A stretch of DNA of 36,917 nt, taken from a virus. The position numbers and the translations under genes were made by a program. Shown here in pieces: positions 1 through 36,917 of the stretch. The first letter of the stretch is position 1. Each line of letters starts with the position of its first letter. Location of the stretch: IMG/VR virus record IMGVR_UViG_3300045988_102538; one strand, written 5' to 3'. Below the pieces are notes generated by a model. The model searched no databases. It was not told where the DNA came from and worked only from the letters and a program-made list of their open reading frames with translations.

Positions 1-55
1 GGTCAGGCTTTGTTCATGCGCTGCTCCGCGTGGCGCGACATGGCCGAACATTGCG
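1..55 (+). repeat. Terminal overlap, identical to 36863-36917 (circular closure / permutation point)
   Basis: ggtcaggctttgttcatgcgctgctccgcgtggcgcgacatggccgaacattgcg is present at both window ends. Confidence 0.95.
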
Positions 56-387
56 CGCAAAGCCTGGCAAAGGGCATGCGTGTGATCGCCCAGGGCAGGC
101 TGACGCAGCATTCATGGGAGGACGAGCAGCATCAGCGCCGAACTTCCATGGAATTGCAGGTGGACGAGATCGGGCCGAGCTTGCGCTATGCGACCGCGCA
201 GGTGGCCAAGGCGCAGCGTGGCACGGCTGGAGCGTATGGCAATCCGTCCTCCGCTCCGGCGGGCTATACGGGCGGGGCCACCGCTGCCGGCACCTCGCTT
301 CCGCCGTCCGACCCGTGGGGTCAGCCACAGGACAAATCGGCATCGTTCGGTGATTTCGGCAAGCCGGAATCCGAACCGGATTTCTAA
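1..387 (+). CDS. ssb: Single-stranded DNA-binding protein, C-terminal part (continues the ORF starting at 36716)
   Basis: Frame 1 is open from base 1. It shows an OB-fold continuation, a Gly/Pro/Ala-rich linker and the acidic tip ...ESEPDF typical of SSB. Confidence 0.85.
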   Translation, partial: GQALFMRCSAWRDMAEHCAQSLAKGMRVIAQGRLTQHSWEDEQHQRRTSMELQVDEIGPSLRYATAQVAKAQRGTAGAYGNPSSAPAGYTGGATAAGTSLPPSDPWGQPQDKSASFGDFGKPESEPDF

Positions 388-396
388 GGACGAATC

Positions 397-1314
397 ATGA
401 GCATTCAAGCGTTGACATGGGTTATCTACGGTGTCGCGCCGGACATCAAGCACGCGGATTTCCGCACGCTTCTTGTGCTGGCCGACCATGCCGACCCTCA
501 AGGCATGGGAGCGTATCCGAGCAGGAGCACGATCAGTCGGTTGACCGGATACAGCGTGCGTACGGTCTCCTACGCGTTGAAGAGTCTCGAATCCTCTGGA
601 CTGATCAGCAGGGGAGACCAGCGCATCGTGTCCGGCCTCGGCGGATACAAGCCGACCGTCTGGAACCTCAACATGAGCAGAGGTGCAAAAACTGCACCTC
701 TCGAAAACGCCGAAACACCAGTGCAACACGACTGCACGCCAGCAGTGCAAACAGACTGCACACCAGCAGTGCAAGCAGGGGTGCAAAAAACACGGACAGG
801 TGTGCAAACAGGTGTGCAACATGATTGCACAAGAACCATATCTAAGGAAGAACCATATATAGAACCTAGAGAGAGTAACGCGCGCGCGAGAAAACCAATC
901 CCAATACCAGCCGACTGGAAACCCACCGAGGAGCACCGGGCGCTCGCCGACCGGCTCGGCATCGACTGCGACATCGAGGCCGACAAATTCCGCGACAGGG
1001 CCCTCGACTCGGGAGCCCGCTCGGCCGACTGGAACGCGAAATACCGCAACTGGCTCGTCAAAGGCAAGGAACGCGGATTCGCCACGCCAAAGGATTCCAA
1101 CGTTCGCCGACGGTTCACGTGGGGTAGTGAAGAGGTGAAACGCGTAGTCGGCTCGATAGCCTGCGAGGGCACGGACACGTACATGGAGCTCGCATGCAAG
1201 GTCGCGGACCTGCTCAACCAGGGCGTGGATCCGGACATGCTGCGCCGTCAGCTCGCGAACGTGCCCGGCGACGTATTGGCCGAACAATTGTTTGAACAGG
1301 AGGCGGCGGCATGA
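397..1314 (+). CDS. Replication initiator / replisome-organizer-like protein with N-terminal winged HTH
   Basis: The N-terminus LLVLADHADPQGMGAYPSRSTISRLTGYSVRTVSYALKSLESSGLISR resembles wHTH domains of phage and plasmid replication proteins. The gene directly follows ssb and its central repeat-encoded linker carries iterons. Confidence 0.6.
   Translation: MSIQALTWVIYGVAPDIKHADFRTLLVLADHADPQGMGAYPSRSTISRLTGYSVRTVSYALKSLESSGLISRGDQRIVSGLGGYKPTVWNLNMSRGAKTAPLENAETPVQHDCTPAVQTDCTPAVQAGVQKTRTGVQTGVQHDCTRTISKEEPYIEPRESNARARKPIPIPADWKPTEEHRALADRLGIDCDIEADKFRDRALDSGARSADWNAKYRNWLVKGKERGFATPKDSNVRRRFTWGSEEVKRVVGSIACEGTDTYMELACKVADLLNQGVDPDMLRRQLANVPGDVLAEQLFEQEAAA
683..830 (+). repeat. Putative replication origin: GTGCAA iterons and GTGCA-N5-7-TGCAC palindromes inside the initiator gene
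   Basis: GTGCAA occurs at 683, 721, 745, 769, 781, 802 and 814. Palindromic units lie at 683-697, 721-737, 745-761 and 814-830, with a 24-bp tandem period at 721-774. Confidence 0.5.
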
Positions 1315-1502
1315 ACGCCATGACCATCGCACACATGGCCGGCGTCCTCACCTCGGCCATCCAGGCCGCGGACCGATTGGAACTCGACGCGCTCAAAGGC
1401 CCGGCGCTCGCCGATATGGACCTTGACCGTATCCGCGATATCAAACGCGACTGCTCGACCTGCATCAGCCTGCTCGAACAAATCGGAAGGGAGCGACGAT
1501 GA
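1311..1502 (+). CDS. Hypothetical early protein (63 aa)
   Basis: ATGA start/stop overlap with the upstream gene; high GC3 in frame. Confidence 0.5.
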   Translation: MNAMTIAHMAGVLTSAIQAADRLELDALKGPALADMDLDRIRDIKRDCSTCISLLEQIGRERR

Positions 1503-1903
1503 GCGACCGGCAATTCCAGGAATCGAAACACGTCGCCTTGCAACGTCAGGGCTGGCATTGCATGCGTTGCGGACGCAACCTGCACGACCCGAGTGTCTGG
1601 CCGGGCAGGAGCGGCCACCACCGGCAGTTGCGCCGTCGGGCCGACCCGACCGTGCGTGACCTGCCGTGCAACATCGTCGAACTGTGCGGGTCGGGCACGA
1701 CCGGCTGTCATGGTTGGGCGCACGCTCATCCGGCCGAGGCGGAACGGTTCGGCTACATCATCCCGAGCTGGCGTGATCCGCTCAACGTGCCGATACGCGA
1801 CTGGAACGGCGACTGGTGGTGGCTGTTGGATGACGGCACGGCGCAACGGCTCACTCAAATCGAGGTCATCGAATGGCAAAGCGATTGGAAGGAAGAATCA
1901 TGA
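1499..1903 (+). CDS. HNH-type endonuclease-like protein
   Basis: CMRCG ... SGHHRQLRRR ... NIVELC ... GCHGWAH arrangement (Cys pairs, HH, N, H). ATGA overlap with the upstream ORF. Confidence 0.65.
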   Translation: MSDRQFQESKHVALQRQGWHCMRCGRNLHDPSVWPGRSGHHRQLRRRADPTVRDLPCNIVELCGSGTTGCHGWAHAHPAEAERFGYIIPSWRDPLNVPIRDWNGDWWWLLDDGTAQRLTQIEVIEWQSDWKEES

Positions 1904-2478
1904 GGAAACAGGACAAAGACCGGAATGGGAAGCCGGAGGCGCTGCTCTGGCTCGACTTCGAAACGACCGGTACGGACAGGGATGACAGTCTGCCGTTGGA
2001 GGTCGGCATGGAATGTACCGACGTGCTGGGCGAACATTCGTATGGATCCCTGCATCGCATCATCAGACCGGACTATCTCAACCTGTTGGGCATGAGCCCG
2101 GTCGCGTTCTCGATGCACACGGACAATGGATTGCTGTTCGAACTGTTGAATGGTTCGCCGCAGGATGACTGCGTGGGTGCTGTGGCGAACGCAGTGGAGG
2201 AGTATCTCGACTCGCTCTCGCAACGGTTCGCCCTGGTTCCGGCGGGCACGAACGTGGACTTCGACATCGACTTCCTCGAACGACTCGACCTGAACCCGGA
2301 CAGGTGGCTGTCCTACCGCAAGTTCGACCTGACCACGCTCCGCCGGTATTTGAGGTTCATCGACTGTCCCGAGGATCCGTACAAGGGACATCGTGGCACG
2401 CACAGGGTGCGCGACTGCATCCGACGCGACATCAACGACTACAAGTGGTACCGCAAGCTTCTGAAGGGAGCATGGTGA
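1900..2478 (+). CDS. DEDDh 3'-5' exonuclease (oligoribonuclease/DnaQ-like)
   Basis: Exo I motif LWLDFETTG and a C-terminal H-x4-D motif (THRVRDC). Start chosen at the ATGA overlap (1900) rather than the track start 1873. Confidence 0.7.
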   Translation: MRKQDKDRNGKPEALLWLDFETTGTDRDDSLPLEVGMECTDVLGEHSYGSLHRIIRPDYLNLLGMSPVAFSMHTDNGLLFELLNGSPQDDCVGAVANAVEEYLDSLSQRFALVPAGTNVDFDIDFLERLDLNPDRWLSYRKFDLTTLRRYLRFIDCPEDPYKGHRGTHRVRDCIRRDINDYKWYRKLLKGAW

Positions 2479-2546
2479 TGACCGTGGTCGCCATGATGCT
2501 CCTGTGCGCGGCCGTCCTGGTCGCATGGATCGGAGGCAGGCCATGA
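2472..2546 (+). CDS. Possible 24-aa hydrophobic peptide (MVMTVVAMMLLCAAVLVAWIGGRP)
   Basis: A short ORF bridges two genes, with overlaps to both neighbours. Very short, so weak. Confidence 0.25.
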   Translation: MVMTVVAMMLLCAAVLVAWIGGRP

Positions 2547-2794
2547 CGGTCCAGACGCATATGGCGTGGCAGTACCGGAATCCCGCCGACCTGATCGGCC
2601 GGCGATGCATCGCGCTCACCGGCATGGATGTCACGTTGGACGGCCCGTTGGATCTGATCCGGTTGAGCCCGGTCCACGCGGTCCTGAAATACCGGGGCAT
2701 CGGCCTGCATGTCATCGACTGCGACCTACGCCATCACACGAACAAAACCTCGGACGGCATCCGCGCCGTCGTCATCACGGAAGGCAAACCATGA
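2543..2794 (+). CDS. Hypothetical early protein (83 aa)
   Basis: ATGA-coupled start at 2543 within track ORF 2504..2794. Confidence 0.4.
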   Translation: MTVQTHMAWQYRNPADLIGRRCIALTGMDVTLDGPLDLIRLSPVHAVLKYRGIGLHVIDCDLRHHTNKTSDGIRAVVITEGKP

Positions 2795-3033
2795 AACACA
2801 CCACATCGCATGCCAGGAAATGGCATAGGACCAGCCCATGCCCATACTGCGGCACGAGAAAACCCGGCATCGAACCCTACGCCCGAATCATCGGAGCCAC
2901 GATGCGCTGCATCTGGATCGCCAAATGCCATGGATGTCCGAACGCCGTCTGGATCACCACCCCGGACGACAGCATCAAAACCGCGATCCGCGGATGGAAC
3001 CGATACGCCAACGGCGGATGGCGCAAACACTAG
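2791..3033 (+). CDS. Lar-family (restriction alleviation)-like small Zn-ribbon protein
   Basis: PCPYCG ... CHGC ... TAIRGWNRYA matches the CPxCG / CxxC / AIxxWNRR layout remembered for the Lar family. ATGA-coupled internal start of track ORF 2566..3033. Confidence 0.5.
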   Translation: MKHTTSHARKWHRTSPCPYCGTRKPGIEPYARIIGATMRCIWIAKCHGCPNAVWITTPDDSIKTAIRGWNRYANGGWRKH

Positions 3034-3044
3034 GAGGAAACAAA

Positions 3045-3317
3045 ATGAGAAAGACAACATGCATCACACTCGCCATCACCGTCATATGCATGGCGCTCGC
3101 CGGATGCGGAAGCGCGTCGGAGCCTTCAACGCCAGCGCATGAGGTCAGGTCCATCGAATCGCAGTGCTCCGACATGGACGACGACTTCAGTGAATGCGTC
3201 ATCACTCTGACCGACACGAGGAAAGTGGACTGCGTCGTCTACTCGGACTACAAGCAGGGCGGCCTGTCCTGCGACTGGAGCCATGTGAGCGGAGCGGACA
3301 AGGAGCCGGACCGATGA
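3045..3317 (+). CDS. Exported lipoprotein (90 aa)
   Basis: AGGAGG lies 6 nt upstream of the ATG. Signal peptide MRKTTCITLAITVICMALAGC has the lipobox LAGC. Confidence 0.6.
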   Translation: MRKTTCITLAITVICMALAGCGSASEPSTPAHEVRSIESQCSDMDDDFSECVITLTDTRKVDCVVYSDYKQGGLSCDWSHVSGADKEPDR

Positions 3318-3733
3318 GCTACCGGGAAATCCATGAGCTGTTCGTCGTCTGCGACGAGTGCCATACAAGCCTTTCCGTCGATGACGCGACCTACGAGGAC
3401 GCCGACGACGAGGCCGTCGACCACGGCTGGCAATGCGACGAGCTCCAAGGCAGGCACTACTGCCCGCTCCACTGGCACGTCGAATGCCATGACTGCGACA
3501 TCACCGACAGTGGAGCGCCGGACGAACTGGAAGCCGCGGGATGGCACATCGACCGAGATTATCCATGCGACAGCCTCTGTCCGAACCACCGTCATCTCTC
3601 ATGCCGCGAATGCCGCAAGTGGGATGTCGGACCTCTGCACCGGCTCGAATACGAGGGATGGCAGGTAAATGCAGACGATTTCAAGAAGAGCCTCTGCCCG
3701 GAATGCGTAAAAAACAAGAAGGAAACGAAATGA
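3314..3733 (+). CDS. Cys/His-rich hypothetical protein (139 aa, several CxxC pairs)
   Basis: ATGA-coupled start. Contains CDEC, CHDC, CREC and CPEC motifs. Confidence 0.5.
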   Translation: MSYREIHELFVVCDECHTSLSVDDATYEDADDEAVDHGWQCDELQGRHYCPLHWHVECHDCDITDSGAPDELEAAGWHIDRDYPCDSLCPNHRHLSCRECRKWDVGPLHRLEYEGWQVNADDFKKSLCPECVKNKKETK

Positions 3734-3867
3734 AAGTGAAGAAAGTCCTCATAGACATGATCGTCAAATGGCATCAGGCCGGATACAGCCTCGATGAGAT
3801 CGCACCACTGGTGCCCCAAGTCTCCAAAGAGGAAATCAAAGCGATCATCCAACACACCCGCGAATAA
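3730..3867 (+). CDS. Small hypothetical protein (45 aa), possibly HTH-like
   Basis: ATGA-coupled start; WHQAGYSLDEIAPLV resembles a short HTH. Confidence 0.35.
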   Translation: MKVKKVLIDMIVKWHQAGYSLDEIAPLVPQVSKEEIKAIIQHTRE

Positions 3868-3942
3868 CAAGAAACCCGACCTTCCGGCCGGGCTCCTGGC
3901 ATCACCACAAACCAGACTACACCGCCGGAGGGAATCGAACAA

Positions 3943-4782
3943 ATGAACGAACCAACCAACGAATCCCAACCAACACAAACCAACCAAAACAATCCAGCGC
4001 TCGCCGGCATGTGCCAAGTGTGCGGCGGGGAGTGCCGTATTCAAGCCACGATGTGCGACAAGTGCGAGAACACTTTGAGGGGATGGATCCACGACTATCC
4101 CATCTGGATCCATGCCTTGCGCGAGTTTCTGGATTCGACGGCGCATTACGGAGGCCACCAGCCTGGACGTGTCAACCTGCCGTCCGCGCCCACGCCGATC
4201 AGACTCTCGGTCGTTGACCATCTGCAGGAGATCGAGGATGCGGTGACGGCGTTGTGGTGTCGATTGTATGCGCCGCCGGCCATGCCATGGGCCACAAGCA
4301 TCGCGGTCCCGCCAGTCGCTGACATGCTCAAGGCATGCTGGTCTTGCCAGCGGTTGAACCGACTGCCGGACATTGGTTTGATTTGGCATGACTGGCAGCG
4401 GTTGGTGCGCAAGACGCTGGGCATCATCGACGTGCCGCCATCCAGGCATGGTATCGGCAGGTGCCTGAATCCTCTGTGCGGCGTGGAGCTGAGTGCGGAG
4501 GTCGGCGCGGTGAACGTTGCCTGTCCTGTGTGCGGCAACACTTACCGTGTGGCGGATGTGCGGTTGGGGTTCCTGATGGAATGCGTTCGGTCGGGACGCG
4601 CGTTCACGGCGGGGGAGTGCGCGGAACTGCTGCGCGAATGCGGGTTCCAGTGCAGCGTGAACACGATCTACTCGTGGCGCAAGCGCGGCAGGATCCAACC
4701 GGCCGGCAGAAACGAGAAGGGACAGCCGCTGTACCGTCTGTCCGACGTCCACGCGCGCCTCGCCCGGCATGACGTGATTTGA
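3943..4782 (+). CDS. Zn-ribbon + C-terminal HTH DNA-binding protein at the Q position (candidate late-gene regulator)
   Basis: GGAGGG RBS. Contains CQVCGGEC...CDKC and CLNPLC...CPVCG ribbons and a C-terminal excisionase/MerR-like HTH (SVNTIYSWRKRGRI). It is the last early gene before a promoter/terminator pair and the late genes. Confidence 0.55.
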   Translation: MNEPTNESQPTQTNQNNPALAGMCQVCGGECRIQATMCDKCENTLRGWIHDYPIWIHALREFLDSTAHYGGHQPGRVNLPSAPTPIRLSVVDHLQEIEDAVTALWCRLYAPPAMPWATSIAVPPVADMLKACWSCQRLNRLPDIGLIWHDWQRLVRKTLGIIDVPPSRHGIGRCLNPLCGVELSAEVGAVNVACPVCGNTYRVADVRLGFLMECVRSGRAFTAGECAELLRECGFQCSVNTIYSWRKRGRIQPAGRNEKGQPLYRLSDVHARLARHDVI

Positions 4783-4807
4783 CATTTTTCAAAGTGCAAG
4801 GCAGAAT
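4779..4807 (+). promoter_or_regulatory. Sigma-70-like promoter TTGACA-17-CAGAAT
   Basis: TTGACA at 4779-4784 overlaps the upstream stop codon. A 17-nt spacer precedes CAGAAT at 4802-4807. Confidence 0.45.
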
Positions 4808-4820
4808 TGTCAGTGGATTA

Positions 4821-4855
4821 AAGGGTTCAAACCGGAAAACGGTTTGAACCCTTTT
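4821..4855 (+). terminator. Intrinsic terminator (14-bp perfect stem, 5-nt loop, T-run)
   Basis: aagggttcaaaccg-gaaaa-cggtttgaaccctt followed by tt(c). Confidence 0.7.
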
Positions 4856-5023
4856 CATATCCGCCATGGATTCTCCTAACTCCTTGGGTTGCAGTCCCGT
4901 CCTGTCCGAACGGCATATCGGACACGCTCCGCCCACTCACGTCAGAGTGGGCATACCCCAACAGTGGCAGGCAAGCCAATCCCGCGCTTACGTGATGCGG
5001 TGAAGCTCAAATCGCCTGTCCAT

Positions 5024-5125
5024 GCCTTCGTAGGAATCAGTGGTAGATCGTACCGGCCGCGAGTCTTTATTAGATCTCTTCCTTGCGGCCGCGTGTGGAC
5101 GCGGGTTCGAATCCCGCCGAAGGCA
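5024..5125 (+). ncRNA. tRNA-like element 1 (acceptor + D-like + T arm, oversized central hairpin)
   Basis: GCCTTCG-TA ... GCGGG-TTCGAAT-CCCGC-CGAAGGC-A gives a perfect 7-bp acceptor and a canonical T-loop. The D-like arm is AATC-AGTGGTA-GAT. There is no canonical anticodon arm; a 7-bp GC stem (5054-5060/5085-5091) takes its place. Confidence 0.3.
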
Positions 5126-5143
5126 CCCATGAAACAAACCCGG

Positions 5144-5236
5144 GGTAGGGGTATTGACAATCCGGTAGGGGTATTCGCAGATGATGGGGAGCCCCTACAA
5201 GACACGGGAGTGTCCATATACGGGAGCCCCTATACC
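5144..5236 (+). promoter_or_regulatory. Repeat cluster upstream of the packaging genes (cos/terminase recognition or late-promoter activator sites)
   Basis: GGTAGGGGTATT occurs at 5144 and 5164 (20-bp spacing) and brackets a TTGACA at 5154. Inverted relatives GGGAGCCCCTA(C/T)A occur at 5187 and 5222. Confidence 0.4.
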
Positions 5237-5315
5237 GGCATTCCAGCAAGCCAACGGCGAAGATAGTCGTCGGCAAATCCACGGCACCCCTGGGCTCATA
5301 CACGTGGGAGGCCAC

Positions 5316-5645
5316 ATGAGCAAGCGGCGCAACGAGCGCGTCAGCAACGGCTGGCGGCGCAGACAGCTCAGGGCAAGAGTGCTGGCCGCATACGACGTGT
5401 GCGCCATCTGCGGCAAGCCGGTCGACAAGACATTGAAGACACCACATCCGATGAGCGCCGAAGTCGACGAGCTCATACCAGTCTCACGCGGTGGTGATCC
5501 ATACAGCTTCACGAACTGCAGGCTCACGCACCGCAGATGCAACAGGATGAAGAGCGACAAGACAGACGAACACGCACGAGCGCTGCTGGCTGGCAGACAG
5601 GAAGTGAAAGCAAGCTCGATGCCGTTCAAAACGTTCGGCATCTGA
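5316..5645 (+). CDS. HNH endonuclease (terminase-associated type)
   Basis: GGGAGG RBS. Contains CAICG ... DELIPVSRGGDPYSFTNCRLTHRRCNRMKSDK and lies immediately upstream of TerS/TerL. Confidence 0.85.
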   Translation: MSKRRNERVSNGWRRRQLRARVLAAYDVCAICGKPVDKTLKTPHPMSAEVDELIPVSRGGDPYSFTNCRLTHRRCNRMKSDKTDEHARALLAGRQEVKASSMPFKTFGI

Positions 5646-5778
5646 CTCCGATACCAGGGCGGGGACCCCGGGTACACCCCCTACCGGTCGCCTCGGGTGC
5701 AGTGCCGATTTCTCCCCGCGGATTCAAACGTCGGAAACAGGGGAAACAACGAAAGGTCGGAAAGCGAGGATTACGCCG

Positions 5779-6207
5779 ATGAAGTGCGAACTCTGCGGCA
5801 AGGAATTCCAGCCTTCCGGCCACGGGCGGCCGCAACGGTACTGCTCCAAATCCTGCCGCCAGAAAGCCGATTATCGTCGGAAAAAGAACAGGCCCGCACA
5901 GGACCGGAACAGTAAGCCACCCGTCAAAGCCGTGGAAACGAAACAGAAGCCGGAGCAGGACCTCGACCAGCGGAGCTTCGAACGGATGATGGACGGCAGC
6001 ATGCTGGACATACTGCGAGACAACCGTGACCTGCTGCTCAAGGCCATGGCCGATCCCACGACGCCGGCGAACGCACTACCCGCGATCAGCCGCCAGCTCA
6101 TCGCCGTATGCGACCGCATCGAATCACTCCAGGTCGGTGGCCTGACCGACCTGCTGGACGATGAGGAAGACGAGGTGACGGACGATGTCGGAGCGTCGAT
6201 TGTCTGA
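5779..6207 (+). CDS. terS: Terminase small subunit
   Basis: N-terminal CELCG...RYCSKSCR Zn-ribbon, basic linker and acidic tail. The gene overlaps the TerL start. Confidence 0.65.
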   Translation: MKCELCGKEFQPSGHGRPQRYCSKSCRQKADYRRKKNRPAQDRNSKPPVKAVETKQKPEQDLDQRSFERMMDGSMLDILRDNRDLLLKAMADPTTPANALPAISRQLIAVCDRIESLQVGGLTDLLDDEEDEVTDDVGASIV

Positions 6208-7618
6208 AATCGCCAAGGTCCTCCGCCAGCCGGAAGGCATCGTCGGCAGCGAGTTCACGCGAATCAACAAAGCCGCGCGCAAGGCCGGCATCCGTTTCGA
6301 CTTGTGGCAGCAGGGCTTCTTGTGGCTTCTGTTCGCCAAGAACACGGAAGGCAAGTACGCTTGTGGCGCGGACGGCGCCGTGCTGTCCAGCTGCAGGCAG
6401 ATCGGCAAGACCTTCACCGTCGGCACCGCGTTGTTCCTCAAGGCGATACTCACACCGAACCTGAAAGCCATCTGGACCGCCCACCACACGCGCACCAGCG
6501 ACGAGACATTCGCGGACATGTGCGAGATGGAACACAATCCAGTGCTCGGCAGGTACGTGGAACGCATCCGCAGAGCAAACGGCCAACAGGAGATCACGTT
6601 CACATCAGGCAGCCGCATCATGTTCGGCGCCCGCGAAAACGGTTTCGGCCGAGGATTGCACAGCGTGGACGTGGCCGTTTTCGACGAAGCGCAGATCCTC
6701 ACCGTCCGCGCGATGGACAACATGATCCCCGTCCTGAACACGAGCCCGAACCCGTTGGTCGTGTACATGGGCAATCCACCCAAGCCAGGAGACCAGTGCG
6801 AGGCGTTCACGGAGAAGCGCATGCACGCGCTGAACCATGACGGGAACCTCCTCTACGTGGAGCTTGCCGCCGACAAGGACGCGGATCCGGACGACCGCGA
6901 ACAGTGGGCTAAAGCGAATCCCAGCTATCCGAGACGTACCAGTGAACAGGCAATCATACGCATGCGCAACAACCTGTCCGACGATTCGTTCCGCCGTGAG
7001 GCGCTCGGCATCTGGGATGAGACTGTCACCGCATACGCCATCGACCCCGACCAGTGGAAGGCCGCGGCCGTCGATGACGTGCCCGAAGGCGGCACGGTGA
7101 GCTTCGGCCTCGACATGCCGCCCGACAGGAGCGTGCTGACCATCGGCGCCGCATTGCGGTACAAGGACGGAACGGCCGTCATCCAGATGGCGAACATCAA
7201 GGACGCACGGCAGGCGGGAACCATGTGGGCCGTGGACTGGCTCGCCGAACGCTGGCACAAGACCGCCAGCGTGGTCATCGACGCGCAGTCGCCGGCCATG
7301 AGCCTGCTGCCCGACCTGAAGGCCGCACACGTGAAGGTCACCGTGACGAACATGCAGGAGATGGGCCGCGCATGCGGCCGATTCCTCGACATGCTCAAAG
7401 CCGGAACGCTCAAGCATCCGCGGGACGAATACCAGCCGCAGCTGGCCGCAGCAGTCAAGGGCGCTACCACGCGTCCATTGGGACAGTCCGGCGCGATCGC
7501 ATGGAACAAGCTCGGCTCGGATATCGACATAACCCCGCTCGTATCCACCACACTCGCCCTGTACGGGGCGTTCACCACGAAACGACATCCGGGAAGACGA
7601 CAGGAGGTGATGGTCTGA
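6185..7618 (+). CDS. terL: Terminase large subunit
   Basis: 477 aa with a Walker-A-like CRQIGKTF. Positioned between TerS and the portal gene. Confidence 0.85.
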   Translation: MSERRLSEIAKVLRQPEGIVGSEFTRINKAARKAGIRFDLWQQGFLWLLFAKNTEGKYACGADGAVLSSCRQIGKTFTVGTALFLKAILTPNLKAIWTAHHTRTSDETFADMCEMEHNPVLGRYVERIRRANGQQEITFTSGSRIMFGARENGFGRGLHSVDVAVFDEAQILTVRAMDNMIPVLNTSPNPLVVYMGNPPKPGDQCEAFTEKRMHALNHDGNLLYVELAADKDADPDDREQWAKANPSYPRRTSEQAIIRMRNNLSDDSFRREALGIWDETVTAYAIDPDQWKAAAVDDVPEGGTVSFGLDMPPDRSVLTIGAALRYKDGTAVIQMANIKDARQAGTMWAVDWLAERWHKTASVVIDAQSPAMSLLPDLKAAHVKVTVTNMQEMGRACGRFLDMLKAGTLKHPRDEYQPQLAAAVKGATTRPLGQSGAIAWNKLGSDIDITPLVSTTLALYGAFTTKRHPGRRQEVMV

Positions 7619-9132
7619 TGGTCTTCTACATGGCAGACGGCACCACGGTAAGCACGGCACCGAAATTCACCGGCAGCAGCTACATAGACACCGCGAGCGG
7701 CAACATCGGCGCCATCCTCGGCGTCGACGACGAGGACATGCCCATCATCCACGAACTGCTGCGCGTATGGCGAGAGAAATATCCACGCAACCTAATCCGC
7801 GGAGCCTACTACGACTGCAAGGAACGGTTCAAGGACTTCGGAATCTCCATACCCGACCAGATCAAAAACAAGGTCGAGGCAATGATCGGATGGCCCGAAC
7901 TCGCCGTCCGATCATTGAGCGACCTGAGCGACCTGGAAGGATTCAGCATCTCCGGCGACGACACGATGGGCATCAACGACCTGTTCGAGGACAACCAGCT
8001 GGATGTCACCGCATCCGAACTGATCGTATCCGCATACAAGCACTCATGCAGCTTCCTGACCATCGCCGCAGACCCGGAGGATCCGGAACGAATCAGCATG
8101 ATCCCCCGTTCCGCCGACTGGTCCGCGGGAATCTGGGACAGGCGCAACCACCGCCTGGCCGCCGCGCTGACCATCACCGAGGATGACAAGGACGGACGGA
8201 TCTGCTCGTTCAACGTATGGCTCCCCGGCAAGGTCTACGAATGCTCAGGGCGCCCACTGCCATGGCGCGCGGAGAAAATCGAAACGAACTTCGACCAGCC
8301 GACGGTCGTCGCGCTCGCCTACGACAGGCAGATGGACCGCCCGTTCGGCCACAGCCGCATCAGCCGTTCGCTCATGAGCCTCGTGGACGCCGGATTCCGC
8401 ACCATGGTCCGCATGGAGGCATCGGCCGAATTCTACTCCGTTCCCAAACTCTGGTTCATCGGCGCGAACAAGGACGCGTTCAGCAGCAACACGTGGAAGA
8501 GCCTCATCCAGGCGATCAACGCCATCAGCGCCGACGAGGACGGCAACCTGCCCCAACTACAGCAGGTGCAGCAGGCGTCCATGGCACCCCATTCGGACAT
8601 GCTCAAGACCATGGCCATGCTCGTCGCCTCGCAGACCCGCGTGCCGGTCGACTACCTGGGCATCACACTGGACAATCCGACCAGTGCCGAGGCGATGGCA
8701 TCAGCGGAACGACGCCTGACCCGCATCGCCGACAAGCAGAACGTGGCCTTCGGACGCGAACTCAAACGCGCCATGGGCATCGCCGTGGCACTGCGCGAAG
8801 GCACGAACTCGATACCCGACTCCATGCGCGACGTACACCCGGTATGGGCCCCCACGAAGGAGATCTCCGACGCGGCGCGCGCCGACGCGTTCACGAAGAT
8901 CGCCGACAAGGTCACCGGCTACGCCGACTCCGACGTCGGACTCGAACGACTCGGCCTGAGCCGTGAGGAAATCACCCGCTTACGCGCCGACCAGCAACGC
9001 CAGCGCGCTAAGGAACAGATCGATCAGCTAAAGGCTCGCCTGGCATCGGCCGGCGGCGAGGAGGTTCAGGATGGAACTCAACAGCCTGAACATACCGGAG
9101 ACGAACAGGAGAGATCTTCAACGGCTGCTTGA
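7618..9132 (+). CDS. Portal protein
   Basis: 504 aa with a TGATG overlap to the terL stop. The track ORF 7225..9132 N-extension lies inside terL in another frame. Confidence 0.8.
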   Translation: MVFYMADGTTVSTAPKFTGSSYIDTASGNIGAILGVDDEDMPIIHELLRVWREKYPRNLIRGAYYDCKERFKDFGISIPDQIKNKVEAMIGWPELAVRSLSDLSDLEGFSISGDDTMGINDLFEDNQLDVTASELIVSAYKHSCSFLTIAADPEDPERISMIPRSADWSAGIWDRRNHRLAAALTITEDDKDGRICSFNVWLPGKVYECSGRPLPWRAEKIETNFDQPTVVALAYDRQMDRPFGHSRISRSLMSLVDAGFRTMVRMEASAEFYSVPKLWFIGANKDAFSSNTWKSLIQAINAISADEDGNLPQLQQVQQASMAPHSDMLKTMAMLVASQTRVPVDYLGITLDNPTSAEAMASAERRLTRIADKQNVAFGRELKRAMGIAVALREGTNSIPDSMRDVHPVWAPTKEISDAARADAFTKIADKVTGYADSDVGLERLGLSREEITRLRADQQRQRAKEQIDQLKARLASAGGEEVQDGTQQPEHTGDEQERSSTAA

Positions 9133-10360
9133 CCAAGCCTATGCGGGATACGTCGCCGACCTTGATGCATTGGCAGACGAAGCGGCTGACGCTATAGAGG
9201 CGCAGTACCGCTCCAACCCGTTGTTCATGCGCGATGTGGTCGAGGACTACTCGAGACAGTCCGCGCAGCTGGCTGACGATTATTTCAGCCAGCTACGCGC
9301 TATATGGGCCGAGCAGTCAGGAGTGGATCTGCCGGAGTTCGAACACCCGGATTTGCTTGATCCAAGCGAAGTCCTCTACCGCATGAACGGCGGTTTCTCC
9401 GGAACTGACTGGAATGGTCTCAACTACTCCGACCTCGTCGCCGGACGCAGCAATGCCGGATTGAGCGTGGACAGTCTGTGGCCGGAGTTGAAGACCATCG
9501 ATGACTGGCAGCAGCTCATTGGTGACATGGTCAGCACATCCGCCAGGCTTATGACCATGCGTGACATGCATGCCGACCCCACAAAACCAAAATGGGCGCG
9601 CGTGCCACGAGGCAGCGATCCATGCGCGTTCTGCGTCATGCTCGCCACCCGTGGCTTCGAATACCTCAGTGAAGAGACGGCCGACTTCGGCCCCACCTTC
9701 CACAATGGCCACTGTCACTGTGATGTCATCAGCAGCTGGGGAAGGCAGAAGCTCAAAGGCTTCGACCCCGACGGCATGAGTGAACGCTGGGAACAATGCA
9801 AGACGGCCATCGAGCATCGTCTTACCCACGACGAATACCTGAGAACCCGCAGTTCGCCGGACCAGAAGTTCGGCAACTGGAAACGCAACCAGATACTCGC
9901 CGAGATGCGCTGGCGCGACCGAGAATGGCTCCACAGCGGCGCAGAGCCACTGATCAGCTTCCCAAGTGATGGGATGCGTGAGGAAACCGAGAAGGCAAGA
10001 CCGCAGGAGATACGAACGGCCCAGAGACTGCGCAGACATGGAATCGTCCCGGCCTTTCAGATCGACCATCGTGAAGCGAAGGATCCAGACACTGGGCGTA
10101 TGCTCCTGATCGGCTTGTCTGATTTGGAAGGCGGCATCGAGCTCAAGACGCCTCAATCAGCAGACAAATTCCGCACTATCGACGGATATATGGGCAGCGC
10201 GTCAAAAAAGCCGGATTGCAGACGGCTGATCATCGACAATTCCGAAAACGACAACATGAGCGATGAGGAACTCATCGGAAACATCATGAAAAGTCATCGT
10301 TTCAAGAATGGGATCGTATACATCCTGAACAAAAAAGGACAGTTGCTGAGAATCAAGTAA
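9071..10360 (+). CDS. MuF/SPP1 gp7-like head morphogenesis protein with an extra C-terminal PD-(D/E)xK-like domain
   Basis: GAGGAGG RBS. Contains the MuF-type motif ARVPRGSDPCAFCVMLATRGFEY...HNGHCHCDV. The roughly 130-aa C-terminus has AT-richer DNA and contains GLSDLEGGIELK. Confidence 0.7.
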   Translation: MELNSLNIPETNRRDLQRLLDQAYAGYVADLDALADEAADAIEAQYRSNPLFMRDVVEDYSRQSAQLADDYFSQLRAIWAEQSGVDLPEFEHPDLLDPSEVLYRMNGGFSGTDWNGLNYSDLVAGRSNAGLSVDSLWPELKTIDDWQQLIGDMVSTSARLMTMRDMHADPTKPKWARVPRGSDPCAFCVMLATRGFEYLSEETADFGPTFHNGHCHCDVISSWGRQKLKGFDPDGMSERWEQCKTAIEHRLTHDEYLRTRSSPDQKFGNWKRNQILAEMRWRDREWLHSGAEPLISFPSDGMREETEKARPQEIRTAQRLRRHGIVPAFQIDHREAKDPDTGRMLLIGLSDLEGGIELKTPQSADKFRTIDGYMGSASKKPDCRRLIIDNSENDNMSDEELIGNIMKSHRFKNGIVYILNKKGQLLRIK

Positions 10361-10425
10361 GCGCCGCTGAAACTACCAAAAAGGGCGGTAACAAGGGCGC
10401 TTACGTATCCATTCTATCACCTTTT

Positions 10426-10507
10426 GGTGGATTGCCGGAGCAGACGAACGGACCCGACTGTAAATCGGGCGCATTTTGCCACGCGGGTGCGAATCCCGCA
10501 TCCACCA
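10426..10507 (+). tRNA. tRNA-Tyr (anticodon GTA), class II with 13-nt variable arm; no encoded CCA
   Basis: Hand fold: acceptor GGTGGAT/ATCCACC, D stem CCG/CGG, anticodon arm CCCGA-CTGTAAA-TCGGG, variable arm CGCATTTTGCCAC, T arm GCGGG-TGCGAAT-CCCGC, discriminator A. Confidence 0.8.
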
Positions 10508-10623
10508 CTCAACCGGCCCTCCGGCCGGCGGCGACCATGCGCCGCATCGCGTGGGAGGACCATACGGCGCACCGTGGCGCGGTCGAACTCGAATCCACGG
10601 GAAACAGCAAGAAGGAGCACGAC

Positions 10624-11151
10624 ATGTTCAACAGATTCCGATTCCCGGCCCGTATCCGTCTCATCGACGGCGGTTCCGGCGAAGGCGGTTCCGGTGAAGG
10701 CAACGAGCCCGAACCGAAATCGTTCACCCAGGAGCAGGTCGACCAGATCGTCGAGAGAAGACTGGCCAAGGAGCGCGGCAAGTACAAGGACTACGACGAG
10801 CTCAAATCCAAGGCCATGAGACTCGACGAGATGGAGAACGCGGGCAAGAGCGAGCTCGACAAGCTCAAGGAATCGAACGCCGCGTTGCGCAAGCAGATCG
10901 ACGATGCCGCTGCCGAGAAGCAGCACGCCGAATGGGTGTCCGAAGTCGCCAAAGACAAGGGCGTCCCGGCCGAACTGCTCCGCGGTGGAACCAAGGAGGA
11001 ACTCGAAGCGCACGCGGACCTCCTGCAAGCGGCACTGCATCCGGCATCCAAGCCGCCGCAGGTGAGGAACCAGACCGGCGCTCCCTCGCACCAGAACAAC
11101 AGCAAGGACGCCGAAGAGCTCTCGTACATCCACCAGCTCCTCGGCAGATAA
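10624..11151 (+). CDS. Capsid scaffolding protein
   Basis: AAGGAG RBS. Coiled-coil, charged 175-aa protein directly upstream of the major capsid gene. Confidence 0.75.
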   Translation: MFNRFRFPARIRLIDGGSGEGGSGEGNEPEPKSFTQEQVDQIVERRLAKERGKYKDYDELKSKAMRLDEMENAGKSELDKLKESNAALRKQIDDAAAEKQHAEWVSEVAKDKGVPAELLRGGTKEELEAHADLLQAALHPASKPPQVRNQTGAPSHQNNSKDAEELSYIHQLLGR

Positions 11152-11178
11152 CCCAACCGACCGAAAGGACAAGCCATC

Positions 11179-12060
11179 ATGGCGATGAAAACAGACCAGA
11201 TCAAGCTCCCCGTGAGCGTGGCCACCGAAATCGTGAACAAGGCCAAGGACACCAGCACCATCGCGTCCCTGAGCCCCAGCACGCCGCAGATCTTCTCCGA
11301 CGCCGACTACCTCGTGTTCAACGGCAAGAGCGAAGCCGAGGTCGTGGCCGAGGGCGCCGTCAAGGGCAGCTACGAGCAGACCGTGGATTCCGTCGTGGCG
11401 AAGCGCTTCAAGGTGCAGACCACCACCCGCGTCACCAGCGAACTCCAGTGGGCGGACGAGGACAACCAGCTGCAGATCATCCGCAGCATCCAAGCGGATC
11501 AGGCAGCCGCTTTGGGTCGTGCGCTCGACTACGTGATCTACCATGCGATCAACCCGAAGACCGGCGCCGCGCTTTCCGGATTCAACCCGTTGAGCACGTC
11601 CGCCGTGCAGGTGACCGCCGGCGATGACGACATCAGCAACGTGGATGCCTTGGCCGACGCGCTGAACGACTCCTACGACATCAACGGCGTGGCATTGTCC
11701 AAGACGTGGGCGTCCCGTCTGCGCAAGCTGCGCGTGCCCTCCACCGGCATGCGCTTCTACCCGGAGATCCCGCTGAACCTGCAGGCCGGCAGCTTGGACG
11801 GCATCACCGCCGCGACCTCCGGCACCGTCAACGGACGACTGGCCACGACCCCGACGAAGGTGCTCGCGTTCATGGGAGACTTCAGCCTCATCAAGTGGGG
11901 CATGGTCCGCGACCTGACCAGCGAGATCATCGCCTACGGCGATCCGGACCAGACCGGCGTCGACCTGAAGGCGCACAACCAGATCGCATACCGCACCGAA
12001 GCGATGTACGCGTTCGCCGTCATCGACCCGCACGCATTCGCGGTACTCAAAACCAAGTGA
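11179..12060 (+). CDS. Major capsid protein (HK97-fold type)
   Basis: 293 aa, positioned after the scaffold gene. Sequence style is typical of phage major capsid proteins. Confidence 0.85.
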   Translation: MAMKTDQIKLPVSVATEIVNKAKDTSTIASLSPSTPQIFSDADYLVFNGKSEAEVVAEGAVKGSYEQTVDSVVAKRFKVQTTTRVTSELQWADEDNQLQIIRSIQADQAAALGRALDYVIYHAINPKTGAALSGFNPLSTSAVQVTAGDDDISNVDALADALNDSYDINGVALSKTWASRLRKLRVPSTGMRFYPEIPLNLQAGSLDGITAATSGTVNGRLATTPTKVLAFMGDFSLIKWGMVRDLTSEIIAYGDPDQTGVDLKAHNQIAYRTEAMYAFAVIDPHAFAVLKTK

Positions 12061-12068
12061 GGTGAACT

Positions 12069-12428
12069 ATGAGTTTTCCCATCCAGACGCTTGTTGTCAA
12101 TCCTGTAGGAGAGGAAAAGCACACTGTCGGCCCGTTGGACGCGCAGGTGCGGCTTGTCAACACTGACGGCACCGCCTTCTCCGCCGGTTCCGGTGCCTAC
12201 GAACTGCCGGAGGCCGGCAAGGACACCCTCGGCGGCATCAAGCAGTTCGCGCCCGAACAGACGATTGGCAACGTTGACGGCAACATCGTCAAGGCCGCCG
12301 CAGCCGCTCCGACCAAGGATGAATTCGACAAGCTCGTCACGGCTTTCAATACTTTGGCGAAACAGTTCGATGACACTATCACCGGCCTCGCGGCCTCCGG
12401 GGTGATCAAGCTGCCGGACAAGAAGTGA
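12069..12428 (+). CDS. Head decoration / head-fibre-like protein
   Basis: 119 aa directly after the capsid gene; YELPEAGKDTLGGIKQ motif. Confidence 0.45.
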   Translation: MSFPIQTLVVNPVGEEKHTVGPLDAQVRLVNTDGTAFSAGSGAYELPEAGKDTLGGIKQFAPEQTIGNVDGNIVKAAAAAPTKDEFDKLVTAFNTLAKQFDDTITGLAASGVIKLPDKK

Positions 12429-12829
12429 CCATGACGGACGAACCGGACATGTTCGCCACCTCCGACGATCTCGAACGGAGGTGGCACAAGCTCACCGACG
12501 AGGAACGTCAGAAAGCCGACACGCATCTCGCGGACGTGACCGACTACATCAAGGAACGCTCGCCCATCTGGCGGCGGCTCCTCGAAGAACGGCCACGCCT
12601 GCTGACGAAGATCACCTGCGACATCGTCCGCAGAATCATGCAGGCCGACCCGTACGACATTCCCGGCGGCATCACGCAGATGAACCAGACCACCGGCAGC
12701 TTCAGCGAACAATACAGTTTCGGAGCGCCCACCGGCGATCTCTGGCTGCGCGACGACGAGAAACGCATCCTTGGCATCAACGCTCAGCGCGCGTTCAGCG
12801 TCGACATGGCAACGGGGGAGACGTCCTAG
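12425..12829 (+). CDS. Head-tail connector (gp6-like adaptor)
   Basis: Position and size fit. GTGA overlap upstream; an alternative ATG is at 12431. Confidence 0.6.
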   Translation: MTMTDEPDMFATSDDLERRWHKLTDEERQKADTHLADVTDYIKERSPIWRRLLEERPRLLTKITCDIVRRIMQADPYDIPGGITQMNQTTGSFSEQYSFGAPTGDLWLRDDEKRILGINAQRAFSVDMATGETS

Positions 12830-13152
12830 TGGAAACCATCGAAGTGTGGCGCGGCCAGTCCACCACCGACACGGACGGCAACCCCATCCAGGGCAAACCC
12901 GCCCGCGTCGGCACGTTCCAGGCGATGGTCGCGCCAACCTCCACCACCGACCAGACCGAGGAGCACGCCAGCCCGCAGACCACCGAATACACGATCCACA
13001 TCCGCGGTAGCCAGCCGACAGGCATCCAAGCCACCGACCTGATCAAAGTCAGAGGCATCCTCCTGCCCGTCAAAGGAAAACCGCAAGTGTGGAACAACCT
13101 CCACGGACGCCACATAGGCGACGTCATCACCGTGGGCGAACGGGAAGGATAA
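12829..13152 (+). CDS. Head closure protein (gp16-like)
   Basis: GTG start overlaps the upstream TAG. 107 aa; assigned by position. Confidence 0.55.
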   Translation: METIEVWRGQSTTDTDGNPIQGKPARVGTFQAMVAPTSTTDQTEEHASPQTTEYTIHIRGSQPTGIQATDLIKVRGILLPVKGKPQVWNNLHGRHIGDVITVGEREG

Positions 13153-13154
13153 GC

Positions 13155-13391
13155 ATGGCCAAACGATGCAGATTCGTATTCAACCGCAAGGCGTTCAGCC
13201 AACAGGTCCTCAAAAACGAGACATTGCGCTCGCGCATGAGGGACGCGGCCGAAGCCGCCGTAGAGGATGACCGTTGCATGGTCCGCGACCATGACGGCAA
13301 GAACCGCAGCGGCGTGGCGATCATCTGCCCGGCACCGGTGGAGAAGGTGCACGGCACGTTGGAGGACACGCTCGGAAGGATGCGCGTATGA
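13155..13391 (+). CDS. Hypothetical head-tail joining protein (78 aa)
   Basis: Internal ATG of track ORF 13089..13391, just after the upstream stop codon. Confidence 0.45.
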   Translation: MAKRCRFVFNRKAFSQQVLKNETLRSRMRDAAEAAVEDDRCMVRDHDGKNRSGVAIICPAPVEKVHGTLEDTLGRMRV

Positions 13392-13786
13392 GCATCCCGG
13401 TCACTCCCCGGCGCACGGAACCCCTGCTCCTGTCCAAACTGAGGACACTGTTCCCGGACGTGACGTTCGACACCATCGAACGAAGCGACCTCGAACCTCC
13501 CTTCACCGAAGCCACTCTGGCCGACTCCATGCAAGGCATGAGCACCCCAATCTCGCAGTACGTGCGGCTGCGGTTGAGCGTGCGATGCATGAGAGAGGAC
13601 CATACGGGCGACTGGGGCAAGGCCGCACGCCTGTGGGCCGACATCGCGAGGGAGATCATCGGGCTCGGAAACGTCGCGCCGCTCATCGACGCGTCACTCG
13701 AATCCGGGCCGGTACGCATGACTGACGAGGACAAGAGGCTGGTGTGCGCGTACGGAGTGCTCCTGCTCGAGGTCACCGTCAACTGA
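13388..13786 (+). CDS. Tail terminator / tail completion-like protein
   Basis: ATGA overlap upstream. 132 aa, immediately before the major tail protein gene. Confidence 0.5.
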   Translation: MSIPVTPRRTEPLLLSKLRTLFPDVTFDTIERSDLEPPFTEATLADSMQGMSTPISQYVRLRLSVRCMREDHTGDWGKAARLWADIAREIIGLGNVAPLIDASLESGPVRMTDEDKRLVCAYGVLLLEVTVN

Positions 13787-13841
13787 AACACAACCAAAGA
13801 CAACGTGCCGCCACACGCGAAGAACGGAAAGGTGCAGACAA

Positions 13842-14462
13842 ATGTCTGACAACAACGAAAAAACCACCGTCGCCGCGCAGGGCGCGACCGACTACGGGTA
13901 CGTGTCCAGCGGCAACACCGCAGGCAACGTGCGCCTGATCAAGAACTACGCGCTGTTCCTGTTCCCCAAGGGCGACAGCACGTTCACGGCCCCGACCGGA
14001 GTGGCCTGGACCCCGCCGGCAAGCAAGAAGCCGATCGGCTACTCCACCGAGGACGGCGCCGTACTGCATCCGGAACCGGGCGACAGCACCGACTACAAGG
14101 CCCACAACGGCGACATCGTCCTGTCCGACACGGACCCGGGCTACTGGACGCTCCAGCTCGCCGCCATGGAGGGCCGCAAGGATGTGGTGTCGGCCTACTT
14201 CGACGTGGACGTCGATTCGGACGGCGGCATCAGCATCAAGGGCGCCGGATTGAAGAAGGAGTGGATCCTCGTCCTGGTCGCGCTCGACCAGCAGGACCGC
14301 CCATTCCTCCTGTACGGCACCAACTCGAAGGTGTCCGACCGCGACGACGTGAGCCTGAAATCCAGCGAGATCATGAACTTCAGCATGACGTTCAAGATGC
14401 TCAAGGGCACCAACGGCGAACAGTTCCACGCATGGGGCCTCGTCACTGAAGACGCCAAGTGA
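13842..14462 (+). CDS. Major tail protein
   Basis: 206 aa, positioned before the chaperone pair. Followed by a strong hairpin. Confidence 0.75.
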   Translation: MSDNNEKTTVAAQGATDYGYVSSGNTAGNVRLIKNYALFLFPKGDSTFTAPTGVAWTPPASKKPIGYSTEDGAVLHPEPGDSTDYKAHNGDIVLSDTDPGYWTLQLAAMEGRKDVVSAYFDVDVDSDGGISIKGAGLKKEWILVLVALDQQDRPFLLYGTNSKVSDRDDVSLKSSEIMNFSMTFKMLKGTNGEQFHAWGLVTEDAK

Positions 14463-14475
14463 CCCATTGATTCTT

Positions 14476-14507
14476 CCCGTGCGGCCGATGGCGGTCGGCC
14501 GCACGGG
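14476..14507 (+). terminator. 13-bp GC-rich hairpin after the major tail gene (attenuator-type; no T-run)
   Basis: cccgtgcggccga-tggcgg-tcggccgcacggg. Confidence 0.4.
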
Positions 14508-14545
14508 ACACCCATTCAACCGCCAACCATTAGAACGGAGCCAAC

Positions 14546-14926
14546 ATGAGCGACAAAGAATACCATGTCGTGGACGTAGACCTGACCGAAGCGGAAGAGC
14601 TCAAACCCGACGTGCACCTCGAGGTCGCCGGCGTCAAACTCGACCTGCCGAACCTCAACAACGCGGAACTGCCCATCGAACTCGTCCAGGCCATCCTCCT
14701 GGTCAAAAGCAAGCCCGCATTGTCCGACGAGGAAACCATGGCCTGCGTGAGCACGTTCCTCGCCTACTTCCAGACGATGCAGCCGAACTTCTGGAACGTG
14801 CTGCGCAAGACCAAACGTCCGATGGCCTACCTCATCGCGACCATCAAGGCGTGGGCCGAGGAATCCGGACTGGACCCAAAAGCGTTTACCTCGCCCACCT
14901 CTGGAACAACCACCGCGCGGCACTAG
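14546..14926 (+). CDS. Tail assembly chaperone (gpG analogue)
   Basis: 126 aa between the major tail protein and tape measure genes. Contains a slip site near its 3' end. Confidence 0.8.
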   Translation: MSDKEYHVVDVDLTEAEELKPDVHLEVAGVKLDLPNLNNAELPIELVQAILLVKSKPALSDEETMACVSTFLAYFQTMQPNFWNVLRKTKRPMAYLIATIKAWAEESGLDPKAFTSPTSGTTTARH

Positions 14927-15273
14927 CCTACGACTGGATCCGAGCGTACGGGCAGATCTACAGGCCCGTACGCTTCCGGGAATGGGTTGAAGGCCAACGT
15001 CCACGAGTCGATTGGGGACTCGCCTGGGCGTTGACCCGCGAAATCCTCAAAGACCATACGAGCCACTCGTGGATGGCGTTGCAGAACGCCGTCTACGCGC
15101 CCGACGGAGCCGAACAGGCGGTCTGGACGCTGTCCGGACAACGCAAACGCCCATGGTTCGACCACGAGCACGACCCGCTCCGCCCGCCAACCCCGACGCA
15201 CAACCTCACCCGCCGTCAACGCGAGGACAGGGAACGGCTCAAAGCCTACTTCCACATCAACGACGACCTCTGA
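14546..15273 (+). CDS. Tail assembly chaperone frameshift product (gpGT analogue; -1 shift at 14875-14881)
   Basis: The -1 frame is open from the slip site to 15273 (…PK-SVYLAHLWNNHRAALAYDW…). It has no plausible start codon of its own. Confidence 0.7.
14875..14881 (+). other. Slippery heptamer C_CCA_AAA for -1 programmed frameshift
   Basis: The zero-frame codons GAC CCA AAA GCG give an X_XXY_YYZ pattern. Confidence 0.7.
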
Positions 15274-15317
15274 CTCCGACCGCCATCGGAATCCCAACCT
15301 ACGAATAAGGAAACACG

Positions 15318-17984
15318 ATGGCAGCACAGGACATAGGCGTCGCATACGTCCACGTCGAACCATCCGGCAAAGGATTCGGCAAAAGCATCGAAGGCGACAT
15401 CGGCGACGCCGTCAACAAAGCCTCCAAGAAAAGCTCCAACACCCTCATCTCGAAAATCGGCGGAGCATTCGGCAAAATCGGCAAGGTCGGCACAGGCGCG
15501 ATCGCCACCCTCGCCGGCGGCATCACCGCATTGGCCGCCAAAGGCGGCTTCACCCGCGCCCTCAACATCGAGAACGCGCAAGCCAAACTCAAAGGCCTCG
15601 GCCACGACAGCGCGAGCGTCACCGAAATCATGAACGACGCGCTCGCCTCCGTCAAGGGCACCGCGTTCGGATTGGGTGACGCCGCGACCGTCGCGGCCAG
15701 CCTGTCAGCATCCGGCATCAAGGAAGGCGACCAGCTCACCAAGGTCCTCAAGACCGTGGCCGACACCGCGCAGATCAGCGGCAGAAGCCTGACCGACATC
15801 GGCATGATCTTCGGTTCCGTCGCCGCCCGAGGCAAACTCCAGGGCGACGACATGCTCCAGCTCATGTCGAGCGGCATCCCAGTCCTCCAGATGCTCGGCA
15901 AGCATCTGAACAAGACCAGCGCCGAAGTGTCCGACATGGTCTCGGACGGCAAGATCGACTTCCAAACTTTCGCCGACGCCATGCAGGAAGGCCTAGGCGG
16001 GGCCGCACTATCCGCAGGCACCACATTCACCGGCGCCCTGGCCAACGTGAAAGCCGCATTGAGCCGACTTGGAGAAACAGCCGCCACACCAGTCCTCGAC
16101 GGCTTACGCGGCCTGTTCAACCAAGCCATCCCACTCATCGACACATTCACCGCAGCCGTCACACCAACCCTGCAAAAAGTCGGAGCGGCACTCCAACAAG
16201 GTCTCGAGAACGCGATACCCGCCACACAGGCGAAACTCAAAAACCTTGGCGACACGATCTCCAACATCCCCGGCTTCCAGATGCTCGCCTCGGCGACGGC
16301 CAGCCTCAAAAGCCAACTCACTGGCCTCTGGAACGCAATCACATCACTCATAGGCGGACTCAACAATGGCGGCGAAGCCGCCACAATGTTCTCCACAACC
16401 GCCGGCGCGCTCGCGGGAGTGGTCGCTTCGGTCGCGCAGGCGTTGTCGAACGCGGCGGGATGGGCGAAGACGTTCGTCAACACGTTCATCGAGACGGGCG
16501 CGTTGCAGCCGTTCCTTGAAAGCCTGACCGGCGTCATCTCCGGATTGGGCTCGCTGGTTTCCGGATTGGCGGCCGCGGTCTCGCAGGCCTTCGGCTTCAA
16601 CGACAGCGCGCGCACCGCCAGTTCCGCGGCGCAGAGCTTCGCCGGACTGTTGAACACTTTGACCGGCGTGCTCATGACGGTGGGAGGCTGGCTGCAGTCG
16701 GTCGGACAGTGGGCGCAGCAGAACGGCGTACTGGTATCCGGCGCGTTGAAAGCCATCACCATTGCATTGCTCGCGGTCAAAGGCTGGGATATCGTCTCGG
16801 CCGGGCTGAAGACAGTTTCCGGCGGGCTGAAGGCCATTTCCGCGACTGCCTCCGGTGTGGAGAAGACCGCCACGGCCGCGTTCGATCTGATCGGCAAGAT
16901 CTCCGACGCGGGAAGCGCGGCTGGAGCACTGAAGCAACTCGCCGGCTCGTTCAATATTGTCAAGGCAGCTCAATCGGCGTGGAGCGCGGTGACCAAGGCT
17001 GCTACCGCCGTGCAGCTGGCATTCAGCGCTGCCTTGGATGCGAATCCGATCGGCATGCTTGTCGTGGCCATCGGCGCGGTCGTGGCCGCGCTGACATGGT
17101 TCTTCACCCAAACCGAAACGGGCAAACGACTCTGGAACAGCTTCGCCACATGGTTCATGGGAATCTGGAACCAGATCAGCACCGCACTCGCCGTCATCCA
17201 AGGCATCATCCAACTGGCGCTCGCGGTCGTCAACGGGAACTGGAGCGCCGCGTGGTCGGCCATCCAGGGCATCGTGTCGGCAGTGTGGGGCGGCATCCAA
17301 GGCGTCGTCTCCGCCGGCATCGGCATGGTCAGCGGAGTGGTATCCGCCGCATGCTCGACAATCCGGAGCGTGTGGGCCGCGTTGTGGAATGGCGTCGGAA
17401 GCATTGTGTCGAGCGTCTGGGGCGGCATCGTCGGCACCGTAAGCAACATGGTTGGCCGTGTCGGGAGCGTCGTGAGCGGGATCGGCGGAACCGTCCGGAG
17501 CGCGGTGTCCGGCGCGGGAAGCTGGCTCGTCAGCGCGGGACGCAACATCATCCAGGGATTGATCAACGGCATCACAGGAATGGTCGGCTCGTTGTATTCC
17601 AGCATCACCAACGCGTTGTCGGGCTTGGTGGACAAGGCCAAGAACGCTTTGGGCATCCACTCGCCGTCGCGTGTGTTCCGCGACGAGGTCGGCGTGATGG
17701 TCGGACGTGGCATGGCATTGGGCATCGACGATTCCGCGCATGTGGTCAGCCGTTCCATGGATTCGCTCGTCTCCACGATGAGCCTCTCCGACGCGGACTG
17801 GTCGAAGACCGGCAGGCTGAACGTCACGGCCGGCACCGGCGCCAATGCCGGCGACGGCGATCTGCGGGAACTCATCGCGGCCGTCGAATCGCTGCACGAC
17901 GACCTCGGATCGATCATCGCCCGATACACGCCGACGATAGGGGACCGCGACTTCGCAAGGAAGGTGAGAAGTGCAATCGCTTGA
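15318..17984 (+). CDS. Tape measure protein
   Basis: 888 aa, Ala/Gly/Ser-rich with hydrophobic repeats. Located at the canonical position. Confidence 0.9.
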   Translation: MAAQDIGVAYVHVEPSGKGFGKSIEGDIGDAVNKASKKSSNTLISKIGGAFGKIGKVGTGAIATLAGGITALAAKGGFTRALNIENAQAKLKGLGHDSASVTEIMNDALASVKGTAFGLGDAATVAASLSASGIKEGDQLTKVLKTVADTAQISGRSLTDIGMIFGSVAARGKLQGDDMLQLMSSGIPVLQMLGKHLNKTSAEVSDMVSDGKIDFQTFADAMQEGLGGAALSAGTTFTGALANVKAALSRLGETAATPVLDGLRGLFNQAIPLIDTFTAAVTPTLQKVGAALQQGLENAIPATQAKLKNLGDTISNIPGFQMLASATASLKSQLTGLWNAITSLIGGLNNGGEAATMFSTTAGALAGVVASVAQALSNAAGWAKTFVNTFIETGALQPFLESLTGVISGLGSLVSGLAAAVSQAFGFNDSARTASSAAQSFAGLLNTLTGVLMTVGGWLQSVGQWAQQNGVLVSGALKAITIALLAVKGWDIVSAGLKTVSGGLKAISATASGVEKTATAAFDLIGKISDAGSAAGALKQLAGSFNIVKAAQSAWSAVTKAATAVQLAFSAALDANPIGMLVVAIGAVVAALTWFFTQTETGKRLWNSFATWFMGIWNQISTALAVIQGIIQLALAVVNGNWSAAWSAIQGIVSAVWGGIQGVVSAGIGMVSGVVSAACSTIRSVWAALWNGVGSIVSSVWGGIVGTVSNMVGRVGSVVSGIGGTVRSAVSGAGSWLVSAGRNIIQGLINGITGMVGSLYSSITNALSGLVDKAKNALGIHSPSRVFRDEVGVMVGRGMALGIDDSAHVVSRSMDSLVSTMSLSDADWSKTGRLNVTAGTGANAGDGDLRELIAAVESLHDDLGSIIARYTPTIGDRDFARKVRSAIA

Positions 17985-18798
17985 ATACGTGTGCGCCGCC
18001 ACAGGTGAGCGCATCGGCTTCGAGGGGCCGCTGTACGGCGAGACGCTCACGGGACTGCGAGCCCGCGTCTGGGACTACAGCCTCGCCTCACGTGGCATGA
18101 CGGGCATCACCCGCAAGGCACGCGAGGCGACAGTCACCGTGAAGATCCACGATTCTCCGGCCACGCTCGACCTACTGCGCCGCCTCGCGGACGCCGACAT
18201 GGCATCCGGGAACCCGGGCACGCTCGTGGCCGACGGCGAATGGGAAGCCAAAGCGTGGATCACGAAAAGCGAACCGCAATCCATCACGCCCACGATGGTC
18301 GAGACGCAGTTGACCATCGTGCTGGCCGATGGCGTGTGGCGCCGTCCGACCATGACGCATTTCACGCCGCGATACGATTCCGGAACCGCCGACCTTGACT
18401 ATCCATATGATTATCCGCATGATTTCGCCGGCATGGCATTGGGTGCCGAGATCGTCAACGACACGTCCATCCCGCAGCCGGTCAAGCTCACGATATTCGG
18501 ACCATGCGCGCAACCGTACGTCATCATCGGAAACAACCGGTACGAGGTCGACGTGACCGTGCCATCCGGCTCGCGTCTGGAAATCGACGGCACCGGCGAT
18601 GTCAGGACCGTCACCATGGTCAGCGGCACAGGTCTCGTCACAAACTGCTTCGCGCAGGCCGTGCGAGGGTCGGGCAAGGATTCCGGCCGGTACGTGTTCC
18701 AACCGCTCGCGCCCGGAACACAGCCGATCAGCTGGCCGGGAGGATTCCAATTCGACTTGACGGTCTGCGAGGAAAGGAGCGAACCGCCATGGACCTGA
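17971..18798 (+). CDS. Distal tail protein (Dit)
   Basis: GTG start with an AGGAAGG RBS, overlapping the tape measure gene's end. 275 aa. Confidence 0.7.
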
Positions 18799-20528
18799 TC
18801 GTCACCGACGCCACAGGCAAACCCGTGGCGAGCCACGCCTCATACACGCTCGACCTCGCGTTCGGTAGCGGGGAGAACGACTTCGACCTGCAGGTCGAAG
18901 ACGCCGCGCTCAAGGCGGGGAGCCGCATCATGATCGACGGCACCGAGTACGGCGGCATCATCGACGACACGGATGTCGACGTGGACGGAGGCCTGTCCAC
19001 CGTCACATGGCATGGCCGCGACTGGCATGGAGTGCTCGCCTCGAAGATCATCGAACCGGACAGGAACAACGATTACCTCACCCTGTCCGGCACGATTCCC
19101 GTCATTATGCGCACGCTCGTCAGCCGTGCGGGATTGCAAGGCCTGTTCACCGTCACCGACGAAAGCGCCGACCACAAGACCACCTGCCAGTTCGACCGGT
19201 ACGTGGACCTGTACAGCGGTCTGGTCAAGATGCTCAGGGCAAGCGGACTCAAACTCCGGTTGCGTAATGACGGCGACAAGGTATCCATGAGCGCCATGCC
19301 CGTCCGCACGATCGGCGACAGCATCGACTCGGACCTCATCGACTTCACCGCCAAACAGGCGGCGCACCCGATCAACCATCTCATCTGCCTGGGCAAGGGC
19401 GAACTCAAGGACCGTACCGTCATCCACTGGTACGCCGACGCGAACGGCACGTTCAGCCACACGCAGACCCTCAAAGGCCTTGACGAACGCACCGCCACAT
19501 ACGAGTTGTCCAACGCCGAAGCCGACGAGCTCGAGGACAAGGGCAGGCAGAAATTCCAGGAGCTTCGGAACACTAGCACCATCGACGTGGACATTCCCGA
19601 CGGCATCGACGCGGACGTTGGCGACCTGGTCACGGGTCGTGACAACAACACGGGCCTCGTCGTCACTGCCGAGATCTCCAAGAAGATCGTCAAGGTTTCG
19701 GGAGGCGTGCTCACCGTCACCTACGAATCCGGAGGTGCCAGCGCCGGCGGCAACAGCGGAGAATCCTCCATCGGGGATGGTGGCCACGCCTACTACGCTG
19801 GAGCCGGCCTCAAACTCGACGCCTGGACGTTCAGCGCCGACGTGACCAGAAACGACATCGACTCGCTCAACAACGCATTGTCGGGTAAACAGCCGAAAGG
19901 CGACTACATCACCGGCCTGAAAATCGGTTCGGTGGACACGCTCGCCCCCGGTGCACAGGCAAGCGCGTCGCTTACGGGCGCCGGCAGCGACAAAACCTTG
20001 AATTTGGGGCTTCCGAAAGGCGACCAGGGTCCGCAAGGGGAGAAGGGCGACAAGGGCGACGCAGGACCACAGGGGGCCACCGGAGCGACCGGACCCACCG
20101 GTCCTCGGGGAGAGAAAGGAGCGATCGGGGAGCGAGGGCCGCAAGGCGTCGCCGGTCCCGAAGGCCCGCAGGGACTGCAGGGGATACGCGGCGAGAAAGG
20201 CGATAAGGGTGATGCCGGCGCGATCGGCGCGGCGGGACCGCAAGGCCCGACGGGTTCCACAGGTCCGCAGGGTCCCACGGGTCCACAGGGAGCGACCGGC
20301 CCCCAGGGCAGACAAGGCATCCAAGGTTCCCAAGGCATCCAGGGCCCGCAAGGGGAGAAGGGTGACAAGGGCGACAGCGGCGTATCCGCCCCCTCGAACG
20401 GCTTCTTCACGCTCAGCATGGAAGGCGACGGCGACCTGTACGTGAACTATCCGGACAACACGAACCCACCCTCGTTCGTCTGGGACTCCGAGAGCGGGAA
20501 CCTGTACGTGGACATCCCGGAAAGGTGA
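18789..20528 (+). CDS. Tail-associated (Tal-like) protein with C-terminal collagen-like Gly-X-Y domain
   Basis: Internal ATG ([12 protein letters not shown]...) overlaps the Dit stop. An uninterrupted G-X-Y run spans about 20019-20382. Confidence 0.7.
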
Positions 20529-20531
20529 CAC

Positions 20532-21371
20532 ATGGCGCGACTATTGATCGGCAACATCAAAGGCCCCAAAGGTGACAAGGGCGATACCGGGGCCACCGGC
20601 CCGCAAGGCAAGCAAGGAGCGCAGGGCGTTCAGGGAGCTAAAGGCGACGTCGGCCTTCCGGCGCTCGTGATGAAGAAATCCCTCGTCGGCGAATATCCGG
20701 TGGGATCCACTTTCACGGGGAACGTGAGCGAATGGTTGAACCGAACACCACTCGCCAACGAATATTCGACCGCATTGTCAGGTGGCGGAAAATACAGCAT
20801 CGTCTGGCAGTGCGTTTCACAGTCCGGCAGCCTATTCACGGGAAAGACGATTTCCCGTCAATCCATCATCGGAACGCAAGGCCCTGCCGGACCGCAAGGT
20901 CCAAAAGGTGACGTCGGCCCACAAGGCGTGAAGGGCGATACCGGCGAGACCGGGCCTAAAGGAGCCACTGGAGCTGCCGGCCCTACCGGCCCGCAAGGTC
21001 CTGAAGGGCTGAAAGGTGACAAGGGTGATAAAGGCGATGTCGGACCCGCCGGAGAAGGAGGCCCTACCGGCCCGCAAGGTCCGAAAGGCGACACCGGCCC
21101 TGCCGGACCTACCGGAGCAACAGGCCCCACCGGGCCGCAAGGCAAGCAGGGAATACAAGGTGCGCAGGGACTGCAGGGCCCACAGGGACCGACAGGACCG
21201 CAGGGTGCCAGCGGCGTGACGGCGCCAACTTCCGGATTCTTCACACTGCAGGTCGACCCGAACGGAGACCTGTACGCCGTGTACGCGGATACGACCACCG
21301 CGTCGGCGGCTCCCGTCTCCTACGATCCGGCGACGGGCGACCTGTACTACATGATCAATGACGGAAAGTAA
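20532..21371 (+). CDS. Collagen-like tail fibre protein
   Basis: Two G-X-Y blocks. The N-terminus [20 protein letters not shown] and the C-terminal [14 protein letters not shown] motif are shared with neighbouring genes. Confidence 0.8.
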
Positions 21372-21380
21372 GGAGCGCAT

Positions 21381-21947
21381 ATGACGAAGATTCTGCTCGG
21401 CAACGTCAAAGGACCCAAGGGCGACACCGGACCGCAAGGCAAGCAGGGAGTGCAAGGACCGCAAGGCCCGACCGGGGCCACCGGAGCGACCGGCGCCACC
21501 GGGGCGAAGGGTCCAACGGGAGCCACTGGGCCACGAGGACTGAGCCTACGGAAATTCAATGGCGACATCAACGGTTCGGGTGCGGGCGGAGAAGTGAGAA
21601 AAATTGCCCTATCTGGTATTCAGCCAAATGGAAACCTGCAGGTCGGAGACACCATTTTTGACCAATATCAAGGCACAGATGGTCTTGAACTTGGGTTCTG
21701 GCAGGTCACCGCCATCAACGGTAGCGATGTGACTGTCAAAGGCGTCGGTAGCTACGTCGTGCACAAAGGGCCGAAGGGTGACAAGGGAGACAACGGCATG
21801 AGCGTGAGCCAGGCATTCATCGCCGCCCACCCCGTGGGCTCCCTTTACTGGACCACTTCCACGGCCAATCCGGGAACAACCTACGGAGGCACTTGGAAGG
21901 AATGCGGCACGACGCTTCCGGGACACATCTACCAGCGCACAGCCTGA
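21381..21947 (+). CDS. Collagen-like tail fibre protein with globular C-terminus
   Basis: [26 protein letters not shown] followed by G-X-Y repeats. Confidence 0.8.
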
Positions 21948-21964
21948 AAGAGAAAGGAACATCA

Positions 21965-22207
21965 ATGGCACGAACCACGAACATCACCAGATACACCTGC
22001 GACCGATGCCACGCCTCCGCATACCTCGCCGACGGTGACCCACGCACCTCCAGCGACTGGCACGACATCACCCACACCACCGTCGACGGAGTCGCACAGG
22101 GCGCGCTCGTCTGTACCGCATGCTGGCAGACGTTCAAAGCGCTGGCAGCCACGCAGGACGCCGCCTACGCCGCATACCTCAACAACACAACAGATAGGAA
22201 GGAATGA
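21965..22207 (+). CDS. Hypothetical Zn-ribbon protein (80 aa)
   Basis: Contains CDRC ... CTAC. Internal ATG of track ORF 21893..22207. Confidence 0.45.
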   Translation: MARTTNITRYTCDRCHASAYLADGDPRTSSDWHDITHTTVDGVAQGALVCTACWQTFKALAATQDAAYAAYLNNTTDRKE

Positions 22208-23007
22208 CCATGACCATGAATCTCATCACCGGCAAGGCCGGCGCTCCGCACATCACATCCAGCGACCAAGGAGCCATGCAGGCCGGACTGGTCGGAAACG
22301 GCAACTACCTGCTGCAAGGCGGCGACGGCAAATTCCCCGCCGTGACCATGCAGTCAGCAAACAAGGCGCTCGTCCCGGTCCTCAACCTTGTGATCGAAGG
22401 ACGATACGCACGCGTCACCGCGGCGGAAACCGTCACCATCGAAAGCGGAGTCACAGGACGGAACCGCAACGACCTAATCTGCGTGAAATACACGCGAGAC
22501 TCGAACAACATCGAAACGATCGCGCTCGCGGTGCTGAAGGGCACCGCCACCAGTGGCACGGCGGCTGACCCCACGGTACCGTCGGGTAGTATCCTGAACA
22601 ATTCCGGCACCGTATGGATTCCGATCGCCCGTATCCCGATCAGTGGCATCACCGCCGGAACTCCTGTCATGCTTGTCAAGCAGTTGCCTCCGATGAGCCA
22701 ACTGTGGGATTCCGTAACCCAGCCATGGAAACCTCCATACACGAACAGCAGACTCACTCTATGTCGCGTCGGACGCATCGTCACGATCAACGGCAACGTC
22801 AAGTTCGACGGCAGTGGACAGCAGAACTACTCGACGGCGAATGAGACCATCCCAGAAGCGTTCCGTCCGCTCGCCGACCAGAGCATCATATCGTTCCCGT
22901 CCTGCGGTTTCAGCCTGCTTGTCATGCGTGATGGGAAGGTGCAGATGCTTGGCGACCCGAAATCCGCTTACTCCACGGCGCACGGCTGTTGGATGGCACT
23001 GCAATAG
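22204..23007 (+). CDS. Tail receptor-binding protein: constant N-terminus (codons 1-169) + currently expressed variable cassette A
   Basis: Last tail gene, with an ATGA overlap upstream. Recombination site S0 lies in-frame at 22704-22720 (…LWD-SVT-QPW…). The stop codon is the TAG of site S1. Confidence 0.8.
   Translation: MTMTMNLITGKAGAPHITSSDQGAMQAGLVGNGNYLLQGGDGKFPAVTMQSANKALVPVLNLVIEGRYARVTAAETVTIESGVTGRNRNDLICVKYTRDSNNIETIALAVLKGTATSGTAADPTVPSGSILNNSGTVWIPIARIPISGITAGTPVMLVKQLPPMSQLWDSVTQPWKPPYTNSRLTLCRVGRIVTINGNVKFDGSGQQNYSTANETIPEAFRPLADQSIISFPSCGFSLLVMRDGKVQMLGDPKSAYSTAHGCWMALQ
22704..22720 (+). repeat. Shufflon site S0 (intragenic): GTGGGATTCCGTAACCC
   Basis: Shares the core TTCCGTAACCC(AG) with S1-S5; its left arm differs from theirs. 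Confidence 0.8.
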
Positions 23008-23020
23008 CTTTCCGTAACCC
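23004..23020 (+). repeat. Shufflon site S1: ATAGCTTTCCGTAACCC
   Basis: Exact 17-mer also at 23317 and 23581. Its TAG is the stop codon of the expressed RBP. Confidence 0.85.
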
Positions 23021-23316
23021 AGACTTTGATTAAATCACAGTATGGCACCGTGACCGGCGTGAAGTCTGGCAAGATCGCGCAGATTAGCATCAACTGGAAA
23101 AGCGCGAGCCCTGACTCGTGGGGCAGTGGACAGTTCGGTACAATTCCGGAGGGTTGGAGGCCTGCGGTCGTCACGCATGGCACGTGGTCGGGGCGTGATG
23201 GTGGCAGCCAGCGTGATTTCATTCTGGAAACGAATGGCAATTTCCGTTATGCCAATTGTGGCGCGGGGCAGAACAGCGGCACGTTCTCCGGGACGATGAC
23301 CTACATTCTCGCCTGA
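23008..23316 (+). other. Silent RBP C-terminal cassette B (102 codons, start-less)
   Basis: Open from the CTT of S1 (LSVT-QTLIKSQYGTVTG...) to TGA, in the same frame as the S1 SVT codons. Confidence 0.75.
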
Positions 23317-23333
23317 ATAGCTTTCCGTAACCC
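23317..23333 (+). repeat. Shufflon site S2: ATAGCTTTCCGTAACCC
   Basis: Exact repeat starting 1 nt after the cassette B stop codon. Confidence 0.85.
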
Positions 23334-23581
23334 TGCCGTTTGGGAAAAGCAATGGCAACGGAGGAATCTATCCAATCGGGAAAATACCCAATCCGAATGC
23401 GATTAAGGCTTTGAATGGCAGAGCCATACTATCGTCTGGGACGACAGTGGCGATTCCATTCATTCACCCGTCATATCTGCAGCGGTCAGTCCAAGTATCG
23501 ATCGCGCCGGACGGGACCGTCAACCTGCTCGTTGGTCCCGAGGTGGCTGTCACAGGCGGAATCGTGGAAATCCACTTTTAA
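23321..23581 (+). other. Silent RBP C-terminal cassette C (86 codons, start-less; absent from the ORF track)
   Basis: Hand translation LSVT-LPFGKSNGNGGIYPIGK...GGIVEIHF-TAA has no internal stop. Confidence 0.7.
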
Positions 23582-23597
23582 TAGCTTTCCGTAACCC
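23581..23597 (+). repeat. Shufflon site S3: ATAGCTTTCCGTAACCC
   Basis: Exact repeat overlapping the last base of the cassette C stop codon. Confidence 0.85.
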
Positions 23598-23923
23598 TCA
23601 CCAGATCGAACCAGAATTGGAACGTGAATTACCGTACCGCGCTGGTAGGCAAGCTGTTGATCGTCGCATTCCACGCAATCCGAGTCGGTAGCGACTGGAA
23701 TGCGGCGAAAGAATGGGAGACATCCCCGCTTTTCACACTCCCAGCCGGTTTGGAGGCGGCTTTCGAGGTGCATTGCGCCGCAGTATCCAATTCGAGCATC
23801 GGATTGCATGGCGTCGAAGTGCAGGTGGCGCAGCACACCATCGCCTTGCGTTCCTCGGGAAAGATGACAGTAAGCGCAAACGGGGGATGGGTTGAAGGCT
23901 GTATCACGGTGCCACTTGTCTAG
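23585..23923 (+). other. Silent RBP C-terminal cassette D (112 codons, start-less)
   Basis: LSVT-LTRSNQNWNVNYRTALVG... is continuous with track ORF 23624..23923. Confidence 0.75.
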
Positions 23924-24279
23924 GAGAACGTCACTCCACTAGGAATCGGCATGGAAAAACGCTGTATCAGGATGTTATCCCTGCCAACCCCGCCAAGTAA
24001 CGTAATACTGCCATCTGGATTCCAATTCGCTTGCTTGTTGTAGTGCGGATCCGCAAGACTTGATCCAACACATCCCAGTCCAATTGTGGCCGATGGACGT
24101 ATCCCTGACTGATATAACCAGACCCTATAGTTCGAGACTTCGACGGTTGATTTGAAAGAGCTCAAATCGACATACAGCATGTTGCCCTTGACGGTAATCG
24201 TGTTGGATCCACCATATAGGGCGCCAACAAACGATCCTGTGTCCTGAAACTTAAAGGTAGCAGTGAGGGCTACGGAAAG
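23920..24279 (-). other. Silent inverted RBP C-terminal cassette E (119 codons, start-less)
   Basis: The minus strand reads LSVA-LTATFKFQDTGSFVGALYGGSNTITVKGN- and is continuous with track ORF 23920..24180. Confidence 0.75.
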
Positions 24280-24283
24280 CTAG
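24267..24283 (-). repeat. Shufflon site S4 (inverted): CTAGCTTTCCGTAGCCC on the minus strand
   Basis: The plus strand reads gggctacggaaagctag. It has one core variant (A to G). Confidence 0.8.
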
Positions 24284-24286
24284 AAA

Positions 24287-24583
24287 TCATGGGATTGGGA
24301 AACAAAGCGTGCCGACGCAATCCTGATTGCTGCCAACGTTTCCCATGTTCGCCACTCGGATAGTTCCATCAGCTCTGGCCGTGAGGCTTCGCGCCGTTTG
24401 CCCATTTGATACAAGGCAGACAGTCGACAATTCAACGATGGGACGATACCAGGACGCGAGCTTTACCGGACATTCAACAGCATCCCAACTGCCCGAACCG
24501 ATTTTCCCACTGAACTTGATCAAAATCATCCTGCCGTTACGCATGATGATCCAATTGGAATCCTGGTACAGGGTTACGGAAAG
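24287..24583 (-). other. Silent inverted RBP C-terminal cassette F (98 codons, start-less)
   Basis: The minus strand reads LSVT-LYQDSNWII- and is continuous with track ORF 24287..24544. Confidence 0.75.
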
Positions 24584-24587
24584 CTAC
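24571..24587 (-). repeat. Shufflon site S5 (inverted): GTAGCTTTCCGTAACCC on the minus strand
   Basis: The plus strand reads gggttacggaaagctac. Its TAG is the recombinase stop codon. Confidence 0.85.
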
Positions 24588-25456
24588 GCGGCTCCGATGA
24601 TGAGTCTTTCCCATGCCCGCTGCAGACTTCTCAGCACGGACAAATCGGGGCGGAGATAGTAGCGGGCGGTTGTCTTGATGTCGCTGTGACCGAGTTGTCG
24701 TGCGACCACTGAGATATCGGCTCCCGCAGCGATTGCCAGAGTGCCGAAGGTGTGCCTGAGGTTCCTTGGCGGCACGCAGGGGAGTTTCATGCGTTGGCAC
24801 CATGACGTGTAATGAGCTGCCACCTGGTTGGCGTTCAGATCGCCGACCAGCCTGCCGGTTCTGCCGTGGCGCAATTGCGCGAGCCGTTTGACTGCGAACC
24901 GTGGTAGTGCGACCGTCCGTCGGCTCTGGTCGGTCTTCGGGTCGGTGACCGTTTCATGTCCAGCGACCCATTGCACTGACCTTTTGACGGTCACGGTTCC
25001 CCGGCGTAAATCCAAGTCGGCCCATTCAATGCCGACGGACTCGCATCGGCGCAGTCCCGCGCAGACGGAGACCAATAACCAGGCTTCCAACGCGTGACCG
25101 TAGAAGCCTTTGAGCAGCCGTCTTACCTGTCTGGCGTCGAGCACGCGCGGCTCATACCGCCGCAGGTGCGGCAGTCTGATTTCACGACGTGTCACGTCAT
25201 TGTCGGTGACTCCCTTGCGATAGGCGAGTCGGAGTATCGCCCGCAGCACGGCCCACGCCTTGCGCGCGGCGCCGGCCTGATTGAACGAGCCGAGCCACTC
25301 CTCGATGTCGTTCGCGGTGATCGACTCCATGTCGACGTCAGCCCATTTCGGCTGGATGTGGCAGCGGTAGGCCGACTCGTAGCCCACCCTCGTGCACTCG
25401 CGGAGCTTCCCGCAGGAGGGCCACCAGACCTCATTCACAAACGTTCCCAACAACAT
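24584..25456 (-). CDS. rin: Tyrosine recombinase, predicted shufflon invertase (Rci/Rin-like)
   Basis: Contains AGLRRCE, LRHTFGT and LGHSDIKTTARYY (R...HxxR...H...Y pattern). Start chosen at MLLGTFV with a GGAGGT RBS (track start 25564 is rejected). The gene abuts site S5. The symbol is by analogy only. Confidence 0.8.
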   Translation of the reverse strand: MLLGTFVNEVWWPSCGKLRECTRVGYESAYRCHIQPKWADVDMESITANDIEEWLGSFNQAGAARKAWAVLRAILRLAYRKGVTDNDVTRREIRLPHLRRYEPRVLDARQVRRLLKGFYGHALEAWLLVSVCAGLRRCESVGIEWADLDLRRGTVTVKRSVQWVAGHETVTDPKTDQSRRTVALPRFAVKRLAQLRHGRTGRLVGDLNANQVAAHYTSWCQRMKLPCVPPRNLRHTFGTLAIAAGADISVVARQLGHSDIKTTARYYLRPDLSVLRSLQRAWERLIIGAA

Positions 25457-25466
25457 TTCAACCTCC

Positions 25467-25520
25467 AAAATCCCACACGTGGTTATCGCGGCTTCCAACG
25501 GTAGCCACGTGTGGGATTTT
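25467..25520. promoter_or_regulatory. 16-bp perfect inverted repeat (AAAATCCCACACGTGG / CCACGTGTGGGATTTT, 22-nt spacer) between rin and the lysis genes
   Basis: Seen directly. It starts 1 nt from the rin RBS and has T-runs on both outer flanks. Confidence 0.6.
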
Positions 25521-25539
25521 CCTTTCGGAAGGATTCCCA

Positions 25540-25851
25540 ATGAGCCAGGAAACCATCGTCGCAATCGTTATCGCCATCATCGGCAGCGGAGGCAGCGGCG
25601 TGTTCGTCACCTGGATTCTGAGCAAGGTCGACCAACGTCACGATCCACTGCATGAGGGCGTCAGGGAACTGTTGTTCTGCAAACTCGAGGCTCTGCACCG
25701 TCAGATGGTCGATGCAGGTGGTGTTGCGAGCATTCCGTTGAAGCAAAGCGCGGAACGAATATATGCCGCTTACCACGGTCTGGGCGGCAATGGAACCGGA
25801 ACCTCGATGATCCAAGACATACGTGACGCGCATATCGCGAACACAGATTGA
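25540..25851 (+). CDS. Membrane protein (one N-terminal TM helix), possible holin / lysis accessory
   Basis: IVAIVIAIIGSGGSGVFVTWIL is a TM segment. Located directly upstream of the endolysin gene. Confidence 0.55.
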   Translation: MSQETIVAIVIAIIGSGGSGVFVTWILSKVDQRHDPLHEGVRELLFCKLEALHRQMVDAGGVASIPLKQSAERIYAAYHGLGGNGTGTSMIQDIRDAHIANTD

Positions 25852-25917
25852 AAGATTCAAAAGATTTCCACACCGTCCGTACAAGGCGGACGGTACGGAC
25901 AAAGGAAAGGAGAGGAA

Positions 25918-27186
25918 TTGAACATCCTCAACAAAGGCAAGCCGAAACACAAGCGCATGAATCCACGCCGACAATGGCGCAAGCTACTGACCGCGCTCGC
26001 GGTCGCCATATCCATGGCGGTCGCGCCGGCCGCGATGGCCGACATGAACGGATACGACATCTCGAACTGGCAGTGCGGCATCGACACCGCGACCGTGCCG
26101 GCAGATTTCGTCATCGTCGGCACCACATGGGGATCCGGCGGCGTGTACGGTGGTTGCCTGTCCAACGGCGTCAACACCGACGCTAACCGTCAGCTCGCCG
26201 GCGCCATCGACAGCGGCAAGGAGACCGGCATCTACCATTACGCGCGCGGCGGCAACCCCGAGACCGAAGCCCGGTTCTTCGTCGACAACGTGCGCGGATA
26301 CGTGCACAAGAGCGTGCTGATCCTCGACTGGGAGGCGCAGGACAACACGGCATGGGGCGACAAGCAGTGGCCACGCAGGTGGGCCCGCGAGGTCAAGCGT
26401 CTGACGGGCGTCAACCCCATCATCTACACGATGGACTCCGGCTACTGGCAGGTCGCCGGCATGGAGACCGAACTGAACTGCGGCATCTGGATCGCACAGT
26501 ACGCGACGAACCTCGTCACCGGCTACCAGACCGCCCCGTGGAACATCGGAGCGCGCGGCGAGGTGATGAGGCAGTACACGTCCAACGGCAGTCTCAGCGG
26601 CTGGTCAGGACGCCTCGACCTGAACAAGTTCCGCGGCGACCGCACGGCATGGCGCAAGTACGCGAACCCTGACGACAAGGGCGCGGCGGATCTGCCGAGT
26701 GTCAAGCCGAAACCTCAGCCCACGACCGCTCCGGCGGTCGACCTGAACGCTTTGGCCACGCGCACCATCCGCGGCGATTTCGGCAATGATCCGGCCCGCA
26801 GGCAGGCGTTGGGTGGCAATTACGCGGCGGTCATGCAGATCGTCAACAGTCGCCTCGGCGGAGGTTCCGGCGGAACGGCCGCCACGGGTTCGCGTAGCGT
26901 CGTGGTCCGTTCCGGTGACACCATGAGTGCTATCGCCGCGAGGACCGGACTCCAGCCGGTGTCCGCCTGGCGTGTGCCGAGCGGTGACATCAACAGGATT
27001 TATCCGGGACAGATCGTCACCTATGGCGGCACGTCCGTGTCCACCGCTTCGAGCGGGGTCGGAGGCCATGTGGTCCGTTCCGGCGAAAGCCTTTGGAGCA
27101 TCTACGGCTCCGGCTGGCAGTCGGCTGCCGCACGCAATGGCATCCGCAGCCCATACGTTATCTATCCCGGACAGTACCTGCGCTGA
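25918..27186 (+). CDS. Endolysin: signal peptide + GH25 muramidase + two LysM repeats
   Basis: TTG start after GGAAAGGAGAGG. Signal-like LLTALAVAISMAVAPAAMA-D and the GH25-like NGYDISNWQ. Two LysM-like segments (VVVRSGDTMSAIAARTGL..., HVVRSGESLWSIYGS...). Confidence 0.85.
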   Translation: MNILNKGKPKHKRMNPRRQWRKLLTALAVAISMAVAPAAMADMNGYDISNWQCGIDTATVPADFVIVGTTWGSGGVYGGCLSNGVNTDANRQLAGAIDSGKETGIYHYARGGNPETEARFFVDNVRGYVHKSVLILDWEAQDNTAWGDKQWPRRWAREVKRLTGVNPIIYTMDSGYWQVAGMETELNCGIWIAQYATNLVTGYQTAPWNIGARGEVMRQYTSNGSLSGWSGRLDLNKFRGDRTAWRKYANPDDKGAADLPSVKPKPQPTTAPAVDLNALATRTIRGDFGNDPARRQALGGNYAAVMQIVNSRLGGGSGGTAATGSRSVVVRSGDTMSAIAARTGLQPVSAWRVPSGDINRIYPGQIVTYGGTSVSTASSGVGGHVVRSGESLWSIYGSGWQSAAARNGIRSPYVIYPGQYLR

Positions 27187-27251
27187 AACTCCCGTCTCCA
27201 CGACTTTAAGCGTTGTGGAGACGGTTGCCGCAATGTTTAAAGAGGTGAAAA

Positions 27252-27497
27252 ATGGATGAATCCAATAGCCCGCAATCCGATTACCTGCTGCCGGGCAGGG
27301 TATACGACATACTCAAGTGGCTCGCGTTGATCGCTTTGCCGGCCGTCGCATGGCTCGTCGGAGCGGTCGGCCCGCAATGGGGACTGCCGCACTGCGGCGA
27401 ACTCGTTACGACCATCAACGCGATCGGTTTGTTCGTCGGCGCGCTCATCGGCGTGAGCCAGCTCACGTCTGTCAAGGCCGACGAGGACGGCCAGTGA
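27252..27497 (+). CDS. Holin (two-TM, r1t-like)
   Basis: 81 aa containing YDILKWLALIALPAVAWLVGAVGPQWGLPH...INAIGLFVGALIGVS. Follows the endolysin gene. Confidence 0.7.
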   Translation: MDESNSPQSDYLLPGRVYDILKWLALIALPAVAWLVGAVGPQWGLPHCGELVTTINAIGLFVGALIGVSQLTSVKADEDGQ

Positions 27498-27525
27498 TTA
27501 ATTTTCTGACGTGAGACTCGCACTC

Positions 27526-27565
27526 GCCCCTCTCTCAGCTTCTATGCTGGGGGAGGGGCCTTTTT
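27526..27565 (+). terminator. Candidate terminator after the lysis cassette
   Basis: gcccctc ... gaggggc stem followed by ttttt. The large loop makes this only a moderate call. Confidence 0.4.
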
Positions 27566-27600
27566 CATTTTCCGATGGAAGGCTGCGCGGTTCGACCACA

Positions 27601-27621
27601 TCGACACGATATCGACACGAT
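27601..27621 (+). promoter_or_regulatory. attP arm-type repeats, left (2 x TCGACACGAT)
   Basis: tcgacacgat-a-tcgacacgat-gac. The same decamer pair recurs at 27843-27862. Confidence 0.55.
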
Positions 27622-27716
27622 GACAGTTGCGAACAGTTAATTTCAACAAAGCGAACCACTGCGTATCGTATTGTTAAGAACGTTGGAATTTCAACGTTCT
27701 TGACAATGCTCACACC

Positions 27717-27786
27717 CGGCTACGCTCAGTCATGCCATGCCCGAATATAGCAGGATGTCGCAGGTTCAAATCCTGTCAGCCCGACC
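27717..27786 (+). other. attP core region with tRNA 3'-end-like sequence (T arm + acceptor strand)
   Basis: GCAGG-TTCAAAT-CCTGT-CAGCCCG-A-CC at 27760-27786. The upstream part is only partly tRNA-like (5 of 7 acceptor pairs), so this is not an intact tRNA. Confidence 0.5.
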
Positions 27787-27788
27787 GG

Positions 27789-27827
27789 AAGCCTTGGAAA
27801 CATTATGTTTCCAAGGCTTTATTTTTT
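27789..27827 (+). terminator. Strong intrinsic terminator (13-bp stem + T6)
   Basis: aagccttggaaac-attat-gtttccaaggctt followed by tatttttt. Confidence 0.75.
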
Positions 27828-27842
27828 CTTGGCCGTAGGCTA

Positions 27843-27862
27843 TCGACACGATTCGACACGAT
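27843..27862 (+). promoter_or_regulatory. attP arm-type repeats, right (2 x TCGACACGAT)
   Basis: tcgacacgattcgacacgat-gac, next to the integrase 3' end. Confidence 0.55.
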
Positions 27863-27881
27863 GACCGCGCAACCTCTGCGT

Positions 27882-29162
27882 CTAGACGGTCTTCAACTGT
27901 TCAGCGCGCAGCTCGCCAATCGCGTCCGCCACATCGTCCAATCGTTCCGGCCAGAGAGCCGTGTATGTGTTCAGCGTGATGCTGGGTGAGGAGTGGCCGA
28001 GCTGCATCTGTAGGGTCTTCACGTCCGCGCCTTGAGCAATTGCAAAGCTCGCATAGCTATGCCTCAAACTATGGATGGTCACGCCCTCGTCCTCCATGCC
28101 GGCCAGTCGGACGGCCTTTCGCCAGACACGCGTCCGCCACGTGTTCGTCCACAGGTTCCCGCCTCTTGCCGCGCGGAACAGCCAGTCGTCGTCGCCCATG
28201 CCCTCCATCTGCCGTTCGATGGACGGTATGAGGAATCTGGGTATGGCGATGCTGCGCGGTTTGCCGTTCTTCGGCGTGCCCAGCACAAGCCTGCCTTTGC
28301 CGTCGTCGGTCCAAGTGCGGCGGATGCGCGCCCTGCGTGAATCCACATCCACGTCGCCGCATTTGAGTGCCAGCGTCTCGCCAATGCGGGCACCGGTGTA
28401 TGCCTGCCAGCGGACGATCAGCCCGTCTACCGGCCGTCCTGCCCGTTCGGCCATGCCGGCCAGCAACTCCACCTCCTCGACGGTAAGGAACACCATGTCG
28501 TCATCGGATTGCGTGATGCGCGGCACGGTGACCTTTTCAATGGGGTTCTCGCCAATCCAGCCGTGCTCCAAAGCGAATTCCATGACACCGCCCATGACGA
28601 CCTTGACGATGTTGCGGATGCTGCGTGGACTCAATGGCTTCGATTCGCGATCGTCCTGCAGTTCGGCGGGATACCCGCCTTCGGTGAGCTGCGTGACCCA
28701 CTGTTGCAGTTCGTCGCGTTGGATTTCCCTCAGTGTGCGATCGCCCCACTTGGGGTTGATATAAACGCGCAATTCGCGGCGGTATCTGCCCAAAGTGCCC
28801 TGTTTGATATCCATCTTGCCGTCCGTCCATTCGGAGGCAACGTCCCGGAAGATGCGTAGTTCCTGCTGCGGGTCGCGGTATTTGCCGCGTCTGATGTCGT
28901 CCTCGATGGCCGCTGCGTATTCCTCAGCGTCACGGAGCTTGGCGAAGTTCCGTGATTTCTGGACGCGTTTGCCGTCTCGAAGCGTGTACCAGCGGCATCT
29001 CCACCGTGAGCCTTGGCCGTACAGCGCGGACCGCCATTTGTCGGGCACATTGGCTTTCATCGGATCCTTCGCATTGGCCAGCGACTGTTTCGCGGCCCTG
29101 CTGGGCGGGTTGCCGTCCTCGTCGTTTTTGAGCCATCTGTCGTCTACGAACGCTCTGGCCAT
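27882..29162 (-). CDS. int: Tyrosine integrase
   Basis: 426 aa from MARAFVDDRW. Contains YTGARIGE, HSLRHSYAS and LGHSSPSITLNTY. Adjacent to attP. Confidence 0.9.
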   Translation of the reverse strand: MARAFVDDRWLKNDEDGNPPSRAAKQSLANAKDPMKANVPDKWRSALYGQGSRWRCRWYTLRDGKRVQKSRNFAKLRDAEEYAAAIEDDIRRGKYRDPQQELRIFRDVASEWTDGKMDIKQGTLGRYRRELRVYINPKWGDRTLREIQRDELQQWVTQLTEGGYPAELQDDRESKPLSPRSIRNIVKVVMGGVMEFALEHGWIGENPIEKVTVPRITQSDDDMVFLTVEEVELLAGMAERAGRPVDGLIVRWQAYTGARIGETLALKCGDVDVDSRRARIRRTWTDDGKGRLVLGTPKNGKPRSIAIPRFLIPSIERQMEGMGDDDWLFRAARGGNLWTNTWRTRVWRKAVRLAGMEDEGVTIHSLRHSYASFAIAQGADVKTLQMQLGHSSPSITLNTYTALWPERLDDVADAIGELRAEQLKTV

Positions 29163-29318
29163 GGTCGTCTCTTTCCAAGGATCCGCGCTACACTGTGCGT
29201 GGAACCTCATTTTGGTGAAAACGGAAATGCTGATTGTTGGTTCCTTGGGTTCCGTCCGACTGTGTTCGGGCGGAACCCTTTTTGTTTCCCGTCGCGGTAT
29301 GTGGACGCTGAGCTTCTT

Positions 29319-29726
29319 TTATTGCACGCACACGCCGGAATCGTACAACAGCTGCCGGTAGTCCGACAGTACTTGGATGGTGACGCCCAATTCCACGGCC
29401 ATCATCCACGTATTGCCTTCGTATATCTGCTCCACCATGCCATAGTCCACGGGACTGATCAACGCCAGCGCGGTCTCCCTGCGACACCGGTGCTCGCACT
29501 TCAACCCGTATTGGCTGCCACAGCCTGGATCGTGGTGTTTCGCGTGGATGAGCTCATGGCACAGCGTGCAACGGCGCTGGCGCTGGTTGAGCCAGTCGGC
29601 CAGCAGAATGAGTTTGTGTCGATCGTCGTATAGGCCGCATATGTCACGGGGAAGGTCGCGTGACATGACTGACAGACCCATGGATTCCGCGTTCCGGTGA
29701 AGCTCCGCGATGGTCTTGTTATCCAC
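29319..29726 (-). CDS. ImmA/IrrE-family Zn metallopeptidase
   Basis: HELIH (HExxH) motif within a 135-aa protein in the lysogeny module. GTG start with a GAGAGGA RBS. Confidence 0.7.
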   Translation of the reverse strand: MDNKTIAELHRNAESMGLSVMSRDLPRDICGLYDDRHKLILLADWLNQRQRRCTLCHELIHAKHHDPGCGSQYGLKCEHRCRRETALALISPVDYGMVEQIYEGNTWMMAVELGVTIQVLSDYRQLLYDSGVCVQ

Positions 29727-29856
29727 ATTCCTCTCTTCCGAAAGTATTGTTTTTCGAGAAGTACTTTTTTGCTGTTTGTCAAGTTCTGCTTGACAGTTGG
29801 AGTGTCGTATGTGATGCTTGAATCAGCTCATCTACCGAGTTGTAGAAGGAGTCTCC

Positions 29857-29886
29857 AGGGTCGCTGCGGCGGCCCTTGCTTTTATT
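29857..29886 (+). terminator. Plus-strand intrinsic terminator-like hairpin overlapping the 3' end of the minus-strand cargo operon
   Basis: agggtcgc-tgcg-gcggccct followed by tgcttttatt. Confidence 0.4.
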
Positions 29887-30412
29887 GAACGCAATTCCCG
29901 TTCAAACTTGACTGATCATATTCTTTCAGAAGTTTGTTGAAGCTATGATCATGGTCGACGTAGTAGGCGGTGACCAACATGCAGTAGCCTCTGTCCTTAT
30001 GTGGTTCCAGCACGACTAGATACCGTTCTGATTCAATGAGGATATATAACCTATCGCGGCCATGCTTATGCTTCCTCCAGATTAATGGCGCATCACATAC
30101 CTCATAATGGCATTGCGGACAATCCTTTGCGTTGTCAATCGTCTTCCGTGGAAACCTGATCCGCTCACATCTACGCAGATCGACATTCCTCTCGCCGGTT
30201 GTGTAGTCTTCGACGCTGGTGATGTGGAAAAACCCAGCCCATTTTCCGTCGGTCTCCTCTTTCTGGCGGCGTACGGAAACTCTGAGGCCGTCGAATGATG
30301 GATGTGAATCTATGAAGTCATGTCTGAAGATTGCATAAATCCTATCCTCATATACGGCAAAGTCTTCTATCGGGGATTTGGTTACGAGCTCCGGTGTCCA
30401 ATGCGGTGTCAT
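29882..30412 (-). CDS. Hypothetical protein (176 aa), last gene of the repressor-linked cargo operon
   Basis: ATGA overlap with the upstream gene. AT-rich relative to the rest of the genome. No motif recognised. Confidence 0.6.
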   Translation of the reverse strand: MTPHWTPELVTKSPIEDFAVYEDRIYAIFRHDFIDSHPSFDGLRVSVRRQKEETDGKWAGFFHITSVEDYTTGERNVDLRRCERIRFPRKTIDNAKDCPQCHYEVCDAPLIWRKHKHGRDRLYILIESERYLVVLEPHKDRGYCMLVTAYYVDHDHSFNKLLKEYDQSSLNGNCVQ

Positions 30413-31113
30413 GCGTTCCGTCCTTCCCAGACGAAGATGTTGAACTTGCGCGTGCCCAAGGTCGTTGACTGGGTGAGTCGGAGCTTTGATCTCATGCGTA
30501 TGTAGTCGATGATTTCAGCTTTCGCGCCTGATGGTTGGGGGATGGTCGTCCGGTTCGCCCTGCATACGGCTCCGTTGATCACGTCGGTGATTTGCATCAT
30601 TTGCACTTCGTCTGAACGGATTGGTTGCACTTTCTTGATGCATTCGTGGTTGAAGTCGTAGTGGCTGTTTGCTAGCACTTCCTCCAGTTTCTCGGTACGT
30701 TGCGCGGAGTGCGTGTCCTTGATGTCCACGTACACGTTGTAGGTGTTCGTGGAATCGAACAGCCTGTTCAGCATAGTGAAATACATCTTGTAGTACCAAT
30801 CGTTGTGTGACTGGGACCATGCCTCATGATTCAGACGTGTCTTCTTGGCCACCAGAACACGGAACCTCATGTCGTCATCCAGGAAGAAGCAGTTCAGCAA
30901 ATCCTTGTACAGGTCGATTTTCGGCATGCTGGCCTTCGTCCACTTCACTTCCGTGCGTGCCTTGACACCGTAACGTGCCTTGATCTGGAGAATATTCTCT
31001 GTGATTTCCTGCCTTTTATCCTTGGGGATAATGAGGGCTCCAAGGACCATCACGTCGCTGTCGTCATGTTCCAGATGACAGCTTTCATCGCAATACAGGT
31101 TGTATTCAGTCAT
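30409..31113 (-). CDS. DUF3800-like protein
   Basis: The N-terminus MTEYNLYCDESCH resembles the xYxDESG start remembered for DUF3800. AAAGGAA RBS. Overlaps the upstream stop codon. Confidence 0.55.
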   Translation of the reverse strand: MTEYNLYCDESCHLEHDDSDVMVLGALIIPKDKRQEITENILQIKARYGVKARTEVKWTKASMPKIDLYKDLLNCFFLDDDMRFRVLVAKKTRLNHEAWSQSHNDWYYKMYFTMLNRLFDSTNTYNVYVDIKDTHSAQRTEKLEEVLANSHYDFNHECIKKVQPIRSDEVQMMQITDVINGAVCRANRTTIPQPSGAKAEIIDYIRMRSKLRLTQSTTLGTRKFNIFVWEGRNA

Positions 31114-31645
31114 TTGCGTTCCTTTCACTCATCCGTGGCTCCATGTCTGTGGCCTTCGGAGACGCGTCGTCGGCTCGTCTCTCTTCTAGCTGTTTCCTGA
31201 GTGGTGTCTTGAGCTTGGTGAAGCCGATTGACATCAGTGTGAACGGGATGGCGAAGGTGAGCATGACGGGGCCGAAGAAGCACATGAGGATGGTGAACGC
31301 GGTCAGCGCGTACATCACCCAAAGAAGGACGTTATACGCCTTGTACTGGATTTCGAGCTGCTTCAAAGTCTTTGGGCGGGGCTGATGTGGCGTGCTGCCT
31401 GCAGATGAGGGAGTATAACTCGCCTGTTGATTGCTCTCGACAGTTGACCTCCGCTGCGGAGCGGTGTTTCTTTTCGTCTTCGGATTGATGGTATATGAGA
31501 CGCCCTTTGCTACATGCACGGTCTTGCGTCCCCTCGAATTGACTGTGACCGGTCCCATCTTCACGGACGTGCTGACACCTCTTTTACCGATATTCACCCG
31601 GACGTTCTTGCCCAGGCTGATCCTGCGATTGACCCTGAAACCCAT
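31106..31645 (-). CDS. DUF4236-like protein with C-terminal transmembrane helices
   Basis: MGFRVNRRISLGKNVRVNIGKRGVSTSV is a DUF4236-type N-terminus. TM segment LLWVMYALTAFTILMCFFGPVMLTFAIPFTLMSIGF. GAGGGGA RBS. Confidence 0.6.
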   Translation of the reverse strand: MGFRVNRRISLGKNVRVNIGKRGVSTSVKMGPVTVNSRGRKTVHVAKGVSYTINPKTKRNTAPQRRSTVESNQQASYTPSSAGSTPHQPRPKTLKQLEIQYKAYNVLLWVMYALTAFTILMCFFGPVMLTFAIPFTLMSIGFTKLKTPLRKQLEERRADDASPKATDMEPRMSERNAND

Positions 31646-31656
31646 TGTCATTCCCC

Positions 31657-32058
31657 TCACTCGTCAGGCGTCTCGGCTTCGAGACGTGCGTTCGAATCCT
31701 TGTTTGCGGCCACGTCATAGTCCTCTGGATGCGCGGCGATACGGTCGATGAGATCATCGGTGATCTGAGACTCGCGTTCGCGGGCCTCGTAGGCTCGTGC
31801 GGCATCGCTGCCCAGGGCGCGGGTGTAGATGTCGAGGCTGGTGAGCCCGAATGTGAAGGCGATGTGCTCCACGTCGGACGTTGTGAGCGGCGCTTCATAT
31901 CGGAGCCTTACGTGCCAGTAGTTGTTTCTCATACCGCTCTTTTTGTAGAACTCGGCATTTGTTATTCCGCTTCGTTTAACGAGATCTCGACATATGTCGA
32001 TGATTCTCTTGCTGTCTTCGGTGACTTCATTTCTGGCAATGCTTCCCATGCCCAACAT
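31657..32058 (-). CDS. CI-like repressor (XRE-type HTH)
   Basis: Divergent from the Cro-like gene across an operator-bearing region. HTH-like ITNAEFYKKSGMRNNYWHVRL. The start codon is uncertain (32058, 32049 or a TTG at 32067). Confidence 0.65.
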   Translation of the reverse strand: MLGMGSIARNEVTEDSKRIIDICRDLVKRSGITNAEFYKKSGMRNNYWHVRLRYEAPLTTSDVEHIAFTFGLTSLDIYTRALGSDAARAYEARERESQITDDLIDRIAAHPEDYDVAANKDSNARLEAETPDE

Positions 32059-32060
32059 GG

Positions 32061-32126
32061 TACCCAATTGAGAAGGATTTGTAAAGAATACTCAATTGAG
32101 TAACAATAAACTTACTCAATTAAGTA
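32061..32126. promoter_or_regulatory. Genetic-switch operators: three copies of the palindrome (T)ACTCAATTGAGT(A)
   Basis: tacccaattgaga at 32061-32073, the perfect tactcaattgagta at 32089-32102, and tactcaattaagta at 32113-32126. Confidence 0.65.
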
Positions 32127-32176
32127 CGGTAAGAATTACCGCAAGGCAATGAACAAAGAAAGGAGCGGCAAGACAG

Positions 32177-32422
32177 ATGAGTGAGACGGAAACCATCGCA
32201 AGGAATCTCAGCGGCGAGCTCGCACGGCACCGCAAGACACAGGCCGCGCTCGCCAAGGAACTCGGCATGAGCGAGAAAACCGTCAGCGAACGACTGCGAG
32301 GCAAAGGAGCATTCGATACCGAGCAACTCGAAAAGACGGCGACGATGCTCGGCATGAGCCTCTACCAGCTCATGATCAAGCTCCTGCAACCAATCGACGG
32401 CATCAAACAGATCAAGCCGTGA
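32177..32422 (+). CDS. Cro-like XRE-family HTH regulator
   Basis: LARHRKTQAALAKELGMSEKTVSERLRGK. AGGAG RBS. Divergent from the repressor gene. Confidence 0.8.
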   Translation: MSETETIARNLSGELARHRKTQAALAKELGMSEKTVSERLRGKGAFDTEQLEKTATMLGMSLYQLMIKLLQPIDGIKQIKP

Positions 32423-32425
32423 GCC

Positions 32426-32467
32426 GCGCTCGCCGACGAATGAATCGAAAGGAGAATCCGAAATGAG
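32426..32467 (+). repeat. 42-nt gene-junction repeat, copy 1
   Basis: gcgctcgccgacgAatgaatcgaaaggagaatccgaaatgag differs by 1 nt from the copy at 33054-33095. Confidence 0.9.
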
Positions 32468-33071
32468 CATCAACATTCCGGCCGAGACGCCGGACGAATC
32501 CACGAACCCGATTTCCGTTGAGGAGTTCGAACGCCTGCACCCGGCGATGCTGGGCGCGATAAGGAAAGCCGTCCGCGAGGAACCAGCTCGAACGGTTATC
32601 GGAACAGTGGGCGACGACAGGAGGAGCCACCTGTCCAGCCTTGACCTGCGAGGCATCGGCATCGAGGTCAGACGGCAGTTGTCGGCCCGCGACATGACGA
32701 CCGAAGTCATGGGCTCGATTCTCGAGCACATCAATCAGGCCGCGGACCGACTAAGCACGGAGATACAGGAACTCCGTTCAGAACTTATCCGAGAGCACGT
32801 CGAGACAGTAGGCGGCGGATGCCATGGAGGCATCCATCGAATCGAATCCCTTGGCGAGGAGGGAAAGACCTTGGCACAGGGCTCTCATCCTCTCGTCGGG
32901 ATCGGACGTTTCGGCGGCCTTCCCAAACACGGCGCTCGCCTTCGCGAAATCGGATCCATTGCTCATATTCTCACCTCCCTTCTTTGCGTGGGTCTGCTCA
33001 TTCTCCCACTCGGTAGGAAGGCCCTCAAACGAAACACGTCGGGAAAGCAATCAGCGCTCGCCGACGCATGA
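32463..33071 (+). CDS. Hypothetical early protein (202 aa; 3' half is antisense to a better-looking minus-strand ORF)
   Basis: Strong RBS and a coding-like 5' half. The 3' half shows weaker third-position GC bias. Confidence 0.45.
   Translation: MSINIPAETPDESTNPISVEEFERLHPAMLGAIRKAVREEPARTVIGTVGDDRRSHLSSLDLRGIGIEVRRQLSARDMTTEVMGSILEHINQAADRLSTEIQELRSELIREHVETVGGGCHGGIHRIESLGEEGKTLAQGSHPLVGIGRFGGLPKHGARLREIGSIAHILTSLLCVGLLILPLGRKALKRNTSGKQSALADA
32778..32966 (-). CDS. Small helical protein (62 aa), reverse-oriented in the early region
   Basis: GGAGGTGA RBS 5 nt before the ATG. High GC3. Paralogue-like to 34892..35074. Confidence 0.5.
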   Translation of the reverse strand: MSNGSDFAKASAVFGKAAETSDPDERMRALCQGLSLLAKGFDSMDASMASAAYCLDVLSDKF

Positions 33072-33095
33072 ATCGAAAGGAGAATCCGAAATGAG
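33054..33095 (+). repeat. 42-nt gene-junction repeat, copy 2
   Basis: gcgctcgccgacgCatgaatcgaaaggagaatccgaaatgag. Confidence 0.9.
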
Positions 33096-33696
33096 GAAGA
33101 TGAAGAGATCCGATGTCCGCGAATGGATTCCAGGTGAACCGCTTGAACGGGTCGATTTCGGCAACGGTTGCACGGGGATGGATAAGAGCATTCCTAAGGA
33201 ACCCGGTCAGGTGGGCGATTTCAAGCGTCTCATTTGGAAATGCCGTGCCATTGAAGCGGACGGAGGGCCATGCCTTGATGTGCTTCCATCCGAATATTGG
33301 ATTGACGACGTGAAGCAGGGCGACTGCTTCGATGTGGTCACCGACGGATCAAGTTACGGCCCATGCAGCTTCGGTGGTGCGTGGACTTATCTCGCTGGCG
33401 TTGATACGGGATGGCATCTCGCCCGCAGGGAGCGTCATTCCGGTTTGTGTGCGACCTTGCGTGGCATATTCGATTCGTTGACTCATCGCCACGAGAACGC
33501 GACTGATGCAGAACAGTTGGTTACGGCCTCGAAGCCCTCTCGCGAATCTGCTGAACCCTCTTCGAGCTGCGGTTCCACGCCTCCTTCTTTATCTCGGTCA
33601 GAGATACACGAATCTTATGACTGCGCGACATGTGGGACGACCGCCACTCAATCTCGAAATCATCGGGAAGCAGCAGCACAGCATTCTCGCCGGTGA
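33091..33696 (+). CDS. Hypothetical early protein (201 aa)
   Basis: Starts at the repeat-borne RBS/ATG. Its 3' end overlaps a convergent ORF. Confidence 0.45.
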   Translation: MRKMKRSDVREWIPGEPLERVDFGNGCTGMDKSIPKEPGQVGDFKRLIWKCRAIEADGGPCLDVLPSEYWIDDVKQGDCFDVVTDGSSYGPCSFGGAWTYLAGVDTGWHLARRERHSGLCATLRGIFDSLTHRHENATDAEQLVTASKPSRESAEPSSSCGSTPPSLSRSEIHESYDCATCGTTATQSRNHREAAAQHSRR

Positions 33697-33997
33697 AACC
33701 GGTATGGCAGATCTGATTCGGCCTTAACCGCTTGGCCAACAGCGGCGTATAGGGGCTTGTTCCCAACGTTGCCTGAGGGGGGATTCGGACGTCATACATC
33801 GTCAGAGGCCCAACAAGCCGGAAATACACGATGCTGTTTGACGTGGAATCAAGAAAAGGCTCCAGATCGGTTTTGGACAAATCGTCCCTACGGCGAATGG
33901 AGTGGATTTGAAACTGCTGCAGAACGTTCCACGCCAAAGACGCCCCGGCGATGATGGTCGAAGCCCAGCCTGCCGGATCCTCAAGAAAACTACTCAC
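33521..33997 (-). CDS. Hypothetical protein (158 aa), reverse-oriented, hydrophobic N-terminus
   Basis: Third-position GC bias favours this frame over the overlapping + frames. GTG start with no clear RBS. Confidence 0.45.
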   Translation of the reverse strand: MSSFLEDPAGWASTIIAGASLAWNVLQQFQIHSIRRRDDLSKTDLEPFLDSTSNSIVYFRLVGPLTMYDVRIPPQATLGTSPYTPLLAKRLRPNQICHTGFTGENAVLLLPDDFEIEWRSSHMSRSHKIRVSLTEIKKEAWNRSSKRVQQIRERASRP

Positions 33998-34021
33998 AAA
34001 CTCGATTCTAAGGAGAATCTA

Positions 34022-34804
34022 ATGAACAATGAAATCCAGAAGTTCGATTTCAAGGGCGCCCCATTGCGTACCCTGACCGATAAGGCGGGGGAGCCCTGGT
34101 TCGTCGCCAAGGACGTATGCGCCATCCTCGAAATCAGCAATCCATCCGATGCATTGAAAAGGCTTGACGATGATGAACGGTCTAGGTTCAATCTAGGGCG
34201 TCAGGGCGAGACCAATATCGTCAACGAAGCCGGACTGTATGTTCTCGTGCTCGGTTCCCGCAAGCCCGAGGCTCACGAGTTCAAGCGGTGGGTGACGCAT
34301 GAGGTGCTGCCCCAGATCCGCAAAACCGGCGGCTACATCCCGACGTCCGAGTCGGATTCAGATGAGGACATCATGGCCAGGGCCGTGCTCGTCGCGCAGA
34401 AGACCATCGAGCGCAAGAACCAGCAGCTTCAAGCCAAGGACACACAGATCAAGATGTTGGAGCCGAAGGCCCGGTTCGCGGACGCCGTGGCCGCGTCAGA
34501 CGGCACGTGCCTGGTCGGCGAGCTCGCGAAGATGCTCCGGCAGAACGGGATGGACATCGGCCAGAACAGACTGTTCCGTCTTCTTCAGGCTGACGGGTAT
34601 CTCGGCAAGTCCGGTTCGAATCGCAACGTGCCGACACAGCGTGCGATGGACCTCGGCCTGTTCCGCATCAAGGAGACCACCGTCACCCATGCGGATGGGC
34701 ACACCACGGTCAGCCGCACTCCGAAGGTCACGGGCAAGGGGCAGCGCTATTTCATCGACCGGTACTGGGGTCGCACCCAGCCGTCGTTGGAAGCGGGGGC
34801 GTGA
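34022..34804 (+). CDS. Antirepressor (Bro-N + KilA-C/ANT-like)
   Basis: FDFKGAPLRTLTDKAGEPWFVAKDVCAILEISNPSDALKRLDDDE...EAGLYVLVLGSRKPEAHEFKRWVTHEVLPQIRKTG. AAGGAG RBS. Confidence 0.85.
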   Translation: MNNEIQKFDFKGAPLRTLTDKAGEPWFVAKDVCAILEISNPSDALKRLDDDERSRFNLGRQGETNIVNEAGLYVLVLGSRKPEAHEFKRWVTHEVLPQIRKTGGYIPTSESDSDEDIMARAVLVAQKTIERKNQQLQAKDTQIKMLEPKARFADAVAASDGTCLVGELAKMLRQNGMDIGQNRLFRLLQADGYLGKSGSNRNVPTQRAMDLGLFRIKETTVTHADGHTTVSRTPKVTGKGQRYFIDRYWGRTQPSLEAGA

Positions 34805-34891
34805 TGGGTGTCTATGAAATACGCCGCCGCCAGCTGAGGAACGGATCCTACACCGGCGGCGACTACACCAGTGCCGTCAAGGCGGCAAGGC

Positions 34892-35074
34892 TTACCTACG
34901 GACTTGGCGAATCAACAATTTCGTCTCATCAACGGATTTATCCAGAAGCGTCATCGCATACGCGAGATCGTTCAATCCCTTCGCAAGCTCACGCTGCGAG
35001 TAATCCGTCGTCGAATTGGAGGCGTTGTTGAAATGCGTTTGCGCGGAATAAAACCAGCTTGTCGCATTACTCAT
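34892..35074 (-). CDS. Small helical protein (60 aa), reverse-oriented in the early region
   Basis: AGGAGA RBS before ATGAGTAAT. Shares MSN..., R-L--GL--LA and D-S positions with 32778..32966. Confidence 0.5.
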   Translation of the reverse strand: MSNATSWFYSAQTHFNNASNSTTDYSQRELAKGLNDLAYAMTLLDKSVDETKLLIRQVRR

Positions 35075-35193
35075 AATTCTTCTCCTAACTGTTCGGCCCG
35101 CACGTCGGAAATGCGGGATGACACCGATTTTAGGAGGGGGCCGGGCGGTTCTCCTAACGCCGCCCGGCATTACACACGCAAAGGAGGCGCGTG

Positions 35194-35439
35194 ATGGAAG
35201 ACGATACGACGTTCGCTGCGCTCGCTGAGGTCCTGAAACCGATGAACACGACGAAGGACATCGCGGACCGTTGCGGCATCAAGGAGGGCACCTTGGCGTA
35301 CTGGCGTGGTGCGGGAATCGGTCCGAAGTTCGTGAAGGTCGGACGGACCGTCATGTATCCGAAGGAGCCGATGATCGCCTACTTCAAGGAACACCTCTAC
35401 CAGAGCACATGTGAATACGAGGGAAAGGAGTCGGCATGA
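35194..35439 (+). CDS. Excisionase/AlpA-like HTH DNA-binding protein
   Basis: AGGAGG RBS. TKDIADRCGIKEGTLAYWRGAGIGPKFVKVGRTVMYPKEPMIAYF. Confidence 0.6.
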   Translation: MEDDTTFAALAEVLKPMNTTKDIADRCGIKEGTLAYWRGAGIGPKFVKVGRTVMYPKEPMIAYFKEHLYQSTCEYEGKESA

Positions 35440-35627
35440 AAACGATTCGCAAGGCCTGCGTGCAGGCAGTGTTCGACGAGTTCGAGACCCAGGGCGAAAT
35501 AGTCCACCCATTCAAGGACGTGGATGCGGAGGCCATGAGGTCGCTCGGCCACATCGTCGGATACGTCGACCTCGACGTCACCGGTCTCGTGGACCTCATC
35601 ATCGACACGATCAACAAGGAGCTGTGA
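35436..35627 (+). CDS. Hypothetical protein (63 aa)
   Basis: ATGA overlap upstream; acidic. Confidence 0.5.
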   Translation: MKTIRKACVQAVFDEFETQGEIVHPFKDVDAEAMRSLGHIVGYVDLDVTGLVDLIIDTINKEL

Positions 35628-35842
35628 TGACACTCAGGAGAATCGACGCGGAAACGCTGCTGACGCCACCAGTACCGCCGAGGGGCACGGTGATCATGTT
35701 CGGTTTGACCGGCTATGCGATTCGCGTCACGGGCAAGGGCGCCAGCCTCATGGCACTCGACGTCGACGGAAGCCAGGAGCTGGCGAGCATCGGGAAAGAC
35801 CAGGCAAGGAAATTCATTCAAAGCATCGGAGGCGCAAGATGA
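35627..35842 (+). CDS. Hypothetical protein (71 aa)
   Basis: TGATG overlap. Internal start of track ORF 35411..35842. Confidence 0.45.
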   Translation: MTLRRIDAETLLTPPVPPRGTVIMFGLTGYAIRVTGKGASLMALDVDGSQELASIGKDQARKFIQSIGGAR

Positions 35843-36078
35843 CGGACAACGATTATCGCATTGAGGACAGGTTCGAAAAGGGAAGGCCGAACTACACGCT
35901 CAGGCGTTTGAAGTTCACGCTGGCCGTGGTCGGTCTGGTCGTGAGCGTGACGCTCATGCTCACCTGGCATGGCGGCGGTCTGACGGGCGCGCTTGTGGTT
36001 GAGGGCGTGTATCTGGCCACGGCCCTGTGGCTGACGGTCAGGTTCGCTCCGCGCGATGACGTGGATGGCGACGTCTGA
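35839..36078 (+). CDS. Two-TM membrane protein (79 aa)
   Basis: ATGA overlap. TM segments FTLAVVGLVVSVTLMLTW and ALVVEGVYLATALWLTV. Confidence 0.55.
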   Translation: MTDNDYRIEDRFEKGRPNYTLRRLKFTLAVVGLVVSVTLMLTWHGGGLTGALVVEGVYLATALWLTVRFAPRDDVDGDV

Positions 36079-36086
36079 CCGTATCC

Positions 36087-36218
36087 GCCGGCGTACAAGG
36101 ACGCGGACGGATGGCGGAGGCGTGGGGGTCCCTTCATCTCACATTGCATTTCACGCATGCACTCTCACGTCTTCCGCCGTCACGCCGTCCGCTGTGGGTT
36201 CGAATCCCGCCGCCGGCG
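36087..36218 (+). ncRNA. tRNA-like element 2 (acceptor + T arm, very long central hairpin)
   Basis: GCCGGCG-TA ... GTGGG-TTCGAAT-CCCGC-CGCCGGC-G. A roughly 16-bp helix pairs 36113-36129 with 36161-36178. Lies in a 293-nt non-coding gap. Caveat: the acceptor sequence is itself palindromic. Confidence 0.25.
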
Positions 36219-36371
36219 CTTGGCCGGACCGTCAACGCCGCCCGCATCCCCGCCTCGTTCAGCTTTCTTGGTGGTGTGGGAACGATGGGCGTGCTTCTTT
36301 GCTGTCATGGCGCCCAGCGGTCCGGCTCGTATCAATCAATCTCATATCAATCAAGGTCAAGGGAGGAACCG

Positions 36372-36716
36372 ATGAAGGAGATTCTGCCGCATTGGCATTT
36401 CAGTCCGAACGCTCCGGTCAAGGACGTCGACACGAAGAAGATGACGAGTGGTGACAGGGCGGTGGCCGGCGCGTGCCGTCGGGCGATGGAGACCGAGGCG
36501 TGGAAGGAGCTGGTGATCCTCGAATCGTTGGGCGTGCGTTTCAACGGACTGGTGGGCCGGTTCGTGTCCGAGGTCGCCATGCCGGTGTTGGAGGTGATGC
36601 CTGGTGACAGTTTCCATCAGGGCACGAAGGCTCAGTTGTCGCACATGGTGAAGACCAGGGATGGTGGCGAGACCATCCGCATCATCAAGACTCTCGCCGT
36701 GAAAGGTAGGTTCTAA
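36372..36716 (+). CDS. Hypothetical protein (114 aa) upstream of ssb
   Basis: GGGAGG RBS. TAATG overlap with the ssb start. Confidence 0.6.
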
Positions 36717-36917
36717 TGGCTGGTGAGACGATTATCGCGGTGGTGGGCAATCTGACCGCGGATCCGGAGATTCGTACCACTGGTAGCGGCGCAGCCGTTG
36801 CCAGCTTCACGATTGCCTCAACCCCGCGCACCTGGAACCGTAACACGAACCAGTTCGAAGACGGTCAGGCTTTGTTCATGCGCTGCTCCGCGTGGCGCGA
36901 CATGGCCGAACATTGCG
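36716..36917 (+). CDS. ssb: Single-stranded DNA-binding protein, N-terminal part (continues at base 56 of the window via the circular junction)
   Basis: [60 protein letters not shown] is a classical SSB OB-fold start. Confidence 0.85.

What the first reader, a model, noticed from the sequence alone, without database searches (positions are those of the whole stretch)
23008..24583. Five silent, start-less RBP tip cassettes packed end to end; one is invisible to ORF calling
Reading from the CTT after each site's TAG gives uninterrupted frames for five cassettes. They are B (23008-23316, 102 aa), C (23321-23581, 86 aa), D (23585-23923, 112 aa), E (24279-23920 minus strand, 119 aa) and F (24583-24287 minus strand, 98 aa). 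None has an RBS or start codon at its 5' end. C has no internal start long enough to appear in the supplied ORF track. The gaps between one cassette's stop codon and the next site are 0-3 nt. D and E converge and share their stop codons in the palindrome CTAG (23920-23923). The tips share only loose motifs: a G-[KR]-I/L-x-x-I strand and IPEAFRP / IPEGWRP / LASWYRP-like segments in A, B and F. They therefore look like diverged homologues rather than recent duplicates. E and F are visibly more AT-rich, which suggests separate acquisition.
Basis: seen in the sequence. Interest (0 to 1): 0.7.

Follow-up and report, generated by a model that had tools for sequence, protein, structure and literature searches.

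The report
Rin shufflon receptor-binding tip cassettes
These five start-less reading frames are spare "tips" for a Bifidobacterium phage's receptor-binding tail protein, swapped onto a constant front half by a neighbouring DNA-inverting enzyme; this is the Rin shufflon, described in 2018, so it is a clean example of a known system and not a new one.

Summary
All five frames (B, C, D on +, E, F on -) are open from the CTT after an in-frame TAG, with the stated lengths. Each follows a copy of TTCCGTAACCC: six copies in the window against 0.37 expected. A sixth copy lies inside the expressed 267-aa tail gene after codon 168. A 290-aa XerD-like tyrosine recombinase abuts the array.

This matches the published Rin shufflon of Bifidobacterium prophages (Mavrich 2018, PMC6109161): constant 168-aa Rc, 95-100-aa Rv cassettes, 11-bp rix sites, armless tyrosine invertase.

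Natural variation supports shuffling:
- A 98%-identical phage has Rc fused to B.
- 24 complete related loci show 24 different arrangements.
- Every cassette family (A-F) occurs fused to Rc in viral contigs or protein databases.
- Many metagenome contigs break at the expressed site.

Linkage analysis places the crossover inside TTCCGTA.

A, B and F tips are mutually related and match the TP901-1 RBP head domain (E=0.001). C, D and E have no detectable relatives among the tips. AlphaFold models failed, so their folds are untested.

E is clearly AT-richer; so are C and F, more mildly.

Verdict: real, correctly interpreted, already described as a kind. It is a new member in the B. adolescentis lineage with six cassettes.

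The parts
22204..22709 (+). Rc: constant N-terminal part of the receptor-binding protein (168 codons to Trp168, plus the start of Asp169). Most database homologues start at the third Met (MTMNLI...).
   Evidence: 98-100% conserved in 165 viral contigs. Matches PHROG 13141/9994, plus weak hits to PHROGs annotated tail protein. Equals the published 168-residue Rc.
22710..22720 (+). rix site S0 (TTCCGTAACCC) inside the expressed gene. Its left flank is TGGGA, and it encodes (D)SVT.
   Evidence: The linkage switch lies between positions -1 and +8. Ten metagenome contigs end exactly at 22720-equivalent.
22721..23007 (+). Tip A, currently expressed as Rc-A (267 aa). Its stop codon TAG (23005-23007) is the TAG of site S1.
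   Evidence: The A family is expressed in 19 and silent in 18 related sites.
23005..23020 (+). rix site S1 with silent-type left flank (TAGCT + TTCCGTAACCC).
23008..23316 (+). Silent tip cassette B (102 codons including the never-expressed first Leu).
   Evidence: Fused to Rc at 98% identity in OY725605.1, in 13 viral contigs and in P0079, a cluster of 1883 sequences. TP901-1-type head by profile.
23318..23333 (+). rix site S2 (TAGCT + core).
23321..23581 (+). Silent tip cassette C (86 codons). It has no start codon before codon 31.
   Evidence: Rc-C fusions occur in 3 viral contigs. P0121 and P0123 are 100% identical, named B. adolescentis. pN/pS is 0.10.
23582..23597 (+). rix site S3 (TAGCT + core).
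23585..23923 (+). Silent tip cassette D (112 codons). It lies tail to tail with E, with no site between them.
   Evidence: Rc-D fusions include P0074 (99% identical) and 18 others, plus 6 viral contigs.
23920..24279 (-). Silent tip cassette E (119 codons), the AT-richest. It shares CTAG stops with D.
   Evidence: Rc-E fusion P0104 is 97% identical, a cluster of 322 sequences named B. adolescentis and B. pseudocatenulatum. E-type domains sit on other scaffolds.
24267..24282 (-). rix site S4, a variant core TTCCGTAGCCC with TAGCT flank.
   Evidence: The G travels with E and is kept in expressed copies, which read SVA.
24287..24583 (-). Silent tip cassette F (98 codons).
   Evidence: Rc-F fusions include P0060-P0062 at 96-98% identity, plus 7 viral contigs. 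Related to A and B.
24571..24586 (-). rix site S5 (TAGCT + core). Its TAG is the stop codon of rin.
24584..25456 (-). rin: a 290-aa tyrosine recombinase of XerC/XerD-like two-domain build, without an arm-binding domain. It is the presumed invertase.
   Evidence: Pfam PF00589 3e-15 and PF14659. XerD 1a0p 6e-11, with R...RxxR...H...Y aligned. The exact sequence is on at least 1000 contigs, named B. adolescentis and B. catenulatum.

Best explanation
The region is the variable part of a Rin-type shufflon in a temperate Bifidobacterium siphophage (the B. adolescentis / catenulatum group lineage).

One tail gene is expressed. It consists of a constant 168-codon N-terminus (Rc) followed by an 11-bp rix site (TTCCGTAACCC, encoding Ser-Val-Thr) and one ~95-115-codon C-terminal tip. 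Five further tips lie downstream without promoter, ribosome-binding site or start codon. Each is preceded by the same site and capped 5' by an in-frame TAG.

The adjacent armless tyrosine recombinase (rin) presumably recombines oppositely oriented rix sites, exchanging strands within the invariant TTCCGTA. This inverts the DNA between the sites and places a different tip in frame behind Rc. From the arrangement in the window, E or F is reached in one inversion and B, C or D in two. D and E sit tail to tail with no site between them, so they form the single 'hinge' segment that every such array must contain.

The result is a phage population that carries alternative receptor-binding heads, and so, by inference, alternative host or receptor specificities.

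Shown here: the anatomy, the in-frame fusions of every tip to Rc in nature, the rearrangements among near-identical phages, and the crossover interval.

Inferred: that Rin is the catalyst, that inversion rather than another process made the rearrangements, and that the tips change host range.
For: Anatomy. There are six rix cores against 0.37 expected, and all frames are open from the site. The recombinase abuts the last site and its stop codon is that site's TAG.

Published match. The Rin shufflon has Rc = 168 residues, Rv = 95-100 residues, 11-bp asymmetric rix sites and a tyrosine invertase lacking the arm domain. Inversions were seen in prophage and virion reads (PMC6109161).

Shuffling in nature:
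- OY725605.1, 98% identical, has Rc-B, with A and C inverted.
- 24 complete loci with rin 96-100% identical show 24 different cassette orders, each with all '>' cassettes before all '<' cassettes.
- The seven arrangements that use the same six cassettes all belong to the 240 states reachable by inversion alone.
- Tips are found in the expressed position as A 19, B 13, C 3, D 6, E 2, F 7.
- Independent protein clusters exist for Rc-A, -B, -D, -E and -F and for Rc-C.
- 33 of about 82 contigs stop within 130 nt after the expressed site, 10 of them exactly at its last base.

Crossover. Positions -1 and upstream co-vary with the upstream context. Positions +8 and downstream co-vary with the tip. 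Positions +1 to +7 are invariant in 203 sites. The G variant of E's site stays with E when expressed.

Coding. pN/pS is 0.1-0.6 for all five cassettes, and 0.42 for E upstream of its first possible start codon.

RBP identity. The A/B/F-type tip profile hits only the TP901-1 receptor-binding protein head (4ios, 4hem, 3u6x, 3ejc, 4v96, 2f0c; E 0.001-0.003). The locus lies between tail-fibre and lysis genes.
Against: - No read-level data for this particular window show inversion. All evidence for activity is comparative.
- Rin catalysis and host-range change have not been tested experimentally here. The 2018 paper also calls the system putative.
- Tips C, D and E have no detectable similarity to a known RBP head.
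- Both AlphaFold runs gave unusable models, with pLDDT 34 and 35. Their fold is therefore untested.
- Related loci carry from 3 to 7 cassettes, so deletions or replacements also occur, not inversion only.
Confidence: 0.93

Rival explanations
1. The five frames are ordinary small genes translated from internal start codons. Gene callers annotate them this way, as 'hypothetical proteins' in OY725605.1 and phage PMBT6.
For: Prodigal-type annotation calls truncated ORFs inside the cassettes. In-frame GTG/TTG/ATG codons exist at codons 7-34.
Against: - The reading frames stay open back to the rix site. In E, the part upstream of the first start shows pN/pS 0.42.
- There is no promoter excess, and no start at the 5' ends.
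- Each cassette is found as an in-frame C-terminus of Rc in many independent contigs and protein clusters.
- C would be only 56 aa.
Confidence: 0.02
2. The cassettes are inert relics of past duplications, a frozen shufflon. The array in this window no longer switches.
For: Nothing in the window itself shows activity. A relative, phage PMBT6, has three co-oriented cassettes and only a degenerate inverted site next to rin, which looks frozen. E's site carries a mismatch.
Against: - rin is intact, with catalytic R, R, H and Y aligned.
- All six sites keep the invariant TTCCGTA.
- All cassettes are intact here and in more than 200 copies elsewhere.
- Near-identical phages differ almost only by rearrangement.
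- Assemblies break at the site.
- The variant E site is found recombined to Rc.
Confidence: 0.03
3. Tips are exchanged by general homologous recombination or gene conversion at the short repeats, or by horizontal replacement between co-infecting phages, and not by Rin-catalysed site-specific inversion.
For: Cassette content differs between relatives: families X1-X7, and 3 to 7 cassettes per locus. The same E-type tip sits on unrelated N-termini, as in P0137 and P0139. So horizontal exchange does happen on longer time scales.
Against: - A 16-bp repeat is very short for RecA-type recombination.
- The junctions are confined to a 7-bp interval.
- Orientation rules are obeyed in all 24 loci.
- A dedicated recombinase is always adjacent.
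- Read-level inversions at rix were reported for the B. breve member.
Confidence: 0.02

Closest known systems
Rin shufflon of Bifidobacterium breve / B. longum dnaJ2-integrated prophages Bb423phi1, Bl157phi1 and Bl30698phi1 (Mavrich et al. 2018, Sci Rep 8:12772, PMC6109161). Also reported in Eggerthella lenta clade 1 prophages (PMC8778435).
   Same: - Constant Rc of 168 residues.
- Rv tips of about 95-100 residues or more.
- An 11-bp asymmetric rix site upstream of each Rv and one inside the expressed gene.
- An armless tyrosine invertase flanking the array.
- Position between tail and lysis genes.
- Tips dissimilar to each other, several with TP901-1 RBP-head similarity.
   Different: - The host lineage is B. 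adolescentis, catenulatum and pseudocatenulatum by database names, which the paper does not mention.
- The rix core is TTCCGTAACCC (junction Ser-Val-Thr). The printed sequence is TTCCCTAACCC (Ser-Leu-Thr), which does occur in related locus L053.
- There are six cassettes here and up to seven in relatives, with at least 13 tip families in the sample. The paper describes five full-length alleles.
- The dnaJ2 att core is not in the window.
R64 / IncI plasmid shufflon (Rci tyrosine recombinase, sfx sites, PilV C-terminal segments).
   Same: - Multiple-inversion system driven by a tyrosine recombinase.
- A constant N-terminus fused to alternative C-terminal segments.
- Asymmetric sites with one conserved and one variable arm around a short crossover core.
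- Preference for inversion over deletion (PMC11850598 and its references to Gyohda 2002 and 2006).
   Different: - R64 acts on a conjugative pilus adhesin, not a phage tail protein.
- No sequence relationship between the sites was shown.
- Rin scores only as a generic XerC/D-like recombinase.
- Whether site asymmetry also blocks deletion here is untested.
Min (p15B), Cin (P1) and Gin (Mu) tail-fibre inversion systems.
   Same: Phage-encoded DNA inversion that swaps the C-terminal, receptor-recognising part of a tail fibre. Min is a multi-segment shufflon.
   Different: Those systems use serine invertases with an enhancer and Fis, and act in Gram-negative myophage-type fibres. Here the enzyme is a tyrosine recombinase and the target is a siphophage baseplate RBP.
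Lactococcus phage TP901-1 receptor-binding protein (BPP / ORF49; PDB 2F0C, 4IOS, 4HEM, 3U6X, 3EJC, 4V96).
   Same: The profile of A/B/F-type tips aligns over 85 residues with the TP901-1 head domain, including the xPxxFxP motif, at E=0.001-0.003. These are the only PDB hits.
   Different: Similarity is remote and was shown for the A/B/F class only. The TP901-1 RBP is a single fixed gene with no cassettes.

Membership tests
Rin shufflon (Mavrich 2018) | An expressed tail/RBP gene whose constant N-terminal part (Rc, 168 residues) ends at an internal rix site. | tested here: met
   The core at 22710-22720 follows codon 168 of the 267-aa gene. The paper gives 168 residues.
Rin shufflon (Mavrich 2018) | Several start-less Rv cassettes of roughly 95-100 codons, each preceded by the short asymmetric rix repeat, in both orientations. 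| tested here: met
   There are five silent cassettes of 86-119 codons, three on + and two on -, each behind TAGCT+TTCCGTA(A/G)CCC. The core differs at one base from the printed TTCCCTAACCC.
Rin shufflon (Mavrich 2018) | An adjacent tyrosine-family recombinase lacking the N-terminal arm-binding domain, distinct from the prophage integrase. | tested here: met
   The protein is 290 aa, carries PF14659 and PF00589, and has XerD-like length and alignment. A separate 442-aa integrase lies at 27882-29210.
Rin shufflon (Mavrich 2018) | Inversions at rix sites that create alternative full-length Rc-Rv genes. | tested here: met
   Shown comparatively: Rc-B in a 98%-identical phage, 24 arrangements in 24 loci, all six tips found fused to Rc, and the crossover confined to TTCCGTA. 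Not tested at read level for this window.
Rin shufflon (Mavrich 2018) | Direct sequence orthology of Rc and Rin to those of Bb423phi1. | not testable with these tools
   The B. breve 139W4-23 sequences could not be fetched. Indirect support comes from the same Rc length, and from related loci and proteins (L053, P0057) that carry the published SLT-type junction.
TP901-1-type RBP head domain | Sequence or structure similarity of the tip to the TP901-1 BPP head. | tested here: inconclusive
   Met for the A/B/F class at E=0.001. No signal for C, and only weak hints for D and E. AlphaFold models were unusable.
Serine-invertase tail-fibre switches (Gin/Cin/Min) | A serine recombinase (resolvase/invertase domain) as catalyst. 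| tested here: not met
   The only recombinase at the locus is of the tyrosine family.
R64-type shufflon (Rci/sfx) | An Rci-family recombinase and sfx-type sites (7-bp core plus a conserved 12-bp arm). | tested here: inconclusive
   The logic is the same: a 7-bp invariant crossover stretch, a conserved tip-side arm, and a variable other arm. Rin matches only generic Xer-like models, below every curated cut-off. No Rci comparison was run.

The most novel reading that the evidence does not exclude
This B. adolescentis-lineage Rin shufflon may be larger and more active in the human gut than the described examples. It has six to seven cassettes per phage, drawn from a shared pool of at least 13 tip families, some of which are also found on unrelated tail-protein scaffolds.

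Its natural variation already defines the chemistry:
- Strand exchange lies within the 7-bp TTCCGTA.
- The tip-side arm (ACCC) is conserved.
- The other arm is near-symmetric only at the expressed site (TGGGA...ACCCA).
- At silent sites that arm is degenerate and doubles as an in-frame stop (TAG versus Rc's TGG).

Such arm asymmetry could be what biases Rin toward inversion over deletion, as in R64. That would answer the directionality question left open in 2018.
Probability: 0.4. Interest if true: 0.4.

Novelty: new member of a known kind. Interest (0 to 1): 0.25.

Why it matters
It shows that a raw-sequence reader can correctly recognise a shufflon's silent cassettes, including one that ORF callers miss. 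Public annotations still label these pieces 'hypothetical protein' and the invertase 'integrase'.

Biologically, this prophage is very common in human gut bifidobacteria: the exact Rin sequence is on at least 1000 contigs. Its receptor-binding tip repertoire and switching are therefore relevant to phage-host dynamics of B. adolescentis-group species. They also matter for metagenome assembly, because contigs break at the site.

None of this changes the known concept.

Tried and rejected
- **AlphaFold2, natural Rc-E fusion** (P0104, 11-sequence alignment): mean pLDDT 33.8.
- **AlphaFold2, E tip alone** (15 sequences, 30-99% identity): mean pLDDT 35.3. Both models are unusable, so no fold search was run.
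- **PDB sequence searches.** The full-length Rc-tip profile gave only a chance hit at E=0.31. The E-type tip profile gave nothing.
- **Pfam on the five tips:** nothing. Pfam on the expressed protein: nothing.
- **Protein search with the C tip:** only 7 proteins, too few for a useful alignment.
- **Profile search with E-type tips:** only 23 proteins.
- **dnaJ2 attachment core from the 2018 paper:** not present in the window with up to 3 mismatches. The integration site of this phage was not established.
- **Promoter and terminator scan of 21800-25900:** no excess over shuffles.
- **Independent small genes:** considered and rejected. See the first rival explanation.
- **Similarity of the palindrome upstream of rin to the Rc flank of S0:** treated as unproven, because 14/16 matches are expected by chance at this search size.
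Full report
**1. The observation**

Re-translation confirms all five frames and their lengths:
- B 23008-23316 (+, 102 aa)
- C 23321-23581 (+, 86 aa)
- D 23585-23923 (+, 112 aa)
- E 24279-23920 (-, 119 aa)
- F 24583-24287 (-, 98 aa)

Each starts CTT TCC GTA (A/G)CC, immediately after an in-frame TAG.

The shared 11-mer TTCCGTAACCC, allowing one mismatch, occurs six times in the window. All six lie between 22710 and 24581, against 0.37 expected from shuffles. Four copies are on the + strand (22710, 23010, 23323, 23587). Two are on the - strand (24267-24277, which is the variant TTCCGTAGCCC, and 24571-24581).

The first copy lies inside the expressed 267-aa gene at 22204-23007, directly after codon 168.

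None of the cassettes has a start codon at its 5' end. The first in-frame candidates are at codons 7, 31, 14, 34 and 14. Promoter-like sites are not enriched. C's longest start-to-stop ORF is 56 aa, so a 60-aa ORF track does miss it.

The D/E stop overlap in CTAG (23920-23923) is real.

Minor corrections:
- F's stop lies 4 nt from the next TAG.
- A's stop codon is itself the TAG of the next site.
- The stop codon of the recombinase gene is the TAG of the last site.

**2. What surrounds it**

Upstream lie a tape-measure-sized ORF, minor tail ORFs and two collagen-repeat fibre proteins. Downstream of the array, on the minus strand and abutting the last site, is a 290-aa tyrosine recombinase (24584-25456). 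It carries Pfam PF00589 and the SAM-like N-domain.

It aligns with XerD (1a0p, E 6e-11) through the catalytic Arg, the RxxR-H box and the LGHS...Y box. It reaches no curated NCBIfam cut-off.

A holin-region gene, a GH25/LysM endolysin and a separate 442-aa integrase follow. The window is therefore most of a temperate siphophage genome. Database names for identical proteins point to Bifidobacterium adolescentis, B. catenulatum and B. pseudocatenulatum.

**3. Identity with a published system**

Mavrich et al. [quoted passage not shown] Its features are:
- a constant RBP N-terminus (Rc) of 168 residues;
- variable C-terminal Rv genes of 95-100 residues;
- an 11-bp asymmetric rix site upstream of each Rv and inside the full-length gene;
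- a flanking tyrosine invertase (rin) that lacks the arm-binding domain.

Read-level inversions were seen in prophage and virion DNA. The same system was later noted in Eggerthella lenta prophages (PMC8778435).

The window has every one of these features. The only differences are the host lineage, one base in the core, and cassette number. The core here is TTCCGTAACCC, giving Ser-Val-Thr. The printed core is TTCCCTAACCC, giving Ser-Leu-Thr, and that variant does occur in a related locus, L053. The window has six tips, against five full-length alleles in the paper.

**4. Evidence that the cassettes are used**

- A phage record 98% identical over the flanks (OY725605.1) has Rc joined to B exactly at the site, with A and C inverted downstream.
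- A scan of viral contigs found 165 Rc relatives. The 80 fetched, plus three genome loci, gave 238 sites whose downstream tips cluster into families A-F and X1-X7.
- Each family of the window occurs both silent (TAG-capped) and in the expressed position behind Rc. Expressed counts are A 19, B 13, C 3, D 6, E 2, F 7.
- The protein database independently holds full-length Rc-A, Rc-B (P0079, 97%), Rc-D (P0074, 99%), Rc-E (P0104, 97%, 322 members) and Rc-F (P0062, 98%). It also holds partial Rc-C proteins 100% identical to the window's C (P0121, P0123).
- Twenty-four loci that include a rin 96-100% identical to the window's show 24 different cassette orders.
- Of about 82 contigs, 33 end within 130 nt after the expressed site, ten of them exactly at the last base of the core. 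This is the expected signature of an assembly graph that branches there.
- Tip alleles show pN/pS of 0.1-0.6. For E the value is 0.42 in the stretch upstream of its first possible start codon. The frames are therefore under coding constraint from the site onward.

**5. Mechanism**

A simple model was run in which any two oppositely oriented sites can recombine and invert what lies between them. It reaches 240 arrangements from the one in the window.
- E or F becomes expressed after one inversion.
- B, C or D becomes expressed after two.
- All seven observed arrangements of the same six cassettes are among the reachable states.

In every observed locus all '>' cassettes precede all '<' cassettes. 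One tail-to-tail pair sits at the turning point, with no site between its members. In this lineage that pair is usually D/E, with the CTAG overlap conserved in 22 of 22 cases. D and E are therefore one invertible segment with two faces.

Across 203 sites, nucleotides at -1 and upstream co-vary with the upstream context (fraction of entropy explained 0.85-1.0). Nucleotides from +8 onward co-vary with the tip (0.66-0.90). Positions +1 to +7 (TTCCGTA) never vary. Strand exchange therefore lies within those 7 bp.

In agreement, the G at core position 8 of E's site stays with E in expressed copies, where the junction reads Ser-Val-Ala.

The expressed site is nearly symmetric (TGGGA TTCCGTA ACCCA). 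Silent sites carry TAGCT on the left. Their in-frame TAG is a one-base variant of Rc's TGG (Trp168).

The silent cassettes' first codon (CTT) is never expressed, because the Rc side supplies GAT.

Three steps are inference by analogy and from the 2018 data, and were not tested here:
- that Rin catalyses the exchange;
- that the asymmetric arms bias it toward inversion, as shown for R64 sfx sites (Gyohda 2002 and 2006, cited in PMC11850598);
- that the tips change host specificity.

**6. Are the tips homologous, and are they RBP heads?**

Profile-profile comparison relates A, B and F, along with X2, X5, X6 and X7. Probabilities are 91-93% for A-F and B-F. The direct A-B comparison gives only 39%.

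A joint profile of this class hits only the TP901-1 receptor-binding protein head domain in the PDB (4ios, 4hem, 3u6x, 3ejc, 4v96, 2f0c; E 0.001-0.003). This agrees with the HHpred result of the 2018 paper.

C has no detectable relative among the tips. D and E give only weak colinear alignments to the A/B/F profile, at 20% and 15%.

Two AlphaFold runs failed (pLDDT 34 and 35). The fold of C, D and E is therefore undetermined.

An exhaustive HMMER search with E found 45 representative clusters. They fall into three groups:
- Some sit on Rc-like N-termini at 35-39% identity that keep the W-D-S-[VL]-[ST]-Q junction.
- Others sit on unrelated N-termini. P0139 carries the same tip as P0137.
- One forms the end of an 896-aa protein (P0159) with weak, sub-threshold Pfam hits to collagen-repeat and BppU-like models.

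**7. Composition**

| Segment | GC (GC3) |
|---|---|
| E | 0.487 (0.52) |
| F | 0.517 (0.58) |
| C | 0.531 (0.58) |
| D | 0.565 (0.66) |
| B | 0.569 (0.68) |
| A | 0.576 (0.72) |
| Rc | 0.603 (0.76) |
| window | 0.598 |

The window-type E allele has GC3 0.53 and carries the variant site. Sibling E' alleles in the same slot have GC3 0.68 and the canonical site. This fits replacement of E by an allele from a lower-GC source. No donor was identified.

**8. Verdict**

It is the Rv cassette array of a Rin shufflon, a system published in 2018. The window is a new member from the B. adolescentis-group lineage, with six cassettes.

- the large natural-variation evidence;
- the 7-bp crossover interval;
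- the TAG/TGG relation of silent and expressed left arms;
- the hinge explanation for the D/E pair;
- the modular spread of E-type tips.

Interest is modest.

Noticed in passing
window 25467-25520: A 22-nt inverted repeat (91% complementary, 10-nt loop) lies between the start of rin and the divergent gene at 25540. Its arms (CCACGTGTGGGATTTT) resemble the Rc-side flank of the expressed rix site (CCAACTGTGGGATT, 14/16) (families D7, I1, I11). It could be a terminator, an operator or a Rin-binding site. The resemblance is within chance for this search size.
   Followed up: no
window 24584-25456 (-): Rin aligns to XerD with Arg in place of the first His of the HxxR box (PRNLRH against PHVLRH). 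The other catalytic positions (R, R, H, Y) are kept.
   Followed up: partly
L085 (Bifidobacterium phage PMBT6, MK932884.1) 4501-5518: An isolated B. thermophilum phage has Rc at 78% identity and three co-oriented cassettes behind identical TTCCGTAACCC cores. The only inverted site, next to rin, is degenerate (TTCCGTAATCA) and has a 26-codon remnant. This looks like a frozen or decaying shufflon. The record annotates the pieces as hypothetical proteins and an integrase.
   Followed up: partly
related loci L012, L071 (X1/A pairs) and L001, L057, L069 (X1/E pairs): Some tail-to-tail pairs are separated by 85-128 nt that contain a decayed site, for example TAGTCTTCCGTACCCAC with one base missing. 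This suggests that hinge pairs can arise by loss of a rix site. X3/E and X1/B pairs have 4-nt overlapping stops (CTAG, TTAA) like D/E.
   Followed up: partly
protein P0122 (ENA contig, 26.8 kb): This ORF runs antisense through F and continues in frame into C across a junction ...CAGGGT|TTCCGTA|ACCCTG... That is a site whose left arm is the mirror of its right arm, with two cassettes head to head. It is either an aberrant recombination product or an assembly chimera. The crossover core is quasi-palindromic: TTCCGTAA against its reverse complement TTACGGAA matches at 6 of 8 positions.
   Followed up: no
protein P0031 (JGI contig, 36 kb): A full-length Rc protein whose tip begins like C (first ~19 residues) and continues as A. 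It is a possible intra-cassette recombinant or an assembly chimera.
   Followed up: no
proteins P0135, P0137, P0139, P0161: Distant RBPs (35-39% identical Rc-like N-termini, or unrelated N-termini) keep the motif W-[DV]-S-[VL]-[ST]-Q exactly at the boundary before an E-type tip. The junction peptide encoded by rix therefore seems conserved well beyond this phage lineage, perhaps marking further shufflons.
   Followed up: no
window 18504-21947: Three consecutive tail proteins carry collagen-like Gly-X-Y repeats: the C-terminal third of the 674-aa ORF, then 20532-21371 and 21381-21947. The last has a weak Gp10_C baseplate hit.
   Followed up: no
window 10426-10508: A tRNA-Tyr (GTA) gene sits within the phage structural and packaging region.
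   Followed up: no
related loci: Loci with nearly identical rin carry from 3 to 7 cassettes. Content therefore changes by deletion or replacement as well as by inversion. Whether the deletions arose by Rin acting on direct sites is unknown.
   Followed up: no
L004 (Candidatus Onthocola MAG) 5001-6877: The most distant Rc relative found (39% identity) is a 183-aa protein without a tip, followed by a separate 437-aa protein and with no rix-like sites. The Rc module therefore also exists outside shufflons.
   Followed up: partly

What the first reader, a model, noticed from the sequence alone, without database searches (positions are those of the whole stretch)
29882..32058. AT-rich three-gene cargo translationally coupled to the CI-like repressor: candidate prophage-encoded defence or exclusion module
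Four minus-strand genes are chained by start/stop overlaps. The order is CI-like repressor (GTGA overlap), DUF4236-like protein with C-terminal TM helices, DUF3800-like protein (8-nt overlap), then a 176-aa unknown protein (ATGA overlap). The three cargo genes are clearly more AT-rich than the rest of the genome. They sit in the int-to-cI slot and would be expressed with the repressor in the lysogen. In other temperate phages this slot holds exclusion or defence genes, such as lambda rexAB and the mycobacteriophage prophage-mediated defence loci. I do not recognise this gene trio as a named defence system.
Basis: partly seen in the sequence, partly recalled or inferred. Interest (0 to 1): 0.68.

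Follow-up and report, generated by a model that had tools for sequence, protein, structure and literature searches.

The report
Prophage RlfAB candidate defence gene pair
A Bifidobacterium prophage carries, just behind its repressor gene, a widespread but untested two-gene candidate anti-phage module (an RNase H-like nuclease plus a small partner, the same pair as rlfA/rlfB of phage P1), together with an unrelated membrane-protein gene, so the reported "three-gene system" is really two separate passengers.

Summary
The "trio" is two independent modules.

**Module 1** is 30409-31113 plus 29882-30412. It is a full-length match to PADLOC's unvalidated candidate system PDC-M04 (A: E 1.5e-86; B: E 3.9e-90). 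It is homologous to phage P1 rlfA/rlfB.
- RlfA is a DUF3800 protein with an RNase HII-like predicted fold and invariant acidic residues.
- RlfB is a 176-aa protein whose confident model matches no solved structure.
- In 77 of 80 loci from many phyla the two genes are adjacent in A-to-B order. The other three are a contig-end cut and two truncated remnants.
- In 43 of 80 loci the pair abuts type I restriction-modification genes.
- The pair is the lowest-GC stretch of the window (49.3% against 60.4%).

**Module 2** is 31106-31645, a DUF4236 protein with two transmembrane helices. It is found only in Bifidobacterium prophages and occurs with or without RlfAB.

In sibling prophages this slot holds other defence-type cargo.

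A defence role is well supported by context but has never been tested. This is a new member of a known candidate kind. Interest is moderate.

The parts
29882..30412 (-). rlfB-like gene (176 aa), PADLOC PDC-M04B. It is a small alpha/beta protein of unassigned fold. Invariant residues are H63, R81, W112 and T148; C82, E83, R84 and A149 are at least 90% conserved. A Cys-rich insertion (C98, C101, C106) is specific to the Bifidobacterium clade.
   Evidence: - PADLOC E 3.9e-90, full length.
- tblastn to P1 rlfB: 35.5% identity over 80%, E 4e-10.
- Conserved residues from alignment A1.
- AF2 model pLDDT 93.9.
- No significant PDB match: best E 0.13, with weak partial RelE/HigB hits.
- 1987 cluster representatives, essentially all stand-alone proteins of about 150-190 aa.
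30409..31113 (-). rlfA-like gene (234 aa), PADLOC PDC-M04A. It is a DUF3800 protein with an RNase HII/H2-like fold. D9, E10 and the Q174-x-x-D177 motif are invariant; D130 is at least 90% conserved.
   Evidence: - Pfam DUF3800 E 3.7e-15.
- PADLOC E 1.5e-86.
- Conservation in 37 sequences; residue positions.
- AF2 pLDDT 85.7.
- Foldseek top hits are RNase HII 1eke (E 2.4e-6) and human RNase H2A.
- A 100%-identical protein occurs in another prophage.
31106..31645 (-). Independent accessory gene. It has an N-terminal DUF4236 domain, a Ser/Thr/Pro/Gln-rich linker and two C-terminal transmembrane helices (179 aa; pI 10.9).
   Evidence: - Pfam DUF4236 E 1.1e-08.
- Hydropathy; pI.
- No PADLOC hit.
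- 26 relatives, the full-length ones at least 76% identical; the contexts examined are Bifidobacterium-type prophage lysogeny modules.
- Occurs after repressors without RlfAB and once with it.
31657..32049 (-). Immunity repressor (130 aa from ATG 32049; in-frame alternatives at 32058 and 32067). The N-terminal part is HTH-like. The C-terminal ~45 aa are shared with other repressors of this phage group.
   Evidence: - 95% identical to the Bbif-1 counterpart.
- Aligns with an HTH_3 repressor, with a near-identical C-terminus.
- Weak PHROG 'transcriptional repressor' hit, E 0.055.
- No Pfam hit.
- A promoter-like site at 32085-32057 would give a leaderless start (inference).
32061..32126 (.). Three operator-like copies of a 14-nt palindrome (TACTCAATTGAGTA), between the repressor gene and the cro-like gene.
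   Evidence: the repeat finder family D1 and palindrome I4.
32177..32422 (+). Cro-like HTH_3 protein (81 aa), divergent from the repressor.
   Evidence: Pfam HTH_3 E 2.6e-06. 95% identical to the Bbif-1 counterpart.
29857..29876 (.). GC-rich hairpin just after the rlfB stop codon. It is the likely 3' edge of the cassette or a terminator.
   Evidence: - Terminator-like scan.
- Conservation with Bbif-1 resumes immediately downstream of it.
29319..29726 (-). ImmA/IrrE-type M78 metalloprotease (135 aa, HELIH motif). It is the probable anti-repressor protease partner of the repressor.
   Evidence: - Pfam Peptidase_M78 E 9.6e-07.
- PHROG 87 metallo-protease, E 8.4e-17.
- Present in every related Bifidobacterium context examined.
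27882..29210 (-). Tyrosine integrase (442 aa).
   Evidence: Pfam Phage_integrase E 4.2e-24.

Best explanation
The region is the lysogeny operon of a Bbif-1-like Bifidobacterium prophage. On the minus strand it reads repressor, cargo, ImmA-like protease, integrase. Two unrelated passenger modules were inserted between the repressor and the protease.

**Module 1: the RlfA/RlfB pair (PADLOC PDC-M04).**
- RlfA is a DUF3800 nuclease with an RNase H2-like fold and an intact set of acidic residues.
- RlfB is a faster-evolving small protein of unassigned fold.
- The two are translationally coupled and inherited as a unit.
- Most likely they form a nucleic-acid-targeting anti-phage (or anti-mobile-element) system that the prophage expresses with its repressor to protect the lysogen from superinfection.
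- In the inferred mechanism, RlfB acts as the sensor or regulatory subunit and RlfA as the nuclease effector. RlfA would cut invader RNA:DNA hybrids or structured nucleic acid.

**Module 2: a DUF4236 two-transmembrane protein.** This is a separate accessory gene specific to Bifidobacterium prophages. It may be a membrane-level exclusion factor, but that is speculation.

**Shown:**
- gene identities
- predicted folds
- strict A-B linkage
- association with R-M systems and prophage hotspots
- low GC
- independence of the DUF4236 gene

**Inferred:**
- co-transcription with the repressor
- complex formation
- division of roles between RlfA and RlfB
- the defence phenotype itself
For: **Identity.**
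- PADLOC PDC-M04A and PDC-M04B are full-length hits.
- P1 RlfA and RlfB hit the same models, at 1e-95 and 1.3e-51.
- tblastn to P1 rlfB.

**Linkage.**
- A lies directly upstream of B in 77 of 80 loci. The exceptions are one contig-end cut and two truncated B remnants.
- B starts overlap A ends in nearly all loci (crude longest-ORF starts).
- The A and B identity matrices correlate (r = 0.89).
- A is more conserved than B in 97% of pairs.

**Fold.**
- RlfA matches RNase HII/H2 and its acidic residues are conserved.
- The literature agrees that DUF3800 is RNase H-like. It is recruited by type VII retrons and by Cas12a2/a3 loci (PMC7736814, PMC10910872, PMC13594972).

**Defence context.**
- 43 of 80 loci have type I R-M genes on the same strand, in most cases directly abutting the pair.
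- Of 75 nearest upstream genes, 17 are type I S subunits and 13 are type I REases. Of the downstream neighbours scanned, 9 are type I REases. PbeA, MzaA, RmrA, PDC-S02, Mrr and TIR genes also appear.

**Prophage hotspot.**
- The same slot in ctl617 holds PDC-S05, which was reported active against T7 and T5 (10.1101/2024.09.26.614923).
- More distant Bifidobacterium-clade RlfAB copies sit beside HSDR_N, GmrSD_N, SocA_Panacea and PIN genes.

**Cassette behaviour.**
- Against Bbif-1, the flanks are 88-95% identical but RlfA is 55% and RlfB 36% identical.
- GC z = -4.15.

**P1.**
- rlfAB is non-essential (PMC10695390).
- It lies in a variable, low-GC region of P1-like phage-plasmids (PMC9603915).
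Against: - No experiment on PDC-M04 or rlfAB as a defence system was found. Other PADLOC candidates have failed when tested (PMC12409345).
- In P1 the pair lies next to the lytic replicon and is induced during lytic growth (10.64898/2025.12.28.696737). That is the opposite expression logic to a lysogen-expressed exclusion gene.
- No transcript data exist for this prophage.
- RlfB has no recognisable sensor or binding domain, so the split into sensor and effector rests only on relative evolutionary rates.
- Nuclease activity is inferred from conserved residues, not from a superposed active site.
Confidence: 0.6

Rival explanations
1. RlfAB is a toxin-antitoxin or addiction pair that stabilises mobile elements. 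RlfB would be a RelE-like RNA-targeting toxin. The upstream RlfA would be an enzymatic antidote. Any phage effect would be a by-product (abortive infection).
For: - The gene order and ATGA coupling resemble type II TA operons.
- Foldseek repeatedly lists RelE, HigB and ParE-type toxins for the C-terminal sheet of RlfB (4fxh_B probability 0.84).
- A strain-specific DUF3800 gene scored as essential in Legionella Tn-seq alongside antitoxins (10.1101/2020.10.01.323287).
- The pair lives on the P1 plasmid-prophage.
Against: - The structural matches are non-significant (E >= 0.13, 41-77 aligned columns).
- RlfA is a 234-aa enzyme with conserved catalytic-type residues, not a small DNA-binding antitoxin.
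- RlfA is more conserved than RlfB in 97% of pairs. This is the reverse of the usual toxin/antitoxin pattern (general knowledge).
- P1 already carries phd-doc for addiction.
- It is not known whether the Legionella gene has an RlfB partner.
Confidence: 0.15
2. RlfAB is a replication-linked function, as annotated in P1. An RNase H-like enzyme and its partner would process primers or R-loops for the element's own replication.
For: - In P1 the pair lies directly downstream of repL/oriL, with a C1 operator upstream.
- It is induced with repL during lytic growth (10.64898/2025.12.28.696737).
- RlfA has an RNase H2-like fold.
- PHROG 16230 carries the label 'replication protein'.
Against: - The P1 label rests on position only: 'possibly associated with lytic replication' (PMC10695390).
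- CRISPRi knock-down in P1 has no effect on plating (PMC10695390).
- In this prophage and its relatives the pair is in the lysogeny module, not the replication module.
- In 43 of 80 chromosomal loci it abuts type I R-M genes and no replicon is apparent.
Confidence: 0.1
3. One reading: DUF4236-TM, DUF3800 and the 176-aa protein form one three-component defence or exclusion system.
For: - The three genes are chained with overlaps here.
- The same trio occurs in one other prophage that has a different repressor (L088).
Against: - The pair occurs without DUF4236 in Bbif-1, in five contexts of a 93%-identical RlfB, in P1, and in 77 other loci. No DUF4236 match was found there even at E <= 10.
- DUF4236 occurs without the pair in 14 displayed Bifidobacterium prophage contexts.
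- DUF4236 has no PADLOC hit.
Confidence: 0.05

Closest known systems
PADLOC-DB candidate system PDC-M04 (A + B)
   Same: Both proteins match the A and B models over their full length. They are adjacent and co-oriented in A-to-B order.
   Different: Nothing in the architecture differs. The novelty is the host and setting: a Bifidobacterium prophage lysogeny operon. The clade also has a Cys-rich insertion in RlfB. PDC-M04 is an unpublished, unvalidated candidate (PMC11811056).
Bacteriophage P1 rlfA/rlfB (P7 rapA/rapB)
   Same: - Homologous pair. RlfA is 234 aa in both.
- The genes abut in the same order.
- The region is low-GC and variable (PMC9603915).
   Different: - In P1 the pair follows the lytic replicon repL and is induced in lytic growth. 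Here it follows the repressor in the lysogeny operon.
- RlfB is 154 aa in P1 and 176 aa here.
- RlfB identity is only about 35%.
Type VII retrons and TPR-DUF3800 proteins of Cas12a2/a3 loci
   Same: They use a DUF3800 RNase H-like domain as an accessory or effector in a defence context (PMC7736814, PMC10910872, PMC13594972).
   Different: - There is no reverse transcriptase, CRISPR array, TPR domain or known DUF3800-associated RNA motif here.
- The partner is the RlfB protein.
- This RlfA keeps the Q of the QxxD motif, which the retron-linked proteins lack.
Lambda rexAB and mycobacteriophage prophage-mediated defence loci
   Same: The positional logic is the same: accessory genes lie behind the repressor gene, are presumably co-transcribed in the lysogen, and occupy a variable cargo slot.
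   Different: There is no sequence or fold relationship. RexB is a membrane channel and RexA a sensor, whereas RlfA is a predicted soluble nuclease. Co-transcription here is inferred, not shown.
PrrC/EcoprrI arrangement (a defence gene embedded in a type I R-M operon)
   Same: In many distant loci the pair sits hsdM-hsdS-[rlfA-rlfB]-hsdR or hsdR-[rlfA-rlfB] on one strand.
   Different: - There is no homology to PrrC.
- No R-M genes flank the pair in this window.
- A guard relationship with R-M is only an idea.
ImmR/ImmA-type switch (ICEBs1, phi105)
   Same: An HTH repressor, an M78 metalloprotease and an integrase lie on one strand, divergent from the early genes.
   Different: Cargo genes separate the repressor from the protease. 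Cleavage of the repressor by the protease is untested.

Membership tests
PADLOC PDC-M04 | A protein matching the PDC-M04A models | tested here: met
   PDLC04353, E 1.5e-86, profile positions 1-229 of 232.
PADLOC PDC-M04 | A protein matching the PDC-M04B models | tested here: met
   PDLC04356, E 3.9e-90, profile positions 1-176 of 176.
PADLOC PDC-M04 | The two genes are adjacent and co-oriented | tested here: met
   ATGA overlap at 30409-30412. The same order is found in 77 of 80 loci.
PADLOC PDC-M04 | Demonstrated anti-phage activity | not testable with these tools
   No paper mentions PDC-M04. PDC systems are described as unpublished candidates (PMC11811056).
P1 RlfA/RlfB | Sequence homology of both proteins to P1 RlfA and RlfB | tested here: met
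   tblastn to rlfB gives E 4e-10. P1 RlfA and RlfB hit the same PADLOC models.
P1 RlfA/RlfB | Location beside the lytic replicon (the basis of the name 'replication-linked function') | tested here: not met
   Here the pair lies between the repressor and ImmA/integrase. In P1 it is downstream of repL.
DUF3800 / RNase H-like nucleases | Pfam PF12686 match above the gathering score | tested here: met
   57.4 bits against a cutoff of 21.
DUF3800 / RNase H-like nucleases | N-terminal DE motif and C-terminal QxxD motif | tested here: met
   D9-E10 and Q174-I-T-D177 are invariant in 37 sequences.
DUF3800 / RNase H-like nucleases | RNase H-like three-dimensional fold | tested here: met
   Foldseek gives RNase HII 1eke at E 2.4e-6, probability 1.0, TM about 0.5. 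Twelve hits have E <= 0.001 and all are RNase HII/H2 entries.
DUF3800 / RNase H-like nucleases | Nuclease activity | not testable with these tools
   Inferred only from conserved acidic residues.
RelE/ParE-superfamily toxin (for RlfB) | Significant sequence or structural similarity to RelE, HigB or ParE | tested here: inconclusive
   - No Pfam hit.
- Profile search against PDB sequences finds nothing relevant.
- Foldseek gives only partial, non-significant matches, E >= 0.13.
Type VII retron | Reverse transcriptase and msr/msd ncRNA next to the DUF3800 gene | tested here: not met
   The neighbours are the repressor, DUF4236, RlfB and ImmA. There are no Rfam hits.
DUF3800-associated RNA motifs (Weinberg 2017) | A DUF3800-I to -XI, drum or skipping-rope RNA near the gene | tested here: not met
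   Nothing was found in the window at the gathering threshold or at E <= 5. Nothing was found in 13 RlfAB loci.
ImmR/ImmA regulatory module | HTH repressor plus M78 metalloprotease co-oriented with the integrase | tested here: met
   - M78: Pfam E 9.6e-07 and PHROG 87.
- The repressor aligns with an HTH_3 repressor.
- Operator repeats.
   The trio is seen in L088 only. The pair occurs without DUF4236. DUF4236 occurs without the pair.

The most novel reading that the evidence does not exclude
RlfAB could be a genuine anti-phage system with a mechanism not yet described. An RNase H2-like nuclease would be gated by a partner whose fold matches no solved structure. Mobile elements would carry it, and type I R-M operons would embed it, possibly as a back-up that fires when restriction is disarmed (PrrC-like logic). 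If so, the twenty-year-old 'replication-linked' label on P1 rlfAB, and the PHROG 'replication protein' annotation derived from it, would be wrong.
Probability: 0.4. Interest if true: 0.65.

Novelty: new member of a known kind. Interest (0 to 1): 0.42.

Why it matters
- **A testable link.** The analysis ties three things together: an unvalidated PADLOC candidate (PDC-M04), the long-unexplained rlfA/rlfB genes of the model phage P1, and common prophages of infant-gut Bifidobacterium. The candidate can therefore be tested directly in E. coli P1 lysogens.
- **Family size and context.** The RlfB family has about 2000 clusters at 50% identity, and half of the sampled loci sit in type I R-M operons.
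- **If defence is confirmed.** It would add a DUF3800/RNase H-like effector system with a new partner protein. It would also correct a propagated 'replication protein' annotation.
- **For Bifidobacterium biology.** The repressor-to-ImmA slot emerges as a hotspot for exchangeable defence cargo.
- **If defence is not confirmed.** The locus is an ordinary pair of prophage accessory modules.

Tried and rejected
- **Known RNA motifs near the DUF3800 gene.** I ran Rfam on the whole window at the gathering threshold, on 29100-32600 at E <= 5, and on 13 RlfAB loci. Only tRNAs were found.
- **Fold assignment for RlfB.** Foldseek against PDB gave no significant hit. BFVD returned only a homologue. A profile search against PDB sequences gave nothing relevant. 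Pfam and NCBIfam gave nothing. I keep the RelE-like resemblance only as a lead.
- **Sequence search of RlfA against PDB.** No hit.
- **DUF4236 relatives in the 80 distant loci.** None by tblastn or phmmer, even at E <= 10.
- **DUF4236 in the phage collection.** Only three weak N-domain matches.
- **Literature.** There is no paper on PDC-M04 and nothing functional on DUF4236. Nothing useful came up on Bbif-1 transcription: the search returned two papers and I opened neither. The P1 genome paper (PMC523184) and one 2026 preprint could not be opened.
- **First genome scan.** It failed because the 55-sequence alignment had no conserved block. I repeated it with 14 sequences.
- **Anti-defence reading.** I considered that the pair is an anti-restriction module and rejected it. 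It is embedded in chromosomal R-M operons on the same strand rather than opposing them.
- **The B-to-immA spacer as an ncRNA.** It folds with z = -2.6 and is highly conserved. However, it carries promoter-like and operator-like elements for immA, so I did not pursue it.
Full report
**1. What is in the sequence**

The minus strand from 32067 down to 27882 carries six genes:
- a 130-136-aa protein (31657-32049/32067)
- a DUF4236 protein (31106-31645)
- a DUF3800 protein (30409-31113)
- a 176-aa protein (29882-30412)
- a 135-aa M78 metalloprotease (29319-29726)
- a tyrosine integrase (27882-29210)

An HTH_3 Cro-like gene (32177-32422) runs the other way.

Overlaps:
- The GTGA overlap at the repressor stop codon exists in the sequence. 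However, the DUF4236 domain starts at residue 8 of that ORF. Relatives are called from the ATG 15 nt further on, giving 179 aa, and that ATG follows GAGGGG. An 11-nt spacer is therefore more likely than an overlap.

Base composition:
- The DUF3800 + 176-aa stretch is 49.3% GC, against 60.4 +/- 2.7% elsewhere (z = -4.15). It is the lowest-GC stretch in the window.
- DUF4236 is only mildly low, at 54.4%.

Other features:
- Three copies of the palindrome TACTCAATTGAGTA lie between the divergent genes.
- A GC-rich hairpin follows the 176-aa gene.

**2. Source**

The window is a Bifidobacterium prophage related to Bbif-1.

**3. Identity of the pair**

- PADLOC-DB matches the DUF3800 protein to PDC-M04A (E 1.5e-86) and the 176-aa protein to PDC-M04B (E 3.9e-90). 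Both matches are full length. DUF4236 and the repressor match nothing in PADLOC.
- A tblastn search of the phage collection shows that the 176-aa protein is homologous to RlfB of phage P1 and RapB of P7 (E about 4e-10). It is also present in 99 P1-like plasmids.
- P1 RlfA (234 aa, DUF3800) and RlfB hit the same PADLOC models, at 1e-95 and 1.3e-51. PDC-M04 is therefore the RlfAB family.
- The P1 genes are named by position only: 'possibly associated with lytic replication'. They are dispensable by CRISPRi (PMC10695390). They lie in a variable, low-GC region of P1-like phage-plasmids (PMC9603915).
- The PHROG label 'replication protein' for the RlfB family and the Bbif-1 label 'RlfA phagic protein' probably derive from that naming (my inference).
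- PDC systems are unpublished candidates (PMC11811056). No held paper mentions PDC-M04.

**4. A pair, not a trio**

The pair without DUF4236:
- In Bbif-1 the flanks are nearly the same: repressor 95%, Cro 95%, ImmA 88%, and the spacer upstream of immA about 95% identical.
- The cargo there is a diverged RlfA (55%) plus an unannotated RlfB (36%), with no DUF4236.
- Conservation resumes right after the hairpin that follows rlfB. This points to a swappable cassette.
- Five contexts of a 93%-identical RlfB read repressor (four different proteins), RlfA, RlfB, ImmA, integrase. None has DUF4236.

The trio:
- One other prophage (L088) has the trio behind yet another repressor.

DUF4236 without the pair:
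- The DUF4236 protein has only 26 relatives. The full-length ones are close, at least 76% identical.
- In 14 displayed contexts it sits next to a repressor or ImmA without RlfAB.

Distant loci:
- A scan of one genome per species found 309 RlfB relatives.
- In the best 80, RlfA lies directly upstream on the same strand in 77.
- The three exceptions are a contig-end cut and two N-terminally truncated RlfB remnants.
- None of the 80 has a DUF4236 match.

Co-evolution across 79 pairs:
- The identity matrices of A and B correlate (r = 0.89).
- A is the more conserved partner in 97% of comparisons (mean 60% against 48%).
- B starts overlap A ends in nearly all loci (crude longest-ORF starts).

Family size:
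- An exhaustive profile search finds 1987 RlfB cluster representatives. Essentially all are stand-alone proteins of about 150-190 aa.

**5. Genomic context**

Nearest upstream genes (75 loci):
- By Pfam, 16 are HsdS, about 13 are HsdR and 6 are HsdM.
- By PADLOC, 17 are type I specificity subunits and 13 are type I REases.

Nearest downstream genes:
- These include 8-9 HsdR.
- Also present are Mrr, TIR, PbeA, MzaA, RmrA, PDC-S02 and PLD-helicase genes.

By seeded phmmer:
- 43 of 80 loci carry type I R-M genes on the same strand, in most cases directly abutting the pair.
- The arrangements are hsdM-hsdS-[A-B](-hsdR) or hsdR-[A-B].
- Other neighbours are type III Res, a 1594-aa Eco57I-like enzyme and an SMC-type ATPase.

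In Bifidobacterium-clade prophages:
- The pair is always in the lysogeny module, with an HTH repressor, an M78 protease and an integrase.
- It sits beside HSDR_N-domain, GmrSD_N, SocA_Panacea, PIN or bPH_1 genes.
- The equivalent slot of phage ctl617 holds PDC-S05. That candidate is reported to reduce T7 and T5 plating about 1000-fold (10.1101/2024.09.26.614923).

This is classic defence-island and prophage-hotspot context.

**6. The proteins**

RlfA:
- The AF2 model has pLDDT 85.7.
- Its best structural matches are archaeal RNase HII and human RNase H2A (E 2.4e-6 to 5e-4, probability 1.0).
- D9, E10, D153, E169, Q171, Q174 and D177 are invariant in 37 sequences. D130 and D133 are at least 90% conserved.
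- These correspond to the family's DE and QxxD motifs.
- This agrees with published views of DUF3800 as an RNase H-like domain. It is found in type VII retrons and next to Cas12a2/a3 (PMC7736814, PMC10910872, PMC13594972).

RlfB:
- The model is very confident, at pLDDT 93.9.
- It has no significant PDB match. RelE, HigB and ParE toxins recur only as short, non-significant alignments to its C-terminal four-stranded sheet.
- BFVD returns only a homologue.
- H63, R81, W112 and T148 are invariant. C82, E83, R84 and A149 are at least 90% conserved.
- The Bifidobacterium clade has a Cys-rich insertion.

RNA motifs:
- Other DUF3800 genes are associated with eleven RNA motifs (PMC5737381).
- None is detectable here or in 13 RlfAB loci. 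In this subfamily the partner is a protein.

**7. Regulatory frame**

- The repressor has no Pfam hit. It aligns with an HTH_3 repressor from a sibling prophage.
- It shares a near-identical C-terminal ~45 aa with that repressor.
- Together with the M78 protease and the operator repeats, this looks like an ImmR/ImmA-type switch with cargo inserted between the two partners.
- Only 11-20 nt separate the repressor stop codon from the first cargo gene, here and in relatives. Co-transcription from the lysogenic promoter is therefore the simplest reading. It is an inference.

**8. Mechanism and rivals**

Best-supported view (confidence about 0.6 for a defence role, lower for the details):
- RlfAB is a two-protein, nucleic-acid-targeting immune module.
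- RlfA is the nuclease.
- The faster-evolving RlfB is the sensor or regulator.
- The module is expressed in the lysogen to block superinfecting phages.

Rivals:
- A TA or addiction pair with RlfB as toxin (0.15). Leads are the weak RelE-like matches and an 'essential' strain-specific DUF3800 gene in Legionella (10.1101/2020.10.01.323287).
- A replication-linked function, as labelled in P1 (0.10).

The main points against a defence role are the lack of any experiment and the fact that P1 induces rlfAB during lytic growth (10.64898/2025.12.28.696737).

**9. Verdict**

- The locus is a new member, in a new host and setting, of a catalogued but unvalidated candidate system, plus an unrelated membrane-protein gene.
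- Interest is moderate.
- The useful outputs are the PDC-M04 = P1 rlfAB equivalence, the strict A-B linkage, the embedding in type I R-M operons, and the identification of the repressor-to-ImmA slot as a cargo hotspot.

Noticed in passing
window 29319-29726 (-) and 31657-31790 (-): An ImmA/IrrE-type M78 protease gene lies downstream of the cargo. The last ~45 aa of the repressor are nearly identical to those of a sibling repressor whose N-terminal HTH part is divergent. This conserved tail could be the part the protease recognises or cleaves.
   Followed up: partly
window 29727-29856; inverted repeat GTCAAG-N5-CTTGAC at 29778-29794: The spacer between rlfB and immA is about 95% conserved even in Bbif-1, where the cargo proteins are only 36-55% identical. 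It contains an inverted repeat overlapping a TTGACA hexamer, and it folds with z = -2.6. It is probably the immA/int promoter-operator region.
   Followed up: partly
L001 3592-4083 (GQ141189.1 35653-36144): The Bbif-1 GenBank record has no CDS for its rlfB homologue, which matches PDC-M04B at E 4.3e-86. It labels the DUF3800 gene 'RlfA phagic protein'.
   Followed up: yes
L002 3279-4283 (OY725605.1): The sibling phage ctl617 carries a PDC-S05 (RhuM-like) gene overlapping immA, in the slot that RlfAB occupies here, plus an unassigned 161-aa gene.
   Followed up: partly
L090-L097 5071-6159; L104-L107 2104-3198 and 5544-6779; L098-L103 4564-5406: Other Bifidobacterium prophages place different cargo next to the repressor/ImmA pair: a ~362-aa HSDR_N-domain protein, a GmrSD_N protein, SocA_Panacea, and a 280-aa protein with a weak HIRAN hit.
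   Followed up: partly
window 10426-10508 (+): A tRNA-Tyr (GTA anticodon) gene lies inside the phage region.
   Followed up: no
window 33521-33997 (-): A 158-aa ORF lies antisense to the early rightward genes and overlaps the annotated start of the Bro-N/ANT antirepressor ORF (33902-34804). It has no Pfam or PADLOC hit. It could be another accessory gene or a spurious ORF.
   Followed up: partly
window 29247-29278: A strong 13-bp hairpin followed by a T-run on the plus strand lies between immA and int. On the minus strand, which is the coding strand, it lacks a U-tract.
   Followed up: no
PHROG 16230 / NC_005856.1 rlfB: The 'replication protein' label on the RlfB family appears to rest only on the gene's position next to repL in P1. 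It is likely to mislead automated phage annotation.
   Followed up: partly
L014 2044-2526; L038 2043-2480: Two loci carry N-terminally truncated rlfB remnants without rlfA, behind unrelated genes. This is consistent with decay once the pair is broken.
   Followed up: partly
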